A stretch of DNA of 64,000 nt from Tetramitus jugosus (Eukaryota > Protista > Heterolobosea), in the NCBI GenBank assembly GCA_937625935.1, contig OW569388.1:1-64000 (forward strand), given 5' to 3'. Under the pieces are notes generated by a model, which was given only the letters and a program-made list of their open reading frames with translations, was not told the DNA's origin and ran no database searches. The position numbers and the translations under genes were made by a program. Below are positions 1-64,000 of the stretch, one piece after another. Numbering within the stretch: position 1 is the first letter of the stretch; each line of letters begins with the position of its first letter.

Positions 1-745
1 CCTAACCCACAAACCCAAACCCAAACCCTAACCCAAACCCAAACCCAAACCCAAACCCAAACCCAAACCCAAACCCAAACCCAAACCCAAACCCCAAACC
101 CAAACCCAAACCCAAACCCAAACCCAAACCCAAACCCAAACCCAAACCCAAACCCAAACCCAAACCCAAACCCAAACCCAAACCCAAACCCAAACCCAAA
201 CCCAAACCCAAACCCAAACCCAAACCCAAACCCAAACCCAAACCCAAACCCAAACCCAAACCCAAACCCAAACCCAAACCCAAACCCAAACCCAAACCCA
301 AACCCAAACCCAAACCCAAACCCAAACCCAAACCCAAACCCAAACCCAAACCCAAACCCAAACCCAAACCCAAACCCAAACCCAAACCCAAACCCAAACC
401 CAAACCCAAACCCAAACCCAAACCCAAACCCAAACCCAAACCCAAACCCAAACCCAAACCCAAACCCAAACCCAAACCCAAACCCAAACCCAAACCCAAA
501 CCCAAACCCAAACCCAAACCCAAACCCAAACCCAAACCCAAACCCAAACCCAAACCCAAACCCAAACCCAAACCCAAACCCAAACCCAAACCCAAACCCA
601 AACCCAAACCCAAACCCAAACCCAAACCCAAACCCAAACCCAAACCCAAACCCAAACCCAAACCCAAACCCAAACCCAAACCCAAACCCAAACCCAAACC
701 CAAACCCAAACCCAAACCCAAACCCAAACCCAAACCCAAACCCAA
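1..745 (-). repeat. Telomeric repeat array (TTTGGG)n on minus / (CCCAAA)n on plus; chromosome left end
   Basis: Essentially uninterrupted CCCAAA hexamers from the first bases to ~745, with the C-rich strand 5' at the contig start as expected for a left telomere. A few variants lie near the tip (CCTAA at 1-5, CCCTAA at 26-31). Confidence 0.97.
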
Positions 746-1226
746 GTTAAAATCCATTTTCTCACCAAAATCACAAAATCATCTCAAAATCAATTTTTAT
801 GCAGGAATACAATGTCCACCATTGTAATCTTGTTCTTACTTCCTTGATACTTCTTACTAACACGTGTTACAACTTCCTCTCACTCAATCATTCGCTCCAT
901 GCATCTCTGCACTCGATGTCAAAACTCTCATTGTCATCCTAACAACACTCCTTCATCCATGTTGAACCTTCATCAAAGGAGTTTAAGCTCCTTCATCATT
1001 CTTTGTTATAAAGTATTTCCTGCCGTGTCCTTAGTCTTTTCCTTTCCCCTCGTTTCGGTTCAACTGGACAATGTCATTCCCAGTCGAGAATGCATTCATC
1101 AGGCTATTGTATTCACCGACTAAGCATTACAAACAATTTATGAAGGACTTCAATCTTGCAGTTCAACCGTCTCGGTCACAATGTATCTTCCTTCAGATGT
1201 TCGAACCTTTCTGATCTCAGTTCCAA

Positions 1227-1469
1227 GTTCCTCTGTAGAAATCTTTTTATGCGGAACTATCTGGTTCCTCTTAGACATGTGTTCATTTAGGCGGAACCAG
1301 CTGGTTCCACTGAAAAAGTCATATTACAGGCGGAACCAGATAGTTCCACTGACAAAGTCAAGTTTTAGGCGGAACCAGCTGGTTCCTCTGTAAAGTCGAA
1401 AATTTAGGCGGAACCAGATAGTTCCTCTGTAAAAAAGCTTTTCTAGGCCGAAATGGCTGGTTCCGCCTA
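1227..1469. repeat. Subtelomeric 39-40 bp tandem repeat with a 16-bp palindromic core GGAACCAGCTGGTTCC
   Basis: GCGGAAC..GTTCC units start at 1251, 1291, 1330, 1369 and 1408. There is a partial unit at ~1227 and a degenerate, inverted unit at 1446-1469. Confidence 0.9.
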
Positions 1470-1687
1470 TTTTTTCTCGACTCATCAGTCAATAGCTCAT
1501 AGAGATTTGGGTTTTCTGAGTTCAAAACCCAACTCCATATCACAGTTTGGGGGATAGTTCAGAATCTATAGTGAGTTTTTTCATACAAAGCTTAAGTTGA
1601 ACATTCCAGACCATAAAGAATACAAAAACAACCTTTACAACGTACAGTTGACTGTATTCAGCCAGTCTTGGCTAGCCGATATGTGAC

Positions 1688-1705
1688 AACCCAAACCCAA
1701 ACCCA
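1688..1705 (+). repeat. Interstitial telomeric seed (CCCAAA)x~2.5
   Basis: aacccaaacccaaaccca, in the same orientation as the terminal array. Confidence 0.8.
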
Positions 1706-1821
1706 TTATAATAAATCATAGATTTACTATTGTAAAGCATAGTATGAGGCTTAATAACACTCTCGGTATCAGAGAATCTATGTTCAATTCACTCTTGCAC
1801 CAATCATGACATAAAATTGAT

Positions 1822-2157
1822 GTTGGGTAAGGGTTTATAAGATGGTTGGATACATCTGACATGCATTCTCAATGAAAATAACTTCAGAACCAATAGATTA
1901 CGAACAGATATGATAATCAGGACGTAGAAATGCTCTTAGTCCTGAACAGTCAAAAAGAAAAAAGGTTGGGTAAGGGTTTATACACTGGTTGGAGGAGAAG
2001 TCAACCCTAAATGTACTTTTGACATAATTAGTTTGCGATTCAACAGAGATATAATTGAAGATTCATTGAATGACTACAGAGTCCCCTACGACCTATTCTG
2101 CAGATAAAATCAAAAAGTAAAAAAAGGTGGGATTTGGGTTTATATGCTGGTTGGAGG
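1822..2157 (+). repeat. Three dispersed copies of a G-rich telomere-like motif GTTGGGTAAGGGTTTATAnnnTGGTTGGA
   Basis: Copies at 1822-1850, 1965-1993 and 2126-2157 (variant GGTGGGATTTGGGTTTATA). Copies 2 and 3 share an upstream TCAAAAAGwAAAAA. Confidence 0.75.
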
Positions 2158-2769
2158 TCGATGCAACCGAAATCTGCTTTTCAACAGAAATCACTTGCAC
2201 TTTAGTACAGATACTATTGAAGGCAAGTTGATCCAATACATAGAATCGAAGGGCAAATATGTTAGTTTGAGGATGTATCACCCTAAAACACAGTATATAA
2301 GTCGTAATTAGTAGTCACAGATTATGATCAAGACAAAATATAGTTAACTATTGCTTGATTTCTTTGAAAAAAACCCATCGATCACATGTTGTCAATCTCA
2401 GAATGAGGTGAAAATTCCTGATCAGAATAAGGTTAGAGACAAAGAAAACAAAAAAACAACCTAAAGAAAAAGAATGTCAATCTTAGTCTATAGTAAGAGA
2501 GTAAAAACAACAAATTGAGAGTTGTAAGAGATGAGATTAACTGACAAGATTATCCAGTTCAAAATTCCTCCAAAAAAATGATTTTTACTGTATAACGCCT
2601 GCGTCTAACGCCGCAGGCAAATTGATTCCTTAGGGTTGAGTTTTACCTCAACTATTTGTTAAGACCAAACTCAACCCACTTTTTTTTTTTAGACGAAATC
2701 TTACTTCTTTTGGACTCCTCTCTCCATATATGACCATAATTCGTGGGTTTGGTTTAGGGACAAGGGAAT

Positions 2770-2789
2770 CCCAAACCCAAACCCAACCC
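2770..2789 (+). repeat. Interstitial telomeric seed (CCCAAA)x~3 at the broken end of the retrotransposon fragment
   Basis: cccaaacccaaacccaaccc directly abuts the RT-coding sequence; it translates as ...RRVGFGFG in ORF 2701..3039. Confidence 0.85.
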
Positions 2790-3838
2790 TTCTCAGCACA
2801 GCTGACACTCTTTGGTTAAGCAACCGAGTGAAAACCTTTGATAGACCGCTGAGCAGGCATATAGGGCGAAAGTTCCCTATCATCATAGGGCAGCCCTTCT
2901 TGTACGCCGGAACTATAACACACCTCTTCCATTCACACGGGAATTGCCCGGTCTCTAATATTCTATTGAAGAAAGTCATCAGCGCCTCTGCGAACTCAAC
3001 TCTATAGTCTCTTTCCTTGGTGTGTCTCAATTTGAGCATTGAATATCTTGTCCACCCCAGGTGCCTTACCGTTTCGCAGCCACTTTAAGGATTGCAGTAC
3101 CTCCTCCAACTTGAACGGGGGAAATATATCCTCCATACTCTCAGTCCTGCATCTCATCTCGTCTAGGAACGTCATGTCTGCAAATTCTTGTTCAAACACC
3201 TCCTCAAGGTAATCAGCAGCATGCTCAGCTACCTTTTCCGGGGCAGTGATCACCTTTTCTCCACTCTTGTAACTCTTGAATCTTAGACTCAGTGCCTTCT
3301 TGCCTGTGGCAGCATTGAAGAAGAATCGGGGGTCCACGAATTCTGTAGTTCTGGCTTTGTACAACCACTTGGAAAACCTCTTGTTAGCCCTACGGGCTCT
3401 TTCAACTTGTACAAGCCCATCGACAATCTTCAGTGATGCCAAAATACCTCTCAGAGTACAGTCCTCCTTGTATGCCTTGCAAACCCTCATGAGTTTCGGT
3501 GAACCGGTGTCATGGGAAGACAGCCGCTCCACTAAAACCATTCTATCCTTCAGCCAACGTCTTACTCTGCGGTTGTCAATTCCTCTCGCAATTGGTTTAC
3601 ACTTAGGAAACCTCTTTGCACTTTCCTTTAAGATCATAGTGATCCGGTCACATTGTTCATCAACATCCATTTCCGCCATGTTGATTTTATCCAGCTCCTC
3701 AATCACCTCTTTAGAGTACTCTATCCACATCTTGCTGTCCCTCTTTGGGAACTTGGGCTTTTCTTCTGTGGGCCCTTGTTCCTCCACCTTTGTCCACCAT
3801 ACCTTTACCATCGTAGGTATGTGATCACTCCTTACCCC
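2790..3838 (-). mobile_element. Truncated, frameshifted APE-type non-LTR retrotransposon (LINE) ORF2 fragment
   Basis: The APE C-terminal motif SDHIP lies in frame just upstream of 3811, followed by a linker region and RT motif 0 'GKAPGVDKI'. After a frameshift at ~3040 come 'FPCEWKRCVIVPAYKKG' and 'NFRPICLLSGLSKVFTRLLNQR' (RT motifs 1-2). No YADD is present. Confidence 0.92.
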
Positions 3839-4807
3839 ATAGCAACTCCACTGCCATCAGTGTCTGTTGTGCAGCTCAGTGCGGAGAACCGGCGAATTCT
3901 GGAGCAAGTGAATGTCACTTCTCCAGTGTTCGCCAGGGTGGAAAAGGAAATTGCTGCACGCAAAAGGTATGGTTTGACTGAGGACGAATTAGTAATTGTG
4001 GATGTGGACGACGACTCCAACAAGTGAAGAAGACACTCACAAAACAAGTCAATAAATGAGCAATCGTGCTTGCTGCGCAAGCACACATGGTTGTATGGAA
4101 AAAAATCATCTTTTTTACCGATGAGTTATGTCGGGGTCAGTGTCATCTGTTTCCATACCAATTTACTATTTCAAGGCGTTGTTTGATTTAAAAGTACTTA
4201 CCCTCGGCATGTTTGTTTTTTCAAAGCATAAGACGTATAATTAGAGGATGTTAGATAATTAGAAAAATCAAGGCAGCAAGGAAGAATTAAGTAGAAAGAC
4301 AAAGTACTACAATGTTTCCTGTGTTCATCTCTAGGTTAAATGCAATTAGACTCGAGGTACAGCGACTAAAAGAGGAAAATATCGAATCTGTTGCCAAGAA
4401 GCTCGATTTTGATGATCAATCCACTTCGTCTGATGAGTAAGGAGTGTTTATGAGGTCCCAGAAGAGGAGTGATGTGTATGCATGCGTCACACGATGTATG
4501 ATGGCTGACAAGAGCACAAAGAATAAAGAAATGAAAGTAACCCAGGTTTTAAAGTGGATCGATGACTACTTCAAAAACAAAAGAAAGATCATCGAGGACA
4601 AGGTCAAGAAACTAGAAAATGAAATTCAACAGATGAGATCTTTGTGTGATGTAGAGCTTGTATGAAGAAGCTGTCCAACTCTTGAAGATAGTCATTGAAT
4701 ACAACACCCCTCTTGTTGCTCAGTCAATCGAAGATGAAGAAAAGAAGTTGTATGAGGAAATTCAGCAAGCAATTGGAGCAAAATCCGATTAAACGGTGAT
4801 TTATAGT

Positions 4808-5000
4808 GGGAAGCCTCAGTCATTGTAGGTATTTTCATGAACAGAATTGATTTCGATTGTCTTGGTGAAGTTTGATATCGCATTCTTCTGCTGTTTGAGC
4901 TCATTGTATGAGTAACCTCTGTTTTAGTACGCACGTTCATCAGCAGGATTTCGATTGCTTTTGTGAAATCTGATATTGCTTTGTCATTCTCCATGCAGAG
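4808..5000 (-). pseudogene. TPR-repeat protein pseudogene fragment
   Basis: 'DKAISDFTKAIEI', then after a frameshift 'AY*NRGYSYNELKQQKNAISNFTKTIEIN...TYND*GF': TPR consensus with in-frame stops. Confidence 0.75.
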
Positions 5001-5619
5001 ATAATGCTGTAGACTCATACAATTTGACTGTCCGCTTGGAGAATTTTTGAATAGCTACTCAATGATTCAATATAGCTTTTGTTCCTATCTGATACGAGTA
5101 CTTTTTGTGATAATTGGTTCAAAAACTCTTACAAGATGGTCAATTCGTTTGATCTTGATGCGTTCCTCTGAAGATACCACAATGCAACAGATACCAAATG
5201 TCAGAATGTTTCTCTGGAAGTAAATTCAACGCTGATTTGAATTCGTTTACAATTCCAATCGTTCAACTTGGTTGAAACTGTGCCATAATCTCCGACTCGC
5301 TGAATACTCGTGATCCATGTTTGAAGAAGTGTTGAAACGTTTGAGAGTGTTCCAATAATTCAGAGTTCTTTCTGTGAAAGAAGACTCCACCCGTGTCACA
5401 ACAACATCTGCTGAATCACTCACTTTCTGTTTGATTCAACAAGTACGACGCGACTTTCCATTGCATCCTTTGGGATCAGACCATCATCGACTACGGGTGC
5501 CGAGAAGATTGCATTATTCACAACAACAAACGAATTCCATAATACGGGAAAAAGGCTCACCGATGACGTAAGTGGAAAAATGTGCACAAGCAACAAGGTT
5601 CCATGAAGCAAGAGATTCT

Positions 5620-6207
5620 TTACTTACAAATATCAGGTACCTTCCAGTAGGAAGGATTCAAGCTTGATGGACCCTTCAAGAAGTCGGTGAAGATCATATT
5701 AATGTAATCTCTAGATTCAATGGAAATTGGTCCAATATATGCATAACTAAATGGTTCACTTGCCATAGTTGTGTTATCAAGTACCTTGACCACCCATCTA
5801 TGTCTCTCATTTTGATCAAACCAGAACTCTGGCCATGGTGCCAATGCACTGTACGTAATCAATTTTCCAGAAGTCTCCTCATAGAAAGCATCTTGAAGGA
5901 AAGTTGGACTTGGCTGCGACTTTAATGCCTTTTTCTCACAACCAGCACTATTGAAAACGTAGAGAGTCTTCTCATCATACAATGATAAACTGTACCTTAA
6001 AACTCCACTTGAAGGGGAGAAAAACTGGTAGAATGTTCTTTTACTAATGTAATCATACTGGATGTAACCCTTTCCACCACACGAGATCGGTTGACAACTG
6101 AATTCAAAGAATGCAGACCATTGATCTGGAAGAACAGGAGTTGGAGGAGGTCTCTGAGCAAAAACAGTGACCACTGTAATCAACAACAAAACGATTGCTA
6201 TCTTCAT
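5620..6207 (-). CDS. Secreted protein, ependymin-related (EPDR)-like
   Basis: Signal peptide, 'PTPVLPDQWSA', 'YDYISKR', central 'CEKKAL' and C-terminal 'PSYWKVPDIC', a pattern typical of protist EPDR-like proteins. Confidence 0.6.
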   Translation of the reverse strand: MKIAIVLLLITVVTVFAQRPPPTPVLPDQWSAFFEFSCQPISCGGKGYIQYDYISKRTFYQFFSPSSGVLRYSLSLYDEKTLYVFNSAGCEKKALKSQPSPTFLQDAFYEETSGKLITYSALAPWPEFWFDQNERHRWVVKVLDNTTMASEPFSYAYIGPISIESRDYINMIFTDFLKGPSSLNPSYWKVPDICK

Positions 6208-6339
6208 TTGTTTTTTGTTTCGAGCTTGCTTTGCTTTTCTTCGTGCTGGGAAGAATGCATCGCACTTATTGAGATTTCGATTGTGTGTGGGATCCTAACT
6301 TGTCAAAAAATCGGAAGGGGGAGATAAAAAGTCCGCATG

Positions 6340-6780
6340 TTATCCAGAACCAATCCGTTCTGATGGTAGATCAGGTATGACAGGAAGCTCAGAAATGAAA
6401 GAATTTGACTTGACTAATCTCCTTGCCAGAAAGCTTGCTTAAGCTGATCACCCTTGAAAAAGAAGTGTGAAACGAGTTTTCTGTCACAGTCATCTTGTTC
6501 CACACTTTCTTAGGTTGTTACTGTACAACGCATCGTCTATAATAATTTCCATTTTCAGCAAATTCTGTAGCAATGAACTTGCTGTCACTGTGATCAATAC
6601 TGTAACCATAGGGCGCGATGCCATTGGGATATCTCAAACAATCCAAAACAGACACTTCTCTGAAAAAGGGTTCTTCTCCTCCAAACTTCAATCCACAGTT
6701 CTATTATACCATAATCCCTCGTACACTGTTCCACCTGCTCTTTCACTAACCTTTGAAGAGAATGTTAATTCGCCAACACC
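6340..6780 (-). pseudogene. Tyrosine-kinase-like (TKL) protein kinase pseudogene
   Basis: Manual minus-strand translation gives 'ELTFSSKVSERAGGTVYEGLWYNRTV', 'EVSVLDCLRYPNGIAPYGYSID..SKFIATEFAENG' and a degenerate 'PVI.DL'. These are kinase subdomains I-VIb broken by stops and frameshifts. Confidence 0.75.
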
Positions 6781-7303
6781 TATCTGTATCGTACTCAATT
6801 TTTGGGATCTTTCATCGTCATCAAAGTTGCTTTTATCAAAGTTGCCAGGCATCCCTTCTCTTTTTCAATCTCAGTTTGTACAGGTACAGATTAATTATTA
6901 AGATTGATTCGATGTCCCAGGTTTCACAGGCAATCCGTTCCACTGTCGTAGCTCCCTCTTGACTTGGTCAAGGCCAGTGGTCAATATGTAGACATTGTTT
7001 TGTTGGACCCGTCGGACCGACATGCACGAGGGGCGTCGAGGTCAGCATCGATGATGAATGTGATGCACACCGAGGTTCATCGCTGTCGTCAACGGCAACC
7101 TGATGGTTTTCGAAACTTTGCAGGAATCCTCTTTTATACCTACTTATCAATAACCTTGACGTTGACGTCGAAGGAACTTTTTATGTCCTCCTCCATCGAT
7201 GACGTCACGGTGTTCCCGCAACACTTTGAAGATGAAAACAAAAATCGAGATTGCACTTCATAAAACAATTCAAACAAAACCACACAAAATCAAGACCAAG
7301 TAA

Positions 7304-8011
7304 ATGAGTACCGAAACAGAAAATTCCGTATCTCCATCGCAAGATCTCACTTCAGAATTGTTCCAATTGCTCAGACAAAAACAACCTGGTACAATCAAGA
7401 AGCTAATTCTGAGGGAAGTTGAGCTGTTGTCTCAAGAAGATGATATAAGTTGCCTTGAGATTTTAGAATCGATTAGAAAAGGTGCTTCTGTTCGTGAACC
7501 AATGCTCATAATAAATCCAAGCGACTCAACCTCACTGTTGCCACCAACTATTCAGTTTTTAGAGAATACTGGAACAATTTCTAACTACTTGAATGAACAA
7601 TCCTCACAGATGAAAATCAATAGTTTGAGTATGGAATTATTAAAATATAAAAGGGAACCAAAGAGAAGTGAAGTGAAAGATGAAGATGAAGATCAGGCTT
7701 TACAACCAGAAAAGAAGAGATCAAAAGAGGTGTTTTATGTACAGGCCGTTGTGGATGATGTACGTGTGGATGATTTAGTCACCAGGAAACAACTTGCAAA
7801 CATTTCTGAAAGATGCTGCAGACAGGAAAAGTGTGATAATTACGAGAGAGAAACGAAACTAGACGCTTACGTAATTGTTAAGGACGAAACCGAGGTTAAC
7901 CGTCTTGTGCGCACTTATCCCACCATTTCAAATCAATTCAATACTAACAATTCAAAGGAATTGAAATTGTATCACAAAGCATACTTTATGTGGTGTGCTG
8001 AAGGAAATTAA
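7304..8011 (+). CDS. Hypothetical protein (235 aa)
   Basis: ATG-started ORF preceded by an A/C-rich 5' UTR like other genes here; no recognisable motif. Confidence 0.55.
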   Translation: MSTETENSVSPSQDLTSELFQLLRQKQPGTIKKLILREVELLSQEDDISCLEILESIRKGASVREPMLIINPSDSTSLLPPTIQFLENTGTISNYLNEQSSQMKINSLSMELLKYKREPKRSEVKDEDEDQALQPEKKRSKEVFYVQAVVDDVRVDDLVTRKQLANISERCCRQEKCDNYERETKLDAYVIVKDETEVNRLVRTYPTISNQFNTNNSKELKLYHKAYFMWCAEGN

Positions 8012-8258
8012 AGAACTCAAAGGCTTGACAATGAGTAAATAAATATTGTTCTGATTGTAGTAGCTGGTTGATTGCCAAAAATTTCTTTAGAAATAGTGCC
8101 TCATACTTGGGTTGGGCCTGCAAACAGCTGTAAGGTCTGTAGCTAGGATCTCGGCCGTACAAGCTGAACACTGCATTGTCAGAAACGCTATCAAAAACTC
8201 CATTCGTAAACCTTCTCATTTCAAAAGAATATAACTGCGGTGCAAGTAAGGACTTGTT

Positions 8259-10946
8259 TTATTCATCAGCTTTTGTTTGATCTGAGGAATAAAGTTGTAA
8301 TAAAACAGGAAATAGTATGAAGGTGTTCACGAGAAGAATGAATTGACCCACAGCAATCATTTGGAAAAAGTAGGATCTCACTAGAATAATCTCATGGAAA
8401 CCAAGTGGCATGATGCTCAGAGTTGTTGATACACTACTCACAAACAATGGAAACAATATCATGTTACTTGATTTCTTAACATTCATTCCAGAGTAAATGA
8501 ATGACTTCAAGTAATGAGTATTAAACTCTGAGAATAGTCCAATGAGCAGCATAAGATTCATAATTGAGAGAGAATTAGTAGGGATACGGAGTAATCTTGT
8601 GAGTGCCAATAACTCAACAGTATTCACTAGGACCAGAAATGGATTCAATAATACTAGCGTAATCGTTTTCACCCAGTACTTATTCTTCTCCTCGGAATCT
8701 CGTTTATCAACACTGAAAATGATCACAATCAAGGATATGATCGTGATACAAACAATAGAAACTCCAAGTAACCACAATATATCAGTATTAAACGTGACAA
8801 ATGATTCAAATAAGGAATCAAAAGTATTAATAACGAAAAAGTTATCCTGCGTAATACTTGGATGTTGCTTCATAATGCTTTGTTCGAATTTCAAATTCAT
8901 CTTCTTTGTTTTGACAGCATCATTGGAATTCAAGATTTTATGATTGAAGAACATCAACCTTGAGAATGTTACCCTTCCATCATGCTCGCTATCTCGAAGT
9001 ACTAATTGTTGCACTGAATTTCCAATACTACTTGAAAAAAACTCTCCCAACCATTGATTAAATTTTTGACCTGGAACTTGATATTGATTTTGAATGTATT
9101 CAGAAGAATGATCACTCAAGAAGAAAATCCAAGATCTAAAAATGCTGAACCAATTCACTAACGAATTGGAATAAACGAATGGTAAAATCGATTCTGTTCT
9201 ATCCTCATTTTCGCCTGTTTCTGAAAGGCCATCGAGCATTGAATGAATATCTGGTGATGTAAAATCAATTGTTGAACTATTAGTTGACGATAAGACAATG
9301 AAACCGGGCATTTTAAATCCTCCAAACAATTCATTATAAGTCGTAAAAGCTTCTGTTAGTTGTGATCGTTTTGAATAAAAGTCAGTGATTTCGAATGGTC
9401 TTTGAGGAACAATGGCCAAAACTAAAACGCTTGCGACAAGTGCAACTGCTAGTAGAGTTAATATTGTTACTATGCAATACTTGTTCTTGGCCATTCTATA
9501 CTGATAATTACAAATCCGTTCGTAGATTGCTCCGGTTTGAGATCTATATTCTTCACTTTTACCATTCTCTCTGTCATCTCCTAATTGTTGTTCATCCGCA
9601 TCCAATCGAACTCTTTTTCGGTCATTATACCGTGTTTCTAGTAGCAATGAACTAGAAAAAGCATACAATAGAAATATTGAGTTTAGAATGATTGACAGCA
9701 ACGTTTGAAAAGTGAGTGCTCTTGTCATCATGGTCGATGATCGATTCATGAGTACAATAATCAGAATTAAAGTGGATATGATTAATAGAGTAGATAATGC
9801 AGATGCCGATGCAACTGGGTGAATAAAGTGTTCAACAAGTTGAGCTTCACTATTCTCTTCATTTGTTGTTCGATTCAATCTTTGCTTCTCCTTGTAAGTA
9901 TTCCAATAAGATTGATAAATGAACAACCCATCAACACCAATACCCACTAAAAATAACGGCAGTGCTTGGGCAGATAGTGGTGTCATTGAATATCCGAATA
10001 CTAACTGACATATGACAATTGAACAACTAATAGAACCAATGACCAAGTAAATTCCAAAGCATGCAATCAACAATCTTATCAATATCGAATCTCTCTTTGA
10101 ACTTCTCATAAAAATGAATGAAGTGAAAACAATAACAGCACTGATAATCACTCCGACAACGAATAGAGGTCCAATCTTGTAAAATGTACGTTCAATCTCT
10201 TTTTCCAACATTGAATCGCTCTGAATTAACACTCTGAATGAATATGTCTCGTTCTTATTGATGTTAGAAGTAAAGTGTATAAATTGACTCTCCCATGTTG
10301 AAAACATGTCCGTATCGTTAGTGGCAAATGTAATTGAGAAGCTCAATGCTTGTGCCTTTTCAATTCTAGAGTGCACAGAATTCCAAGATATTCCTCCAAT
10401 AAGATCAGACGGATCAATAGAGCCACCAATAGAAGTCTTGAGTTTGTAAGACATGGTTTTTAGATGATCCTTGTCATTCCATAATCGAGTAGCATTGTCT
10501 TTCCAATATGCCATCACACTTGGACTGTAACAGGCTCCAAAATCTTCATTACCAGCTGCAGAACTCGCTCCCAACTTGTAACAAATGTCATTCAACGCAA
10601 CAACTCTTTGAGTCACACTTGAAACTGCTTCCAGTTGTGCAATTCTCTTCCTCAACTGAGAAAACTCTGTTAGAACTTGTTTACTCAAAATATTGTTATC
10701 TAATAGCTCGGATTTGTTTCTTGGAACAACAATGACAGGAATAGCTGTAATTGACTTGGTTTCAGGAAACAGCTCATCCATTCGCTCAATCCGAGATTGA
10801 AGCAGAGAGTTTTGAACTTCTAGAATTTTTTTCGGGTCCATTTCTACTCTCAAAAAACAATAGAGAAGAGGAAGACTCACAAACACAAGGAGACTAAAGG
10901 TGAGAATGGAGCATAAAGGGTATCGGGTAGGGATCAAAAATTTCAT
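8259..10946 (-). CDS. Patched/NPC1-family sterol-sensing-domain (RND) membrane protein
   Basis: About 12 TM segments in two clusters, 'RVEMDPKKI', SSD motif 'LPLFLVGIGVDGLFI' and 'IGLFSEFNTHY'. Likely start is MKFLIP at 10946. Confidence 0.85.
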   Translation of the reverse strand: MKFLIPTRYPLCSILTFSLLVFVSLPLLYCFLRVEMDPKKILEVQNSLLQSRIERMDELFPETKSITAIPVIVVPRNKSELLDNNILSKQVLTEFSQLRKRIAQLEAVSSVTQRVVALNDICYKLGASSAAGNEDFGACYSPSVMAYWKDNATRLWNDKDHLKTMSYKLKTSIGGSIDPSDLIGGISWNSVHSRIEKAQALSFSITFATNDTDMFSTWESQFIHFTSNINKNETYSFRVLIQSDSMLEKEIERTFYKIGPLFVVGVIISAVIVFTSFIFMRSSKRDSILIRLLIACFGIYLVIGSISCSIVICQLVFGYSMTPLSAQALPLFLVGIGVDGLFIYQSYWNTYKEKQRLNRTTNEENSEAQLVEHFIHPVASASALSTLLIISTLILIIVLMNRSSTMMTRALTFQTLLSIILNSIFLLYAFSSSLLLETRYNDRKRVRLDADEQQLGDDRENGKSEEYRSQTGAIYERICNYQYRMAKNKYCIVTILTLLAVALVASVLVLAIVPQRPFEITDFYSKRSQLTEAFTTYNELFGGFKMPGFIVLSSTNSSTIDFTSPDIHSMLDGLSETGENEDRTESILPFVYSNSLVNWFSIFRSWIFFLSDHSSEYIQNQYQVPGQKFNQWLGEFFSSSIGNSVQQLVLRDSEHDGRVTFSRLMFFNHKILNSNDAVKTKKMNLKFEQSIMKQHPSITQDNFFVINTFDSLFESFVTFNTDILWLLGVSIVCITIISLIVIIFSVDKRDSEEKNKYWVKTITLVLLNPFLVLVNTVELLALTRLLRIPTNSLSIMNLMLLIGLFSEFNTHYLKSFIYSGMNVKKSSNMILFPLFVSSVSTTLSIMPLGFHEIILVRSYFFQMIAVGQFILLVNTFILFPVLLQLYSSDQTKADE

Positions 10947-11268
10947 GTTCTTTTGTTTGTGTGATGAGTGAGCAATTGTTGACTTGGCAGCGTTAATGTT
11001 AACACATGCCGGTTGACCCATTAAGGTTTTTTTTGAAGCTTGGCGAAAGGTTGCGCTTCACATGACACCTAAATAACCTTTTATGGTCATTTGTCTCACC
11101 CGATCGTTCCTTCACAATACTTGGTTGATGACATTTGATTTCTTCACAAAACATGTTGTACTCAGTGCTGCACATAAAACGCAACTTGTTCAACCCTTCT
11201 TATGCTCTCACAAAAAAACAACAAAAAAATAATACCTTTCTACACATATACACCATACCAATAGTAAT

Positions 11269-13242
11269 ATGAAGTCCTTCATTTTGTTATCTGCACTCTT
11301 ATTGATTGTGTTTTTCACTCGCACAAGTTCATGTGGTCTCATTCAAGAAGAGATTCTCACTCTCGATTGTATGTTTATGCCAGGTTCTTAACTTTTTAGT
11401 TTTTTCCTTCAGGTTTATGACTAACCTGTTTGTTTGGAAATACTGTGTCCAGGTAAAGGAAGAGTTCATTTTCTCCCAGGTACTCCCTTTGAGGCGCATA
11501 TCAAGGCTGAGAAGGGTCTCCAATTGTATAATGTATTCATGGAGAAGCTGATGGAAAGAACAAAGTGCACTTGTCCTTCGATCACTGAGAGAAATTTCGT
11601 AAGACAATACGTGTTGGGAGTAGAATCTTTCTTGTCTCATAATCTCACCAATAGACTCGATGACTCCTGTCCTCAACAAGACAGCGGAATGAGTTTTTTG
11701 CAGAATTTGAAGTATGAGGCGTTCAATCCACCTAACAGTTGTTCTCTCAGTTCCATCGTCGCTGGAAAGCCATGCCTGTTGTCCTACTCGATTGGTGGTG
11801 CTTCACTTAATCTTGCTATCGATCAATGTCCTGCTGATAGTAATGGTAAAAAGAATAGATTACCATTTGTTTCTGTAACATGCACTGGTGCAGGTTGTTC
11901 ATCACTGTTCAAACCATGTACGAACAGCTGCGGATCATCATCATTGGTTTGCACCGAGCTTGGTGCAGTTTTCTCGGACCCATCCTATGAAAGTTTCCTA
12001 CAAACAGCTGGCATTTTTGATGTATCCAGTGGAAATTGTAACATCACTCCAACAAAATTCTTTACATCATTGGTCAAGAAGGTAATGGTTGATAGTTTTG
12101 GAGTAAGCTCCCTTGTTTGGGGTTCTCCAAGTATTTGTCTTCCAGGATCAGCAGAGTTTGAGAACGGTATCATCGATCCCGAAACTGGTACACTAAATGC
12201 TGCTAGTAGCTGGAATGGAAAACTATCGGATGGATCTCTGGTGAACAGTGACTCTAGAAAAGCTGGCTCATCTCATAAAATCCCAGATTCCACCACTAAA
12301 TTCGATGACAAGTACGTGGTGTTGCTGGAGAGAGATTGTAATGGATTGATATCTCTGCTCCCTGGGTCACTTGACCTTGGATTATATCTTCCTACACTGT
12401 CTCCATGGATGGAACATATCAACTCTGCGATGAATCAACTACGATCATGTGATAAGAGCTGGACATCTGCTTTGCAAAGAACTCTATTCCAAGTATACCA
12501 ACCAAATGGTTTTCTTTACAAGTTTACCAACACATTGAACCCATTCTCAGTTGGTAAGTGGACAAGCTCTCCTCTTCAAGCAATGTACGAGGCTTTAGGT
12601 TCACCAATTATCAATCTGAATACACCATCGACATGTAAGTTTGATACATATGATGATAAGGGATGCTCAGCTACCTACACTCAATTGGTCAAGCTCTTTG
12701 ATGAAGATATCAAAATTCACTTCAGTGTTTTCAGATGCAAGGAAAATCCTAATGATTTTCCAGGCGTCCATGTAACATGTGAAGGAAACATGTGTAATGC
12801 ATTGAACAATGCAAAGCTATGTAACTCAAACGCTGACTGCTCTAATGGACATATTTGTCTCGATATTTTAGAACAAGTGAGTACAACTAAGGATTTATGG
12901 GATATTGCCCTTGGCAGCTCTACTCAATGCCTTTCAAGCTCAAGTGTGAAAGCAAAAGACTTTAGTGATATGGTCTCAGTCCTTCAATCCAAACCAGCTC
13001 AGAAAATCAGTTCAGGCATGAAGGTTTGTATGGCTGATATACCTTCCAAAATCGAAAAGGTAGTTTCATGGGCAGAAGGAGCTTATATTGTATCTGGTCA
13101 CACTGCCTTTCTCCCTGGACTCGTGGATTATGCCGGACCAGCTCAACCGAATGACCCAAAGGCTTCAAGTGCTTCTTCTTCTTCCATGATGACAACATTT
13201 GCCTTTGTTGTTGTGTGTATTGTTGCTTCCTTCCTCATGTAA
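11269..13242 (+). CDS. Cys-rich, probably GPI-anchored surface protein with two internal repeats; intron 11369-11452
   Basis: Signal peptide MKSFILLSALLLIVF at 11269. An 84-nt GTATGT..CTAAC..CAG intron restores the frame (LDCKGRVHFLPG). The C-terminus has a Ser stretch followed by a hydrophobic tail. Confidence 0.8.
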
Positions 13243-14883
13243 GGAAATACAAACTCACTTACAATAAATATATTGAGTCGTTCATGTGTTTGCTATTTGG
13301 ATAGCTCAAGCGGAGATGCAAATTTTTGGCGCCAATTCAAAGCGACCATAAGAGAAATTTGGATCAAGTGAACTTCGAGTGTCACTGGAACATTCATTAT
13401 ACTTTGTGAAAATGGCCACCACCGACTCATCTTCCATCATTGATTGTCTAGATGGCATATCATCTTCCTTACCTTGGGTTCTGTGAGGTCTTTTCTTCTC
13501 ACATGTTCGTTGCTGCATTGTTAATTGACCGCGTCAAAGTTCATCTGACATCTCAAATGAATGATATTGTGTAAAATCGATAAGGGAGTTAGTTGCACTG
13601 TTCAAAGAATGATTTGAGTATGTTCAAGAGTAGTGGTGAAAGTTTGGAGAACAGAGAAGAATTGAGAGCCAAGAGGATCTTCTTTGGTCTTTCAAGAGTC
13701 AAAACAAGAGTTTCCTTCTCTATTTCCTCAATTCAGTACTTGAACGAAAGGAAGAGCTCGCAAACAGTAAGACTGCTGTGGCGTATGTTCAAAGAATCCT
13801 TGAACGACTCGTGAACAAGTATCGTATATGAGTGCGACTGAGGTCGGAGCTGGTCTGACACCAGCTGCAAAAGATGCTGTTGTTTGATACAAGTAATATG
13901 AGACAGGAAAATTTCATCCCTCTTTCTACTAAGAATTTGTTACAACTGATCTGATTCAACTCATCCTTGAAGAAGTGTATGAACCAAACCGGAAAGAAAT
14001 GATTGCAGCTGCTTTCAACTCCCGTCTAGTAAATTACCGCGATCGTTTTTGCTCTATTTGGGATTACAAATTGTGTTGGATCAAGTCCATTATCAGCAAG
14101 TATCAGATTGATGTGTCAACATTCTCAGAGGAGATTTTTTGCTATGTTGTCAAACCCAATTCATCATCAACGCCATATGAATTGGTTCACTACTTGTATT
14201 CACAGGGATTGAGAATAAGAAATGTCCGCAAAGGGGAAGGTTGTGATACTTCTGATGAGTCTTTCATGACAGTATTAACAAGTATGGAATTTGGGGAGAA
14301 CAAGAGGCGATGAAGTGATTGGGGTTGCTGTTGGCTGCTAGTGGAGAGTGCATGCCATATGAGTGCATTGTGTCTTACCACAGATTTGAACTTCGGGTTC
14401 CTCAAGTTCTCGATGATGTCACAAGACTCTTAGCTGAATATGGGGTGACAGAAGATTTCAGACGACCATCGCTTGAAACGGCAATATCATCTGGATTGTT
14501 TAATAGAGCTCTTGTGGCAGGTCCTCCATCCCCTAAGCTTCCCTTAATTCCTACTATTGTGTTTATTGTCGGTGCTTGACAAAGAACTGAGGGATGCTGA
14601 AAGTCGAACTGTTAGTTACAAATCATGTTGAGATAATGGTGAGAAGGTGAAGCACTTGGCAATAATTAAAAAAGAAAAAAAGAAGGCTCAATATGATGTC
14701 GGTCATCTTGGTGTTTCACACTTGCTTAGTTTTTTACTTGCTTTGAGGCGAGGTTCATCAATGTGATGTGAGTCAAAGTTATTCTTGAACAGGCCGATCT
14801 CATAAGAACCTAATAAGGGTTGCCAAAAAGAGGCCTTATCCAAACCTGGCCGTCAATCATCGAAATCGAGCCGATACTGGCTC

Positions 14884-15903
14884 CTATGCATCTATCTTCA
14901 GGTGCTCCCTCACAATGTCACTCGCCCTGTTCATGAGATTGGAAAGGATCCATCCAGTTTTCTTCTTATTAAGGGCACTGTACTCTTCATACAAGGGATC
15001 TTCATCATTCTTGAGTTCCTCTATTAAATCCAAGACCATTCCTTTAATCGCTCCTTGTATGTCACTCTTTTGAAGAGGACCTGTCTTGCTCAATAAACTT
15101 TGGAGACGAGAATGAGTCAAGCCTTGAATCATGTTGTATTTGAGTTCTTCTTCCTTGTCATTCAATCTGGGATCAACTTTAATCTTGACAGCTTCACGGA
15201 ACTCGGGTGCCTTGTCCTTGATGATAATTCTGTTTCCTTTGGGCAGGAATCGAGTGATAACTGGCCGAATAATGTTACCTTCACGAATATTATTCTCACG
15301 GATAGGAAGAGACAATCGTGCAGGGATTCCTGTTTGAGTTGACTTTGTGGATTGGGAGTAGTTCAGACAATCTTGAAGACTTCCCCGAAAGTCTGCCTGT
15401 GCATGAAAGATTCCATGCCTGACAAACAAGGACAGCGTCTCGTCAAAATCGAGCCACACTATGCTCTCGTCAGAGTAAACCACCTTGATATCAAAAGCAT
15501 AAAACATGTTGTTGGGACAGTACTGAAGTTGACCACCTTGAATCGTACGACCGTCAGGATGTACGTCCACCTCAGGGTGCTCATATTGTCCACCCATCAA
15601 TTCACCATAAACGATCACAGATCCCACAGTTCTGCTTTGCCATACCTCTGTCAACAGAGGTCTCAGCTCTTCTGCCCACTTGACCACGTGATGACCACAG
15701 AAAAAGAAGATTACATTCTCTGGCTTGCCCAACAATTCATTTCTGCTGGCCACTTGAATCTGTTGTCCGTCATAGAGAAAGGAAATATTGGCTCCGTGAC
15801 ATTTCTCTGACACGACCCATTCATCATCAATCTCTGAGCATCGAGCCTTGAATTTCTTGATGAGTCCTTGCTTGTTGTTACTGATACTTGGATACTTTTG
15901 CAT
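14884..15903 (-). CDS. ATP-dependent RNA ligase, Rnl2 family (T4 Rnl2 / kinetoplastid REL-like)
   Basis: N-terminal KYPSI(S)N, motif I 'EWVVSEKCHGAN', III 'VYGELMGG', IIIa 'FYAFDIKV', IV 'REGNIIRP', V 'RIIIKDK' and C-terminal domain 'RLQSLLSKTG'. 339 aa, intronless. Confidence 0.9.
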   Translation of the reverse strand: MQKYPSISNNKQGLIKKFKARCSEIDDEWVVSEKCHGANISFLYDGQQIQVASRNELLGKPENVIFFFCGHHVVKWAEELRPLLTEVWQSRTVGSVIVYGELMGGQYEHPEVDVHPDGRTIQGGQLQYCPNNMFYAFDIKVVYSDESIVWLDFDETLSLFVRHGIFHAQADFRGSLQDCLNYSQSTKSTQTGIPARLSLPIRENNIREGNIIRPVITRFLPKGNRIIIKDKAPEFREAVKIKVDPRLNDKEEELKYNMIQGLTHSRLQSLLSKTGPLQKSDIQGAIKGMVLDLIEELKNDEDPLYEEYSALNKKKTGWILSNLMNRASDIVREHLKIDA

Positions 15904-16364
15904 GCTTGTGATTGTTTTTTGGTTGTCTTATTGATCCAGGACATGTATGTCCAATGTATCGAGATTCATCTTTGGAGTTCCAGCGGTGCAGTTTGGGTGT
16001 TGCATCTCATGACTCGAATTTTTTTTCCGAATTCCTGCCGAAATCGCAAACAATCAATGTTTGCAGGAAGAAAGAGCTGGGTGAAATGAGGAGGGATTTT
16101 GGCCATGATTCAATTGGGAAACTCATTCTTGAACTAACTTTAACCCACCCAGATCCTGAAGGTAGTTTGAAAATCTACTCCACAGAAAAGGTTCGGAGAT
16201 TGTTCGGGGATTCATCGACTATTTTGCAAAAAACTGATCCGACTTAATACCTTTCAAAAGTTCACACGTACGAAATAGGAAATCAATCTTTCGTGGGGAT
16301 TTGCCAGGGAAATCTCATCACAAAATCATGAGCTCGTCAAGCGAATAAAAATTCATCACAATAC

Positions 16365-18785
16365 ATGATGCTCACATTCTTTCATCATTCACAAGATGGT
16401 TATCGAACAATAGGAAGTGAAGAAAATGACAGAGATACTATCAATCCCCAACCAGGAAATGAGAGTTTGCCAGATCACCTGAACGATGTTCCAAGGAATC
16501 ATGAAGACTATCATCCCCCATGGTGTGATGTTTATGGACCTAGTATGAAGAAGCAGGGCAGACAAAGATTGCTTTGTATGGCTTTGAAAATGTTTCGATT
16601 CTCTTGGAGCTTCAACGTTGTTTTTCTAGTGACTCTTTTGACCTCCCTGATTATTATCGGTCTATCACTGTGGTTAGCCAATTATTATGTGATACGGCGA
16701 GGAGTTGAACAAGCGGCCAAGATCCAAAGAGATGAATTGACTTCGCGAGTTCTGACCCATGTTCGGGACTTTGTGTCCACGGGACCCTTCGTTGTTCAAG
16801 CCATTATTAAGACAATGGAATCGGGGGATCGGTCTGGTTTTAACTTTAGTGATTCGAGGAATGAAAAGAGCCGAAAACTCCAAGAAGTACTCATGTTGAG
16901 TCAACTCGAAAACCCTAAAATCACAACCCTATGGTACGGAACTCATTACAATTACTTCACCGGTATGTTGATTAATGATACAAGTACACCTCGCCAGAGA
17001 TTCATACTAGGACTATCGAATGGAGACGGAGCCCTGAATGAGTATTCAATGAATACTGCGTTGGATGTGGCAACTACCATATCTATGACCCACTTCGGAT
17101 ACATTCCAACTCAACGTCCTTGGTACTTGGCTGCAAAAGAAACTGGTGCGACTCTTTGGGGTAAAATCTTGTTCACTGTAACACAACCACCACATCTGAC
17201 TGTCGCAGTAACCGGACCATACTTTGATGTGAATGATAGGAGCTTATATGGTGCAGTAAGTGCTGGAATCAATCTTCAAACGCTGTCAGACTTCTTGGGA
17301 TCACTCGTTATTTTTCCAGAAACCAGATTGTATGTGCTGCAAAGAGATATGACATTGGTCGCAGTGAACAAGGGCAAGATAACAAACGATACTGATCCTC
17401 AAAACCCTCAGATGGTCGATGCAAGAAACAGCACAGATTTTGTAATCCGTGAATCAGCCAACGTTATAGATCAGGCTTTAGGGGTTCCGTTACCAGTAGA
17501 TGATAGTAAATATGTTGGATTCCACTTTGTGGATTCGACAGGAGAGAAGCGGCAGGTTTCAATCATTGGATTTGAAGACAATTTTGGTCTCAGTTGGAAC
17601 ATAGTATCTGTGATATCAGAGTCTGTTGTTCTGAAGGTTGTGAACAAGTCAAACCAAGTGTTAGCCACTGTGACAGTTTGCACTATCATCGGAACACTTC
17701 TGATAGCTCTAATTATCAGCATAATAATATCCGTACCATTGTATGAAATCGCAAGAGAGTTCGCGAGGATCACCAAGATGAACTTTAGGAATCAGACGCG
17801 CAAGATTCACTCTCTTCCAATCTTCGAAATTGCAGTCATGACAGAATCTATCAGACAATTGAAAAATGGACTTCAATTGTTTGATGCTTATGTTCCTTCA
17901 GACGTTGTTAAAGTATTGATGTCGAGGAATGCAAGTGCTCGACTTGGAGTTGTGAGAAGGAGAATGACAATCTTGTTTATCGACACAAGATTCGAGAATA
18001 CTAACAATCTCTCGCCAAATCTTCTCGTGGAGATGTTACAAATCATGTTCACCTCTTTTGCTCAAATTGTGACTGATGAAGGAGGAGTTGTGGACAAGTA
18101 TCTTTCTGAAGGAATGATGTGTCTTTTCAATGCACCATTGAGCATTGATGATCATGAACTCAGATCGATTCGAGCATGTATTAAAATACATGAGAGTGTT
18201 CATGAATTGAATCGAGAGTGGATAAGCAAGGGCCACCCCAATATCTCCATTCAAATTGGAGTGAACACTGACCAATGTTTCATAGGAAATGTAGGAAGTC
18301 GATCTCGAGTCAACTACACAGCGCTAGGCGATGCAGTGAATGTGGCTAGTCGATTGACATCAATCAACAAACAATATCATACATCAATAATGATTGGACC
18401 CAAGACAAAAGAAGCCGTTCAAGATTACTTTGTCTGTCGATGGATTTCCTTTGTTTGTGTCAAAGGAAAATCTCAACCTCGTATGTATTTCTACTTTTTG
18501 TATCTTTGGTTGATCATCATGACCTAACAATTTTCTTCATAATGTTCAGTTCATGTGTTTGAAGTTTTGTCTGAGCGAGAAAAGGCATCAGACAAGCAAA
18601 AAGAACTGGAAAGTCTTACATCTCAAGTGAAGCAACTCATTGAAGAGAACAATATCAACTCGGCTCTTTCCTTGGTTTTAAAGTTGTTGTTAGATTATCC
18701 CAGAGACAAAGCATTGATTGAATTGAGAACAAGACTCGAGTCTCCCAACTTTTGTCCTTACGTGGAAGTTGGTAGAAAAGTGTAA
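16365..18785 (+). CDS. Receptor-type class III adenylyl/guanylyl cyclase (TM-dCache-TM-HAMP-cyclase); intron 18481-18549
   Basis: Cache motif 'YIPTQRPWY', two TMs, cyclase motifs 'IGVNTD..FIGNVGS..RVNYTALGDAVNVASRL' and 'VKGKSQP'. A 69-nt intron joins ORF 18555..18785. Confidence 0.85.
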
Positions 18786-19066
18786 CATCAAAATAGGATT
18801 CCACTCAAGCTTTAATTTTTCATTGTTCACTGAACAAGTCTCGCTGTTTCATTCTTGTTCACGTAAAACTTGAATAGGAAAATACTCACTCAACTTCAGA
18901 CAAATTGTCTTATTTCTCTACCAGAACTGAACTGTTCCACACAGTCGACGTTAGAGTAACTTTCATGCAAAGCTTATAGTGGTTTCTTCTTAGAATACAC
19001 ACAATTCTAGGTGTGTAAATCACACACAACAAAAATTGTCTTCATCATGACCTTCTCTTTGAGTTT

Positions 19067-19416
19067 CTAGTTGGAAAAGAACACAATCATGAGCAACATG
19101 ACCAAAAAATTCCAAAGCGCAATAAAAATACGCAGAGCTCTCAGATCCATCACAAATTGTTTCAGTGTAGCTTTGATACCTCCTCCTTCCTCTGATGTCT
19201 TTGTTGCTTGATCATCTGTTGTGCCGTTGACATCTTGTGTCGATGATGGCGATCTGTATCATCATCAGAACAATCCAAAAAACAAAGAGTCAGAAAAGAT
19301 GATCACCTTTACAAAGATTGACGAGAAAATAATACAACATACATGTTAAAGTTAAGGATAGCAAACGCGTTCAACAGTAACGTTGATCCAATCACCAAAT
19401 CCGAGAATGACAACAT
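19067..19416 (-). CDS. SMIM7: Small integral membrane protein 7 homolog (86 aa); intron 19254-19342; only exon 1 is visible in the ORF track
   Basis: Exon 1 is MLSFSDLVIGSTLLLNAFAILNFN and exon 2 ends ...LKQFVMDLRALRIFIALWNFLVMLLMIVFFSN*. This matches the SMIM7 pattern, and the GT-AG intron keeps the frame. Confidence 0.85.
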
Positions 19417-19468
19417 ATCGTACGCTTTGTTTTCTCCGTGTTTTGCGCCAAAAAAATTTGTCGGATGA

Positions 19469-22400
19469 ATGAAAAAATTAACGCCAAAGAAAAACCAAAT
19501 TGGAGACGACTCGAAAATCATGGTCACTTCACATCGATCACCATCAACTCGAGAGAAGCGATCATCAACCACTACCACACCATCATTGCCACCCACGAAC
19601 AATAACATGTTGATCATCAAACCCAAAATCACATTTGTCAAAAAGACCCTACCAGAAACGACAACACCCACAACACCCATACCAACATCACCACCAATCA
19701 GTCATCATCATCATCATAGTTTTACACCTATTGATCGCAATCGTTTATCATTAATCAACCGAAATGCTCATGAGAGTAACAGTCATTATGACAGTGAAAA
19801 TGAAAATAATGAAAATGAAAATAATCATACAATAAATGAACAACAAAATGTGGATACACGAAAGAATATAGCAAGACGATCCGGTACACCAATCAGTCAA
19901 TTAACAAACAATAATCATCATCATCATCATTTGACTACTACTGATCGAACGAATAGTAGTAGTAGTAGTAACAATAACAAGAAAAAGAATCACAAAACAA
20001 ACACGAAAAAGAATGTTCGATCCACAACAACAACAACAACTACAAATAATCAAAAAACAATTTCATCCATGCTCATTATTACACAACAACAACCAACACT
20101 ATCCATCACAAAAAAGAAGAATACGGCGCATCTCGGATCCAGTCCACTTTCATCATCATCATCATCATCAATCGTTAACACTTCTCAAATAGAGTATGGT
20201 GGTGTCATTACAGATTCAGAAGAAGAAGAAGACGAATCAGATGATGATGGAGATGAACAAGAGTACGATGATGATGATGATGACAGTGAAGATGATGACG
20301 GTGAAAATTATGCAGATAATGATATTCATATTGGAACACGAGTAGGTAAGAAGAGACCAACATCATCACAATTGGAAAATAGTAGTAGTGTGGAGAGTGC
20401 ACAACGGAGGCATCAAAGTGTGAATTTAGCGAAACGAACCCTTGATTCCTCCTTGTCAAGCAGCAACAGCAACAACAATGCAAATGCAAAAATTGTGAGA
20501 AGTATCAATATGATTCGCAGACATGCAACAATTGAACACACGAAAGACAAGAACATTCATGGTAGTCGTAGTAATGAAGATGAGAGAAAGATGGAGAATG
20601 ATGTCAGTTCAGCTCGGAAAAGAACTCGACCTGCATCATCAACATCCAGTCCAGTTGCATTCTCGCCCAAGCCCATGATCCAATCCAGTATACCTACGAC
20701 GCCGAAACGCATCTCAATGGCATCACAACAACCAAACCAAACTCCTTCTTCAGTTGTGCAACAACAACAAGCTACGCCGAGCCACGTTGGTGCTAAAGCA
20801 ACAAGTGATATTGCCAGTACCGTACCAAAGATAACGAGAGCCACATCCATATCCTACTCTGCTCCCAATCAAGCAAAACTAATTGCTTCTTCCTCTCAAC
20901 GGATGCAGTCACCGATACGTTTCGAACGAGCGAATCGGACGCCTCCCCAAGAAAAAGCTTCAGATACGAGAGTTGTTGAACGACATGAACCTTCGATTCC
21001 AGCAAAGCGGGGATCAACCAGCAAGAATAACAAACGCGCGAGACAAACCAATACAAAATCTTCGAGTAAGAAGAGCACAAAAAAGAGAAGGAGGGGTAGT
21101 GATGAGGAGTCATCATCTTCTTCAGAAGAAGAAGACAGCGATTTGGATGTCGCTATCACACAGCCAAAGCAAACTAGACCGAATTTAAGAACTCAAACGC
21201 GAATGAGTCGAAGCGCATTGACAGAATTGGAACAAGAGATTGATGATGCCGCACAAGAAATGATTGACCAGATGCTCGATATGATCGCACGAAAAAGAAA
21301 AGCATCCACAAGTAGCAAATCCGATAATCATGCGCGATCTGCATCGATGACCAATAGCGAAGAACTAGGGCATCCAACTTCTCTAAATAATAATATATTT
21401 TTAGCTAAATGGCCCAATCGTGATATTTGTATATTATCTGCTGCTAGTATTGAAGACGCAAGGACTAGATTAGATCAAGACGTTGAAACGAGCGGAGCAG
21501 TACTTGTTCCATTTACTAAAGATTTATATCTTACATTCAAACAAAAGGAGTCTTTGTATGAAGATGCATCGAGCTCTAAATGCATCAAACCTGCAACGAA
21601 TAATGAGCCGTTGTCCGATTATTTGTATTATCTATTAGATTGTGTTGTTGAAGGTGATTCGTACAGTGACATGGAGCTTCATATCAAAGGAAAGAAGTTT
21701 AAAGTACACAAGGTTGTAGTATCGCAGTATTCATACTTTGCCGAGAAAAATTTGAGATCAACCAACAAATTATCGCTTGATACTCTTGGTTTTACTCCTG
21801 CGATCATTCGGATTATATTAATACAAATGTATACAATGGAGAGTGTATCGCTACCTGAAATCAACTCCGTACACAAGTTTCAAATGCTAAAATCTCTGTT
21901 ATCAGCAGCGGATACTTTTGGCTTGGAGAAATTCAAAGTATCTGTCGAAAAGGCGATTGCTGAACAGCTAGATCTCTGTAGTTTGGAACAAGATGTTCCC
22001 AATGTTGTCTATCATACAAATCCACTCAACAGGTCATCAGGAAAGATACCTCGATCGATGCGTATCCAATTTTTTGTTGATACTGCCAATTTTGCTGTTC
22101 GGCATGTTGCTCACAAACTGCTCCGTTATTTATTGAGCAACATGCATAGACATTGCAATCACAACGAGTTGGCCACTGCTCAACTCTCACCTGCACTCTT
22201 TGACAAGTTAAAACACTGGACCGATAGTGATAGCTATGTATGGGTTGACAATTTGATGAACCGTTCATTTACAAACGCATATGAAATCAAAAATACTCCT
22301 TTATCAATCTCGAGTTGTATGGGTATTGAACGCACCATATATCCTCTCTCGACTGCAGTTCGAACCAAGAAGGATGCTGTAGAGAGTGCAGCCAGGTTAG

Positions 22401-22543
22401 ATCGTTTGAAACGAATGATTCTACATGAAGATTTCGAAGCAACGACCTCGCACAACAAGGCAAGGGATCAACACATTGAGCAAAACTGTGAAGTGAATCA
22501 ATATGCTCCGCTCTTGCTTCACCTCGTTGACGAGCAACAATAA
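19469..22543 (+). CDS. BTB/POZ-domain protein with long low-complexity N-terminus
   Basis: 'YSDMELHIKGKKFKVHKVVVSQYSYF' BTB signature and 'LLSAADTFGLEKF'; poly-H/N/S/T/D tracts. Confidence 0.8.
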   Translation: MKKLTPKKNQIGDDSKIMVTSHRSPSTREKRSSTTTTPSLPPTNNNMLIIKPKITFVKKTLPETTTPTTPIPTSPPISHHHHHSFTPIDRNRLSLINRNAHESNSHYDSENENNENENNHTINEQQNVDTRKNIARRSGTPISQLTNNNHHHHHLTTTDRTNSSSSSNNNKKKNHKTNTKKNVRSTTTTTTTNNQKTISSMLIITQQQPTLSITKKKNTAHLGSSPLSSSSSSSIVNTSQIEYGGVITDSEEEEDESDDDGDEQEYDDDDDDSEDDDGENYADNDIHIGTRVGKKRPTSSQLENSSSVESAQRRHQSVNLAKRTLDSSLSSSNSNNNANAKIVRSINMIRRHATIEHTKDKNIHGSRSNEDERKMENDVSSARKRTRPASSTSSPVAFSPKPMIQSSIPTTPKRISMASQQPNQTPSSVVQQQQATPSHVGAKATSDIASTVPKITRATSISYSAPNQAKLIASSSQRMQSPIRFERANRTPPQEKASDTRVVERHEPSIPAKRGSTSKNNKRARQTNTKSSSKKSTKKRRRGSDEESSSSSEEEDSDLDVAITQPKQTRPNLRTQTRMSRSALTELEQEIDDAAQEMIDQMLDMIARKRKASTSSKSDNHARSASMTNSEELGHPTSLNNNIFLAKWPNRDICILSAASIEDARTRLDQDVETSGAVLVPFTKDLYLTFKQKESLYEDASSSKCIKPATNNEPLSDYLYYLLDCVVEGDSYSDMELHIKGKKFKVHKVVVSQYSYFAEKNLRSTNKLSLDTLGFTPAIIRIILIQMYTMESVSLPEINSVHKFQMLKSLLSAADTFGLEKFKVSVEKAIAEQLDLCSLEQDVPNVVYHTNPLNRSSGKIPRSMRIQFFVDTANFAVRHVAHKLLRYLLSNMHRHCNHNELATAQLSPALFDKLKHWTDSDSYVWVDNLMNRSFTNAYEIKNTPLSISSCMGIERTIYPLSTAVRTKKDAVESAARLDRLKRMILHEDFEATTSHNKARDQHIEQNCEVNQYAPLLLHLVDEQQ

Positions 22544-22979
22544 ATTTTGTCCTAGTTCAACGAACACAACACCAACCTCGAACTAAACAACAAACACTGC
22601 AGCATTTTATCTGTAATTTAACATCAGGCAGTTATACCCATAATCAGAATGATAGTTGTTTTGAGCCGAGGTGGAATTGTAACAATCAGAAAATTACACT
22701 ATGGTAATTCATACCTTGCTATAGAATTAATAGTCAACCTTCACAAGAGACCCAGAAAAGTGTTTTGGGAAAACGAGCATGCCAAAAAAAAGAAACGTTG
22801 TCTTAGATCAACATTTAAATGACGTCAGACAAGCAACGAGAGAGTCCGCCAATAAGAAGAGGCGTTGTTTGTATTAAGAATGAGCACAATCAAGCCAAGT
22901 ACAATACTGCTCTAATAAGCACTAAGAATCCTACAATCATTGATCGTTCCAATTCTCTTCACATTACCAAGATAATGTC

Positions 22980-24026
22980 ATGAATCATTGTCACCTGTTT
23001 CATCACTATGTCAAATATGTAGTCAGAGTTCATCTGGCATCTTCATTGAAACAAGTCATCAATGTAGGAACAATGTTCCCTATTTCACCTATTCATTTTG
23101 CTACTGCACATCATGTTACAGACTCTGCTGATTTATTCTATATGACTAATGCTGATAGTTGCCCAATCCAACGTTTGTTAGTCACTAGAGATGTTTACAA
23201 TCTACCAAACTTTGAAAGAAAAGATATACTTGACATTCAAGACAATACTATACAGCAACTAATTAAAGATGATGAGGATCCTGTAAGCAGAAGTACTGAT
23301 GATATCACCTTTGACAATGGCAAAGCACTTGAGGCTTCATTTGTCAAAACAAAATTGATTCAAGAATATGAGTCCGAGAAACAAGATGACATTTACTTTG
23401 TTCCTTCTCCAGATATGGTACATCCAGGAGACGTAGTAGCGTCAATCTGTCATATTGGATTAGGTGATACAACTAGTATGCAAAGAGTGATTGATAGTAC
23501 TTACAGAGCAAATCCTGTTGATGCTCCGAGTATTGTTGATGTAGTACAAAAGGCATGTCACGGAGGAGACAGTAAGCTTTTGGCTGTAGGTACTGTTGGA
23601 CAACCTCCTTTCCACTATAATCAAGATAGACAATGGGTGAAGAACACAAACAAACCAGAAGAAGAAGATACATCCAAGTACATTGTTCATGATATTTCTT
23701 TGTTTAATGGTTGTTCAGGAACCTTCATCATCAAACTGGGAGATAAGGCGAGAAGATTTGTTGGAATTCATTTCAGTGGTAGCTATTATCCACATGTTAA
23801 TGCTCTTCTTGATCCAAATGATCACACTGGTGACAGTATTACTTATAATGTTGCATTATCAGTTCATCATCCAGCTTTTGTTGTTGCTTATGCAAAGCAT
23901 ATTGTGCCATCTATTCCAAATAGTGATTTACCTCTGATTTCTGAATACTTGGAGAAGCATAAGCAATTGATTTCACGTTACGTGGCTTCCACATATCAAA
24001 GATTGACAACTGTGTTGAATTGGTAG
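22980..24026 (+). CDS. Trypsin-like serine peptidase-domain protein (divergent)
   Basis: 'FATAHHV' (His), 'NGCSGTFII' (GxSG nucleophile) and 'FVGIHFSG'. Confidence 0.6.
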   Translation: MNHCHLFHHYVKYVVRVHLASSLKQVINVGTMFPISPIHFATAHHVTDSADLFYMTNADSCPIQRLLVTRDVYNLPNFERKDILDIQDNTIQQLIKDDEDPVSRSTDDITFDNGKALEASFVKTKLIQEYESEKQDDIYFVPSPDMVHPGDVVASICHIGLGDTTSMQRVIDSTYRANPVDAPSIVDVVQKACHGGDSKLLAVGTVGQPPFHYNQDRQWVKNTNKPEEEDTSKYIVHDISLFNGCSGTFIIKLGDKARRFVGIHFSGSYYPHVNALLDPNDHTGDSITYNVALSVHHPAFVVAYAKHIVPSIPNSDLPLISEYLEKHKQLISRYVASTYQRLTTVLNW

Positions 24027-24174
24027 AATTTTGATTCCAAATTGCAACATCAGTGTGGCTTGCAGTCATAACAAACTTACATTGAACAATGAGATTCCAA
24101 AATTTGCGCACACACAACCGGAAAAAAAACACCATAAACAAACAGCAGAAACCAAAAAATTACTTGGCGCCAAA

Positions 24175-25539
24175 ATGACATCATTCGAATTGCTAAAGGA
24201 TCTTCCACTCATCCAACACAACCACTCTTCTTCCACAACAACAACAACAACAACAGTGGATCAACTCCTCTCCTCCAATAACAACAACAACATTGATCAT
24301 CTCTTGTTATACTTTTCTGCCAGTTGGTGTCCACCATGCCACAAATTCACTCCACAATTGGTTGAATTTTATGAGAGACATCACAAGGACAAAAAATTTG
24401 AAATCATCTTGTTGAGTGGTGATGTCGAACAAACTGCATTCGATGACTACTTTGCTAAAATGCCATTTTTTGCCATGCCATTCGATGATCCAAACAAGAC
24501 GAGAGCCAAATTGAGTGCCTTGTTCAATGTCGAAGGTATTCCAACATTGATTGTTCTCAAAAGAGATGCAAGGAATAATGAGTTACAGTTGGTGACTGAA
24601 CTGGGTGTAGATGAGTTGATGAATGATGAACAAGGTGAACATTTTCCATGGCAACCAAAAACATTTGTAGAGTGTCTAGGTTCAAGTCAATTTTTGATTG
24701 GTGCCAAGGAGGAAGCAATGAGTCATGTTCAGTTGAGTGACTATGATGCAGTTGGACTGTACTTTAGTGCTCATTGGTGTCCACCTTGTCGAATGACGAC
24801 TCCACTGTTGGCCAATGTGTATCAACAAGTCAACAAGGAAAAGAAGCGATTTGAAGTGATATTTGTGAGCAGTGATCACAGTCAAGAACAGTTTGAAGAG
24901 TATTTTGCAGAGATGCCGTGGGCTGCTTTGCCTCTCAAGGATGAAAGAGTTCATCTCTTGAATCAACACTTTAGAATCGATGGTATTCCAGCACTTGTGA
25001 TGTTTGATCCAAAGACCAATAAGATTATCAATGACAATGGTGTTGGAATGGCTAGATCTGATCCTGATGGATCTCAATTCCCTTGGGTACCACTCAATGT
25101 TGAAGTGTTGGAACCAGAAGTGACGAATAATCACTTTAATGATCACTCGTGCTTCATCTTGTTCAGTGACAAGGTTGGAGCCGAACAACAAGAGGACAAC
25201 AAGCAATTGATTCAAAGATTGGCTGACAAGTATGTGACTGAGTTTGAGAGTAGGGGATTGGCATACTCGAAGCGTCCCATCTACTTCTTGCACGCCATTG
25301 ACTCTCCTGTCATTCAACAGGTAAGAAAATTCTGCGGAGTCGAAGACGAGAAAGATGCATTTGTTGTCATTTTCTCAGGTGAGGCCAATTTTAAGATTGT
25401 CCACAGAGATCTTGCGTTTGACTCGTTGGATGAGTTAGTTAAGGACTACATTGCTGATCACTTGGAAGGAGAACCATTGTTCGACTTGGAAGAGGAAGGA
25501 GACGATGACGAAGAAGACTACGAAGATGATGAGGAATAA
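24175..25539 (+). CDS. Nucleoredoxin / tryparedoxin-like protein
   Basis: Two thioredoxin domains, 'YFSASWCPPC' and 'YFSAHWCPPC', each with 'GIP.L'; acidic tail. Likely start is MTSF at 24175. Confidence 0.92.
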   Translation: MTSFELLKDLPLIQHNHSSSTTTTTTTVDQLLSSNNNNNIDHLLLYFSASWCPPCHKFTPQLVEFYERHHKDKKFEIILLSGDVEQTAFDDYFAKMPFFAMPFDDPNKTRAKLSALFNVEGIPTLIVLKRDARNNELQLVTELGVDELMNDEQGEHFPWQPKTFVECLGSSQFLIGAKEEAMSHVQLSDYDAVGLYFSAHWCPPCRMTTPLLANVYQQVNKEKKRFEVIFVSSDHSQEQFEEYFAEMPWAALPLKDERVHLLNQHFRIDGIPALVMFDPKTNKIINDNGVGMARSDPDGSQFPWVPLNVEVLEPEVTNNHFNDHSCFILFSDKVGAEQQEDNKQLIQRLADKYVTEFESRGLAYSKRPIYFLHAIDSPVIQQVRKFCGVEDEKDAFVVIFSGEANFKIVHRDLAFDSLDELVKDYIADHLEGEPLFDLEEEGDDDEEDYEDDEE

Positions 25540-25653
25540 ACGATATTGACGGACGTTGCCAGTTCGAACAACTTGAATAAACAAGTACATCACAACGAAA
25601 TTTTAGTAATTTATTTTTCAATGGGATGCGCCAACAAAGAAGCAGACGAAGCA

Positions 25654-26706
25654 TTATAGATAGTCTTGGATAAGTTGTTCGCTGAGATCAATCAGTTGCT
25701 GCTGCAAAGAGTTGTCTTTGGCATAATCGTTGGTAGCTCTTGGCTTCAAATCATCCAAGTATAGTCCATTGTAAGCTAGTGCCTTTGGTGAAGAAGCAGC
25801 AAAGATGGAGTTCTGAGCTCCTGCCTGGGTCGACTTGAAGAACATGAATTGAGTCACCATGAGGAACGGCACAGCAAACATTTTCATCAAGAGTGGCAAT
25901 TCATAAACTTCACGATCCATTTCTGATTTGATTGTTCCAGGATGGACTGACAAGACAACTACATTCTTCGTTCCCTCTTCTTTCAAAATATTAGCCAAGT
26001 GCTGTGCGTGGTAAATGTTGCACAACTTGGTGAAACCATACTGTTTGAGAACACTGGCCGTCTGGACAGCACTCTTTTTCAATACGGGCAACTTTGTGTG
26101 TCTCTCAAGGTTGTCATTCGTCAAACCAGACACCATTCTGTGTGCTTCAGATGCCACAATCACCACTCTTCCAGGATCCTGCTCCGTATTACTCTGCTTC
26201 AACAGTGGTAACAATTTTTTGGTGAGCAGGTAATGACCCAAATGATTCGTTGCGAACATTGGTTCTAAACCCGTAGTAACTTCTTCACCTGCCATGGTTG
26301 CCATTCCAGCATTGTTGATCAACACGTTCAATGGCAAGTTCAACTTCTTGAAATCCTCTACAAACTGAATCACACTATCCAAGTGGCTCAGATCCAGTTT
26401 GAGAACCGTAATTTGACCACCGTTGACACTCTTGTTTGTGTCACGACAATCTTTTTCAATCTCTTGTTTGGCCTTGTTGCCCTTGTCGACTGATCGAACA
26501 GCCATAATGACATGAGCGCCACTCTTGACCAGTGCTCTTGCAGTGTACAGTCCAATTCCAGTATTGCTACCAGTAACGATCACAACCTTGTTCTTCATGC
26601 TCACACTCTCATCAGTGTAGACAGTGGTCAAGGTCACATAGAGTTTGCAAGCAATAGCAAACAGTGGAGGAACAGAGAGAATCCAGGGTAATAGGTTATG
26701 GGTCAT
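25654..26706 (-). CDS. Short-chain dehydrogenase/reductase, retinol dehydrogenase (RDH12/WWOX-like)
   Basis: TGSNTGIG, LINNAG, 'NHLGHYLLT', YGFTK and 'VHPGTI'. Likely start is MTHN at 26706. Confidence 0.92.
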   Translation of the reverse strand: MTHNLLPWILSVPPLFAIACKLYVTLTTVYTDESVSMKNKVVIVTGSNTGIGLYTARALVKSGAHVIMAVRSVDKGNKAKQEIEKDCRDTNKSVNGGQITVLKLDLSHLDSVIQFVEDFKKLNLPLNVLINNAGMATMAGEEVTTGLEPMFATNHLGHYLLTKKLLPLLKQSNTEQDPGRVVIVASEAHRMVSGLTNDNLERHTKLPVLKKSAVQTASVLKQYGFTKLCNIYHAQHLANILKEEGTKNVVVLSVHPGTIKSEMDREVYELPLLMKMFAVPFLMVTQFMFFKSTQAGAQNSIFAASSPKALAYNGLYLDDLKPRATNDYAKDNSLQQQLIDLSEQLIQDYL

Positions 26707-26852
26707 TTTTGTAGTAGTGTTTAATCTAAAGGGATATCTTGGCTGTTTTTTGCTTTTTTCAGAAGTTCTGATTGACGTTGGTTTCACCGCCATTGTAATT
26801 CATAAAGTAGAATTTGAGGGCTTTGTGAACTGAATAAATAAGCGAGTCTACT

Positions 26853-29800
26853 TTATGGTTTGTCTTCTTCGACTCTATTGAACAGCTTTTCTACAATGGC
26901 TACGCTTGGCACAAAGATAATGTTGGTGTCCTTGTAGCACTTGTTGACCAGGATGTGCATGTCTTTGAATCGTTTCACGAAATAGTGTTTCAGATGTGTC
27001 CATACGAGCGCGTGAACAGAAGCCATGAACTCCTCTCCAATCTTGTACAAACTGTTGACTTCGCACTTGGTACCAATGTGCTTGTCCATTCTCTTGTAAA
27101 TGTCAGAGATTTTGTTCTGGAAGTCAGAGAACTGGGCAGTGTTGTTTTGGTCCATATTCACATGTACTGCGACATTACAATACTTTTGAACCAAGTCCTT
27201 GAGTTTCTTTTTCGAATATTGAGTTTGATAAACGATATCTTCTACATCGACAGTTTGAAGCGTGTTCTCTAATTGCGAGAAATAAGTAAAGAGATCTTCA
27301 AACTTCCAATCGATCATCCATTTGATGTAATCGTCCATGTTCTTATTCAATCGATCCTGAGCCAAGGCTATCATCTGATCGTGCACCATATCGGGGTTGT
27401 TTTGCATGGAACTGATAAAGAACATATAGTTTTTGACCCTGAAGCCGTCTGCATGTTTCTTCTCTGTCTCCGCCAATTTCTCGATCTGTTCAAACATTTT
27501 GGTGGTAATCCTCTTGTTGGCATTCTTGGCAATAGTATTTCGAGATTGCTCATCATTGCTCGACTGCCTGTCCAGAATCAATTCAAGTCTCTTGACCCAG
27601 TAAGGGAACTTTGCCAAGAAAGGTACAACAGAGACCTTCTTAATAGTACACTTGTAGTCCTCAATACTTAATATTTGTCGCGTAACAAACTTTTCGAAAG
27701 CTTGTTTACAGATATCAAGCAATGGACCAAGAATCACTCCATTGAGGAATGTTGATTTTTCTCGATAATTACTCTGCAATTTCTCTAGTGTCAATACCAT
27801 TGACAATAAATAGAAGGAATCACAGTTGTTACGTATCCAATCAAAAAGAGTCAGCAGGAGACTTGGAACATCTCTGAACGTCTTATCCATCATATCATAC
27901 ACAAATTTGTGATGCAGCTCTACCTGTGCCAGGGGAGATGATGAATCGGGCACTGTTGTTGCCTTGCCTTTTAAGAAAAAGAACTTTTGACAAAAGTTTT
28001 GCTCATGATATACCACATCACACACCGTATTCACACAGTATGAAAATAGTGTGTCTACACGGTTGCTTATCTCTTGACATTCAAGCTTCAAATTGTCAGA
28101 CGGCGAACCTCCGTGTTTTGCTCGGTTAAAGTCTTGGAAGTTGATTTCAGGTTCATCACCATCAGTTGTCATCTCATCGAAATCAGTCATTGTGTTTGAA
28201 GTTGCTGTTGATGTCGCTGTTGTTGCTGCGTTAACAGATGAAATCTTCTCTGATTTCTTATTCTTTCCACCAGATAGTGCGAATGAGTGGTGATACTTGT
28301 TGTCCTTGAGTTTTTTCATGGATGCTTTCATATCTAAGGTGAAGTCTGAAAATTCTTTCCTGAACAAGGGCGCAACAGCAACACTATAAGCGTTTGTTAA
28401 CTGAGTCAATTGATCCGCACGACTCTGACACTTTCCCTTTTTGTCTTTTGAGAATACATTGATTTTGTTCAAATTCAAATGAATGCCCCTATCTTTCTTC
28501 TTTAACGCCTTTCTTACGGCGTTAATCTCCTTTGCGTACTGCTCGACGGTAGATTGATCACCTTCCAGAGATACCTGGGTACTATACGCACAACTCATCA
28601 AAGTTTCGTATTTGTCAAGCACGCGATACAACTTTTCACGATGTAATTCAAATATTTGCTTGTTGATATTGTCCTTATCTGTTACTTGTTTGGCATTCAC
28701 TTCGAACTTCGCATACTTTGGATTCTTTGCTCGATCTTTCAAAATTTCGTCAATTAGTTTGGTGAATCGAACAGCTAAAAACTCTCTAAACCGATTGACA
28801 AGAGCAAAACGCATTCTTTGAAATTCTCGCTTTCGTTTGATCACTGCTTCCATTTGATCCATTCCGTCAACAAATGGTCGATTCAAAGTCTCCTGCAGCT
28901 TAAGGACAGCCTTATTAATCTTCGATAAGCCATCTCCTTCGAAATCATCCTGTAAAATACATTGTTCATATGTCGAATCGAACTTTAGACTGTCAGTTAA
29001 ACTGTCCAACTCCTTGAGAAGAGAATTATGATTTCTCCACATAATCTCCAGAGCATTATTCTCCTTCTCAATCTGCTCAATATCCTTCTGCATAATCACC
29101 AACTTTCTACTGTATCGATCGACCCAAGTTCCCATCTCCTTCAACATTTTTTCGCACACAAATAAATTATCGTTCACTTCTTGCCATGAATCCTGTTGCA
29201 ACAGTATACCGTGAATATTCTGTTTTTCACAATCAACTAGCTTCTTATTGAGAATGGAGTGCGAGCTGTGAAACGATTCCAATGGCAGATTCAACTGATC
29301 CAACAACTTTCTCAATTGTTGATCCTCCGCAGGTGTCAACAATGCCTTTTGTGAAATATCGGACATGTCTGCCTCATTCACACCTTCATCATCCGAATCA
29401 TTCGCATTCAAAATGTACTGAGAGAGCTCATCGATATTAATTCCCTCAATCGTTGGCAAAACACCGAAATTCTCCTTCATCAACTGAACAATCTTACACA
29501 AAAACATATTCTTGTCTTGAACACTGTCTGTCAACACATGGAACGGCTTCTTTTCAAAAAACAGAATAAACTCCAATTCCTTCTTATCTTCCGGAGCTTT
29601 GATCATTGTCAATGTTTTCAACTTGTAGTCCTTTACAATACTGAACGATCCATTCTTCTTCTCAATCGTTAACATTCGAATCTTGTTCTTTTTTTTGGCA
29701 GTGGCCGCCGCCGAGGATGACGAACCTGGTTTCACATTGGCAGCCAACACATTCAAATTCTTCTTGAGTGGCATATGAAAATGCTGCAATTGACTATTCA

Positions 29801-30203
29801 AGTTCTGAATACCCTTGACCACATTCATATTCTTCTTGACAGATGTAACAGCACTTGTAACAGCAACCTTTGACTTGACAGCTGCACCACTCACACTCAT
29901 ACTGTCTGTTCTCTTGATTGTGAGAGCCAATATTCGTCTCCTGTGTTCACTTCCCTTCTTTAGCTTTGTAGCAGGTATGACTGCCAACAATTGTTCACCA
30001 CTTGTGACTGTGAAAACTTTTGAGATGAGTTCTCTAATGATCTCATCTCTGTTCTCTGTTGCTTCCATGGTGTCTCTGATTGTTGTCGTTGTTTGATTGA
30101 AAAATGGAGTTGATGTTGCCTGTCGGCGGAGATTCTGTTTTGGGCGGAAAAACTGGCCGAAGATTTGACTTCCGCTCGGTGTCGTATTTGTAAACATCTT
30201 CAA
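26853..30203 (-). CDS. SEC3: Exocyst complex component 1 (Sec3)
   Basis: N-terminal PH-like region, coiled coil 'IEQIEKENNALEIMWRNHNSLLKEL', 'EQNFCQKFF', C-terminal 'IYKRMDKH' and 'VWTHL'. The true start may be 30068. Confidence 0.8.
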   Translation of the reverse strand: MKMFTNTTPSGSQIFGQFFRPKQNLRRQATSTPFFNQTTTTIRDTMEATENRDEIIRELISKVFTVTSGEQLLAVIPATKLKKGSEHRRRILALTIKRTDSMSVSGAAVKSKVAVTSAVTSVKKNMNVVKGIQNLNSQLQHFHMPLKKNLNVLAANVKPGSSSSAAATAKKKNKIRMLTIEKKNGSFSIVKDYKLKTLTMIKAPEDKKELEFILFFEKKPFHVLTDSVQDKNMFLCKIVQLMKENFGVLPTIEGINIDELSQYILNANDSDDEGVNEADMSDISQKALLTPAEDQQLRKLLDQLNLPLESFHSSHSILNKKLVDCEKQNIHGILLQQDSWQEVNDNLFVCEKMLKEMGTWVDRYSRKLVIMQKDIEQIEKENNALEIMWRNHNSLLKELDSLTDSLKFDSTYEQCILQDDFEGDGLSKINKAVLKLQETLNRPFVDGMDQMEAVIKRKREFQRMRFALVNRFREFLAVRFTKLIDEILKDRAKNPKYAKFEVNAKQVTDKDNINKQIFELHREKLYRVLDKYETLMSCAYSTQVSLEGDQSTVEQYAKEINAVRKALKKKDRGIHLNLNKINVFSKDKKGKCQSRADQLTQLTNAYSVAVAPLFRKEFSDFTLDMKASMKKLKDNKYHHSFALSGGKNKKSEKISSVNAATTATSTATSNTMTDFDEMTTDGDEPEINFQDFNRAKHGGSPSDNLKLECQEISNRVDTLFSYCVNTVCDVVYHEQNFCQKFFFLKGKATTVPDSSSPLAQVELHHKFVYDMMDKTFRDVPSLLLTLFDWIRNNCDSFYLLSMVLTLEKLQSNYREKSTFLNGVILGPLLDICKQAFEKFVTRQILSIEDYKCTIKKVSVVPFLAKFPYWVKRLELILDRQSSNDEQSRNTIAKNANKRITTKMFEQIEKLAETEKKHADGFRVKNYMFFISSMQNNPDMVHDQMIALAQDRLNKNMDDYIKWMIDWKFEDLFTYFSQLENTLQTVDVEDIVYQTQYSKKKLKDLVQKYCNVAVHVNMDQNNTAQFSDFQNKISDIYKRMDKHIGTKCEVNSLYKIGEEFMASVHALVWTHLKHYFVKRFKDMHILVNKCYKDTNIIFVPSVAIVEKLFNRVEEDKP

Positions 30204-30409
30204 TAGAACCAGAACTGCACAAATACAACCTGCATAAATGAAAAATATTGACCATCAATTGTATTGTGGATCTAATTCGATCCAGATAAGCTAATTCCAT
30301 CCAGATTTGGAAAGATAAAAGGCAAAAGGTGTTTGCCTTTGATACCAACTCAAAACAATACAACCAGAACAAACCAAACTAATCAGATAAATCCTCTAAT
30401 ACCATTGAA

Positions 30410-30895
30410 ATGAAAGTCTTCAACATCATTGCGAGCTGTTTCTTCCTTTGCCTCATTTTGGGCACATTGAGTGTTCAAGGAACAGGTGTAGGTACTTGTC
30501 AACAGAAGGTTGCACTCTGCGCTGCTCAACCAAACACTCCATTGTGTTGCAGATGGACTCCTCCTCCAGTGAATGGAGTTCCAACTCCAACTCAAGAGCA
30601 GTGCTACAGCAGCACCCAATACAACTGTATCACTGACTTGTCAGTTGGTGATGCATGCTTGTGTCCAACTGGTCTTCGATGCTGCAACAAGGCATGCTAC
30701 GATACTGCCATCCATACTTGTGCAGTCAACAATCAACCATCCTCTGGAGCTCCAGCTCGTCAACTCTGCCCTGTTTCTGCTCCATTGTCCTGCAACGGTG
30801 CTTGCTACTCATCTCAACTCTTCCAATGTTGCCCAGGTGCTCCAGGTCAAGGTGGAAACTTGAGACCAGTTGGAACTCAATGCCCTGTGTTCTAA
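30410..30895 (+). CDS. Secreted Cys-rich protein with CBM52-like repeats, copy 1
   Basis: Signal peptide and three CY-x4-5-(Y/H/F)xC units, two of them preceded by LCP..C..AC. Confidence 0.8.
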   Translation: MKVFNIIASCFFLCLILGTLSVQGTGVGTCQQKVALCAAQPNTPLCCRWTPPPVNGVPTPTQEQCYSSTQYNCITDLSVGDACLCPTGLRCCNKACYDTAIHTCAVNNQPSSGAPARQLCPVSAPLSCNGACYSSQLFQCCPGAPGQGGNLRPVGTQCPVF

Positions 30896-31235
30896 TCTCT
30901 TGTGACAGGCATAGAATCTTCTCTTGTGAACAACATTGTAAATAATTGTCAAGGAAGAAATTTTATCTTAATAAATACAAACCCTGTATCGAAAGACGAA
31001 GATTTTACCGGAGAAAATATCAGCCAAAAAGATGTCCCCTCGGATCATATTTGTAAGTTCCAACTGTGATCAATGCACGAATACAACCAATGAAATGCTT
31101 CCTATCGTCTGCCATTGTCAAGAATCAAATTCAACCCGATCGGAAAAGATAAAAGGATGAACTATCTGTTGTGTTACTTCACTATCAAAACAAACTAACT
31201 TCAAATACAAACAACAATCCTCTAGTACTATTTAA

Positions 31236-31709
31236 ATGAGACTCTTTAACATCATTGCAAGTTGCTTCTTCTTATGCCTCGTACTTTCAGTCTTGAGAGC
31301 TCAAATTGGCACATGTGTACAGAAAAACTCCATCTGTGCTGCTCAACCAAACACTCCACTATGTTGTAGATGGAATCCTCCACCTCCACTAACTGGCCCT
31401 TCCACAACTGAAGAACAATGCTACAGCAGTAGCCAATATTCATGTTTGGCTGATTTGTCAACAGGCGATGCATGCTTGTGCCCTGCTGGACTTTTGTGTT
31501 GTAACAAGGGTTGCTACGATCCAGCCATTCAAACATGTACTGTCAACAGAGAACCATCATTGGGTGCTCCTCCTCGTCAACTCTGCCCTGTTTCCGCTCC
31601 ATTGTCTTGTGATGGTGCTTGTTACTCATTCCCACAATTCCGTTGCTGCCCAGGTGCTCCTGGTCAAGGAGGTTTCTTAACATCTGCTTCTCAATGTCCT
31701 GTGTTCTAA
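31236..31709 (+). CDS. Secreted Cys-rich protein with CBM52-like repeats, copy 2 (diverged paralog)
   Basis: Same Cys spacing as copies 1 and 3, with many substitutions. Confidence 0.8.
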   Translation: MRLFNIIASCFFLCLVLSVLRAQIGTCVQKNSICAAQPNTPLCCRWNPPPPLTGPSTTEEQCYSSSQYSCLADLSTGDACLCPAGLLCCNKGCYDPAIQTCTVNREPSLGAPPRQLCPVSAPLSCDGACYSFPQFRCCPGAPGQGGFLTSASQCPVF

Positions 31710-32181
31710 TCTAGGAATCATGAATGTTCTCTTTCGAACAACATTGTAAATATTCTCATGAGAAATCAAGATTTACAATAAACAATGACCCTGATTTCTC
31801 ATTGATTGTATTCATTCATGGACAAGTAGTTGACACTAACAACATTGTACAATTCCTCTTCTTCATTCTTTGGGATCCTCGATTATTAATATTCGATGGT
31901 TGTGGAACTATCTCCATCAAGTTGGCCAAAACCCCTGTCAATTCACAGTAGATGTTGTTCCAAAAATAGTTTGACGGCGGCAGTTTGTGGTTCAATTTAC
32001 TGAAAGGGATACGCGCGAATTCGAATACAACCTGATGAAATGAAAAATAACGACTGTCAATTGTACAAGAATCTAATTCAATTCAGATTGGGAAAGATAA
32101 AAGGCAAGATGCTTGCCTTTGATACCAATTCCACAACAAACCAAACCAAACGAATCAGAATAATCCTCTAATACCATTGAA

Positions 32182-32667
32182 ATGAAAGTCTTCAACATCA
32201 TTGCCAGCTGCTTTTTCCTTTGCCTCATTTTGGGCACATTGAGTGTTCAAGGAACAGGTGTAGGTACTTGTCAACAGAAGGTTGCACTCTGCGCTGCTCA
32301 ACCAAACACTCCATTGTGTTGCAGATGGACTCCTCCTCCAGTGAATGGAGTTCCAACTCCAACTCAAGAGCAGTGCTACAGCAGCACCCAATACAACTGT
32401 ATCACCGATTTGTCAGTTGGTGATGCATGCTTGTGTCCTGCTGGTCTTCGATGCTGCAACAAGGCTTGTTATGATACTGCCATCCATACTTGTGCAGTCA
32501 ACAATCAACCATCCTCTGGAGCACCTGCTCGTCAACTCTGCCCTGTTTCTGCTCCATTGTCTTGCAATGGTGCTTGCTACTCATCTCAACTCTTCCAATG
32601 TTGCCCAGGTGCTCCAGGTCAAGGTGGAAACTTGAGACCAGTTGGAACTCAATGCCCTGTGTTCTAA
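32182..32667 (+). CDS. Secreted Cys-rich protein with CBM52-like repeats, copy 3
   Basis: Identical to copy 1 except CPTG vs CPAG; several synonymous differences. Confidence 0.8.
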   Translation: MKVFNIIASCFFLCLILGTLSVQGTGVGTCQQKVALCAAQPNTPLCCRWTPPPVNGVPTPTQEQCYSSTQYNCITDLSVGDACLCPAGLRCCNKACYDTAIHTCAVNNQPSSGAPARQLCPVSAPLSCNGACYSSQLFQCCPGAPGQGGNLRPVGTQCPVF

Positions 32668-32911
32668 TCTCGTGATGGAGGTGAAGATTCTTCTCTTTAT
32701 TGTAAATACTTGCCAAAGGGAACCAACTCAAGGACTAAAACGCTTCGAACCAATTCTTGCAAACAAATAAATATGGATCCTGTTTTTCGTGAACATTTTT
32801 TCTTGTCATTTCGTTCTCCATCAGACGGAACTCAGAGGAACAGAAAACTGGAACTGGAATCTCAACTACTCAAAGAAAAGAGATAAAGAAGTAGTATTGT
32901 GTGAGATTGAT

Positions 32912-34269
32912 ATGGAGGACTGCAATGAGCACAGCGATTACTTTCCCTCATGTGGACAATTACCATTTGAAATCATGTTTCAGATCGTGGGATACTCTGC
33001 GTATCACATTGAGAACCTTGTGCAATTGTCTCGCACGTGTCACTTTATGAATAATTTGATAATGGTAGAGGCACATTTGTATCATTCGTTGATGAATCAT
33101 CAGGAACTCCGTCAAATGTTACAAAAGGGAGTCGAAGAGAGATTACAGGTTGAAATTGAGAAGAATGATGGTGTTGTTTACGAATTTTCCAAAATTAAGG
33201 CTCAGTATCGTTACAATGCACATTCTTTTTTGGCAGTGTGTTTCGAGGCTCAATTCCCAGCAATTTATCAATACCTTAAACGTGAGCCTCACTATAGAAA
33301 TGTCATCGAGTATGTGACGAACAAGCAATGGCTCGTACTTTTCCATCGTTTCTATTCAGCTCAAAAATTCTTGTCTACAGTTGATGAACTGAAGGGAAAT
33401 GCGTCACGAATCACTGGAACAGAATCTCAAAAAAGGTGCATGTATCAATTACTTCGAGGTGTTTCGCAATCCAATTCTACCAATCTCCCTATTCATTCCT
33501 TGTCCAATGCAGTGAATCTATCTTCGTTCGAAATAGACAATAATTGTAGTTGCATTAACGTTCCAAGCAAATCTCCCTATTCTATTCATTTGACATCGTT
33601 TGGTTTCGGAGATCAGAATGGCCCTCCGATGGAGAACCTGATTGGCTCCCTCAATAGCGAAGCATTTCACTTCAGTGTGTCAAAGGACGAACATGTGTCC
33701 GTCAGGTTCAATGTAACAGAAATGTCCACTTCACATGGAATTGTTTTCTTTTGTGCCTACTTGACAGCACAAGTACTCGATGATATTGTCTCCCGAACCT
33801 GGCAAAGTCGACAGGTACTCTTTTTATGATACTGTCTGAGACAAAATTTGATGAAAATAGGGTCAAGAGTCGAATTAACGAGACAACGAGTGCCTCAGCC
33901 AGTTGGATATGTCCAGAACGCTTATTCTTGGTGTTCAAGATATCACAAATTGACCGAGATTGGATCCGAGAACAAATGGGACCTTACGTCACCAAACAGA
34001 ATATATTTTATGGTTCTTACAATCCCAATCAAACCAACTACTACGAGAATATCAGAGCAGAGGATTATGAGCCCGAGCCTGAACACTCTCCTAAGATTCG
34101 AACAGGGGAGCAATTACTCAACGAAAATGCAACAGAATTTGCATCGTTTGTTGCCTTGGTGCACAAGAATAATCAGAGACCTACATTGGAAACTAGTCCA
34201 CCAAGATTACGAATGTACAATCGGTATTCAATGGGCATGGACACGAACACAACGTGCACAATCCTTTAG
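32912..34269 (+). CDS. F-box protein with degenerate Ras-like C-terminal domain and CaaX (CTIL); frameshift near 33783-33829
   Basis: 'QLPFEIMFQIVGY...LSRTCH' F-box. The second ORF has 'MILSETKFD' (G4-like) and ends in CTIL. The two ORFs overlap by 4 nt. Confidence 0.55.
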
Positions 34270-34350
34270 TTGGCGCAATGTAAAAAGAACAATAAAGGAA
34301 CATTAAGAATCCAAAAAGAGAGCTGTGTTTGTATTTTATTGCATCGTTTC

Positions 34351-35223
34351 TTAAGGCCACATTTCGTACACACCAATACCGGCAGAAACGACACCCAACA
34401 CTCCGACAAGCCAATTCTTTGCTTGCCAATGACCACTCAGTGCAGCAGCAGTTCCCAAATCACACAAACCAACAATCTCCTTTCTAATGAGTGCATTTCT
34501 TTCATTGGTCAATTTCACCATTTGTTGCTCCAACTCCTTGGCACGAGAATTGGCATCAAACGACTCCTCATGAGACACTTGCAACTCCTTCAAATTTGCA
34601 TTCATCTCAGACAACAGAGCAGCTTCTCTGTTCACACTGTTCACCAACTCCATGGACGTTGCAATAACTCCTGCCAAAACACCATACATCCAGAAAGTGA
34701 AACCGATTTGACCATATCTCGCAGCTTTTCCATTGTTGAACAAGCTCTTTATCTCATAACCACCACCAGATGGAACTAAAGAATTGTCTGAGCTCTTACC
34801 ATCAGTGAGTTTCTCATTGCTCAACAAACCAGTCTTGGCTGCCCAATTCAAATGATCGAGCAGGAAATAATTGGCGACAAACACTTTTTCAATCAACTGC
34901 AAAATTTCAATTAATTTCAACTGTTTCTCCTTGCCTGATCCCTGGCTCAATCGAATCAATCTCTGAATGAATCGAATGAGCGCCAGATAACCAGTCAATG
35001 GCTTCCAAAATCTCATGACCTTTCGAGCGGTGGCCAACCCTGTGCCAAACAATCTCACACGCTTAATAACCTCCAAATTTGGATTCTGGGTGGAGCTCAT
35101 GGCATCATCCACAATTCTTGTGCTATACTGAAGCACCTTTGTGGCCTTGTCTCTTCCGTTGGCATTATTGACCAATTTGAGCAAATTGTCCAATGTAACA
35201 AGTATCTGATTGAATTGGGACAT
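34351..35223 (-). CDS. PEX11: Peroxisomal biogenesis factor 11
   Basis: 'GRDKATKVLQY', 'ARKVMRFWK', 'YFLLDHLNW' and C-terminal 'VGVLGVVSAGIGVYEMWP'. Confidence 0.9.
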   Translation of the reverse strand: MSQFNQILVTLDNLLKLVNNANGRDKATKVLQYSTRIVDDAMSSTQNPNLEVIKRVRLFGTGLATARKVMRFWKPLTGYLALIRFIQRLIRLSQGSGKEKQLKLIEILQLIEKVFVANYFLLDHLNWAAKTGLLSNEKLTDGKSSDNSLVPSGGGYEIKSLFNNGKAARYGQIGFTFWMYGVLAGVIATSMELVNSVNREAALLSEMNANLKELQVSHEESFDANSRAKELEQQMVKLTNERNALIRKEIVGLCDLGTAAALSGHWQAKNWLVGVLGVVSAGIGVYEMWP

Positions 35224-35558
35224 GATCGCTTTCTTTTATGTTTTGTTGTTCGGTTTGATGCGACCAAAAGTCTCTCTGTGTGCTTGTGGGTTGGGAGAGA
35301 CCTTGACCATCAACCAAAATCGGCCAAACCAATGATCTGAAAATGATTGCAGGAAAATTTCATTTTGAGGCCGAAAATAAACCGACCGGAAGAATAAGGA
35401 TGATTTTGTTTTTTACTGTTGCTGGGTGGAATTACAGACTGTTGTTGCCAGTCTCTCTCGTCCCAGACAGATGTGATTGGCCAGATGTCAACAGACACTG
35501 TGGTGAAAGATATTGATGTGAGGGTTATCCATTCAGCTTTTTGAGAAAGCCTGCCAGG

Positions 35559-36902
35559 TTAGTGTCTGTTGATCAGCAATTGTGCATGCTCATCAGTAGA
35601 GATGACCTTAGAGTACAGATTGGCAGAAGGATCCTCGAATTCGCTCTCAACGGTAGTGTCAACGAAATCATAACACTTTCCTTCCATAATTTCAACGTCC
35701 AGGCCCTTATCTTGCTTCTCAGGAGTTGCAACAATCATTTTTCTAATGAATACAGTGATCAAACATGTGATGAATGCGGACCAGATAAATGCACAGATAA
35801 TACCCAACAATTGAATTCCCATGAGACTTGGGTTACCATACATCCATCCATTGTTACCTTGTTCAGGGTTGACAGCCTTCTTGGCAGCAACACCAATAGC
35901 AAATGCACCGACAGCACCAGTAACACCGTGAACACTAGACACATCCAATGCATCATCAATGTGAAGCTTGTGCTTCAACAAGTACAAACTAAAGTAGGAA
36001 ACAACACCGAGAACGAGACCAATGACCAATGAAGACTGAATGGTCACATAGCCAGAAGCAGGTGTAATACCAGCCAATCCAGCCAAAGCACCGTTCATCA
36101 CCATGACCAATGATGGCTTCTTGTTCATGACCCAACCCAAGAACAACCAAACAAGAGTAGAGACTGCAGGTGCCATCTGAGTACAAACAATTGCATTCAC
36201 AGCAGTTGGACCACTGCCCAATGCACCACCTGCATTGAATCCGAACCAACCCATCATCAACAATGCCAATCCCAGAATGGCCAAACCTAGATTATGAGGA
36301 GTCACTTCACCGTGATGCTTCTCGAATCCGTGTCTCTTTTTCAACACGAATGCCATGACCAATGATCCAGCACCAGCAGTCACATGAATCACAATACCAC
36401 CTGCAAAGTCCAAAACTCCCATCTGATCCAAGAATCCACCGCCCCATATCCAATGAGCCACAGGATAATAGACCAACAATTCCCACAGGACCAAAAATGC
36501 CAAATAAGGCTTAAATTTGAGTCTTTCGGCAAAAGCACCAGTCATCAAAAGTGGACAAATGACAGCAAACAGCATCTGATAGAGTGCAAACAGTGCATTG
36601 GGTATATTGTCAGAGTGGATACCACAAGTGTGAACAGACACATCATAAAATGCCAATAATTCAACTTGAAAGCCAATGACACCTCCTCTTGTCGTTCCAA
36701 AACTGAGACTGTAACCAAAGAGGAACCACATGACTGATAAAATGGCCAATCCTGTAAAAACTTGCATGAAAATGGAGAGGGCATTCTTTGCTCTCAGCAT
36801 ACCTGCTTCAAAGATGGACAGTGAAGGAATCATGCCCATAACGAGAACCACACAAATGGAAACCCAAGCGGTATCTCCAGAGTCTAAATGACACGTAACC
36901 AT
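35559..36902 (-). CDS. amt: Ammonium transporter (Amt/Mep)
   Basis: 'GDTAW', 'GAFAER', 'DFAGGIVIH', 'GWFGFNAG', 'GLAGITP' and 'IDDALDVSSVHG'. Confidence 0.96.
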   Translation of the reverse strand: MVTCHLDSGDTAWVSICVVLVMGMIPSLSIFEAGMLRAKNALSIFMQVFTGLAILSVMWFLFGYSLSFGTTRGGVIGFQVELLAFYDVSVHTCGIHSDNIPNALFALYQMLFAVICPLLMTGAFAERLKFKPYLAFLVLWELLVYYPVAHWIWGGGFLDQMGVLDFAGGIVIHVTAGAGSLVMAFVLKKRHGFEKHHGEVTPHNLGLAILGLALLMMGWFGFNAGGALGSGPTAVNAIVCTQMAPAVSTLVWLFLGWVMNKKPSLVMVMNGALAGLAGITPASGYVTIQSSLVIGLVLGVVSYFSLYLLKHKLHIDDALDVSSVHGVTGAVGAFAIGVAAKKAVNPEQGNNGWMYGNPSLMGIQLLGIICAFIWSAFITCLITVFIRKMIVATPEKQDKGLDVEIMEGKCYDFVDTTVESEFEDPSANLYSKVISTDEHAQLLINRH

Positions 36903-37243
36903 GTTGACGATGATGAGGAAGAAGAGCTACGAGAGGTATGTGTGTGTCAGACACGTGTGAATAGATTGATAGTGTTGTTTTTTGATTACACAGAAATGGG
37001 AAAATAAGAAGAAGTATCGGGAAATGTCTTCTCACGCGCGTTCAAAAAGCAAGACAAGAACAGAGACCCAGAACGATCACACAACAAATCAAAAGGTGCC
37101 AAAGTGAAAAGTTTCCTCCAGCTGGAAAGCTTGTGAATTACAATCAATCAAGATTTTAATTATCCGATTGCCAAAACACGTTTTGGAAATACGTGTTTTT
37201 TGTGCGCGAAAAAAATTTACAGTGAACCCGTCATTGGAATTCC

Positions 37244-39871
37244 TTAAGCTTCCGTTGTTGATTTCCTTGGAATGAGGGATGCTTGATCAGATAGAATCCG
37301 AACAATAGCGTTCACTGTGTACGGTTTCGCGCAAAACTTGGTCATACCTAACTGAAGACACTGTTGTTTGCAATGGTCAGAAGCACTGGCTGTCAAGGCA
37401 ATAATGGGTGTCGTCTCGTAGTCTGGTATTCCTCTGATTTTGATGGAAGACTCCAATCCATCCATCACTGGCATACAAATATCCATAAAGATGATATCAT
37501 AGGGCTTTCCGTGTGTTTCGAGGTGAGTCTGTGCCATTTCGAAAGCAGCCAATCCATTGAAGGCTCTGTCTATATTCTCGGAAGGAATACCAATCTTGTT
37601 CAATATATGGACGAGCACTTTTTGATTGATGAGTCCATCATCCACAATTAACACCCTCCATCGAAATACTCGATCTGGTACTTCGGGTGTCGAATGACTT
37701 CTGGATTTGTAAGGGGTATTCGACACGCCCACTTGAACAGTGAAAGCAAAGGTGGAGCCTTCTCCCTGTTTGGACTCTACGAAAAATTTGCCATTCATCA
37801 GATCTACAAGTGACTTTGATATGTTCAAACCAAGCCCCGTTCCTGCCCACTCTTTAGATATGGAGGAAGAGAGTTGAGTAAACTTTTTGAACAGTTCTCC
37901 TAGCTTTTCCTTTGGAATGCCAATGCCAGTGTCTTTGATTGAACACACTAGGTATTCACTAGTGCTCGAGTCATAGGAAGAAGGTGTCTCCTTTAGGATT
38001 CGTTTGCACATGTCTGAGCTTAGATATTGAAGGATTGGATGATTCATATCACCATCTACAGAAGCGATCGAATCAAGTGAGAGGATACTCAGATCAACCG
38101 ATCCGTCAGTCGGAGTAAACTTGACAGCATTGTTACAAATGTTAATTAAAATTTGGTTGAGTCTGGACACGTCTCCTTTGAGATGCTTCTTTGCCAACTT
38201 GGGATCAACATAAATGTGGCAATTCAATTGTTTTTCTTTTGCAATGCCCTCGAACACACATCGGTTCACAACTTCGACACAATCTCCAAGGCAGAAACTC
38301 ACGGATTCCAGTTCAATCTTACCAGCCTCAATCTTTGATACTTCCAGAATGTCATTCACTAGAGTTCGGAGCATACTTGCTGAGGTCTGCACTGTTTTCA
38401 CGTAATCAGCATGTTTCTCGCTTAATTCCCCAGATTCTCGCATCAACAATTCAGTGATACCACATATGCTGACCAATGGACTCCGAAGCTCATGAGACAT
38501 GTTACTCAAAAAGTCAGTTTTGAATTGAGAGGCAGCTTCAGCTTGATCTTTTGTACTTGTGAGCTCCTTTTGAATCTTCTTTTGTGCCGTAATGTCTTGA
38601 AGAACCATGTTTGAAAGCCAAATCTTCTTATCAGTACCATGCCTAATGAATGATAGATTCATCACAAAATCCCTAACCTCTCCAGTTTTTGTTATGAGTC
38701 TCATCTCCTTGTCAGTAATATTCTCTTCGTTGAGTTGATTTTGTGCATCTGTTTGACTGTAAATACTCTCCAGATATTCTCGACTCTCTGGTGCAAACAA
38801 ATCAAATATTGTCATATCTTGTTGCAATTGCTCAGCACTATAATGGGTTGATTTACAAGTAGACTTGTTGCAATTGCAAATTCGACCATTTTGACAGACA
38901 CTGAGAAACAATGAAGGAGCATCATAGTACAACGTCTTGTACATTTTCTCTGAACTTTGAATCATCAATTGACTCTCGGTTGCCAATTCATACTTGTGAA
39001 ATGATGACATGTAGATGGCTTTCGCAATGCTAAATGCTTGTACTACATAAATTTCGATTGCCACAATTGAAATTTCTCTAGCAGAACAACCGATATGATA
39101 CATTGTGCACAATGTGATGATTGGAACAATGTTGAGTCCGAGCATCACTACCCAACTCATCTTCCATATAACCTCGATACACACAACACAGGGCGCCAAG
39201 AATAAAAGGCACATTAAATACACTGGACTCTCCTTTGTACAAATGATGTAGGAGGCCCAGACAAAAGCACCGTTCATGAGGGCACGGAACATTTCCAACA
39301 AACACAACCAGAAGTTGTTATTGCACCATTGGAGCTCACATTGAATCCGTATCGATTGTAAATCTTTCTTTCGAATTGCTTCTTTCACCATGTCGACTAC
39401 ATCAACATTTTCATTCTTCTGCGAGGACAATCTGTCTCGAAATGTAAAACTGAAACGATTTAAATGGTGATTGATGAAGCGGGAAGCACCAACCAAGATC
39501 CAAAAGTAATACAGGGGGTACTTTGAGTTTGATGGTTTTGTGAGTGATAGAACCAATACGAAAGCAGCATAGAGAGGAGCTATGACTGTAACGTACAATC
39601 TACCCATGAACAAATCAAAGTGAATTCTGCTCATCATTTCTTGTCTTCCAGCTTTTGAAGGATTTCGATAAACATCACTAAAAGCACGCCATTCTACAGG
39701 GAGTGTATCTTTCTCATTCTTTCTATTTACATCTTCGTTGTTTTCCTTTTCGTGTTGTAAAAAATGATGTGGCAGAGAAAATTGTGAAGGAAATGCCTCA
39801 TCGTCTTTCACCGTAGCACTAGTTTGAGAAGATCGTGATGGAAACTCTCCACTACTTTCGTCAACAGTCAT
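37244..39871 (-). CDS. Membrane-bound hybrid histidine kinase (TM-PAS-HisKA-HATPase-REC)
   Basis: H-box 'FLSNMSHELRSPL', N-box 'NNAVKFT', G1 'DTGIGI', G2 'GTGLGL' and receiver 'IVDD..IFMDICMPVMDG'. Confidence 0.95.
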   Translation of the reverse strand: MTVDESSGEFPSRSSQTSATVKDDEAFPSQFSLPHHFLQHEKENNEDVNRKNEKDTLPVEWRAFSDVYRNPSKAGRQEMMSRIHFDLFMGRLYVTVIAPLYAAFVLVLSLTKPSNSKYPLYYFWILVGASRFINHHLNRFSFTFRDRLSSQKNENVDVVDMVKEAIRKKDLQSIRIQCELQWCNNNFWLCLLEMFRALMNGAFVWASYIICTKESPVYLMCLLFLAPCVVCIEVIWKMSWVVMLGLNIVPIITLCTMYHIGCSAREISIVAIEIYVVQAFSIAKAIYMSSFHKYELATESQLMIQSSEKMYKTLYYDAPSLFLSVCQNGRICNCNKSTCKSTHYSAEQLQQDMTIFDLFAPESREYLESIYSQTDAQNQLNEENITDKEMRLITKTGEVRDFVMNLSFIRHGTDKKIWLSNMVLQDITAQKKIQKELTSTKDQAEAASQFKTDFLSNMSHELRSPLVSICGITELLMRESGELSEKHADYVKTVQTSASMLRTLVNDILEVSKIEAGKIELESVSFCLGDCVEVVNRCVFEGIAKEKQLNCHIYVDPKLAKKHLKGDVSRLNQILINICNNAVKFTPTDGSVDLSILSLDSIASVDGDMNHPILQYLSSDMCKRILKETPSSYDSSTSEYLVCSIKDTGIGIPKEKLGELFKKFTQLSSSISKEWAGTGLGLNISKSLVDLMNGKFFVESKQGEGSTFAFTVQVGVSNTPYKSRSHSTPEVPDRVFRWRVLIVDDGLINQKVLVHILNKIGIPSENIDRAFNGLAAFEMAQTHLETHGKPYDIIFMDICMPVMDGLESSIKIRGIPDYETTPIIALTASASDHCKQQCLQLGMTKFCAKPYTVNAIVRILSDQASLIPRKSTTEA

Positions 39872-40281
39872 GATTGATGATCCTCTGAGAACGATTTTTG
39901 TTTGTTTTATCTATCTGATGTGTTTCGGTTCGAACAATCGTGGTTCGGAACTGTTTCGAACAATAAGACAAGGTACCAGTTTCCAGGAAGAACGTCCCAG
40001 ATTTGGTGTTTTCATCATCTCCGTTGTATTTCTGGATCTGACAAAAAAGGTCTGGAGAACAATATGGTATCGCTCAGGTTATAAAATAGGAGAAATGTGA
40101 CGGGGAAGTTACAAAGAAGGAAAGGAGATATACGCGCTGTGAAAAGGCACGATGCGTGTATTTCTCGAATCGAACCTCTCAGGAGAATTAGGAGAAAACG
40201 TTGAGTTTCTCTTGAGATCTATGGTATAATATGATATGATGTGACCGAAGATGGTCATCACAATGTGGTTTACTCATGTTC

Positions 40282-42219
40282 TCATATGTTCGATTGATGT
40301 GAGTAATCCTCTTGCTCACTGTATTGACACCATTGCTGGTTGTGAAGGTAAAACTTTGTTCTTCGAATTCTCTCCTTCCAGTCAAGGTCGAAGTCTGATG
40401 CCAGATCGCAGATATCATCACATAATTTGACCACATCCTCATTACTATGATCGAGAAGAGATAGCAGACCCCTCTTGTCATTGAGTAAAACTCCTTTCTG
40501 TTGAAGAATGACCTTTCTTGTTGGCTCAAACAGTAGAAAACGATAGAAGGCGAATAGAATCTGTACCATGAAGTCATCGTCATACATGACCTCCAAGAAC
40601 AGCTGAGATAGAGTGTGAATGATTGGAGAAGTAGCGAGTATTCTCGAGCAGTCTGTATCACAATTCACTACCCCTAGCAAAGAAATCACCTCCAGATACA
40701 AGTCCATTGATTCAGATGAATGCCCTTCTCTTACAATTGTTATCAATTGTTGCACATGTCGTAGAATGAACTCAACAACATTCAGTCGTTTGAAACAATC
40801 TATGAAGGAATAACCTCGAAGATTGTTCATATTACCTAGAATTCCCAAACATTCGACTACAATTTCAGTTTCATCAACTGCTTGGGTGGTGCTCATAGAA
40901 ATTAAACCTGGCAAGTAAGCGAGGAAACTACTTTTGTGTCTGTCATGAGAAGAAATATTTCTGATCATTTTCCCTAACATAGAATCGTGGGTTTGAATAA
41001 ATCTCTCCATTAAACGTTGTAAATTGAAAGGAGGAGTGTCATTCTGAGGTGAGCCGATCATCATATCAACGTTTCTCGACACTTGAACCAAGTTGATTGC
41101 CAAGGCAATCAATTCTTTTCCTACACGAGTTCCAGGGAAGTTGACTACGTACTCAAATACAAATAATAACATATTAGGGGTTTCTCCTAGTAACAACTTC
41201 CCCTTTTCGCTCATACTTAGGTTGTATAGAAGCTTTACAGTTGATTCAAACATTTGGACATCTTTCAATTGTTCTACACAATGGACCAAAAAGCTTGGAG
41301 TAACAACCATAATCTCCTTTACCTTCGGGTCAAATGACAAATTAAAGAGTAATCTCATTGTATTATCCTTGAGAGGGACGTGAGGTTGAGTTAATAGATT
41401 TGATAATCTGGGTAGCAAAGAAGGCACTGACAACATTTCGATCTTGTTCTCCTCGAAAATGCTCAGTTTTTTCAGAAACATGACACACAACATCAACAAA
41501 TCAGCACTTTTCCTCTCTAAACACTTGACAAGAAGAGATATTATGTTTCTATTTTTCATTTTCATTTCCACATTTAAATCCTCGGCCAAATTCAATAAAA
41601 TATGGAAACAGACTGTGTTCGCATCTTGTTAGACACTGCTCAATCCATTGGAATAGAAGTATCAAGTCAATGACATACCATATAATAATCTCTCTTGTTT
41701 CTCTAACATTTTCTCAATCTTTTTAAGTTGTCCCAAGTCTTTTTGACTCGAGTGTGCTAGTTTTCCAAGGACCGTCAACTCCTCATATCTTCTCTCTTCA
41801 TAAGCTATAGTCTTCATAACAATACCTCCAATTTTAAAGTTGGATATGATCGAATGAAACTGAGTAAAATGGGAGAAGCTATAAAATACATAAAGAATAT
41901 TAATCATCAGGTCCATGCTCTTCTTTCCTTCTTCTTTCAATTCTCTTCCGAGAGCATTCAGCAATGTTTCTAGAAAACCAACGACTTGTTAGACCTAATA
42001 ATTAAGAAAATCAGCTACCATAGAAAAAGATATCAAACCATTAGTCACTAAAAACTCCAAGTTATCTGGACTTCGGGACAGTTGCATGATGAGAAAACTG
42101 CCTTTCACTTTCTTCAAAAAGTCATCCTGAGAGTACAATAATTCCAGATAATCCTCTAGTTTGTCAATGAGAACAGATCCTCCTCCCTCAAAATCCAAAT
42201 CCACTTCATCATAGTTCAT
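40282..42219 (-). CDS. KIFAP3: Kinesin-II associated protein KAP3; introns 41970-42038 and 41613-41678
   Basis: The spliced product contains 'YLELLY', 'NETLLNALGRELKEE', 'FYSFSHFTQFH', 'LLNLAED', 'FLKKLSIFEENK', 'LLFNLSFD' and 'FYLHNQQW'. Confidence 0.9.
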
Positions 42220-42398
42220 ATTTCTCTGCTTCTGTATCTATTTTGCTTCTCTTCAGATATTTTTTCATTTTCTGTAGATGGAGAAAACCCGCTTGTCCAC
42301 TTTCTCCGATACAATACTCCTTCAGTTGGTCGCAGAAACTGGAACAAGCAAAAAACAAAAAAAACAAAAAACAACAAACATTATATTATTATTTTAAC

Positions 42399-45300
42399 AT
42401 GGCAACTCAACCTCACTCACCCGAGTTCTTTGCCTTGATAAAGAGCATTGGAGAGACCAAATCCAAACAGGAAGAAGACAAAATTATCCTGAGAGAGATT
42501 GGTGCTCTGAAAGCGCACTTGAACAACCCTAAAATCACTCTCAAAGCAATGAAGGAATTCATTGTACGATTATTGTACTGTGAAATGTTGGGTCATGATG
42601 CCTCATTTGGCTACGTTTCTGCCATTAAGCTCACAAGCTCAAAAATTTTGCTTGAGAAACGTGTTGGTTACTTGGCAGTGAGTCTCTGTATCCCAAAGGA
42701 TCATGAATTGCAGTTGCTCATTATTTCCAACTTGCAAAAGGACCTTCAATCAACCAATTATTTGGAAATGAGTTGTGCGTTGAGTGCAGCGACAAAGTTG
42801 ATTAGTGAAGAGACGATTCCTGCGTTGATTACACCTGTTTTGCGCCTAAAGAACAACACCAAGTATGTACCCATTCCATACATTTCTTTTCTGAGAGAGA
42901 GAAACATATTTTTTGGCTTTTTGTTTATTGATTGATTATTCACACTTTTTGTGTGTTGAAAATGAATCTATAGTCCCCATGTCAGGAAAAAGGTGATTGT
43001 GCTGTTGCACACTTTCCACATGACATCGAACGGAAGTGTTCCTGATGTCTTGGAACACGCAAAGAGTGCATTGTGTGATAGTGATCCAAGTGTCATGGCT
43101 GCGTCATTGCCCCTGTTTTATGATTTGGCTCAAGAAGAAGAATTCTTGCCACAATTGAAGCAATTGGTACCTAGTTTTGTCGCCATTTTGAAGCAAGTGA
43201 AAGACCACAGATTGCCAAAGGACTTTGATTATCACAGATTGCCTGCTCCCTGGGTCCAAATCAAAATTCTAAAGATTCTAGCACTGATTTGCAAGGATGA
43301 TAGAAGTGCAAGTGAAACAGCTTATGACACACTGAGAGAAGTCATGACAAGAGCTGATATTGGTATTAATATGGGTCATGCGATTGTGTACGAATGTGTC
43401 ACTACCATCACATCAATTTATCCAAATAACATGCTGTTGGAGAATGCTGCAACTGCCATTTCAAGATTTATTACCAATTCCAATCATAATCTAAAGTATT
43501 TGGGTATTAGAGCACTGACTGAGATTGTAAAGATCAATCCAAGGTATGCTGAACAGCATCACATGATGGTGATTGATTGCTTGGAGGATCCTGATGAAAC
43601 ATTGAAGAGAAGAGTATGTGTTTTCTTTGCTTTTTGTGCTATTTGTTATATGAAATGATTATTGATGGTTGTTGACACCATTTATCATTACAATAGACTC
43701 TTAGCTTATTGTACACTATGACAAATGCTTCCAATGCAACGACCATTGTCAAAAAACTGCTCGAGTTTGCCAAGAAATCCTTTGATAAGCACATTAGACA
43801 GGAGTTGGTTCAAAATATTACAAACTTGGCAGAGAAATTTACTCCCAACATCTTCTGGTATATCGACACCATGAATACTTTGTTTGAAATTGGTTCAGAA
43901 TATGTGCCACAGAGCGCCATTCAAAATATGATGACCGTGATTTCTTTGGGCGTTGGAGATGATGATGACAAGGATGATGAGATGAGAAGATATTGCGTTG
44001 ACACATTTTATGATATTTTGGCTACAAAGAATGTTGTTCACGATCTCCATTTGCAAGTCATTTCATGGGTGTTGGGCGAATATGGATACATGAGCGAACA
44101 ATACTCTCAGAGTCACATTTTGGAATTGCTGTGCCAGGTGGCCGATAGACAACTCGAAGCAGAAGAAACGAGAAGTTGGATCGTTTCTGCACTGATGAAG
44201 TTGGTTGCACAAACTGGTGGTATTATTCCTCCATCAGTGGAAGCAGTTCTGCACAAGTTCAGAAACTCAAAGAATGTTGATCTACAACAACGTTGTTATG
44301 AATTCCTTGCACTTTGCAATACTTGCAGCGACTCTAACAGAGAGCAAGTTATGTCAACCGTACTACCAATTGATGGTAGCTGTGAAGAAATTGAAGTTGA
44401 TGATACTCTCTCCTTCTTGCAAGCTTTTGTGGATAAAGCTTTGCAATTAGGGGCATCCCCTTACTTGGAACATCATCAAAGAAGTGGCCTTGAAGAACAA
44501 GTGGAAAAGAAGAGAAGACAGTTGTTGGTTGAAGAGTATGCCAAACCTGTGAAACCAACCACGAATTTGCATCAATCATTTGTGCCAAAGCCTATTGAAG
44601 AAGAAGAGATGATGAGCTCAAAGTCTGGAAAACCACAGGAGCAAAGTTTTTATCCCTCTGCCATGCAAAGCACAGACAGTGGTTTGAACCCACACTTGTT
44701 GCAAGATAAAGCTCGCATCTGGGCTGATGATGACGAAGACGAGGAGGAACCAACTGAGCTGGCTCCTGTTACTCCAAGCTCCACGTATGATGAACCTGTT
44801 TCAAGAACACGATCTGACTCAAATCTATCAACTGGCTCCACTGGATACAATCCATATCCATTGTCCAAGCAAGACATGAAACAGAGCCCTCCTGAAACCG
44901 ACAAGAGACGTCAAAAGCTCAAGAAGGATCTATTCGGTAGTAGCCAGAGTTATACACCAAAATCAAAAGCCACAAAGCAACCACCAAGAAGAAGAAACTC
45001 CAGAGCTACTCAGCCACCATCCTCGAGCACATTGGATGAACCAAGCGAGCCTAAAGTTACTCAACAAGAAGAAGAACTTTTCAATTCTATGACCATTTCT
45101 GAGAAGCCAAGCAAGCCTGCAAAGCAAGCTCAAAAGGAGATGATTGATTTTGATGACTTCTTTTCTCCTGCGCCAGCTGCAGCTCAAAAACCAAAATCAA
45201 CAGGACAAAAGACTGTGAAGAAACAGCAACCTACTGTAGCCAATGTTGAAGATGACTTCTTTGATAGTTTAACTACTGCATCACCGGTATCTTCCTCCTC

Positions 45301-46159
45301 AAAGGATCCATTCGATCTAGATATTCAATCACCAATTGATGACATGATATTGACTCCACAGACAGGACCAATCACATCCTCCAGTGCATCAAAATCAACT
45401 GTCAGAAACAGTTACTTGATTTCCTCTCTGCAATCACAAGCCAAGCGTGCTGCTGACTCAGTTAGATTGGCAAAGGATGATCTCTTGGAGGTTACCTGCG
45501 ATAAATTCTGGCGTGAGGACTCTGTCGTTCTTGCACTTCAGTTCCGAACTGACAGAGGTTACACATTGACGAATCTCACCTGCCAGTTGCAAGCTCCTTC
45601 CAAGTATACCATGAGCTTTGAGTATGATACCACATTCAGCCCTCCAATCGTCAGAGGAAACAATGTCACATTTGCCAAAGTTGAACCTGGATCACCAGTG
45701 GCTCTCTTGGTTGTCTTGAGTCTTTCAGACTACATTGGATTTGGCACCTCCTTCATGGGAACAATCTCATACATTGACCAAAACAAGAAGTCCAACTACT
45801 TGAGTATTACTTCTTCCGTTGATCTGATTGATTTGATTCGTCCATTGAATCTAACAGTACCAGAGTTTGGACAACATTGGGTGTCCTATCCTCATGAGAA
45901 GAAGATTCAGATTAAGGCTCCTCAATACACTCCACAATCCTATGGAGAAAAGGTTGAGAGACACTTAAACTTGCAGATTGTTCAAATAATCAAGAGCGAA
46001 GCAGTCGGTTTAGCAAGAATCATCAGCCACGAGAATAACGTTCTTGTTTTGCTTCACGCTAAGGTTCAACAAGGTTCCGGCATCACATTGAGTGTCAAGA
46101 GCAAAGATAAGACATTGTGTGATCACGTTTGCAGAGTTGCCACCAAGATTTTGGGATAA
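42399..46159 (+). CDS. AP4E1: AP-4 complex subunit epsilon; introns 42863-42973 and 43614-43696
   Basis: 'LIKSIGETKSKQEEDKII', 'YCEMLGHDASFGY', 'FDYHRLPAPWVQIK', 'CLEDPDETLKRR|TLSLLY' and an ear domain. Confidence 0.93.
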
Positions 46160-46242
46160 TTTATATTGATTGTCTGTATTACAACGCTAGAAGCCGGCCG
46201 AATATAAAACCAAATTGGTTACAAATTGTATTCATTTACATT

Positions 46243-47187
46243 TTACTTTTTCTTGTTTGCAACCCACTGTGCTAGAATATCTTTCTCTGTCATGCCACTC
46301 TCCTGAGCATGCTGTGCAAAATTCTTTTCTAGAATGCTCTTGGATATCAAATCAGCTCCACCACCCAGATTCTCTGTTCGAACTTGTTGGAATCCATCTT
46401 CCTGCAGTCCCCTCATTGCCTGCGTCGAATAGTTGACTGATGCGAATGGTGCAGTCTTGGGATCTACCGCCATACCTCTAAATCGGTTCAAATCGTCGTG
46501 TATTCCCACTTGGCTATTCACACCCATGCTTGAAGTTGGAACCGAGGGAGTGTTACTACTCATTGTAGCTGATGGTGACGATACAGGAGAACTGGCAACA
46601 GTTCCAGTGGATGATTTTTCAGCCTGGTAGGAAGCAAATGCCATTGAAAAGTTATTGGCTCCACTCTTGACAGACGACGATGAAGATGACAAAGATGACA
46701 CATGAGACGATGGTGCTTGTGCAGGTGCAACACTGGCAAATGAAGATGAAGCCGACATTTCTGACACATGACTCCACTGTTGATCACCCACTGCCTCTCT
46801 TGCTTCTTGATGCTCTTGTACTAGTACTTGTTCAAAAGCTACGTGACCGTGACTACTTTGTTCATCTCCTAGCTTTTGTGTTTGCTGCTGTTGCTGCAGC
46901 TGTTGTAATTGTTGCTGCTGCTCCAATCCAATTTTCCGAATATTGAACCCTTGTCGGATATCGCTGCGCACAGAGTAAAATTCACCCATGAGCGAATCGA
47001 GATCTCTCTTCATTTTGAGCACTTCGGAATCGCCCTTTGCAGTGGCTTCACCAATGGATTCCTTGGTTTGGAACAGAAAACGAACAGAACGACCAGTGAA
47101 CCGACCTAGGATACGTGCAGCTTTGGGGAGCTGAGTGGGAGCCATGACGGCAATACCTGTCACAATCAGAAGACTTGTCAGGAGCAT
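46243..47187 (-). CDS. TatB-like protein (mitochondrial TatB type)
   Basis: N-terminal TM helix, hinge and amphipathic helix 'APTQLPKAARILGRFTGRSV'. The C-terminal 'GGADLISKSILE' resembles the plant mtTatB C-terminal motif. Confidence 0.65.
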   Translation of the reverse strand: MLLTSLLIVTGIAVMAPTQLPKAARILGRFTGRSVRFLFQTKESIGEATAKGDSEVLKMKRDLDSLMGEFYSVRSDIRQGFNIRKIGLEQQQQLQQLQQQQQTQKLGDEQSSHGHVAFEQVLVQEHQEAREAVGDQQWSHVSEMSASSSFASVAPAQAPSSHVSSLSSSSSSVKSGANNFSMAFASYQAEKSSTGTVASSPVSSPSATMSSNTPSVPTSSMGVNSQVGIHDDLNRFRGMAVDPKTAPFASVNYSTQAMRGLQEDGFQQVRTENLGGGADLISKSILEKNFAQHAQESGMTEKDILAQWVANKKK

Positions 47188-47554
47188 GATCAGACAACGT
47201 TGGTATTTTTTTGTTCAAATATTGTTTTCTTGGTTGAACTTTTGCGGAGTCGGAGTTTTTTTAAGTTTAATATGGGACCCAGAAGAAATGTCAAGATTCT
47301 AACGAAGAGTTTGTTGGTGCCATGGGTGGAAGACTCAGGGTAACTCCAGGGGTATTACCACCATTCTTCCATTGTCTCTCTCAGTTTTTGTGGATATCAA
47401 TTATTGCTCCAACGTTCTGATCAATTGTCCGAGTATTCGCCGACGGTGGAATGATCTGTCATAAAAGCTGTTTCACACCAACAATTGGCACACAGAAACA
47501 CAACAAACAAACAACTAAGAGACTCGCATAGGGACAATAACAAATTAATCAAGA

Positions 47555-48421
47555 ATGTCAAATAACTCGAATCTAGTCAAAATCTGCAAGATCGAAATTG
47601 GTCGTGAACAAAGTGAAGGAGTGGGTGCCAGAGTCATCCGAACTGTGGGATCCTCGGTTGACTACTGGGATCCGTTCCTCTTGTTCGATGAAGCGAAAAT
47701 TTCACTCGACGCGGGATTCCCACAACATCCACATCGAGGCTTCCAGACAGTCTCATACATGATTGAAGGTGCGATGAAGCACAAGGACAGTAAGGGCAAC
47801 AGTGGTGTCATCAAAGCTGGAGAAGTTCAGTGGATGACAGCGGGCAGAGGCATCGTTCATAGTGAAATGCCAGTGAAGAACAATACTCATGGAATACAAC
47901 TGTGGGTCAATTTACCAAAAGCATCCAAGATGATTGAACCAAGTTACCAGGACCTAACAAAGAAGAATATGGTGAAGAAGCAAGTGACAGAGAATTGCAA
48001 AGTGACTGTCATTGCTGGAAAGTCTACAACAACGGGATTGGAGTCCATTTTGAAGCTTCAACAAGACTTGTTGTATTTGGATGTTGTTTTGACGAAACCT
48101 GGAGAGAGGTACTCTGATATGATACCTGCGACACATCAAGGATTCATGTACGTTCTGAGTGGTACAGGAAAGCTCGCTGGTACTAAGAGTGGACAGCTTT
48201 TCAAACACAAGCACTGCTTGTTCTTCAAAGCATCGACCAACGGAAGAGATCAAGAGTTCATATGGGAAGCAGAGGGAGCCTCTCCCGAGAATCCTTTTAG
48301 AGTTCTCATCATTAGCGGAGAACCACTCAATGAACCTATGGCCAGACAGGGACCATTTGTCATGAACACTGACGCAGAGATCAAACAAGCATACATGGAC
48401 TACTATGCCGGCAAGTTGTAA
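47555..48421 (+). CDS. Pirin
   Basis: 'DPFLLFDE', 'GFPQHPHRGFQTVSY', 'QWMTAGRGIVHSE', 'QLWVNLP' and 'GPFVMNT'. Confidence 0.96.
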   Translation: MSNNSNLVKICKIEIGREQSEGVGARVIRTVGSSVDYWDPFLLFDEAKISLDAGFPQHPHRGFQTVSYMIEGAMKHKDSKGNSGVIKAGEVQWMTAGRGIVHSEMPVKNNTHGIQLWVNLPKASKMIEPSYQDLTKKNMVKKQVTENCKVTVIAGKSTTTGLESILKLQQDLLYLDVVLTKPGERYSDMIPATHQGFMYVLSGTGKLAGTKSGQLFKHKHCLFFKASTNGRDQEFIWEAEGASPENPFRVLIISGEPLNEPMARQGPFVMNTDAEIKQAYMDYYAGKL

Positions 48422-48814
48422 AGTTCCTGCGTAATAAATCGCGAAATGTAAATAGTACAATTCTTATCCTGGAATTGCAAAAGGTCGGGCCAACTTCTGT
48501 CCGCAAGGAGACATCACAGGAAACAGTCGACAGACAAAGTTGGCCAGACCCCGATAATGATGAGTAATCGCAGTGTGATTCCTTGTGATGATACCTCCAA
48601 CCTTTGAAGTTGCGTCTCCCTGCTAACTGCAAGGCATTCTGATTGGTTCACAAACAATGTGGGTACGAGGAACTTTAACCAAGAACTTCAGAGGGAAAAA
48701 CGAGCTTGCCTTAACCGAGGTGATTTGCGAGGAGATGAAAGAATAGCAAATTGGAATAAAATTGAATGCTCATAGCTTTTATATTTTAGTTTTGTTGATT
48801 CAAAAAAGTATCAT

Positions 48815-51373
48815 TTAGTGTCCAAAGGTTTCGTTCAAGTATGCCTTGTAGTCGTAACCGTTCTCAGTTTGAGGCATTCTGGACAAGAGGAAGTCAGCTT
48901 CTTGCTTATCCATCACACTTCTCAATTGTTGTTCAGTGATGAAGTCAGCACCACCAGTCAATTGACTGAAGGCATCAATGACATCTTCATAAGAACCACC
49001 GACTCTCAAGTTCTTGCTCATGTAGTCAACGAACTCGTCGAAGCTGATCAAACCGTCCTTGTTACCATCATATTCAGCAAAGGTCTTGTCCAAAATGTTG
49101 TCTGGAATATCTTCACCCAATGATTGGCAGCAAGCCTTGAAGTCCTTCTTGTCAATGTTACCATCTCTGTCCTTGTCAAAATGACGGAAAGCTTCTTGGA
49201 ATTCCTTCAATTGTTCTTCAGTGATGTTACCAGACTTGTTGACCAAGATTTGGTTCTCCATGGCAGAAGTCAACTTGTCAACAACAGTCTTCAAGCTCTC
49301 GTACATGGTGGTGATTTCACTGAGAGTGATGGTGGTTTGTTCAACAACATCAGCAGCTTCCAATTGATCGATCAAGTCCGTCAATTCAGCATAAGATGTC
49401 TCGTTTTGTTGCAAAGCTTCAGTACCCTTTTGCTTCAACTCTTGCAATTGCTCTTCGAGAGTACCTTGCAATTCAGCATTCAAGTTAGTGTTTTGACTTT
49501 CAATGAATTGCTTGTAGTTGTTTGCAGCAGTAGTGAACTCTTGCAACAACTTGGACAGTTGACGTTGCTTGACAGCTTCCTCGTCCAATTCGACCTTGCG
49601 GGAATCGATTTGGTTTCTGGCTTCATTGTAACGCTCTTCAATTTCGGAGATGAGGTACTTGGAATACTTCTTTGGGTCAGCGTTTTGCTCTCTCAACCAT
49701 CCGTCAATTTCCTTGCTTCTCTCGACGATTGGTCCCTTGGACTTGTGCTCTTCATCAATTCTGTTCAAGTTGGCAACATATTGGTCAACGTCTTCAACAG
49801 AGGAAGCAGAGACTGGTTCAATGAGAGCCATGGCAGAATCTTCCAAGAACATGTTCAAAGCTTCATTGTTCTTGGCCAATTCCAAACTGTTGGCAATAAT
49901 TTCTTCCAATCTTCTCAATTGTTCACTCATTTGCTCATTGAAGTCCTCACCAGCTTGCTTGACAGCAGATTGTTGCTCAGTCAACTCGGCAGAGGTGTTG
50001 GCAACTTCTTCAGACTTTTCGTGCTTTCCGTCAATGATTTGTTGACCAATGTTCTTGGTTTCATTCAATGACTTCTCAACAGAAGCAATCTCTTCGAAGA
50101 AAGTCTCATGGACCTTGAGTCTACCTTGCAAAGCAGAAACAGTGTCGTATTGAGTAACGTCTTCACCTTGCAAAGACTCAGTCTTGCTTGATTGCCATCC
50201 GTTAATCTTGTTGGCTCTGGAGACGAATCTTGCGTACAGGATTTCGAGTCTCTTCATCAAGGACAAGTGACTTCTGAGTGCGACATCATACTTTTCTTGC
50301 ATCAAGCCCAACTTGTTCCACTTGTTGCTCAATTGAGGAGTGTCAAGAGGCTCTGGTGGACGATAGATTGGCAAACCTTCAGTCTTTTGTCTCGTTCTGA
50401 TCGTGTTCAACAACAATTCCAATTCGACACGCTCCTTGGATTGTTCTGGCTTGTCAGAGTCCTTGAACTTTTTGAATTCTTCAGCTCTTGGCAAAGTCTT
50501 GGCCAAACTGTTACCAAAGTGATCAAAAGATGGATCTTCGAGCTTTCCGGATGACTCATCCATCCATTGGTCCAAAGCAGTGGCTCTAGTCTCATAATCG
50601 TGTTGCATCTGTTCCAATTCTCTCTTGGTTTGAGCAATCTTGGCAATCTTCTTACCAGCGAGTTCAGCCTTGTTACCAGCAGCAAATCTCTTCCAGTAGT
50701 AGGCAACGTAGGTCATGACAGATTTGTCTTCTGGTCTAAAGTTAACCATGTCATCAGCGTCCAACAATTGAGGAATGTCCAAATCTCTCTCGGCAATGTC
50801 GAATGCCAATTGCAAATTCTCCTTTTGGTTGGCCTTGTCCAATGAATCAAAATCGATCAAGTCTGGTCTGTGCTTGTGAATCAATGCACAGAATGCCAGA
50901 CCATCTTGCCACGATGTGTTAAAGTTGTCAACCTTGACGTTTCTATAGTCCTTGGTCTTTTTCTTACACCAGAGCAAGAGACCTTCACGAGCAGACAACT
51001 CCTCCTCTGAAATGTCTTGAATTTCAAACTTGTGGATCAAACACCAGATCATACCCAAGATTTGTCTCTTGTCTTGTTCCATGATTTGTTCAGCAGAGAA
51101 TTGAACCTTGATACCAACACTTTCGACAAAGCTGTTGACCTTGGAGAGCACTGTACCGAGATTGGCAATCTTGTGGAATTTGGATTTTGGATCAGAGTAG
51201 AACTTGCCCAACTTTTCATCAGAAATAATCTCATAGAGATTGATGAGTGGCACACCAGACTCCAAATCAGACACGAGGTCCTCCACTTGCAATCCTCTCT
51301 TTCTCAAGTGAGCATTGACCCATTTGGTGAAGGTTCTTTGTTGGATTCTCTCCCATTCCTTGCTTTCGGACAT
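48815..51373 (-). CDS. Alpha-actinin
   Basis: Tandem CH domains ('IQQRTFTKWVN', 'WQDGLAFCALIHKHRPDL'), spectrin repeats and two C-terminal EF hands. Confidence 0.96.
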   Translation of the reverse strand: MSESKEWERIQQRTFTKWVNAHLRKRGLQVEDLVSDLESGVPLINLYEIISDEKLGKFYSDPKSKFHKIANLGTVLSKVNSFVESVGIKVQFSAEQIMEQDKRQILGMIWCLIHKFEIQDISEEELSAREGLLLWCKKKTKDYRNVKVDNFNTSWQDGLAFCALIHKHRPDLIDFDSLDKANQKENLQLAFDIAERDLDIPQLLDADDMVNFRPEDKSVMTYVAYYWKRFAAGNKAELAGKKIAKIAQTKRELEQMQHDYETRATALDQWMDESSGKLEDPSFDHFGNSLAKTLPRAEEFKKFKDSDKPEQSKERVELELLLNTIRTRQKTEGLPIYRPPEPLDTPQLSNKWNKLGLMQEKYDVALRSHLSLMKRLEILYARFVSRANKINGWQSSKTESLQGEDVTQYDTVSALQGRLKVHETFFEEIASVEKSLNETKNIGQQIIDGKHEKSEEVANTSAELTEQQSAVKQAGEDFNEQMSEQLRRLEEIIANSLELAKNNEALNMFLEDSAMALIEPVSASSVEDVDQYVANLNRIDEEHKSKGPIVERSKEIDGWLREQNADPKKYSKYLISEIEERYNEARNQIDSRKVELDEEAVKQRQLSKLLQEFTTAANNYKQFIESQNTNLNAELQGTLEEQLQELKQKGTEALQQNETSYAELTDLIDQLEAADVVEQTTITLSEITTMYESLKTVVDKLTSAMENQILVNKSGNITEEQLKEFQEAFRHFDKDRDGNIDKKDFKACCQSLGEDIPDNILDKTFAEYDGNKDGLISFDEFVDYMSKNLRVGGSYEDVIDAFSQLTGGADFITEQQLRSVMDKQEADFLLSRMPQTENGYDYKAYLNETFGH

Positions 51374-51678
51374 GTTTGATATTTATAATAATTTACAGAG
51401 ATGTTGGTTTGTTTGGTTGGTTTGTTTTTGGTGGTTGGTGTTGTTGTTGTTGTGCTTGTGTTTTTTGTGGTTGTGGGTGTGAGCACGGAGAGTGTCGCAG
51501 TGGTTGGGCGTCGGGCATGCAACGTGTGAATCCCATCTCAATTCACAGTGAGAGTGATGAGGATCAATAACACATTTTGACATCAATTGTGATTAGTACA
51601 GACGTATGACGAGTGACATGTGACCTTTTTTTTGTAAATTGTATGTTTTTTATAGTTTTTTTGTAAGGGCGAGGAGTA

Positions 51679-53142
51679 ATGGAGGGTGACGTGGGACATG
51701 AGCAGACGCCATCATTCGTGTCGGCTAAAGCATGTACGATTTTTGCAAGAGCTAACAACAAGATGAACGCGTTGAAATTGGAGTGTATCATTCTCAAATT
51801 CATTCAACAAATAACAAGCAAACAAGAGAACTTACAGATTCAATTTCCCAATCGTCATGTGAGCTACGGTACGTTCAAAGAGGAGTTAGAAGAAGATGAC
51901 GAAGAGCTAAAACAAGAAATTGAAAATGGATACAAAAATTTGTTGTTAGACCAATTTCACCCACAAGAACCAAGCCATTCTCCAACCAAAGAATCCATGA
52001 AGAAGGGAACGAGGTCAACTGTGTCAAAGGAGACCATGTCTCACCCACAGTTAGAGAACAACGAACCACAATACTCTGAAGAGACAAAAGAGCTACCTAA
52101 AGACTCCTCTTCAACCGTTCCACCAGTGAAAACTGTTTCCTTCCATCGTGCGAACCAATCGCAGCGATTTGCAGCCACGGTACGAATCATTCGCATTTCC
52201 TATGAATTGCAAAAGCTCAACAAGTACGCGACGAAACGGGACGTCTATTATACCAATACGAATCTCTTCTCCAATAGACAACAGGTAGTAAATGAGGTAA
52301 TTGATGATTTGTCCGCGTTGTTACAGACAAGCCGTCACAAATTACATATTGTGGCATCTGCAAGAGGACTCGTGTACGGACAATTGACCTTCCAAGAGTT
52401 TAATGGATCCGTATGGAACCATGTGGATTGCTCTCAATTCAGATCCATTGGAGGATTAACCATTAATCCAATTGAAGAGAGGGTAAATGATTTCAAACTC
52501 CTGAAGGCAACCAGTAATCTGTACAACAAGATGCCTCCCTTCTTGCTCATTGTTGAGAAGGACGCAGTGTTTGAGAGATTGATTCAGGATAACTTTTGTG
52601 AGACTCTTCCTTGTGTTATGCTCACAAGCAAGGGCTATCCTGATGTTGCTACGCGCATGTTTTGGGTCAAATTGATGAGATCAATACCTGATTTGTATTG
52701 CTTTATCCTTACGGATGCAGATCCACATGGAGTTGATATAGCACGAGTGTACAAGTATGGTAGTCAATCCATGCAATTCATGAGCCGGGAATTGTGTTTG
52801 CAAGAGGAAACAGAGCTCCACTTGTTGGAAAGAGTGCACTGGATTGGCCTTGATATCGTAGATGACTTCAACAGTTTTTCCATGTCTGTCAAATGCCAAA
52901 TTCCAATGTCAGATCATGACAACAAGAAAGCAGACACCCTGCTGCAAGAGTTCGCCATGAACGGAAATTCTCGACCCAACAAGAATGCAGTGAAACAGAG
53001 AGATTATGACCATTGGGCGAAACAGTTGAAGTACATGAAAGAACGTGGCCGAAAAGCAGAGATACAATCATTGAGCTCCAAAGGATTATCTTTTCTCGCC
53101 AATGAGTATCTACCGAAGAAGATGATCCAATTGTTGATCTGA
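51679..53142 (+). CDS. SPO11: Meiotic recombination protein Spo11 / topoisomerase VI subunit A
   Basis: Catalytic 'TKRDVYY', TOPRIM 'IVEKDAVF', 'KGYPD', 'TDADPHG' and 'KAEIQSL'. Confidence 0.93.
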   Translation: MEGDVGHEQTPSFVSAKACTIFARANNKMNALKLECIILKFIQQITSKQENLQIQFPNRHVSYGTFKEELEEDDEELKQEIENGYKNLLLDQFHPQEPSHSPTKESMKKGTRSTVSKETMSHPQLENNEPQYSEETKELPKDSSSTVPPVKTVSFHRANQSQRFAATVRIIRISYELQKLNKYATKRDVYYTNTNLFSNRQQVVNEVIDDLSALLQTSRHKLHIVASARGLVYGQLTFQEFNGSVWNHVDCSQFRSIGGLTINPIEERVNDFKLLKATSNLYNKMPPFLLIVEKDAVFERLIQDNFCETLPCVMLTSKGYPDVATRMFWVKLMRSIPDLYCFILTDADPHGVDIARVYKYGSQSMQFMSRELCLQEETELHLLERVHWIGLDIVDDFNSFSMSVKCQIPMSDHDNKKADTLLQEFAMNGNSRPNKNAVKQRDYDHWAKQLKYMKERGRKAEIQSLSSKGLSFLANEYLPKKMIQLLI

Positions 53143-53384
53143 CAAAGCAGATCACAGTCATTTTCAATCATATATTTTCACTTGTCATTTACTATTTAGC
53201 ATTTTCAATTTACAATTTGCAAAAGTGTTGCAAAAGTTTGTCTCTCATCGATTGTACATCTCGAATTCGAATATCAATCATCATTTGGACCACGAGTCCT
53301 CCATGTGTTCGCGTTCAAATTTCCTCTTTCACTCCTCTTCGTCGTCATCACCAGCGCTATCAATTTTTTAGTTACCATCTATCT

Positions 53385-54339
53385 CTATTGCTTCATAATG
53401 AATGGAAAGTTATTCACTCCGAGAACAGTGTATTTGATCGCCTTGTGATACTGAGCGGGAACATAATAGAACCATAATTTAGAGTTTGGTGTTGATCCTA
53501 TCTGAAATCCCATGATATGATAATCTTCATTGCTGTGAATCGCTTCGCTCTCAATGTCTCGTATCTGTGCAAACGGAATTTTTTCAGTTCGATCCTTTGT
53601 CGCAATCCACAATTCTTGCTCATCAACCTTGAATGTCAATCGACATGCTTGACCACTCTTATCATACAAGTGTTGAATTGATTTTGGTAGAGGCATCTGG
53701 AACAACAAAAAAAACATCCATGTTAGCTTCGCAGTTTCGACGCTAATGTAACAAAAATGCTTCTCATTCACAAATCACAAACAAACACGAACAACATACA
53801 TCTCTATTCTTGTTACCGGGTTCTGCACCAGTTGGCACACCCTTCTCAATCGGTTTCGAATGTTCCTTGAGTTGACTCAATTTCATTGGAACAGGTGATG
53901 ATGGATCATGTGCCTTATTTGCAGCAGAAGCACTCGAAGAAGAAGAAAGTCCTAATCCTGGTGTAGTGACTGATATGACTTGATCAATCGTTGATCCAAT
54001 CAACATTGCTTTCGTTCCTGATTTCAATCCCAAGTTGACCATGGTTTCATCTTCCTTGGATCGCAACTTTGTAGCAGCGTCCTTGGGCACCTTTGTTCCC
54101 TTGAGAATATATTTTTGAAGTGAGGGAGGTACGTTGGTTTGCTTGTGAACTTGATCCTTGAATGTTTTGATGGTGGCGTCCAGTGGAACCACAATTTCAT
54201 GTTCCTTCTTGTTGTGCGAGACTAGAATTTTGATTGAGTTGCTTTCATCCATGGCAGTAGTAGCAGCAGTAGTTGTTGTGGATGATGTGGTTGCAGGTGT
54301 GGGTGTTGGTGTTGGTGTCTCTGCAGTTAGGGTTGACAT
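53385..54339 (-). CDS. UBFD1: Ubiquitin domain-containing protein UBFD1; intron 53697-53799
   Basis: Ubiquitin-like N-domain; C-domain 'RLTFKVDEQELWIATKDRTEKIP...WFYYVPAQY'. Confidence 0.85.
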
Positions 54340-54590
54340 GGTGTAACTGATGATGAAGCTTGCTTTGGTTGTGGGTTGTTGATGCTGTTGTTGTTGTTGT
54401 CAAGTCGAGTCTTGCTGTTGTTGCTTGGAACTGATTACAAAGGTCTTGCTAATGACAATTTTCTCTCGCCCAGCAAATTATTTTTGGAACATTTCCTATC
54501 ATCGGAGTTTCAGGCAATCGGAGTGATCTTTTCTGTAAAACTGCGCGGGAAGAAACACAACCCAATTTTAAAAAAACGAATAGAAACCAA

Positions 54591-55013
54591 ATGGATCCAA
54601 CAGCAGCAATCAGTGGAGGCGCACCACCATCAGCAGACGCCCAAGAAGACACAAAGAAACAAAAAGAACAACAAAAAGCAGCAGCCATCGAACAACGTCA
54701 ACGAGTCCTCCAACAAATTCTTGAGCCAAGTGCCTATGAAAGACTCTCTCGCATCTCACTTGTTCGACCAGAGAAGGCCCAACAAATCGAAGATCAACTC
54801 ATACGAATGTTCCAACAGAGACAACTCAGTGGAAAGATTGATGAACAACGATTGATCAAAATGCTTGAACAAGTTGGAGCAAAGGAGCATCAACCAAAGG
54901 TGACTATTCGAAGAAAGATTGATGATGATTCGGATGATGATTTTAGAGCTACTGGTGGCGATGATGACGATGATGATGATAAGGATGATGACTATGACTC
55001 GGATGATTATTAA
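54591..55013 (+). CDS. PDCD5: Programmed cell death protein 5 (dsDNA-binding)
   Basis: 'QILEPSAYERLSRISLVRPEKAQQIE..LI' and 'KIDEQRLIKML'. Confidence 0.92.
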   Translation: MDPTAAISGGAPPSADAQEDTKKQKEQQKAAAIEQRQRVLQQILEPSAYERLSRISLVRPEKAQQIEDQLIRMFQQRQLSGKIDEQRLIKMLEQVGAKEHQPKVTIRRKIDDDSDDDFRATGGDDDDDDDKDDDYDSDDY

Positions 55014-55368
55014 GCAAGCTAGCTGTTTTGACAGATGTGATATGTTTTTTTTTAACAAAAATTGTTGAATCACATAAAAGTGATTCAAGAGCAACTGCAT
55101 AATATCCCTTGGTTTTGTTGTAAATACCAATTTGATTGTATTATTCCTTGAAGGAGTTCAATCTGTTGCTTCTTGCATTCCATTCTTCACTGTGTCTGGT
55201 GAGTCATCTCCAAACTGGATTGTCTATTTTGATCGCACGAGAAAAAAAAACAAACTGGACAAGACTCACCAATCTCAAAAATAGATCACCAAAAACAAAA
55301 AAACACGAAATCTTCAAACACAGCAACAAGAGAAAAAAAATCAATCAATTGATTGCAACAACAATACG

Positions 55369-56189
55369 ATGAATCGCACCACACTACTCCTCTTCTACAC
55401 ACTCACAATTCTCCTACTAGTGATCCACTACAGTTACGCTCTGACACTCAAAGTAGAGCCTCACCAGGAAGAGTGCATCTATGAAGTGTTGACCACAAAG
55501 AACGTCAAGGTTCAAATGGACTTCCAAGTCGCTACAGGTGGATTTTTGGACATTGATATTATTGTGTACAATCCTGATCATTCCATTATTCATCAAGTCG
55601 AAAGACAAAACGAAGGAAAAATTTCATTTACGGCGGAAAAAGAAGGCCAATACAAGTTCTGTTTCTCTAATTTGATGAGCACTTTGACACCAAAGTCTGT
55701 TAGCTTCCAGATCACTGTTGGTGAACCAGTGGATGAAACAGTTGCAAAGTTGGGTATGTGTGTTTTGTTGTGTGCAATGATTGATTTGTGACGGGCGCGA
55801 GCGACATTGCTTTTATTTTTTTTGAGGCGCAATGTTGTTTTGTGTAAGCTTTAGGTGATTATGCATTTAGCTAACATGAGAATTTTTTGTTGTATGTTGT
55901 GTTGCTTTATGTGCAATTTGCTTTTTCATTGTAAACAATGTTGTTACAAAATGTAGAACACTTGGATCCAATTGAGAGAAGCATTATGAGATTGTCTGAA
56001 CAATTGGCTAGTGTCCAAAAGCAACAAGAAGTCATGAGAGTTCGTGAAAGACTTCACAGAGAACTGTCCGAAACAACAAACAAGCGTGTCTTGCAATGGA
56101 ACTTTTTTTCATTGATTTTGTTGTGTGCCATGGGTGTTTGGCAAGTCTATTACTTTACTAGATTCTTTGATCAAAAGAGAGTTGTGTAA
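55369..56189 (+). CDS. p24/emp24 (TMED2-like) cargo receptor; intron 55754-55956
   Basis: Signal peptide, GOLD domain 'GGFLDID..YKFCFSN', coiled coil, TM and tail 'FFDQKRVV'. Confidence 0.92.
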
Positions 56190-56493
56190 AGAGAATCGAT
56201 TGATTCAGAAAGCCCACATACTTTTGCGCGTGTACTAACGTGTGTATCAAAACAAACTATTCATTAGTAAACAAACTATATTTTTGTCAATTTATTGATA
56301 TTGTTATGACAAACAAAACTTCCTTCGTACGCACATCAGAATCAACTTTGATGTGGTTGTGGTATAACTCTTCATGCTTGTTGTTGTACAGGGGAATACA
56401 ACACGTCGACAAACAAAAACGAAATCAAAAATGTCGAACATGCGACCCTCACTGAATAGAAACCAACTCCATCCGTTCCTTTCATATGCATTC

Positions 56494-57483
56494 TTACTTG
56501 AGCAACTTGATGACTTGCTCGTAGACAAAGAAGCACACTGCAGAGGAAGGAATAGTTCTAATAATCGAGGCAGAGTATCCCTTGTAGAAGGCACGAACAC
56601 CTCCTTCACGCGCCAACTCTCTCACACATTCCATAGAGTTTGCATACTTGAAACTTCCATTGTCCACTGACTGTGCCTGGAGTCTACTCTTGACGACATC
56701 CATGGGCAATGAAATACTCCAATAGGCAACACCAGCTGAACCACCAGCAAACAATGAAGCTACAGAGTCACTCATTATTCCTTGTGTCGAGTCACTAGCA
56801 CCACTACCACCATTATTATTATGGGTGAGTTGTCTCTTGAGGCACTCATAGAGAGCAAAGTAACCTGCATAACCAAAAATTTCTCTCAGAATAGTGGCAT
56901 CCATTCCCATGCCTAACCATTTGGCACCTACTTTTTGGTTCAGTGTACGAATGAGTTGAGACACGGATTGCGCAGCACCAGAGGGAGATCGATCAATTTG
57001 AAGCCTAGTTTTCAATAGCTCAATAGGTCCAGCAACAGCTGATTGGGCCAAACCAGCAAAAGCGCCCGCCCAAGCAACATCACTCAATGTAAGCTCAGTT
57101 TGGTATTCACCGCTCTCACGAGTCCTTTTATCCAGTAAGAAATTTTTGGCGGTTCCATTGGCGGCAAAGAGACATGCATTGATAAGGCCGACGCCAAACA
57201 GCGGCGGCAAAATACCCTTGTAAAGTGAAAATGGACCTTCTCTCGCAATGGTCTGTTTGAAACAATCAACAGTGCCACTATAAGTTCCATTGGGCGCAGT
57301 TTGTAATCGAACTTTTATCGTGTCTGCTGGTTGAGCGGCAAGAACAGAGGCAATACCACCAATGTTACCTGCTGTGAACTCATGAAGAAAAGATGTCTCA
57401 GAGGGCTTCGTTGTCGTAGTAGTTGTGGTCGTCACAGTAGCTTTGTTAATTTCAATCGATGTCGGTGTCGTTGTTGTGCTCAT
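56494..57483 (-). CDS. Mitochondrial carrier (SLC25; carnitine/basic amino-acid carrier-like)
   Basis: Three PxD/ExxKxRLQ signatures (PADTIKVRLQ, PIELLKTRLQ, PMDVVKSRLQ). Confidence 0.93.
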   Translation of the reverse strand: MSTTTTPTSIEINKATVTTTTTTTTKPSETSFLHEFTAGNIGGIASVLAAQPADTIKVRLQTAPNGTYSGTVDCFKQTIAREGPFSLYKGILPPLFGVGLINACLFAANGTAKNFLLDKRTRESGEYQTELTLSDVAWAGAFAGLAQSAVAGPIELLKTRLQIDRSPSGAAQSVSQLIRTLNQKVGAKWLGMGMDATILREIFGYAGYFALYECLKRQLTHNNNGGSGASDSTQGIMSDSVASLFAGGSAGVAYWSISLPMDVVKSRLQAQSVDNGSFKYANSMECVRELAREGGVRAFYKGYSASIIRTIPSSAVCFFVYEQVIKLLK

Positions 57484-57838
57484 TTGGTTGAATTCCTCTT
57501 CTTGTTTTTATTCGTTGTTGGGTGGTTTGTGTGTGTGATTTTTCAGAACAACCGGACAGGACGTGAGAAATCCGAATGTCCATGAGTCAGATTTAAATCC
57601 AATCAAAATAGTCTCAAAGTGCCACAGGTTGCACGGGCAGTTGTATTCCAGAGCCCAACGTCTCAAAAAGATTTTCCGAGGTGATGGTTAAAAACTGTCA
57701 CAACGTAGCACCAAATGGTTGACTCAACAAGTGATGGCATGATATCTCTCCAAGAAGTATGGAGTTAAACAGCACCAGTATGTCGAAACGAAAATCAAAC
57801 TTAGATGCAAAGAGTTGAGTTTAATCGCGCTGCACTAT

Positions 57839-59398
57839 TCACAAACCTGGGGAAGCATTAGCGTGTGTGTACAAGTCCAGGTATCGATACAATACACCAG
57901 AATTTGGATCAATATGTTCTCTCTCCGTAAGATCGGTGACTGTCGATACAAGATCGAGGTCGTCTGATGTGTTATTCTCTTCGTCAGTGAAATCTGTTCC
58001 ACTGCCAATCCTGATAGAGTTTGACCTCTCGGCCTCCCTAAAGTCGATGTGGAAGGATGGAGGAGAATAGGAAGAACCACTCAACTTTTTTCTCTGGGCT
58101 GTCTGATAGTACTCCAATGTGGCCAACATACCAGCAGAGTCAGAATATCTCATTTCATCCAATCTTCCTTGGTCTTCAGCCATCTTCCATTGTGCATATC
58201 CCTTCCTGATACCCTTATGGAAAGCTCCTCCTCTACTACTAATCAGTCTGTTCCAGAGCCATAATGGCAATGAACCTTTTAAATCAATCCAACCAACTTC
58301 GTAGTATCTGGTCGTATTGGCATCAATTTCTTCCAGGAAGAAACTTCCAATGGCGTCACATCTGATGGGACCGCCCTTCTTCTGTGCATCTGGAGCATTC
58401 TCATGATTGACTGTCTTTCTAGCCAAGATGTATCTACGGAGGTTCTTTTCCGTATCATAAATCTCTGAGTAAAAACTCTGCGACAACACATACTCTCTAT
58501 CAGCAATGAAGCCACCCATGTAGTACTTCTCATATGTAATTGCACATGCATATTCTGAATCTGAATTACACACAAAGTCCAATGGAGTTACCTTACTGAG
58601 GTTACCATCATTCTGTATTCTCAGAGGGGTAGATATCAAAATTTTTGTCAATGTATCTAGAGGAATGTTGACAGTCCCAGAAATCTTCCAGGATTTTATC
58701 TTCCTATCTGATAAGGCATCTGCAGAAATACCCTTTTCAGATAGATAGACCATGTAGTCTCTCTTGTTTCCAACAAGATTCCATCTTGTTCCTTCCATGT
58801 AGTCACCTAGTACCCATTCCTTTATCCGATTGAAATCTCGGTTTGAAAAGAAGGGAGTAGAAACATCAAATCCACACAGAGTCATCATCTCTATTCCTAG
58901 GCCATCTCCTTCTCTCAATTCTTTTACTCTAGCTTCCAAATACTTTTGGAATGGATAAGTGCTGATGAATCTGGGCCACAAGTCCTCCTTCATCTGGATC
59001 AACACATGGTTCACACAATTTTCGAACAAGTCACTTGGACAGGTACCAGAGGATGCATTCTGCGACTCCTTCAAGAGTCGTCCACGTACGGAGGCAGCTA
59101 GATTTAATTCATGTTTCGAGTTCACCTTCACAAAGGAGTCTATAATCTTTTTCATTTGCTTGTACCGATTTTGACTACTTCTTAATCTACCGTAGTCCTC
59201 CACAGCTTCCAAGAAGAGTAGAGATTCTGTATTCTTTGATTGTTTCAAGTACTTTTTGAATATGATTCTTCCCTTGGGATCATCATAAACTGTCTCCAGT
59301 GATATATCTAGTTCATTCAAAAGTTCTGTTCGAGGAGTGAGTGCTGTGCTACTAGAGCACACCGAGTCCCGTCTAGTCATACTGGTATCAGTAGTCAT
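57839..59398 (-). CDS. RGS domain + START-like lipid-binding domain protein
   Basis: RGS 'FKKYLKQSKNTESLLFLEAVEDY...ELNL...DLWPRFIST'; START-like 'DREYVL', 'TRYYEVGWIDLKGSLPLWLWN'. Confidence 0.8.
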   Translation of the reverse strand: MTTDTSMTRRDSVCSSSTALTPRTELLNELDISLETVYDDPKGRIIFKKYLKQSKNTESLLFLEAVEDYGRLRSSQNRYKQMKKIIDSFVKVNSKHELNLAASVRGRLLKESQNASSGTCPSDLFENCVNHVLIQMKEDLWPRFISTYPFQKYLEARVKELREGDGLGIEMMTLCGFDVSTPFFSNRDFNRIKEWVLGDYMEGTRWNLVGNKRDYMVYLSEKGISADALSDRKIKSWKISGTVNIPLDTLTKILISTPLRIQNDGNLSKVTPLDFVCNSDSEYACAITYEKYYMGGFIADREYVLSQSFYSEIYDTEKNLRRYILARKTVNHENAPDAQKKGGPIRCDAIGSFFLEEIDANTTRYYEVGWIDLKGSLPLWLWNRLISSRGGAFHKGIRKGYAQWKMAEDQGRLDEMRYSDSAGMLATLEYYQTAQRKKLSGSSYSPPSFHIDFREAERSNSIRIGSGTDFTDEENNTSDDLDLVSTVTDLTEREHIDPNSGVLYRYLDLYTHANASPGL

Positions 59399-59950
59399 TA
59401 TGATTATTGGGTTGTAGTTGTTGATGTTGCAGGGTTTGTTGCTTGGATTATTTGGGAGGATTCAGGTCACAAGGTGTTTTCACACTCCAAACATACGAAC
59501 ACTTCCTGACATGATATTTTTAAGATCGGCATTTTTAAAGATGACCATCAATCGTCGCGCTCACCAAGAGTACCATATATGTCAAATACCAGAACCGTCA
59601 AATCGACATTGTCTCCTAAAGGAATATTGCCCATTGCCCGCCGATGATTAAAAATATTGGATGGGAGCTGTAAGCTCCCTATTACGCGAAAAGTTACAAT
59701 GGTCTGTTGTTTTTACGCTGCGTTATCCCAGAGTGACCCATCGGCGATAACGGGTCTGGCGATTTGCTCAAATTTGTCGAATTTCATTTCTTGATGTCCC
59801 TCAAAGGCGTTGGTATTTTCCTTCCGACTGAGGGTTAAAAATATGAGATGGGATTGGGCTGTGAGCTCCTTCATTCTACCATATAACACCATCATAATTT
59901 CTCAACACGAACTAACTAATCAACATCCACTTACAAACAACTTTGCAAAT

Positions 59951-62900
59951 ATGAATCCTAATATCGTCCAGTTTTTCCTCAATCAGGTAGAGAAAACACC
60001 AACGGCTGTCGCCATAGAATGTGACACCAAAGAAGTGACATATGCTGAACTGAACGAATTGTCCAATCGTTTAGCCAATAGAATAGCAACAAGGACAGAA
60101 AACAAAGAGCTAGTAGCTGTATACATGGACTCTAGCATTGACTTCATTGCTACCATACTGGCCATTCTCAAGTGTGGATGCTCCTATTTACCCCTAGATA
60201 TCAACATGCCTTGGAAACACACAGAACTGGTTCTAAGAAATAGTCAAGTCTCTCTCGTTATCACCAAATCTGCCCTCTGTGTGGACTTGTCACCACTACA
60301 GAACATTATGAAGATTTACAACATTGATGGAAAGAAGAATGAAGAAGTATCTCAAGAAAGAGGAGTGGATAGAATAATTGAAGGAACTCACATGGCTTAT
60401 ACCATATACACATCTGGATCAACGGGAACACCTCATGGATGTATGGTTTCTCATCAAGCCGTTTGTAATCTAGTGAATCATAACAAGAATCTGTTTGGAA
60501 TGGATGTTGGAACAAGCGTACTCCAATATGCTTCCCTAAGCTTTGATGCTTCCATTTTCGAAATTTACACAACAATCCTGACTGGAGCTCAGTTGATACT
60601 TGCAAGAAGAGATGAGATACTGCCCGGTGAACCACTGGTGAATTTCTTACAAAAGAAGAAAGTGAACATGATGTTGATGCCACCATCTTCCCTGTCAATG
60701 ATCACCAATGAATCTTCAAATCTGATTCATCTGAAAACTTTACTCGTTGGTGGAGAGAAATGTCCACTGAACCTACCTCAACAATGGATTACTCAAGAAA
60801 GAAATGTATTTAATGCTTATGGTCCTACAGAAGCTACTGTTTACGCCACCATTTACAAGTGCAGTTTAAATGAAACACTCTCGGTTGTTCCTATTGGAAA
60901 AGCTCTACCTGGATGTATCGTTGAACTACGTGATGAGGAAGGCAATATTGTACCTGATGGAGAAATTGGTGAGATTTGCATTGGCGGAGCATGTATGGGA
61001 ATGGGTTACTGGAGAGATTCAGTTTCCACAACCAATAGATTTGTCAAACATGGAGACAATACAATGTTCCACACAAGAGACTTAGCACGCATGCTTCAAA
61101 ATGGTAACCTTGAGTACTTGGGAAGATTAGACAACCAAGTTAAGATTCGAGGCTTCAGAGTTGAACCCGAGGCCATTGAGGCAGTTCTGGCACAGAATTC
61201 TAATGTTGCTTCATGTGTAGTAGTTGCTAGAGAAGATATCGTACCAGACCAGAAGACTCTGGTCGCCTTCGTAGCGCCAATTGAAAAGAAGATAGAAAGT
61301 TCCACCCTGATAACTCAACTAAAAAGGCACACAAGAAGTAAGCTCCCTCACTACATGAACCCGACAATCTATCACATTGTCGATAGATTACCAATGATGT
61401 CCAATGGAAGTAAAGTTGATAGAAAGTGCTTGCTAGAGTATCCATTACCAGTGAAAGCCACTGACCAGGCTGTACTATTTAGAAATGACACTGAGAGAGT
61501 TGTAGCTGAAATCTTTGAGGAGGTATTGAAAAAACTTGTTCTTCCTAGTGACAACTTTTTCGATCTTGGTGGAAACTCACTCATGGCTGCAAGTGTGGTT
61601 AGAAAGTTGGAAAAGAGATTCAGTATCCAAGTTCCAGTATCCTTGTTGTTCAGGAAGCCAACATGCAAAGCTCTCTCTGATTCAATTGACGTGTCCTCCG
61701 AAGGTACAGATGGTACCGAAAGTCCATTCACAGAAATCATTGACTACATTCAAGAAGCTGCACTCGATTCAGATATCCAATTCCCAGAGAAGACTGGCGA
61801 TGAAATCTATGACCTTCAGAGCCTCAATGAGAGTGAAAAGATTGGCCAAGTGTTCTTGACTGGAGCCACTGGTTTCCTAGGAGGGTATGTACTTGCAGAT
61901 GTACTCAACCAGACTTCAAGAGTACATGTATCCTGCTTGATCAGGTGCGACAATGAAGAAGAAGGAATGGCAAGAATTGAAGCCAACATGACCAAACTTA
62001 AGATTTGGAACAGTGATTATGCAGCAAGAATTACTGTGATACCTGGCCATCTGGATAGAAAGCACCTCGGGTTGAGTATTAGTACCTTTGAGGAGTTAGC
62101 AGCAAAGATGGACATTATTTATCACATTGCTGCTGATACTAGCTATGTTAAGCCATTCTCAGAATTGAAGGCAGTCAATGTATTCGGAACTCATGAGATG
62201 ATCAGACTCGCGGCTAGTGGAAACAAACACAAGCCTTTCCATTATTGTTCTTCCATGTGTGTCTTTGGACCAGCATACCATTTCAATGGAAAGGAAGTTA
62301 TAACTGAGTCTGACAATTATGAAGAGGCAATGCCATTCATCTACATTGAGAATGGCTATGTGAGAAGCAAATGGGTTGCCGAGTATTTGGTTAGAACAGC
62401 AATGAGAAAAGGTTTAGATGCAATGATTTTCAGACCAGGTTTCATCCAAGGATCAGATACTCACGGTGTTCCTAATGTTACAGACTTCTTGTGCAGAATG
62501 ATTAAGGGATGCGTTCAATTGGGATGTTATCCAGATTTGCCTTTTAAGTACTGGATGGCTGTTCCAGTCAACTATGTTTCTCAAGCTTTGGTGCACATCT
62601 CGTTGACCAAGAAGAGAGAAGCTATTGTGGACACATTCCATCTAGTTTCTCATCGTGAGGATGAACCAAGTAATGTACAGTTGTTTGAGATGCTACAACA
62701 GATTGGTTATCCATTACAAAAGGTGTCTATTCAATGTTGGCATGAAGAGTTGGAACGATTGTTAGATGATGAGGTGTACGATAATGCATTGCACCCTGTT
62801 GTGATGTTCATTCTAGAGAAGGTTTATGAATCAAGAAACACCATTCTGGAACTTCACTACTTCACACCTGCATGCACCAGTGAAAATGTAGATAGGTTAC

Positions 62901-63010
62901 TAGAGGGATCTGGTATCACTTGCACAAAGTGGGATAGTAGGATGATGGAGTTTTACGTACGAATGTTCAATGACCAAGGATGGATGCCGTTGCCCCCATC
63001 GTCTGCATGA
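59951..63010 (+). CDS. Monomodular NRPS-like enzyme: adenylation - PCP - thioester reductase (A-T-R)
   Basis: A3 'YTSGSTGTPHG', A4 'FDAS', A5 'NAYGPTE', A8 'GRLDNQVKIRGFRVE', PCP 'FFDLGGNSL' and R domain 'TGATGFLG' with 'GYVRSKW'. Intronless; likely start is MNPN at 59951. Confidence 0.93.
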   Translation: MNPNIVQFFLNQVEKTPTAVAIECDTKEVTYAELNELSNRLANRIATRTENKELVAVYMDSSIDFIATILAILKCGCSYLPLDINMPWKHTELVLRNSQVSLVITKSALCVDLSPLQNIMKIYNIDGKKNEEVSQERGVDRIIEGTHMAYTIYTSGSTGTPHGCMVSHQAVCNLVNHNKNLFGMDVGTSVLQYASLSFDASIFEIYTTILTGAQLILARRDEILPGEPLVNFLQKKKVNMMLMPPSSLSMITNESSNLIHLKTLLVGGEKCPLNLPQQWITQERNVFNAYGPTEATVYATIYKCSLNETLSVVPIGKALPGCIVELRDEEGNIVPDGEIGEICIGGACMGMGYWRDSVSTTNRFVKHGDNTMFHTRDLARMLQNGNLEYLGRLDNQVKIRGFRVEPEAIEAVLAQNSNVASCVVVAREDIVPDQKTLVAFVAPIEKKIESSTLITQLKRHTRSKLPHYMNPTIYHIVDRLPMMSNGSKVDRKCLLEYPLPVKATDQAVLFRNDTERVVAEIFEEVLKKLVLPSDNFFDLGGNSLMAASVVRKLEKRFSIQVPVSLLFRKPTCKALSDSIDVSSEGTDGTESPFTEIIDYIQEAALDSDIQFPEKTGDEIYDLQSLNESEKIGQVFLTGATGFLGGYVLADVLNQTSRVHVSCLIRCDNEEEGMARIEANMTKLKIWNSDYAARITVIPGHLDRKHLGLSISTFEELAAKMDIIYHIAADTSYVKPFSELKAVNVFGTHEMIRLAASGNKHKPFHYCSSMCVFGPAYHFNGKEVITESDNYEEAMPFIYIENGYVRSKWVAEYLVRTAMRKGLDAMIFRPGFIQGSDTHGVPNVTDFLCRMIKGCVQLGCYPDLPFKYWMAVPVNYVSQALVHISLTKKREAIVDTFHLVSHREDEPSNVQLFEMLQQIGYPLQKVSIQCWHEELERLLDDEVYDNALHPVVMFILEKVYESRNTILELHYFTPACTSENVDRLLEGSGITCTKWDSRMMEFYVRMFNDQGWMPLPPSSA

Positions 63011-63473
63011 ATTCATTTCACCTACAGTAGATTGGGCAACTCATTTCTAGGGCTCAACTAATCAACAGAGTAAACTTTTAATTATTGAAAAATATGATTG
63101 ATTCTTCTTTCCTGATGTTCTGGAAAACACCTGGCAAAATATCACCTAACTTTCCGATTTGTTGTATTTGGCAGAGAAATTCTCCTTTTTTCGGTGAATT
63201 CATCGCATTGTCCGATGCATCAGAAAAAGAACCCGCAAAGGATGTCATGGTTATAAATAAAAAATTCATATTCTATTCCACCAACACAATCACAGAAAAC
63301 GAAAACAAACAACAACAACAATTCATCCTTTGTGCCCACAACAAAAAAGAACCTTGATTTTTCATCCAATCATCGAATTCATCACCATCACAAAAACAAC
63401 AACACACCACTCTATGCATTCAAGTGCATAATTCTTATTATTACCGAACACAATCGTAAATATTATTTTACCA

Positions 63474-63801
63474 ATGTATCCGTCTTCACCACTACCATCA
63501 TCACAATCACCATCTTCCAACAGACATGCAAATGATTTTGTCTCTTCATCATCATCACAGATAACAACAGCAACTACAACTCATTCGAAGACAAAGAAGA
63601 AAAAGATTGCGTTCTATCATTATCCATCGTATGCGATCGATTGGATATTGAAAAAGACATTCTTTTTTATTGGAAGGTGTTCTGCGACGATTCCAATCAC
63701 AATTGTCTTGCTTTCTGTGCTAGTGACTGCTCTATTGGGGGCAGGTATTGTTTGGATAAAGTTTGAAACTGATCCACAAAAGCTTTGGGTTCCTGATCAA
63801 A
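63474..63801 (+). CDS. First exon of an NPC1/Patched-family protein (continues beyond window)
   Basis: TM helix then 'IKFETDPQKLWVP', followed by a GTATGT donor at 63802. Confidence 0.7.
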
Positions 63802-64000
63802 GGTATGTTGTAATTTTCGATGTTGTTTGATGTATTGTGTGTTGGTTAGCAGCGACGTTGTGTTTCCGATTGTAAAGTTTAGCCAATGAAAAATTTTTGG
63901 CGCCAAAGAGTGGATTGTTGACCCTCTCCATTTTTTGTATTTTTTACAATTGTTGTTGTTATGATTGATCATGTGACACACAGTGAGACCGTCATGCAAA

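Follow-up and report, generated by a model that had tools for sequence, protein, structure and literature searches.

Tailed non-coding modules stacked at the chromosome ends of Tetramitus jugosus

The window analysed here, 64,000 nt of Tetramitus jugosus DNA (contig OW569388.1), is the left end of contig 45 in an assembly of 26.35 Mb, 56 contigs and 112 contig ends. It opens with a terminal telomere, whose first 40 bases include a few CCCTAA-type units, followed by two non-coding blocks, A and B, each closed on its inner side by a short telomere-like tract, and then by a LINE fragment (Table 1). A first-pass annotation made from the sequence alone had proposed this layout, and both our reading of the sequence and TRF agree with it; the positions it gave for the two tracts also hold, but the second is not a clean (CCCAAA)3, its last unit being of 5 nt. 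No other sequence separates the tail of A from the 5'-truncated start of B, or the tail of B from the LINE fragment.

Table 1. Features at the telomeric end of the window
Feature	Position	Strand	Evidence
Terminal telomere, C-strand (CCCAAA)n	1..745	+	sequence reading and TRF
Block A, non-coding A family, full-length copy, 942 nt	746..1687	+	
Common 5' leader (about 70-115 nt) at start of A	746..860	+	
Array of 16-bp palindromes with 39-bp period, within A	1227..1469	+	TRF, split overlapping matches
Tail of A, 18 nt (fixed 17-nt core + 1 base)	1688..1705	+	
Block B, non-coding, 5'-truncated member of the F2/B superfamily	1706..2769	+	
Conserved element common to B and family F5	2597..2690	+	
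G-strand-like box in B, able to fold back on the B tail	2743..2769	+	
Tail of B, 20 nt, final unit a 5-nt variant (AACCC)	2770..2789	+	
LINE ORF2 fragment	2790..3856	-	ORFs and similarity to C16 ORF

The "broken LINE" of that annotation is real. The fragment carries minus-strand ORFs at 3811..3002 and 3039..2701, runs telomere-ward, and has 95% identity to sequence immediately upstream of RVT_1 in an intact 1278-aa ORF of contig C16; the tail of B thus cuts the LINE where its RT domain begins. It was to this broken chromosome end, the LINE fragment, that B was joined, and the DNA beyond position 2787 has no match at the other ends among the 36 read.

The whole assembly was searched for blocks A and B, and the fetched loci were merged into 38 segments from 36 ends, all turned telomere-left (ends are named by contig number plus L or R, e.g. 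C10R for the right end of contig 10). The survey accordingly draws on the 36 ends with A or B matches, on a few RT loci and on pattern counts made genome-wide. In the assembly, all A or B matches of at least 100 nt fall in the outermost 10 kb or so of a contig and keep one polarity, plus at left ends and minus at right ends; away from the ends there is a single match, of 80 nt, at 64.7 kb of contig 46. The junction at the 3' end of A occurs exactly 20 times in the genome, each time within 6 kb of a contig end (9 on the plus strand at left ends, 11 on the minus strand at right ends), and a pattern for the variant tail, with 18 matches of the same end restriction and polarity, added 13 further ends. 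At least 50 of the 112 contig ends bear one of three hallmarks: the A 3' junction, the variant tail or the 5' leader. Behind the innermost tract, about 18 ends have DNA without a match at any other end.

Internal telomere tracts were found in 35 of the 38 end segments. When telomere-like 15-mers with up to two mismatches were counted in these segments, 74 were C-strand-oriented and three G-oriented, the three being fold-back boxes within modules; no exact G-oriented tract of at least 15 nt was seen there. Reversed control patterns matched the genome zero to two times, and on both counts the polarity of the tracts is far beyond chance. The telomere polarity that the first-pass annotation had read in the two tracts of the window is thus repeated across the genome.

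Contigs with parts of A and B were found in the organism's own sequence runs and in three kinds of environmental metagenome, and read-depth ratios were consistent with DNA copy number; none of the runs recorded as RNA contained the stretch. Metagenome contigs from independent groundwater, soil and freshwater studies carry parts of A, of B and of the adjoining unique DNA (window 740-5200) at 90-99% identity, with differing neighbours at the B tail; close relatives of the amoeba in those habitats therefore carry the same modules. The A 3' junction pattern had no match in JGI metagenome contigs. An assembly artefact was considered and rejected, since the joints recur at dozens of ends and since parts of A and B appear with other neighbours in independent groundwater and soil metagenome contigs.

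Cutting the ends at tracts of at least 15 nt yielded 53 modules, which fall into about 10 families that vary in order and number over the 36 ends read. Clustering of the 53 by their seed-side ends, i.e. those next to the tract on the centromere side, gave groups of 18 (A), 13 (F2), 5, 4, 3, 2 and 2 members, the last being B. The seed-side ends are fixed within each family, while the telomere-side ends are mostly singletons; lengths range over 85-1017 nt for A and 66-1821 nt for F2. The 20 genomic copies of the A family, none of them more than 6 kb from a contig end, have the 5' end telomere-ward. Read telomere first, the stack is A, B in our window; A, F2 at C5R, C15R and C44R; F2, A at C37L; A, F3, A, X at C10L; F3, F2, F4, F5 at C49L; and a module resembling F4, an RT element and A at C48R. 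Constant seed-side ends, ragged telomere-side ends and variable order and number at many ends are what the first-pass annotation had anticipated from a search of the assembly; by the genome-wide search and the 36 ends read, the blocks are neither unique to one end nor a single invariant subtelomere. Judged by identity to their nearest relatives, outer modules are not younger than inner ones, and there is no gradient.

Full-length A copies measure 925-1017 nt, a range that reflects the varying copy number of the array with 39-bp period. The palindromes of this array (1227-1469) have CAGCTG or CAGATAG as their cores, and the number of units differs between copies; the array could be one of protein-binding sites, or an internal promoter. 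A protein-coding reading of the short ORFs in A was rejected for want of a family match: the short ORFs of A and B have no Pfam match. The 5' leader of A is common to 18 full-length modules from several families that differ at the 3' end, and invariably begins immediately behind telomere repeats or the tail of another module. Block B is composite: its bases 1-589 match the middle of 1.5-1.6 kb F2 elements, its last 475 nt are shared only with C46R, and its last 55 nt are a diverged 3' end of F2 type. Just proximal to the module stacks at the left end of C43, the right end of C9 and the left end of C5 lie long minus-strand ORFs of 314-443 aa, with C-terminal motifs resembling those of Crypton-type tyrosine recombinases.

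The internal tracts are short, 17-18 nt in 34 of 58, against 280-984 nt for the terminal arrays. The 3' end of A is constant and leads into the fixed 17-nt core, after which come 0, 1, 3, 6, 7 or 13 more bases; the core is present in all 20 copies and includes variant units in two. F2 modules carry a tail of 21 nt whose last unit is a 5-nt variant, and this tail sits immediately against at least 14 unrelated flanks. Two copies deviate, one by a point change and one by a shorter tail of 11 nt. The B tail is 20 nt with the variant unit in both copies, the one at C46R having the identical tail on a different flank. Telomerase-type joints, found at the 5' ends of truncated modules, are of another sort, their repeats being regular right up to the joint and free of the variant unit. 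Four A copies, 100% identical over 1017 nt, carry tails of 17, 20, 23 and 30 nt on four different flanks.

We read the tracts, from these sequence comparisons, as fixed tails that belong to the modules and not as scars of telomerase healing. The first-pass annotation had them as seeds left by a healed end, which is not borne out: the tails are fixed per family and joined directly to non-telomeric DNA. Had the recipient's own telomere stub invaded another end, regular repeats would be left at the recipient's unique DNA; this is not observed, and so the template seems to have had a physical end at the tail. The tail of one A copy at C8R (C8:642538-642561) consists of four AACCCT units (TTAGGG type) instead of AACCCA-type units. 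Units of the CCCTAA/AACCCT kind reflect either a telomerase that makes both types or relics of an older repeat.

An RT-bearing element lives at the same ends. Several ends show a weak RVT_1 match at a distance of 2-10 kb, its 5' end telomere-ward, and the RT protein was located at C48R, C3L, C10R, C17L, both ends of C9, C35L and C30R, plus one decayed interior copy in contig 50. The long copy at C10R (C10:603494-610633, minus strand), a 7.1-kb region whose reading was pieced together from three loci, comprises ORF1, a 1273-aa open frame, a roughly 330-nt conserved 3' UTR and a 19-nt tail. It is the only RT copy with the ORF1 region, which has a single match in the genome. The RT frame has no early ATG and overlaps the end of ORF1 in another frame, suggesting a frameshift or re-initiation; its motifs include DKN, LPKVHK..RPIV, YDFTALYTN and YIDD. 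Pfam searches of 880 and 993 aa of the element returned weak RVT_1 matches only, with no GIY-YIG domain at E up to 0.1; comparison to solved structures classified the RT no further than the weak RVT_1, and a language-model atlas gave a lead only, to rotifer RT clusters. Copies with 99-100% identity are 5'-truncated at different points, capped by telomere repeats, and have tails of 7, 10, 10, 19, 19 and 26 nt; at C48R one is stacked directly on an A copy. By these sequence features the element fits the description of an endonuclease-free Penelope-like element.

The first-pass annotation had proposed a search for longer RT-encoding relatives of the blocks, which succeeds in part: an element of the same anatomy exists, but it shares no sequence with A or B beyond the tail, whether in its 5' end, body or 3' UTR. 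The whole 7.1-kb region at C10R, compared with all modules by blastn at word size 7, never matched A, B, F2 or F3; it did match RT fragments and other families. The interior copy of the element (C50:166952-170539) is decayed, with stop codons and a 12-nt tail, and lies well inside its contig, which is about 330 kb long; a fossil chromosome end and the repair of an internal break are both conceivable origins. A fragment at C29R (C29:476434-478753; 84% identity over 635 nt), just inside a copy of the 5' leader, is oriented opposite to all the others. Intact LINE ORF2 copies of about 1150-1330 aa number one to three per contig, always interior and often clustered, for example at 49-64 kb of C12, 343-366 kb of C16 and 126-140 kb of C37; these copies might mark centromere-like regions.

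Searches for RNA structure gave little. No hammerhead ribozyme was detected in window positions 700-4300 at E up to 10, or at E up to 1 in 34 kb from ten loci including the RT element, and no other Rfam family matched A, B, the other modules or the RT element. Single-sequence folds of the 3' ends of A, B and the RT element were no better than those of shuffles, the 5' leader of A being the only fold to reach z = -3, and RNAalifold found no structure common to the A-superfamily 3' ends of A, F3 and C46R. Folding of the G-strand-like box of B on its tail is not significant by energy alone. The element at 2597..2690, common to B and F5, has an invariant 7-bp hairpin, then a helix between a G-strand-like and a C-strand-like box, then a T run. 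It recurs around 1500-1600 in segments L054, L056, L058 and L059, and its C box repeats the 5-nt variant unit of the tail. One compensatory change occurs in the telomere-like fold-back helix, and the hairpin plus helix is suggestive only.

DNA-level copying has also left its mark. Four ends carry identical 854-nt F2 copies, all cut at the same 5' position; C15R and C44R have in common an array of A plus a 432-nt F2, and C11R and C49L one of 659 + 1481 nt. The identity of these shared arrays stops exactly at a tail. In MoTeR arrays, identical truncations are taken as the mark of break-induced replication and unique ones the mark of transposition (PMC7367193); both kinds are present in this genome. 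Identical truncated arrays on several chromosomes imply that copying at the DNA level acts as well, and strand invasion inside an attached module would explain why distal parts are identical while the older joint of tail and flank is kept.

We consider it reasonably probable, judging from sequence anatomy, that the modules are non-autonomous and added by retro-addition, the enzyme probably being a Penelope-like RT, with later homogenisation between ends by break-induced replication. An RNA bearing the tail, read from the C-rich strand, would be laid on a free chromosomal 3' end, left either by telomere wear or by simple breakage, as in the cut LINE here. Copying of the RNA into DNA would then extend the G-rich strand; an early stop in copying, or later erosion, would make the 5' end ragged, and telomerase would cap it. 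Repeated rounds would build stacked modules. The RT of the co-resident endonuclease-free Penelope-like element is the likely enzyme, and once arrays were in place their whole distal parts could be copied from end to end by break-induced replication or gene conversion. From the anatomy we infer an RNA intermediate, the acting enzyme and the definition of the RNA 3' end. Retro-addition is favoured because the modules are end-restricted and polar, have fixed 3' and ragged 5' ends, templated tails and unique flanks, and share the ends with an RT element of the same design; such behaviour is also published for endonuclease-free Penelope-like elements (PMC8557442, PMC13159263) and for MoTeR arrays (PMC7367193). 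Against it stand the sharing of the tail alone with the RT element, the lack of a consensus 3' fold and of a ribozyme that could end a transcript exactly at the tail, the copying of arrays as DNA, the lack of an age gradient and the single long RT copy, whose RT frame has no early ATG. The proposal of the first-pass annotation that A and B are non-autonomous modules added to the end thus survives in so far as they are multi-copy, end-confined and modular; the end that received them was not one healed by telomerase.

Pure DNA recombination of the Y' kind, in which short or broken ends invade interstitial tracts or homologous modules and copy all distal DNA with no RNA step, seems unlikely as the whole explanation, even if part of the data suits it. 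It would account for the identical arrays with the same 5' cut on several chromosomes, for their identity ending exactly at a tail, and for the zero differences among four A copies; break-induced replication is moreover documented for MoTeR arrays (PMC7367193). It accounts poorly for a 20-21-nt tail with its variant unit flank-side on at least 14 unrelated flanks, where a stub of the recipient's own would leave regular repeats, and for truncation points that are mostly unique. Nor does it lead one to expect an RT element with the same joints at the same ends. The tracts themselves cut both ways: their lengths peak sharply at 17-18 nt, with a fixed variant tail, instead of spreading broadly, yet identical multi-module arrays sit on different chromosomes.

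The templated additions might instead be made by another enzyme, either telomerase switching to tail-bearing RNAs or a LINE RT, or the modules might come from a linear extrachromosomal DNA that ends physically at the tail; the Penelope-like element would then be a bystander. We regard this as improbable. The modules and the RT element have no 3' UTR in common, only one long RT copy exists, and the genome holds many intact LINE ORF2 copies, all of which would suit a bystander. But the LINE copies are in chromosome interiors and not at ends, no RT other than the Penelope-like element was found to share the tail, polarity and capping of the modules, and no extrachromosomal forms were seen among contigs matching the window. 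That the tracts are healing scars is very improbable and largely excluded. On this view telomerase healed each break, the new telomere eroded to some 18 nt, and end joining then captured unrelated DNA, with the modules as passengers. The direct contact of the cut LINE with telomere-like repeats and the clear capping of truncated modules by telomerase fit it. Against it, every family keeps one tail sequence, phase and length, which go with the module 3' end, the variant unit is missing from true telomerase joints, and random capture would not yield one orientation in 74 of 77 tracts.

Endonuclease-free Penelope-like elements are the closest relatives of telomerase and a model for RT-based maintenance of chromosome ends. 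On the small, fully assembled chromosomes of this genome, a terminal element with an RT occurs side by side with telomerase repeats and with about ten tailed families that lack an RT. Dozens of joints are readable to the base, among them chromosome breaks sealed by a module tail instead of a telomerase-made tract. This makes it testable whether a short telomere-complementary tail alone can recruit an RNA for end addition, and what shares retro-addition and break-induced replication have in subtelomere architecture. A bolder reading, which we offer tentatively and hold to be possible but doubtful, is that most chromosome ends are built or repaired by RT-less tailed RNA modules, joined to plain breaks without prior telomerase healing and then capped by telomerase. 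This would be a HeT-A-like arrangement, of benefit to the host and alongside telomerase, and would have the RNA 3' end defined without the hammerhead used by all other described terminal Penelope-like elements.

Among known systems, yeast Y' elements, of 5-7 kb, encode a helicase and spread by recombination, and the tracts between them are of telomerase type and variable. They resemble our arrays in the block-tract-block pattern, the single orientation and the presence at many ends, and differ in having neither a fixed element-specific tail nor a series of 5' truncations. HeT-A of Drosophila can heal broken ends, encodes Gag and has a poly(A) end, in a host without telomerase repeats. HeT-A (with TART/TAHRE) lacks an RT, depends on the RT of another element and joins chromosome ends head-to-tail (PMC5537684). 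The likeness is that of an RT-less element added head-to-tail to ends; A and B differ in lacking a Gag ORF, and telomerase repeats cap every stack here. Retrozymes are non-coding RNAs thought to use a PLE RT in trans (bioRxiv 10.64898/2026.07.22.740005); they are defined by hammerhead ribozymes and circular RNAs and are dispersed or tandem, whereas A and B have no ribozyme match and are strictly terminal.

The closest parallels are two. MoTeR1 and MoTeR2 of Magnaporthe oryzae, RT-bearing and RT-less, form mixed head-to-tail telomere arrays with 5' ends nearest the chromosome end; short telomere tracts lie between the elements, telomerase caps truncated copies, and spread is by transposition plus break-induced replication (PMC7367193). 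The arrays described here share the mixed RT and RT-less layout, the 5' orientation, the inter-element tracts and the capping. They differ in three respects: (i) MoTeR2 shares 860 bp (5') and 77 bp (3') with MoTeR1, while A and B share only the tail with the RT element; (ii) the MoTeR RT is of a different class and has a restriction-enzyme-like endonuclease; and (iii) the telomere-like runs of MoTeRs are at the 5' end, the fixed tract here at the 3' end. Endonuclease-free Penelope-like elements (Athena in bdelloid rotifers; Coprina in fungi, plants and protists) are terminal, with the 5' end telomere-ward and a reverse-complement telomeric tract at the 3' end, and form head-to-tail stacks in which 5'-truncated copies are capped by telomere repeats (PMC8557442, PMC13159263). 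A and B have the same terminal location, 5' orientation, 3' telomeric tract and capped truncated copies, and the RT element of this genome has PLE-type motifs without GIY-YIG. They differ in that A and B lack both ORF and RT and have the tail alone in common with the RT element, that no hammerhead was found next to the tail in A, B or the RT element, that about 10 non-coding families outnumber the RT copies, and that many tails sit on plain non-telomeric breaks. The suggestion of an undescribed capping or extension system thus gives way, on this comparison, to a more familiar picture: the system appears to follow the logic of Athena/Coprina and of MoTeR1/MoTeR2, and is not a new kind of system.
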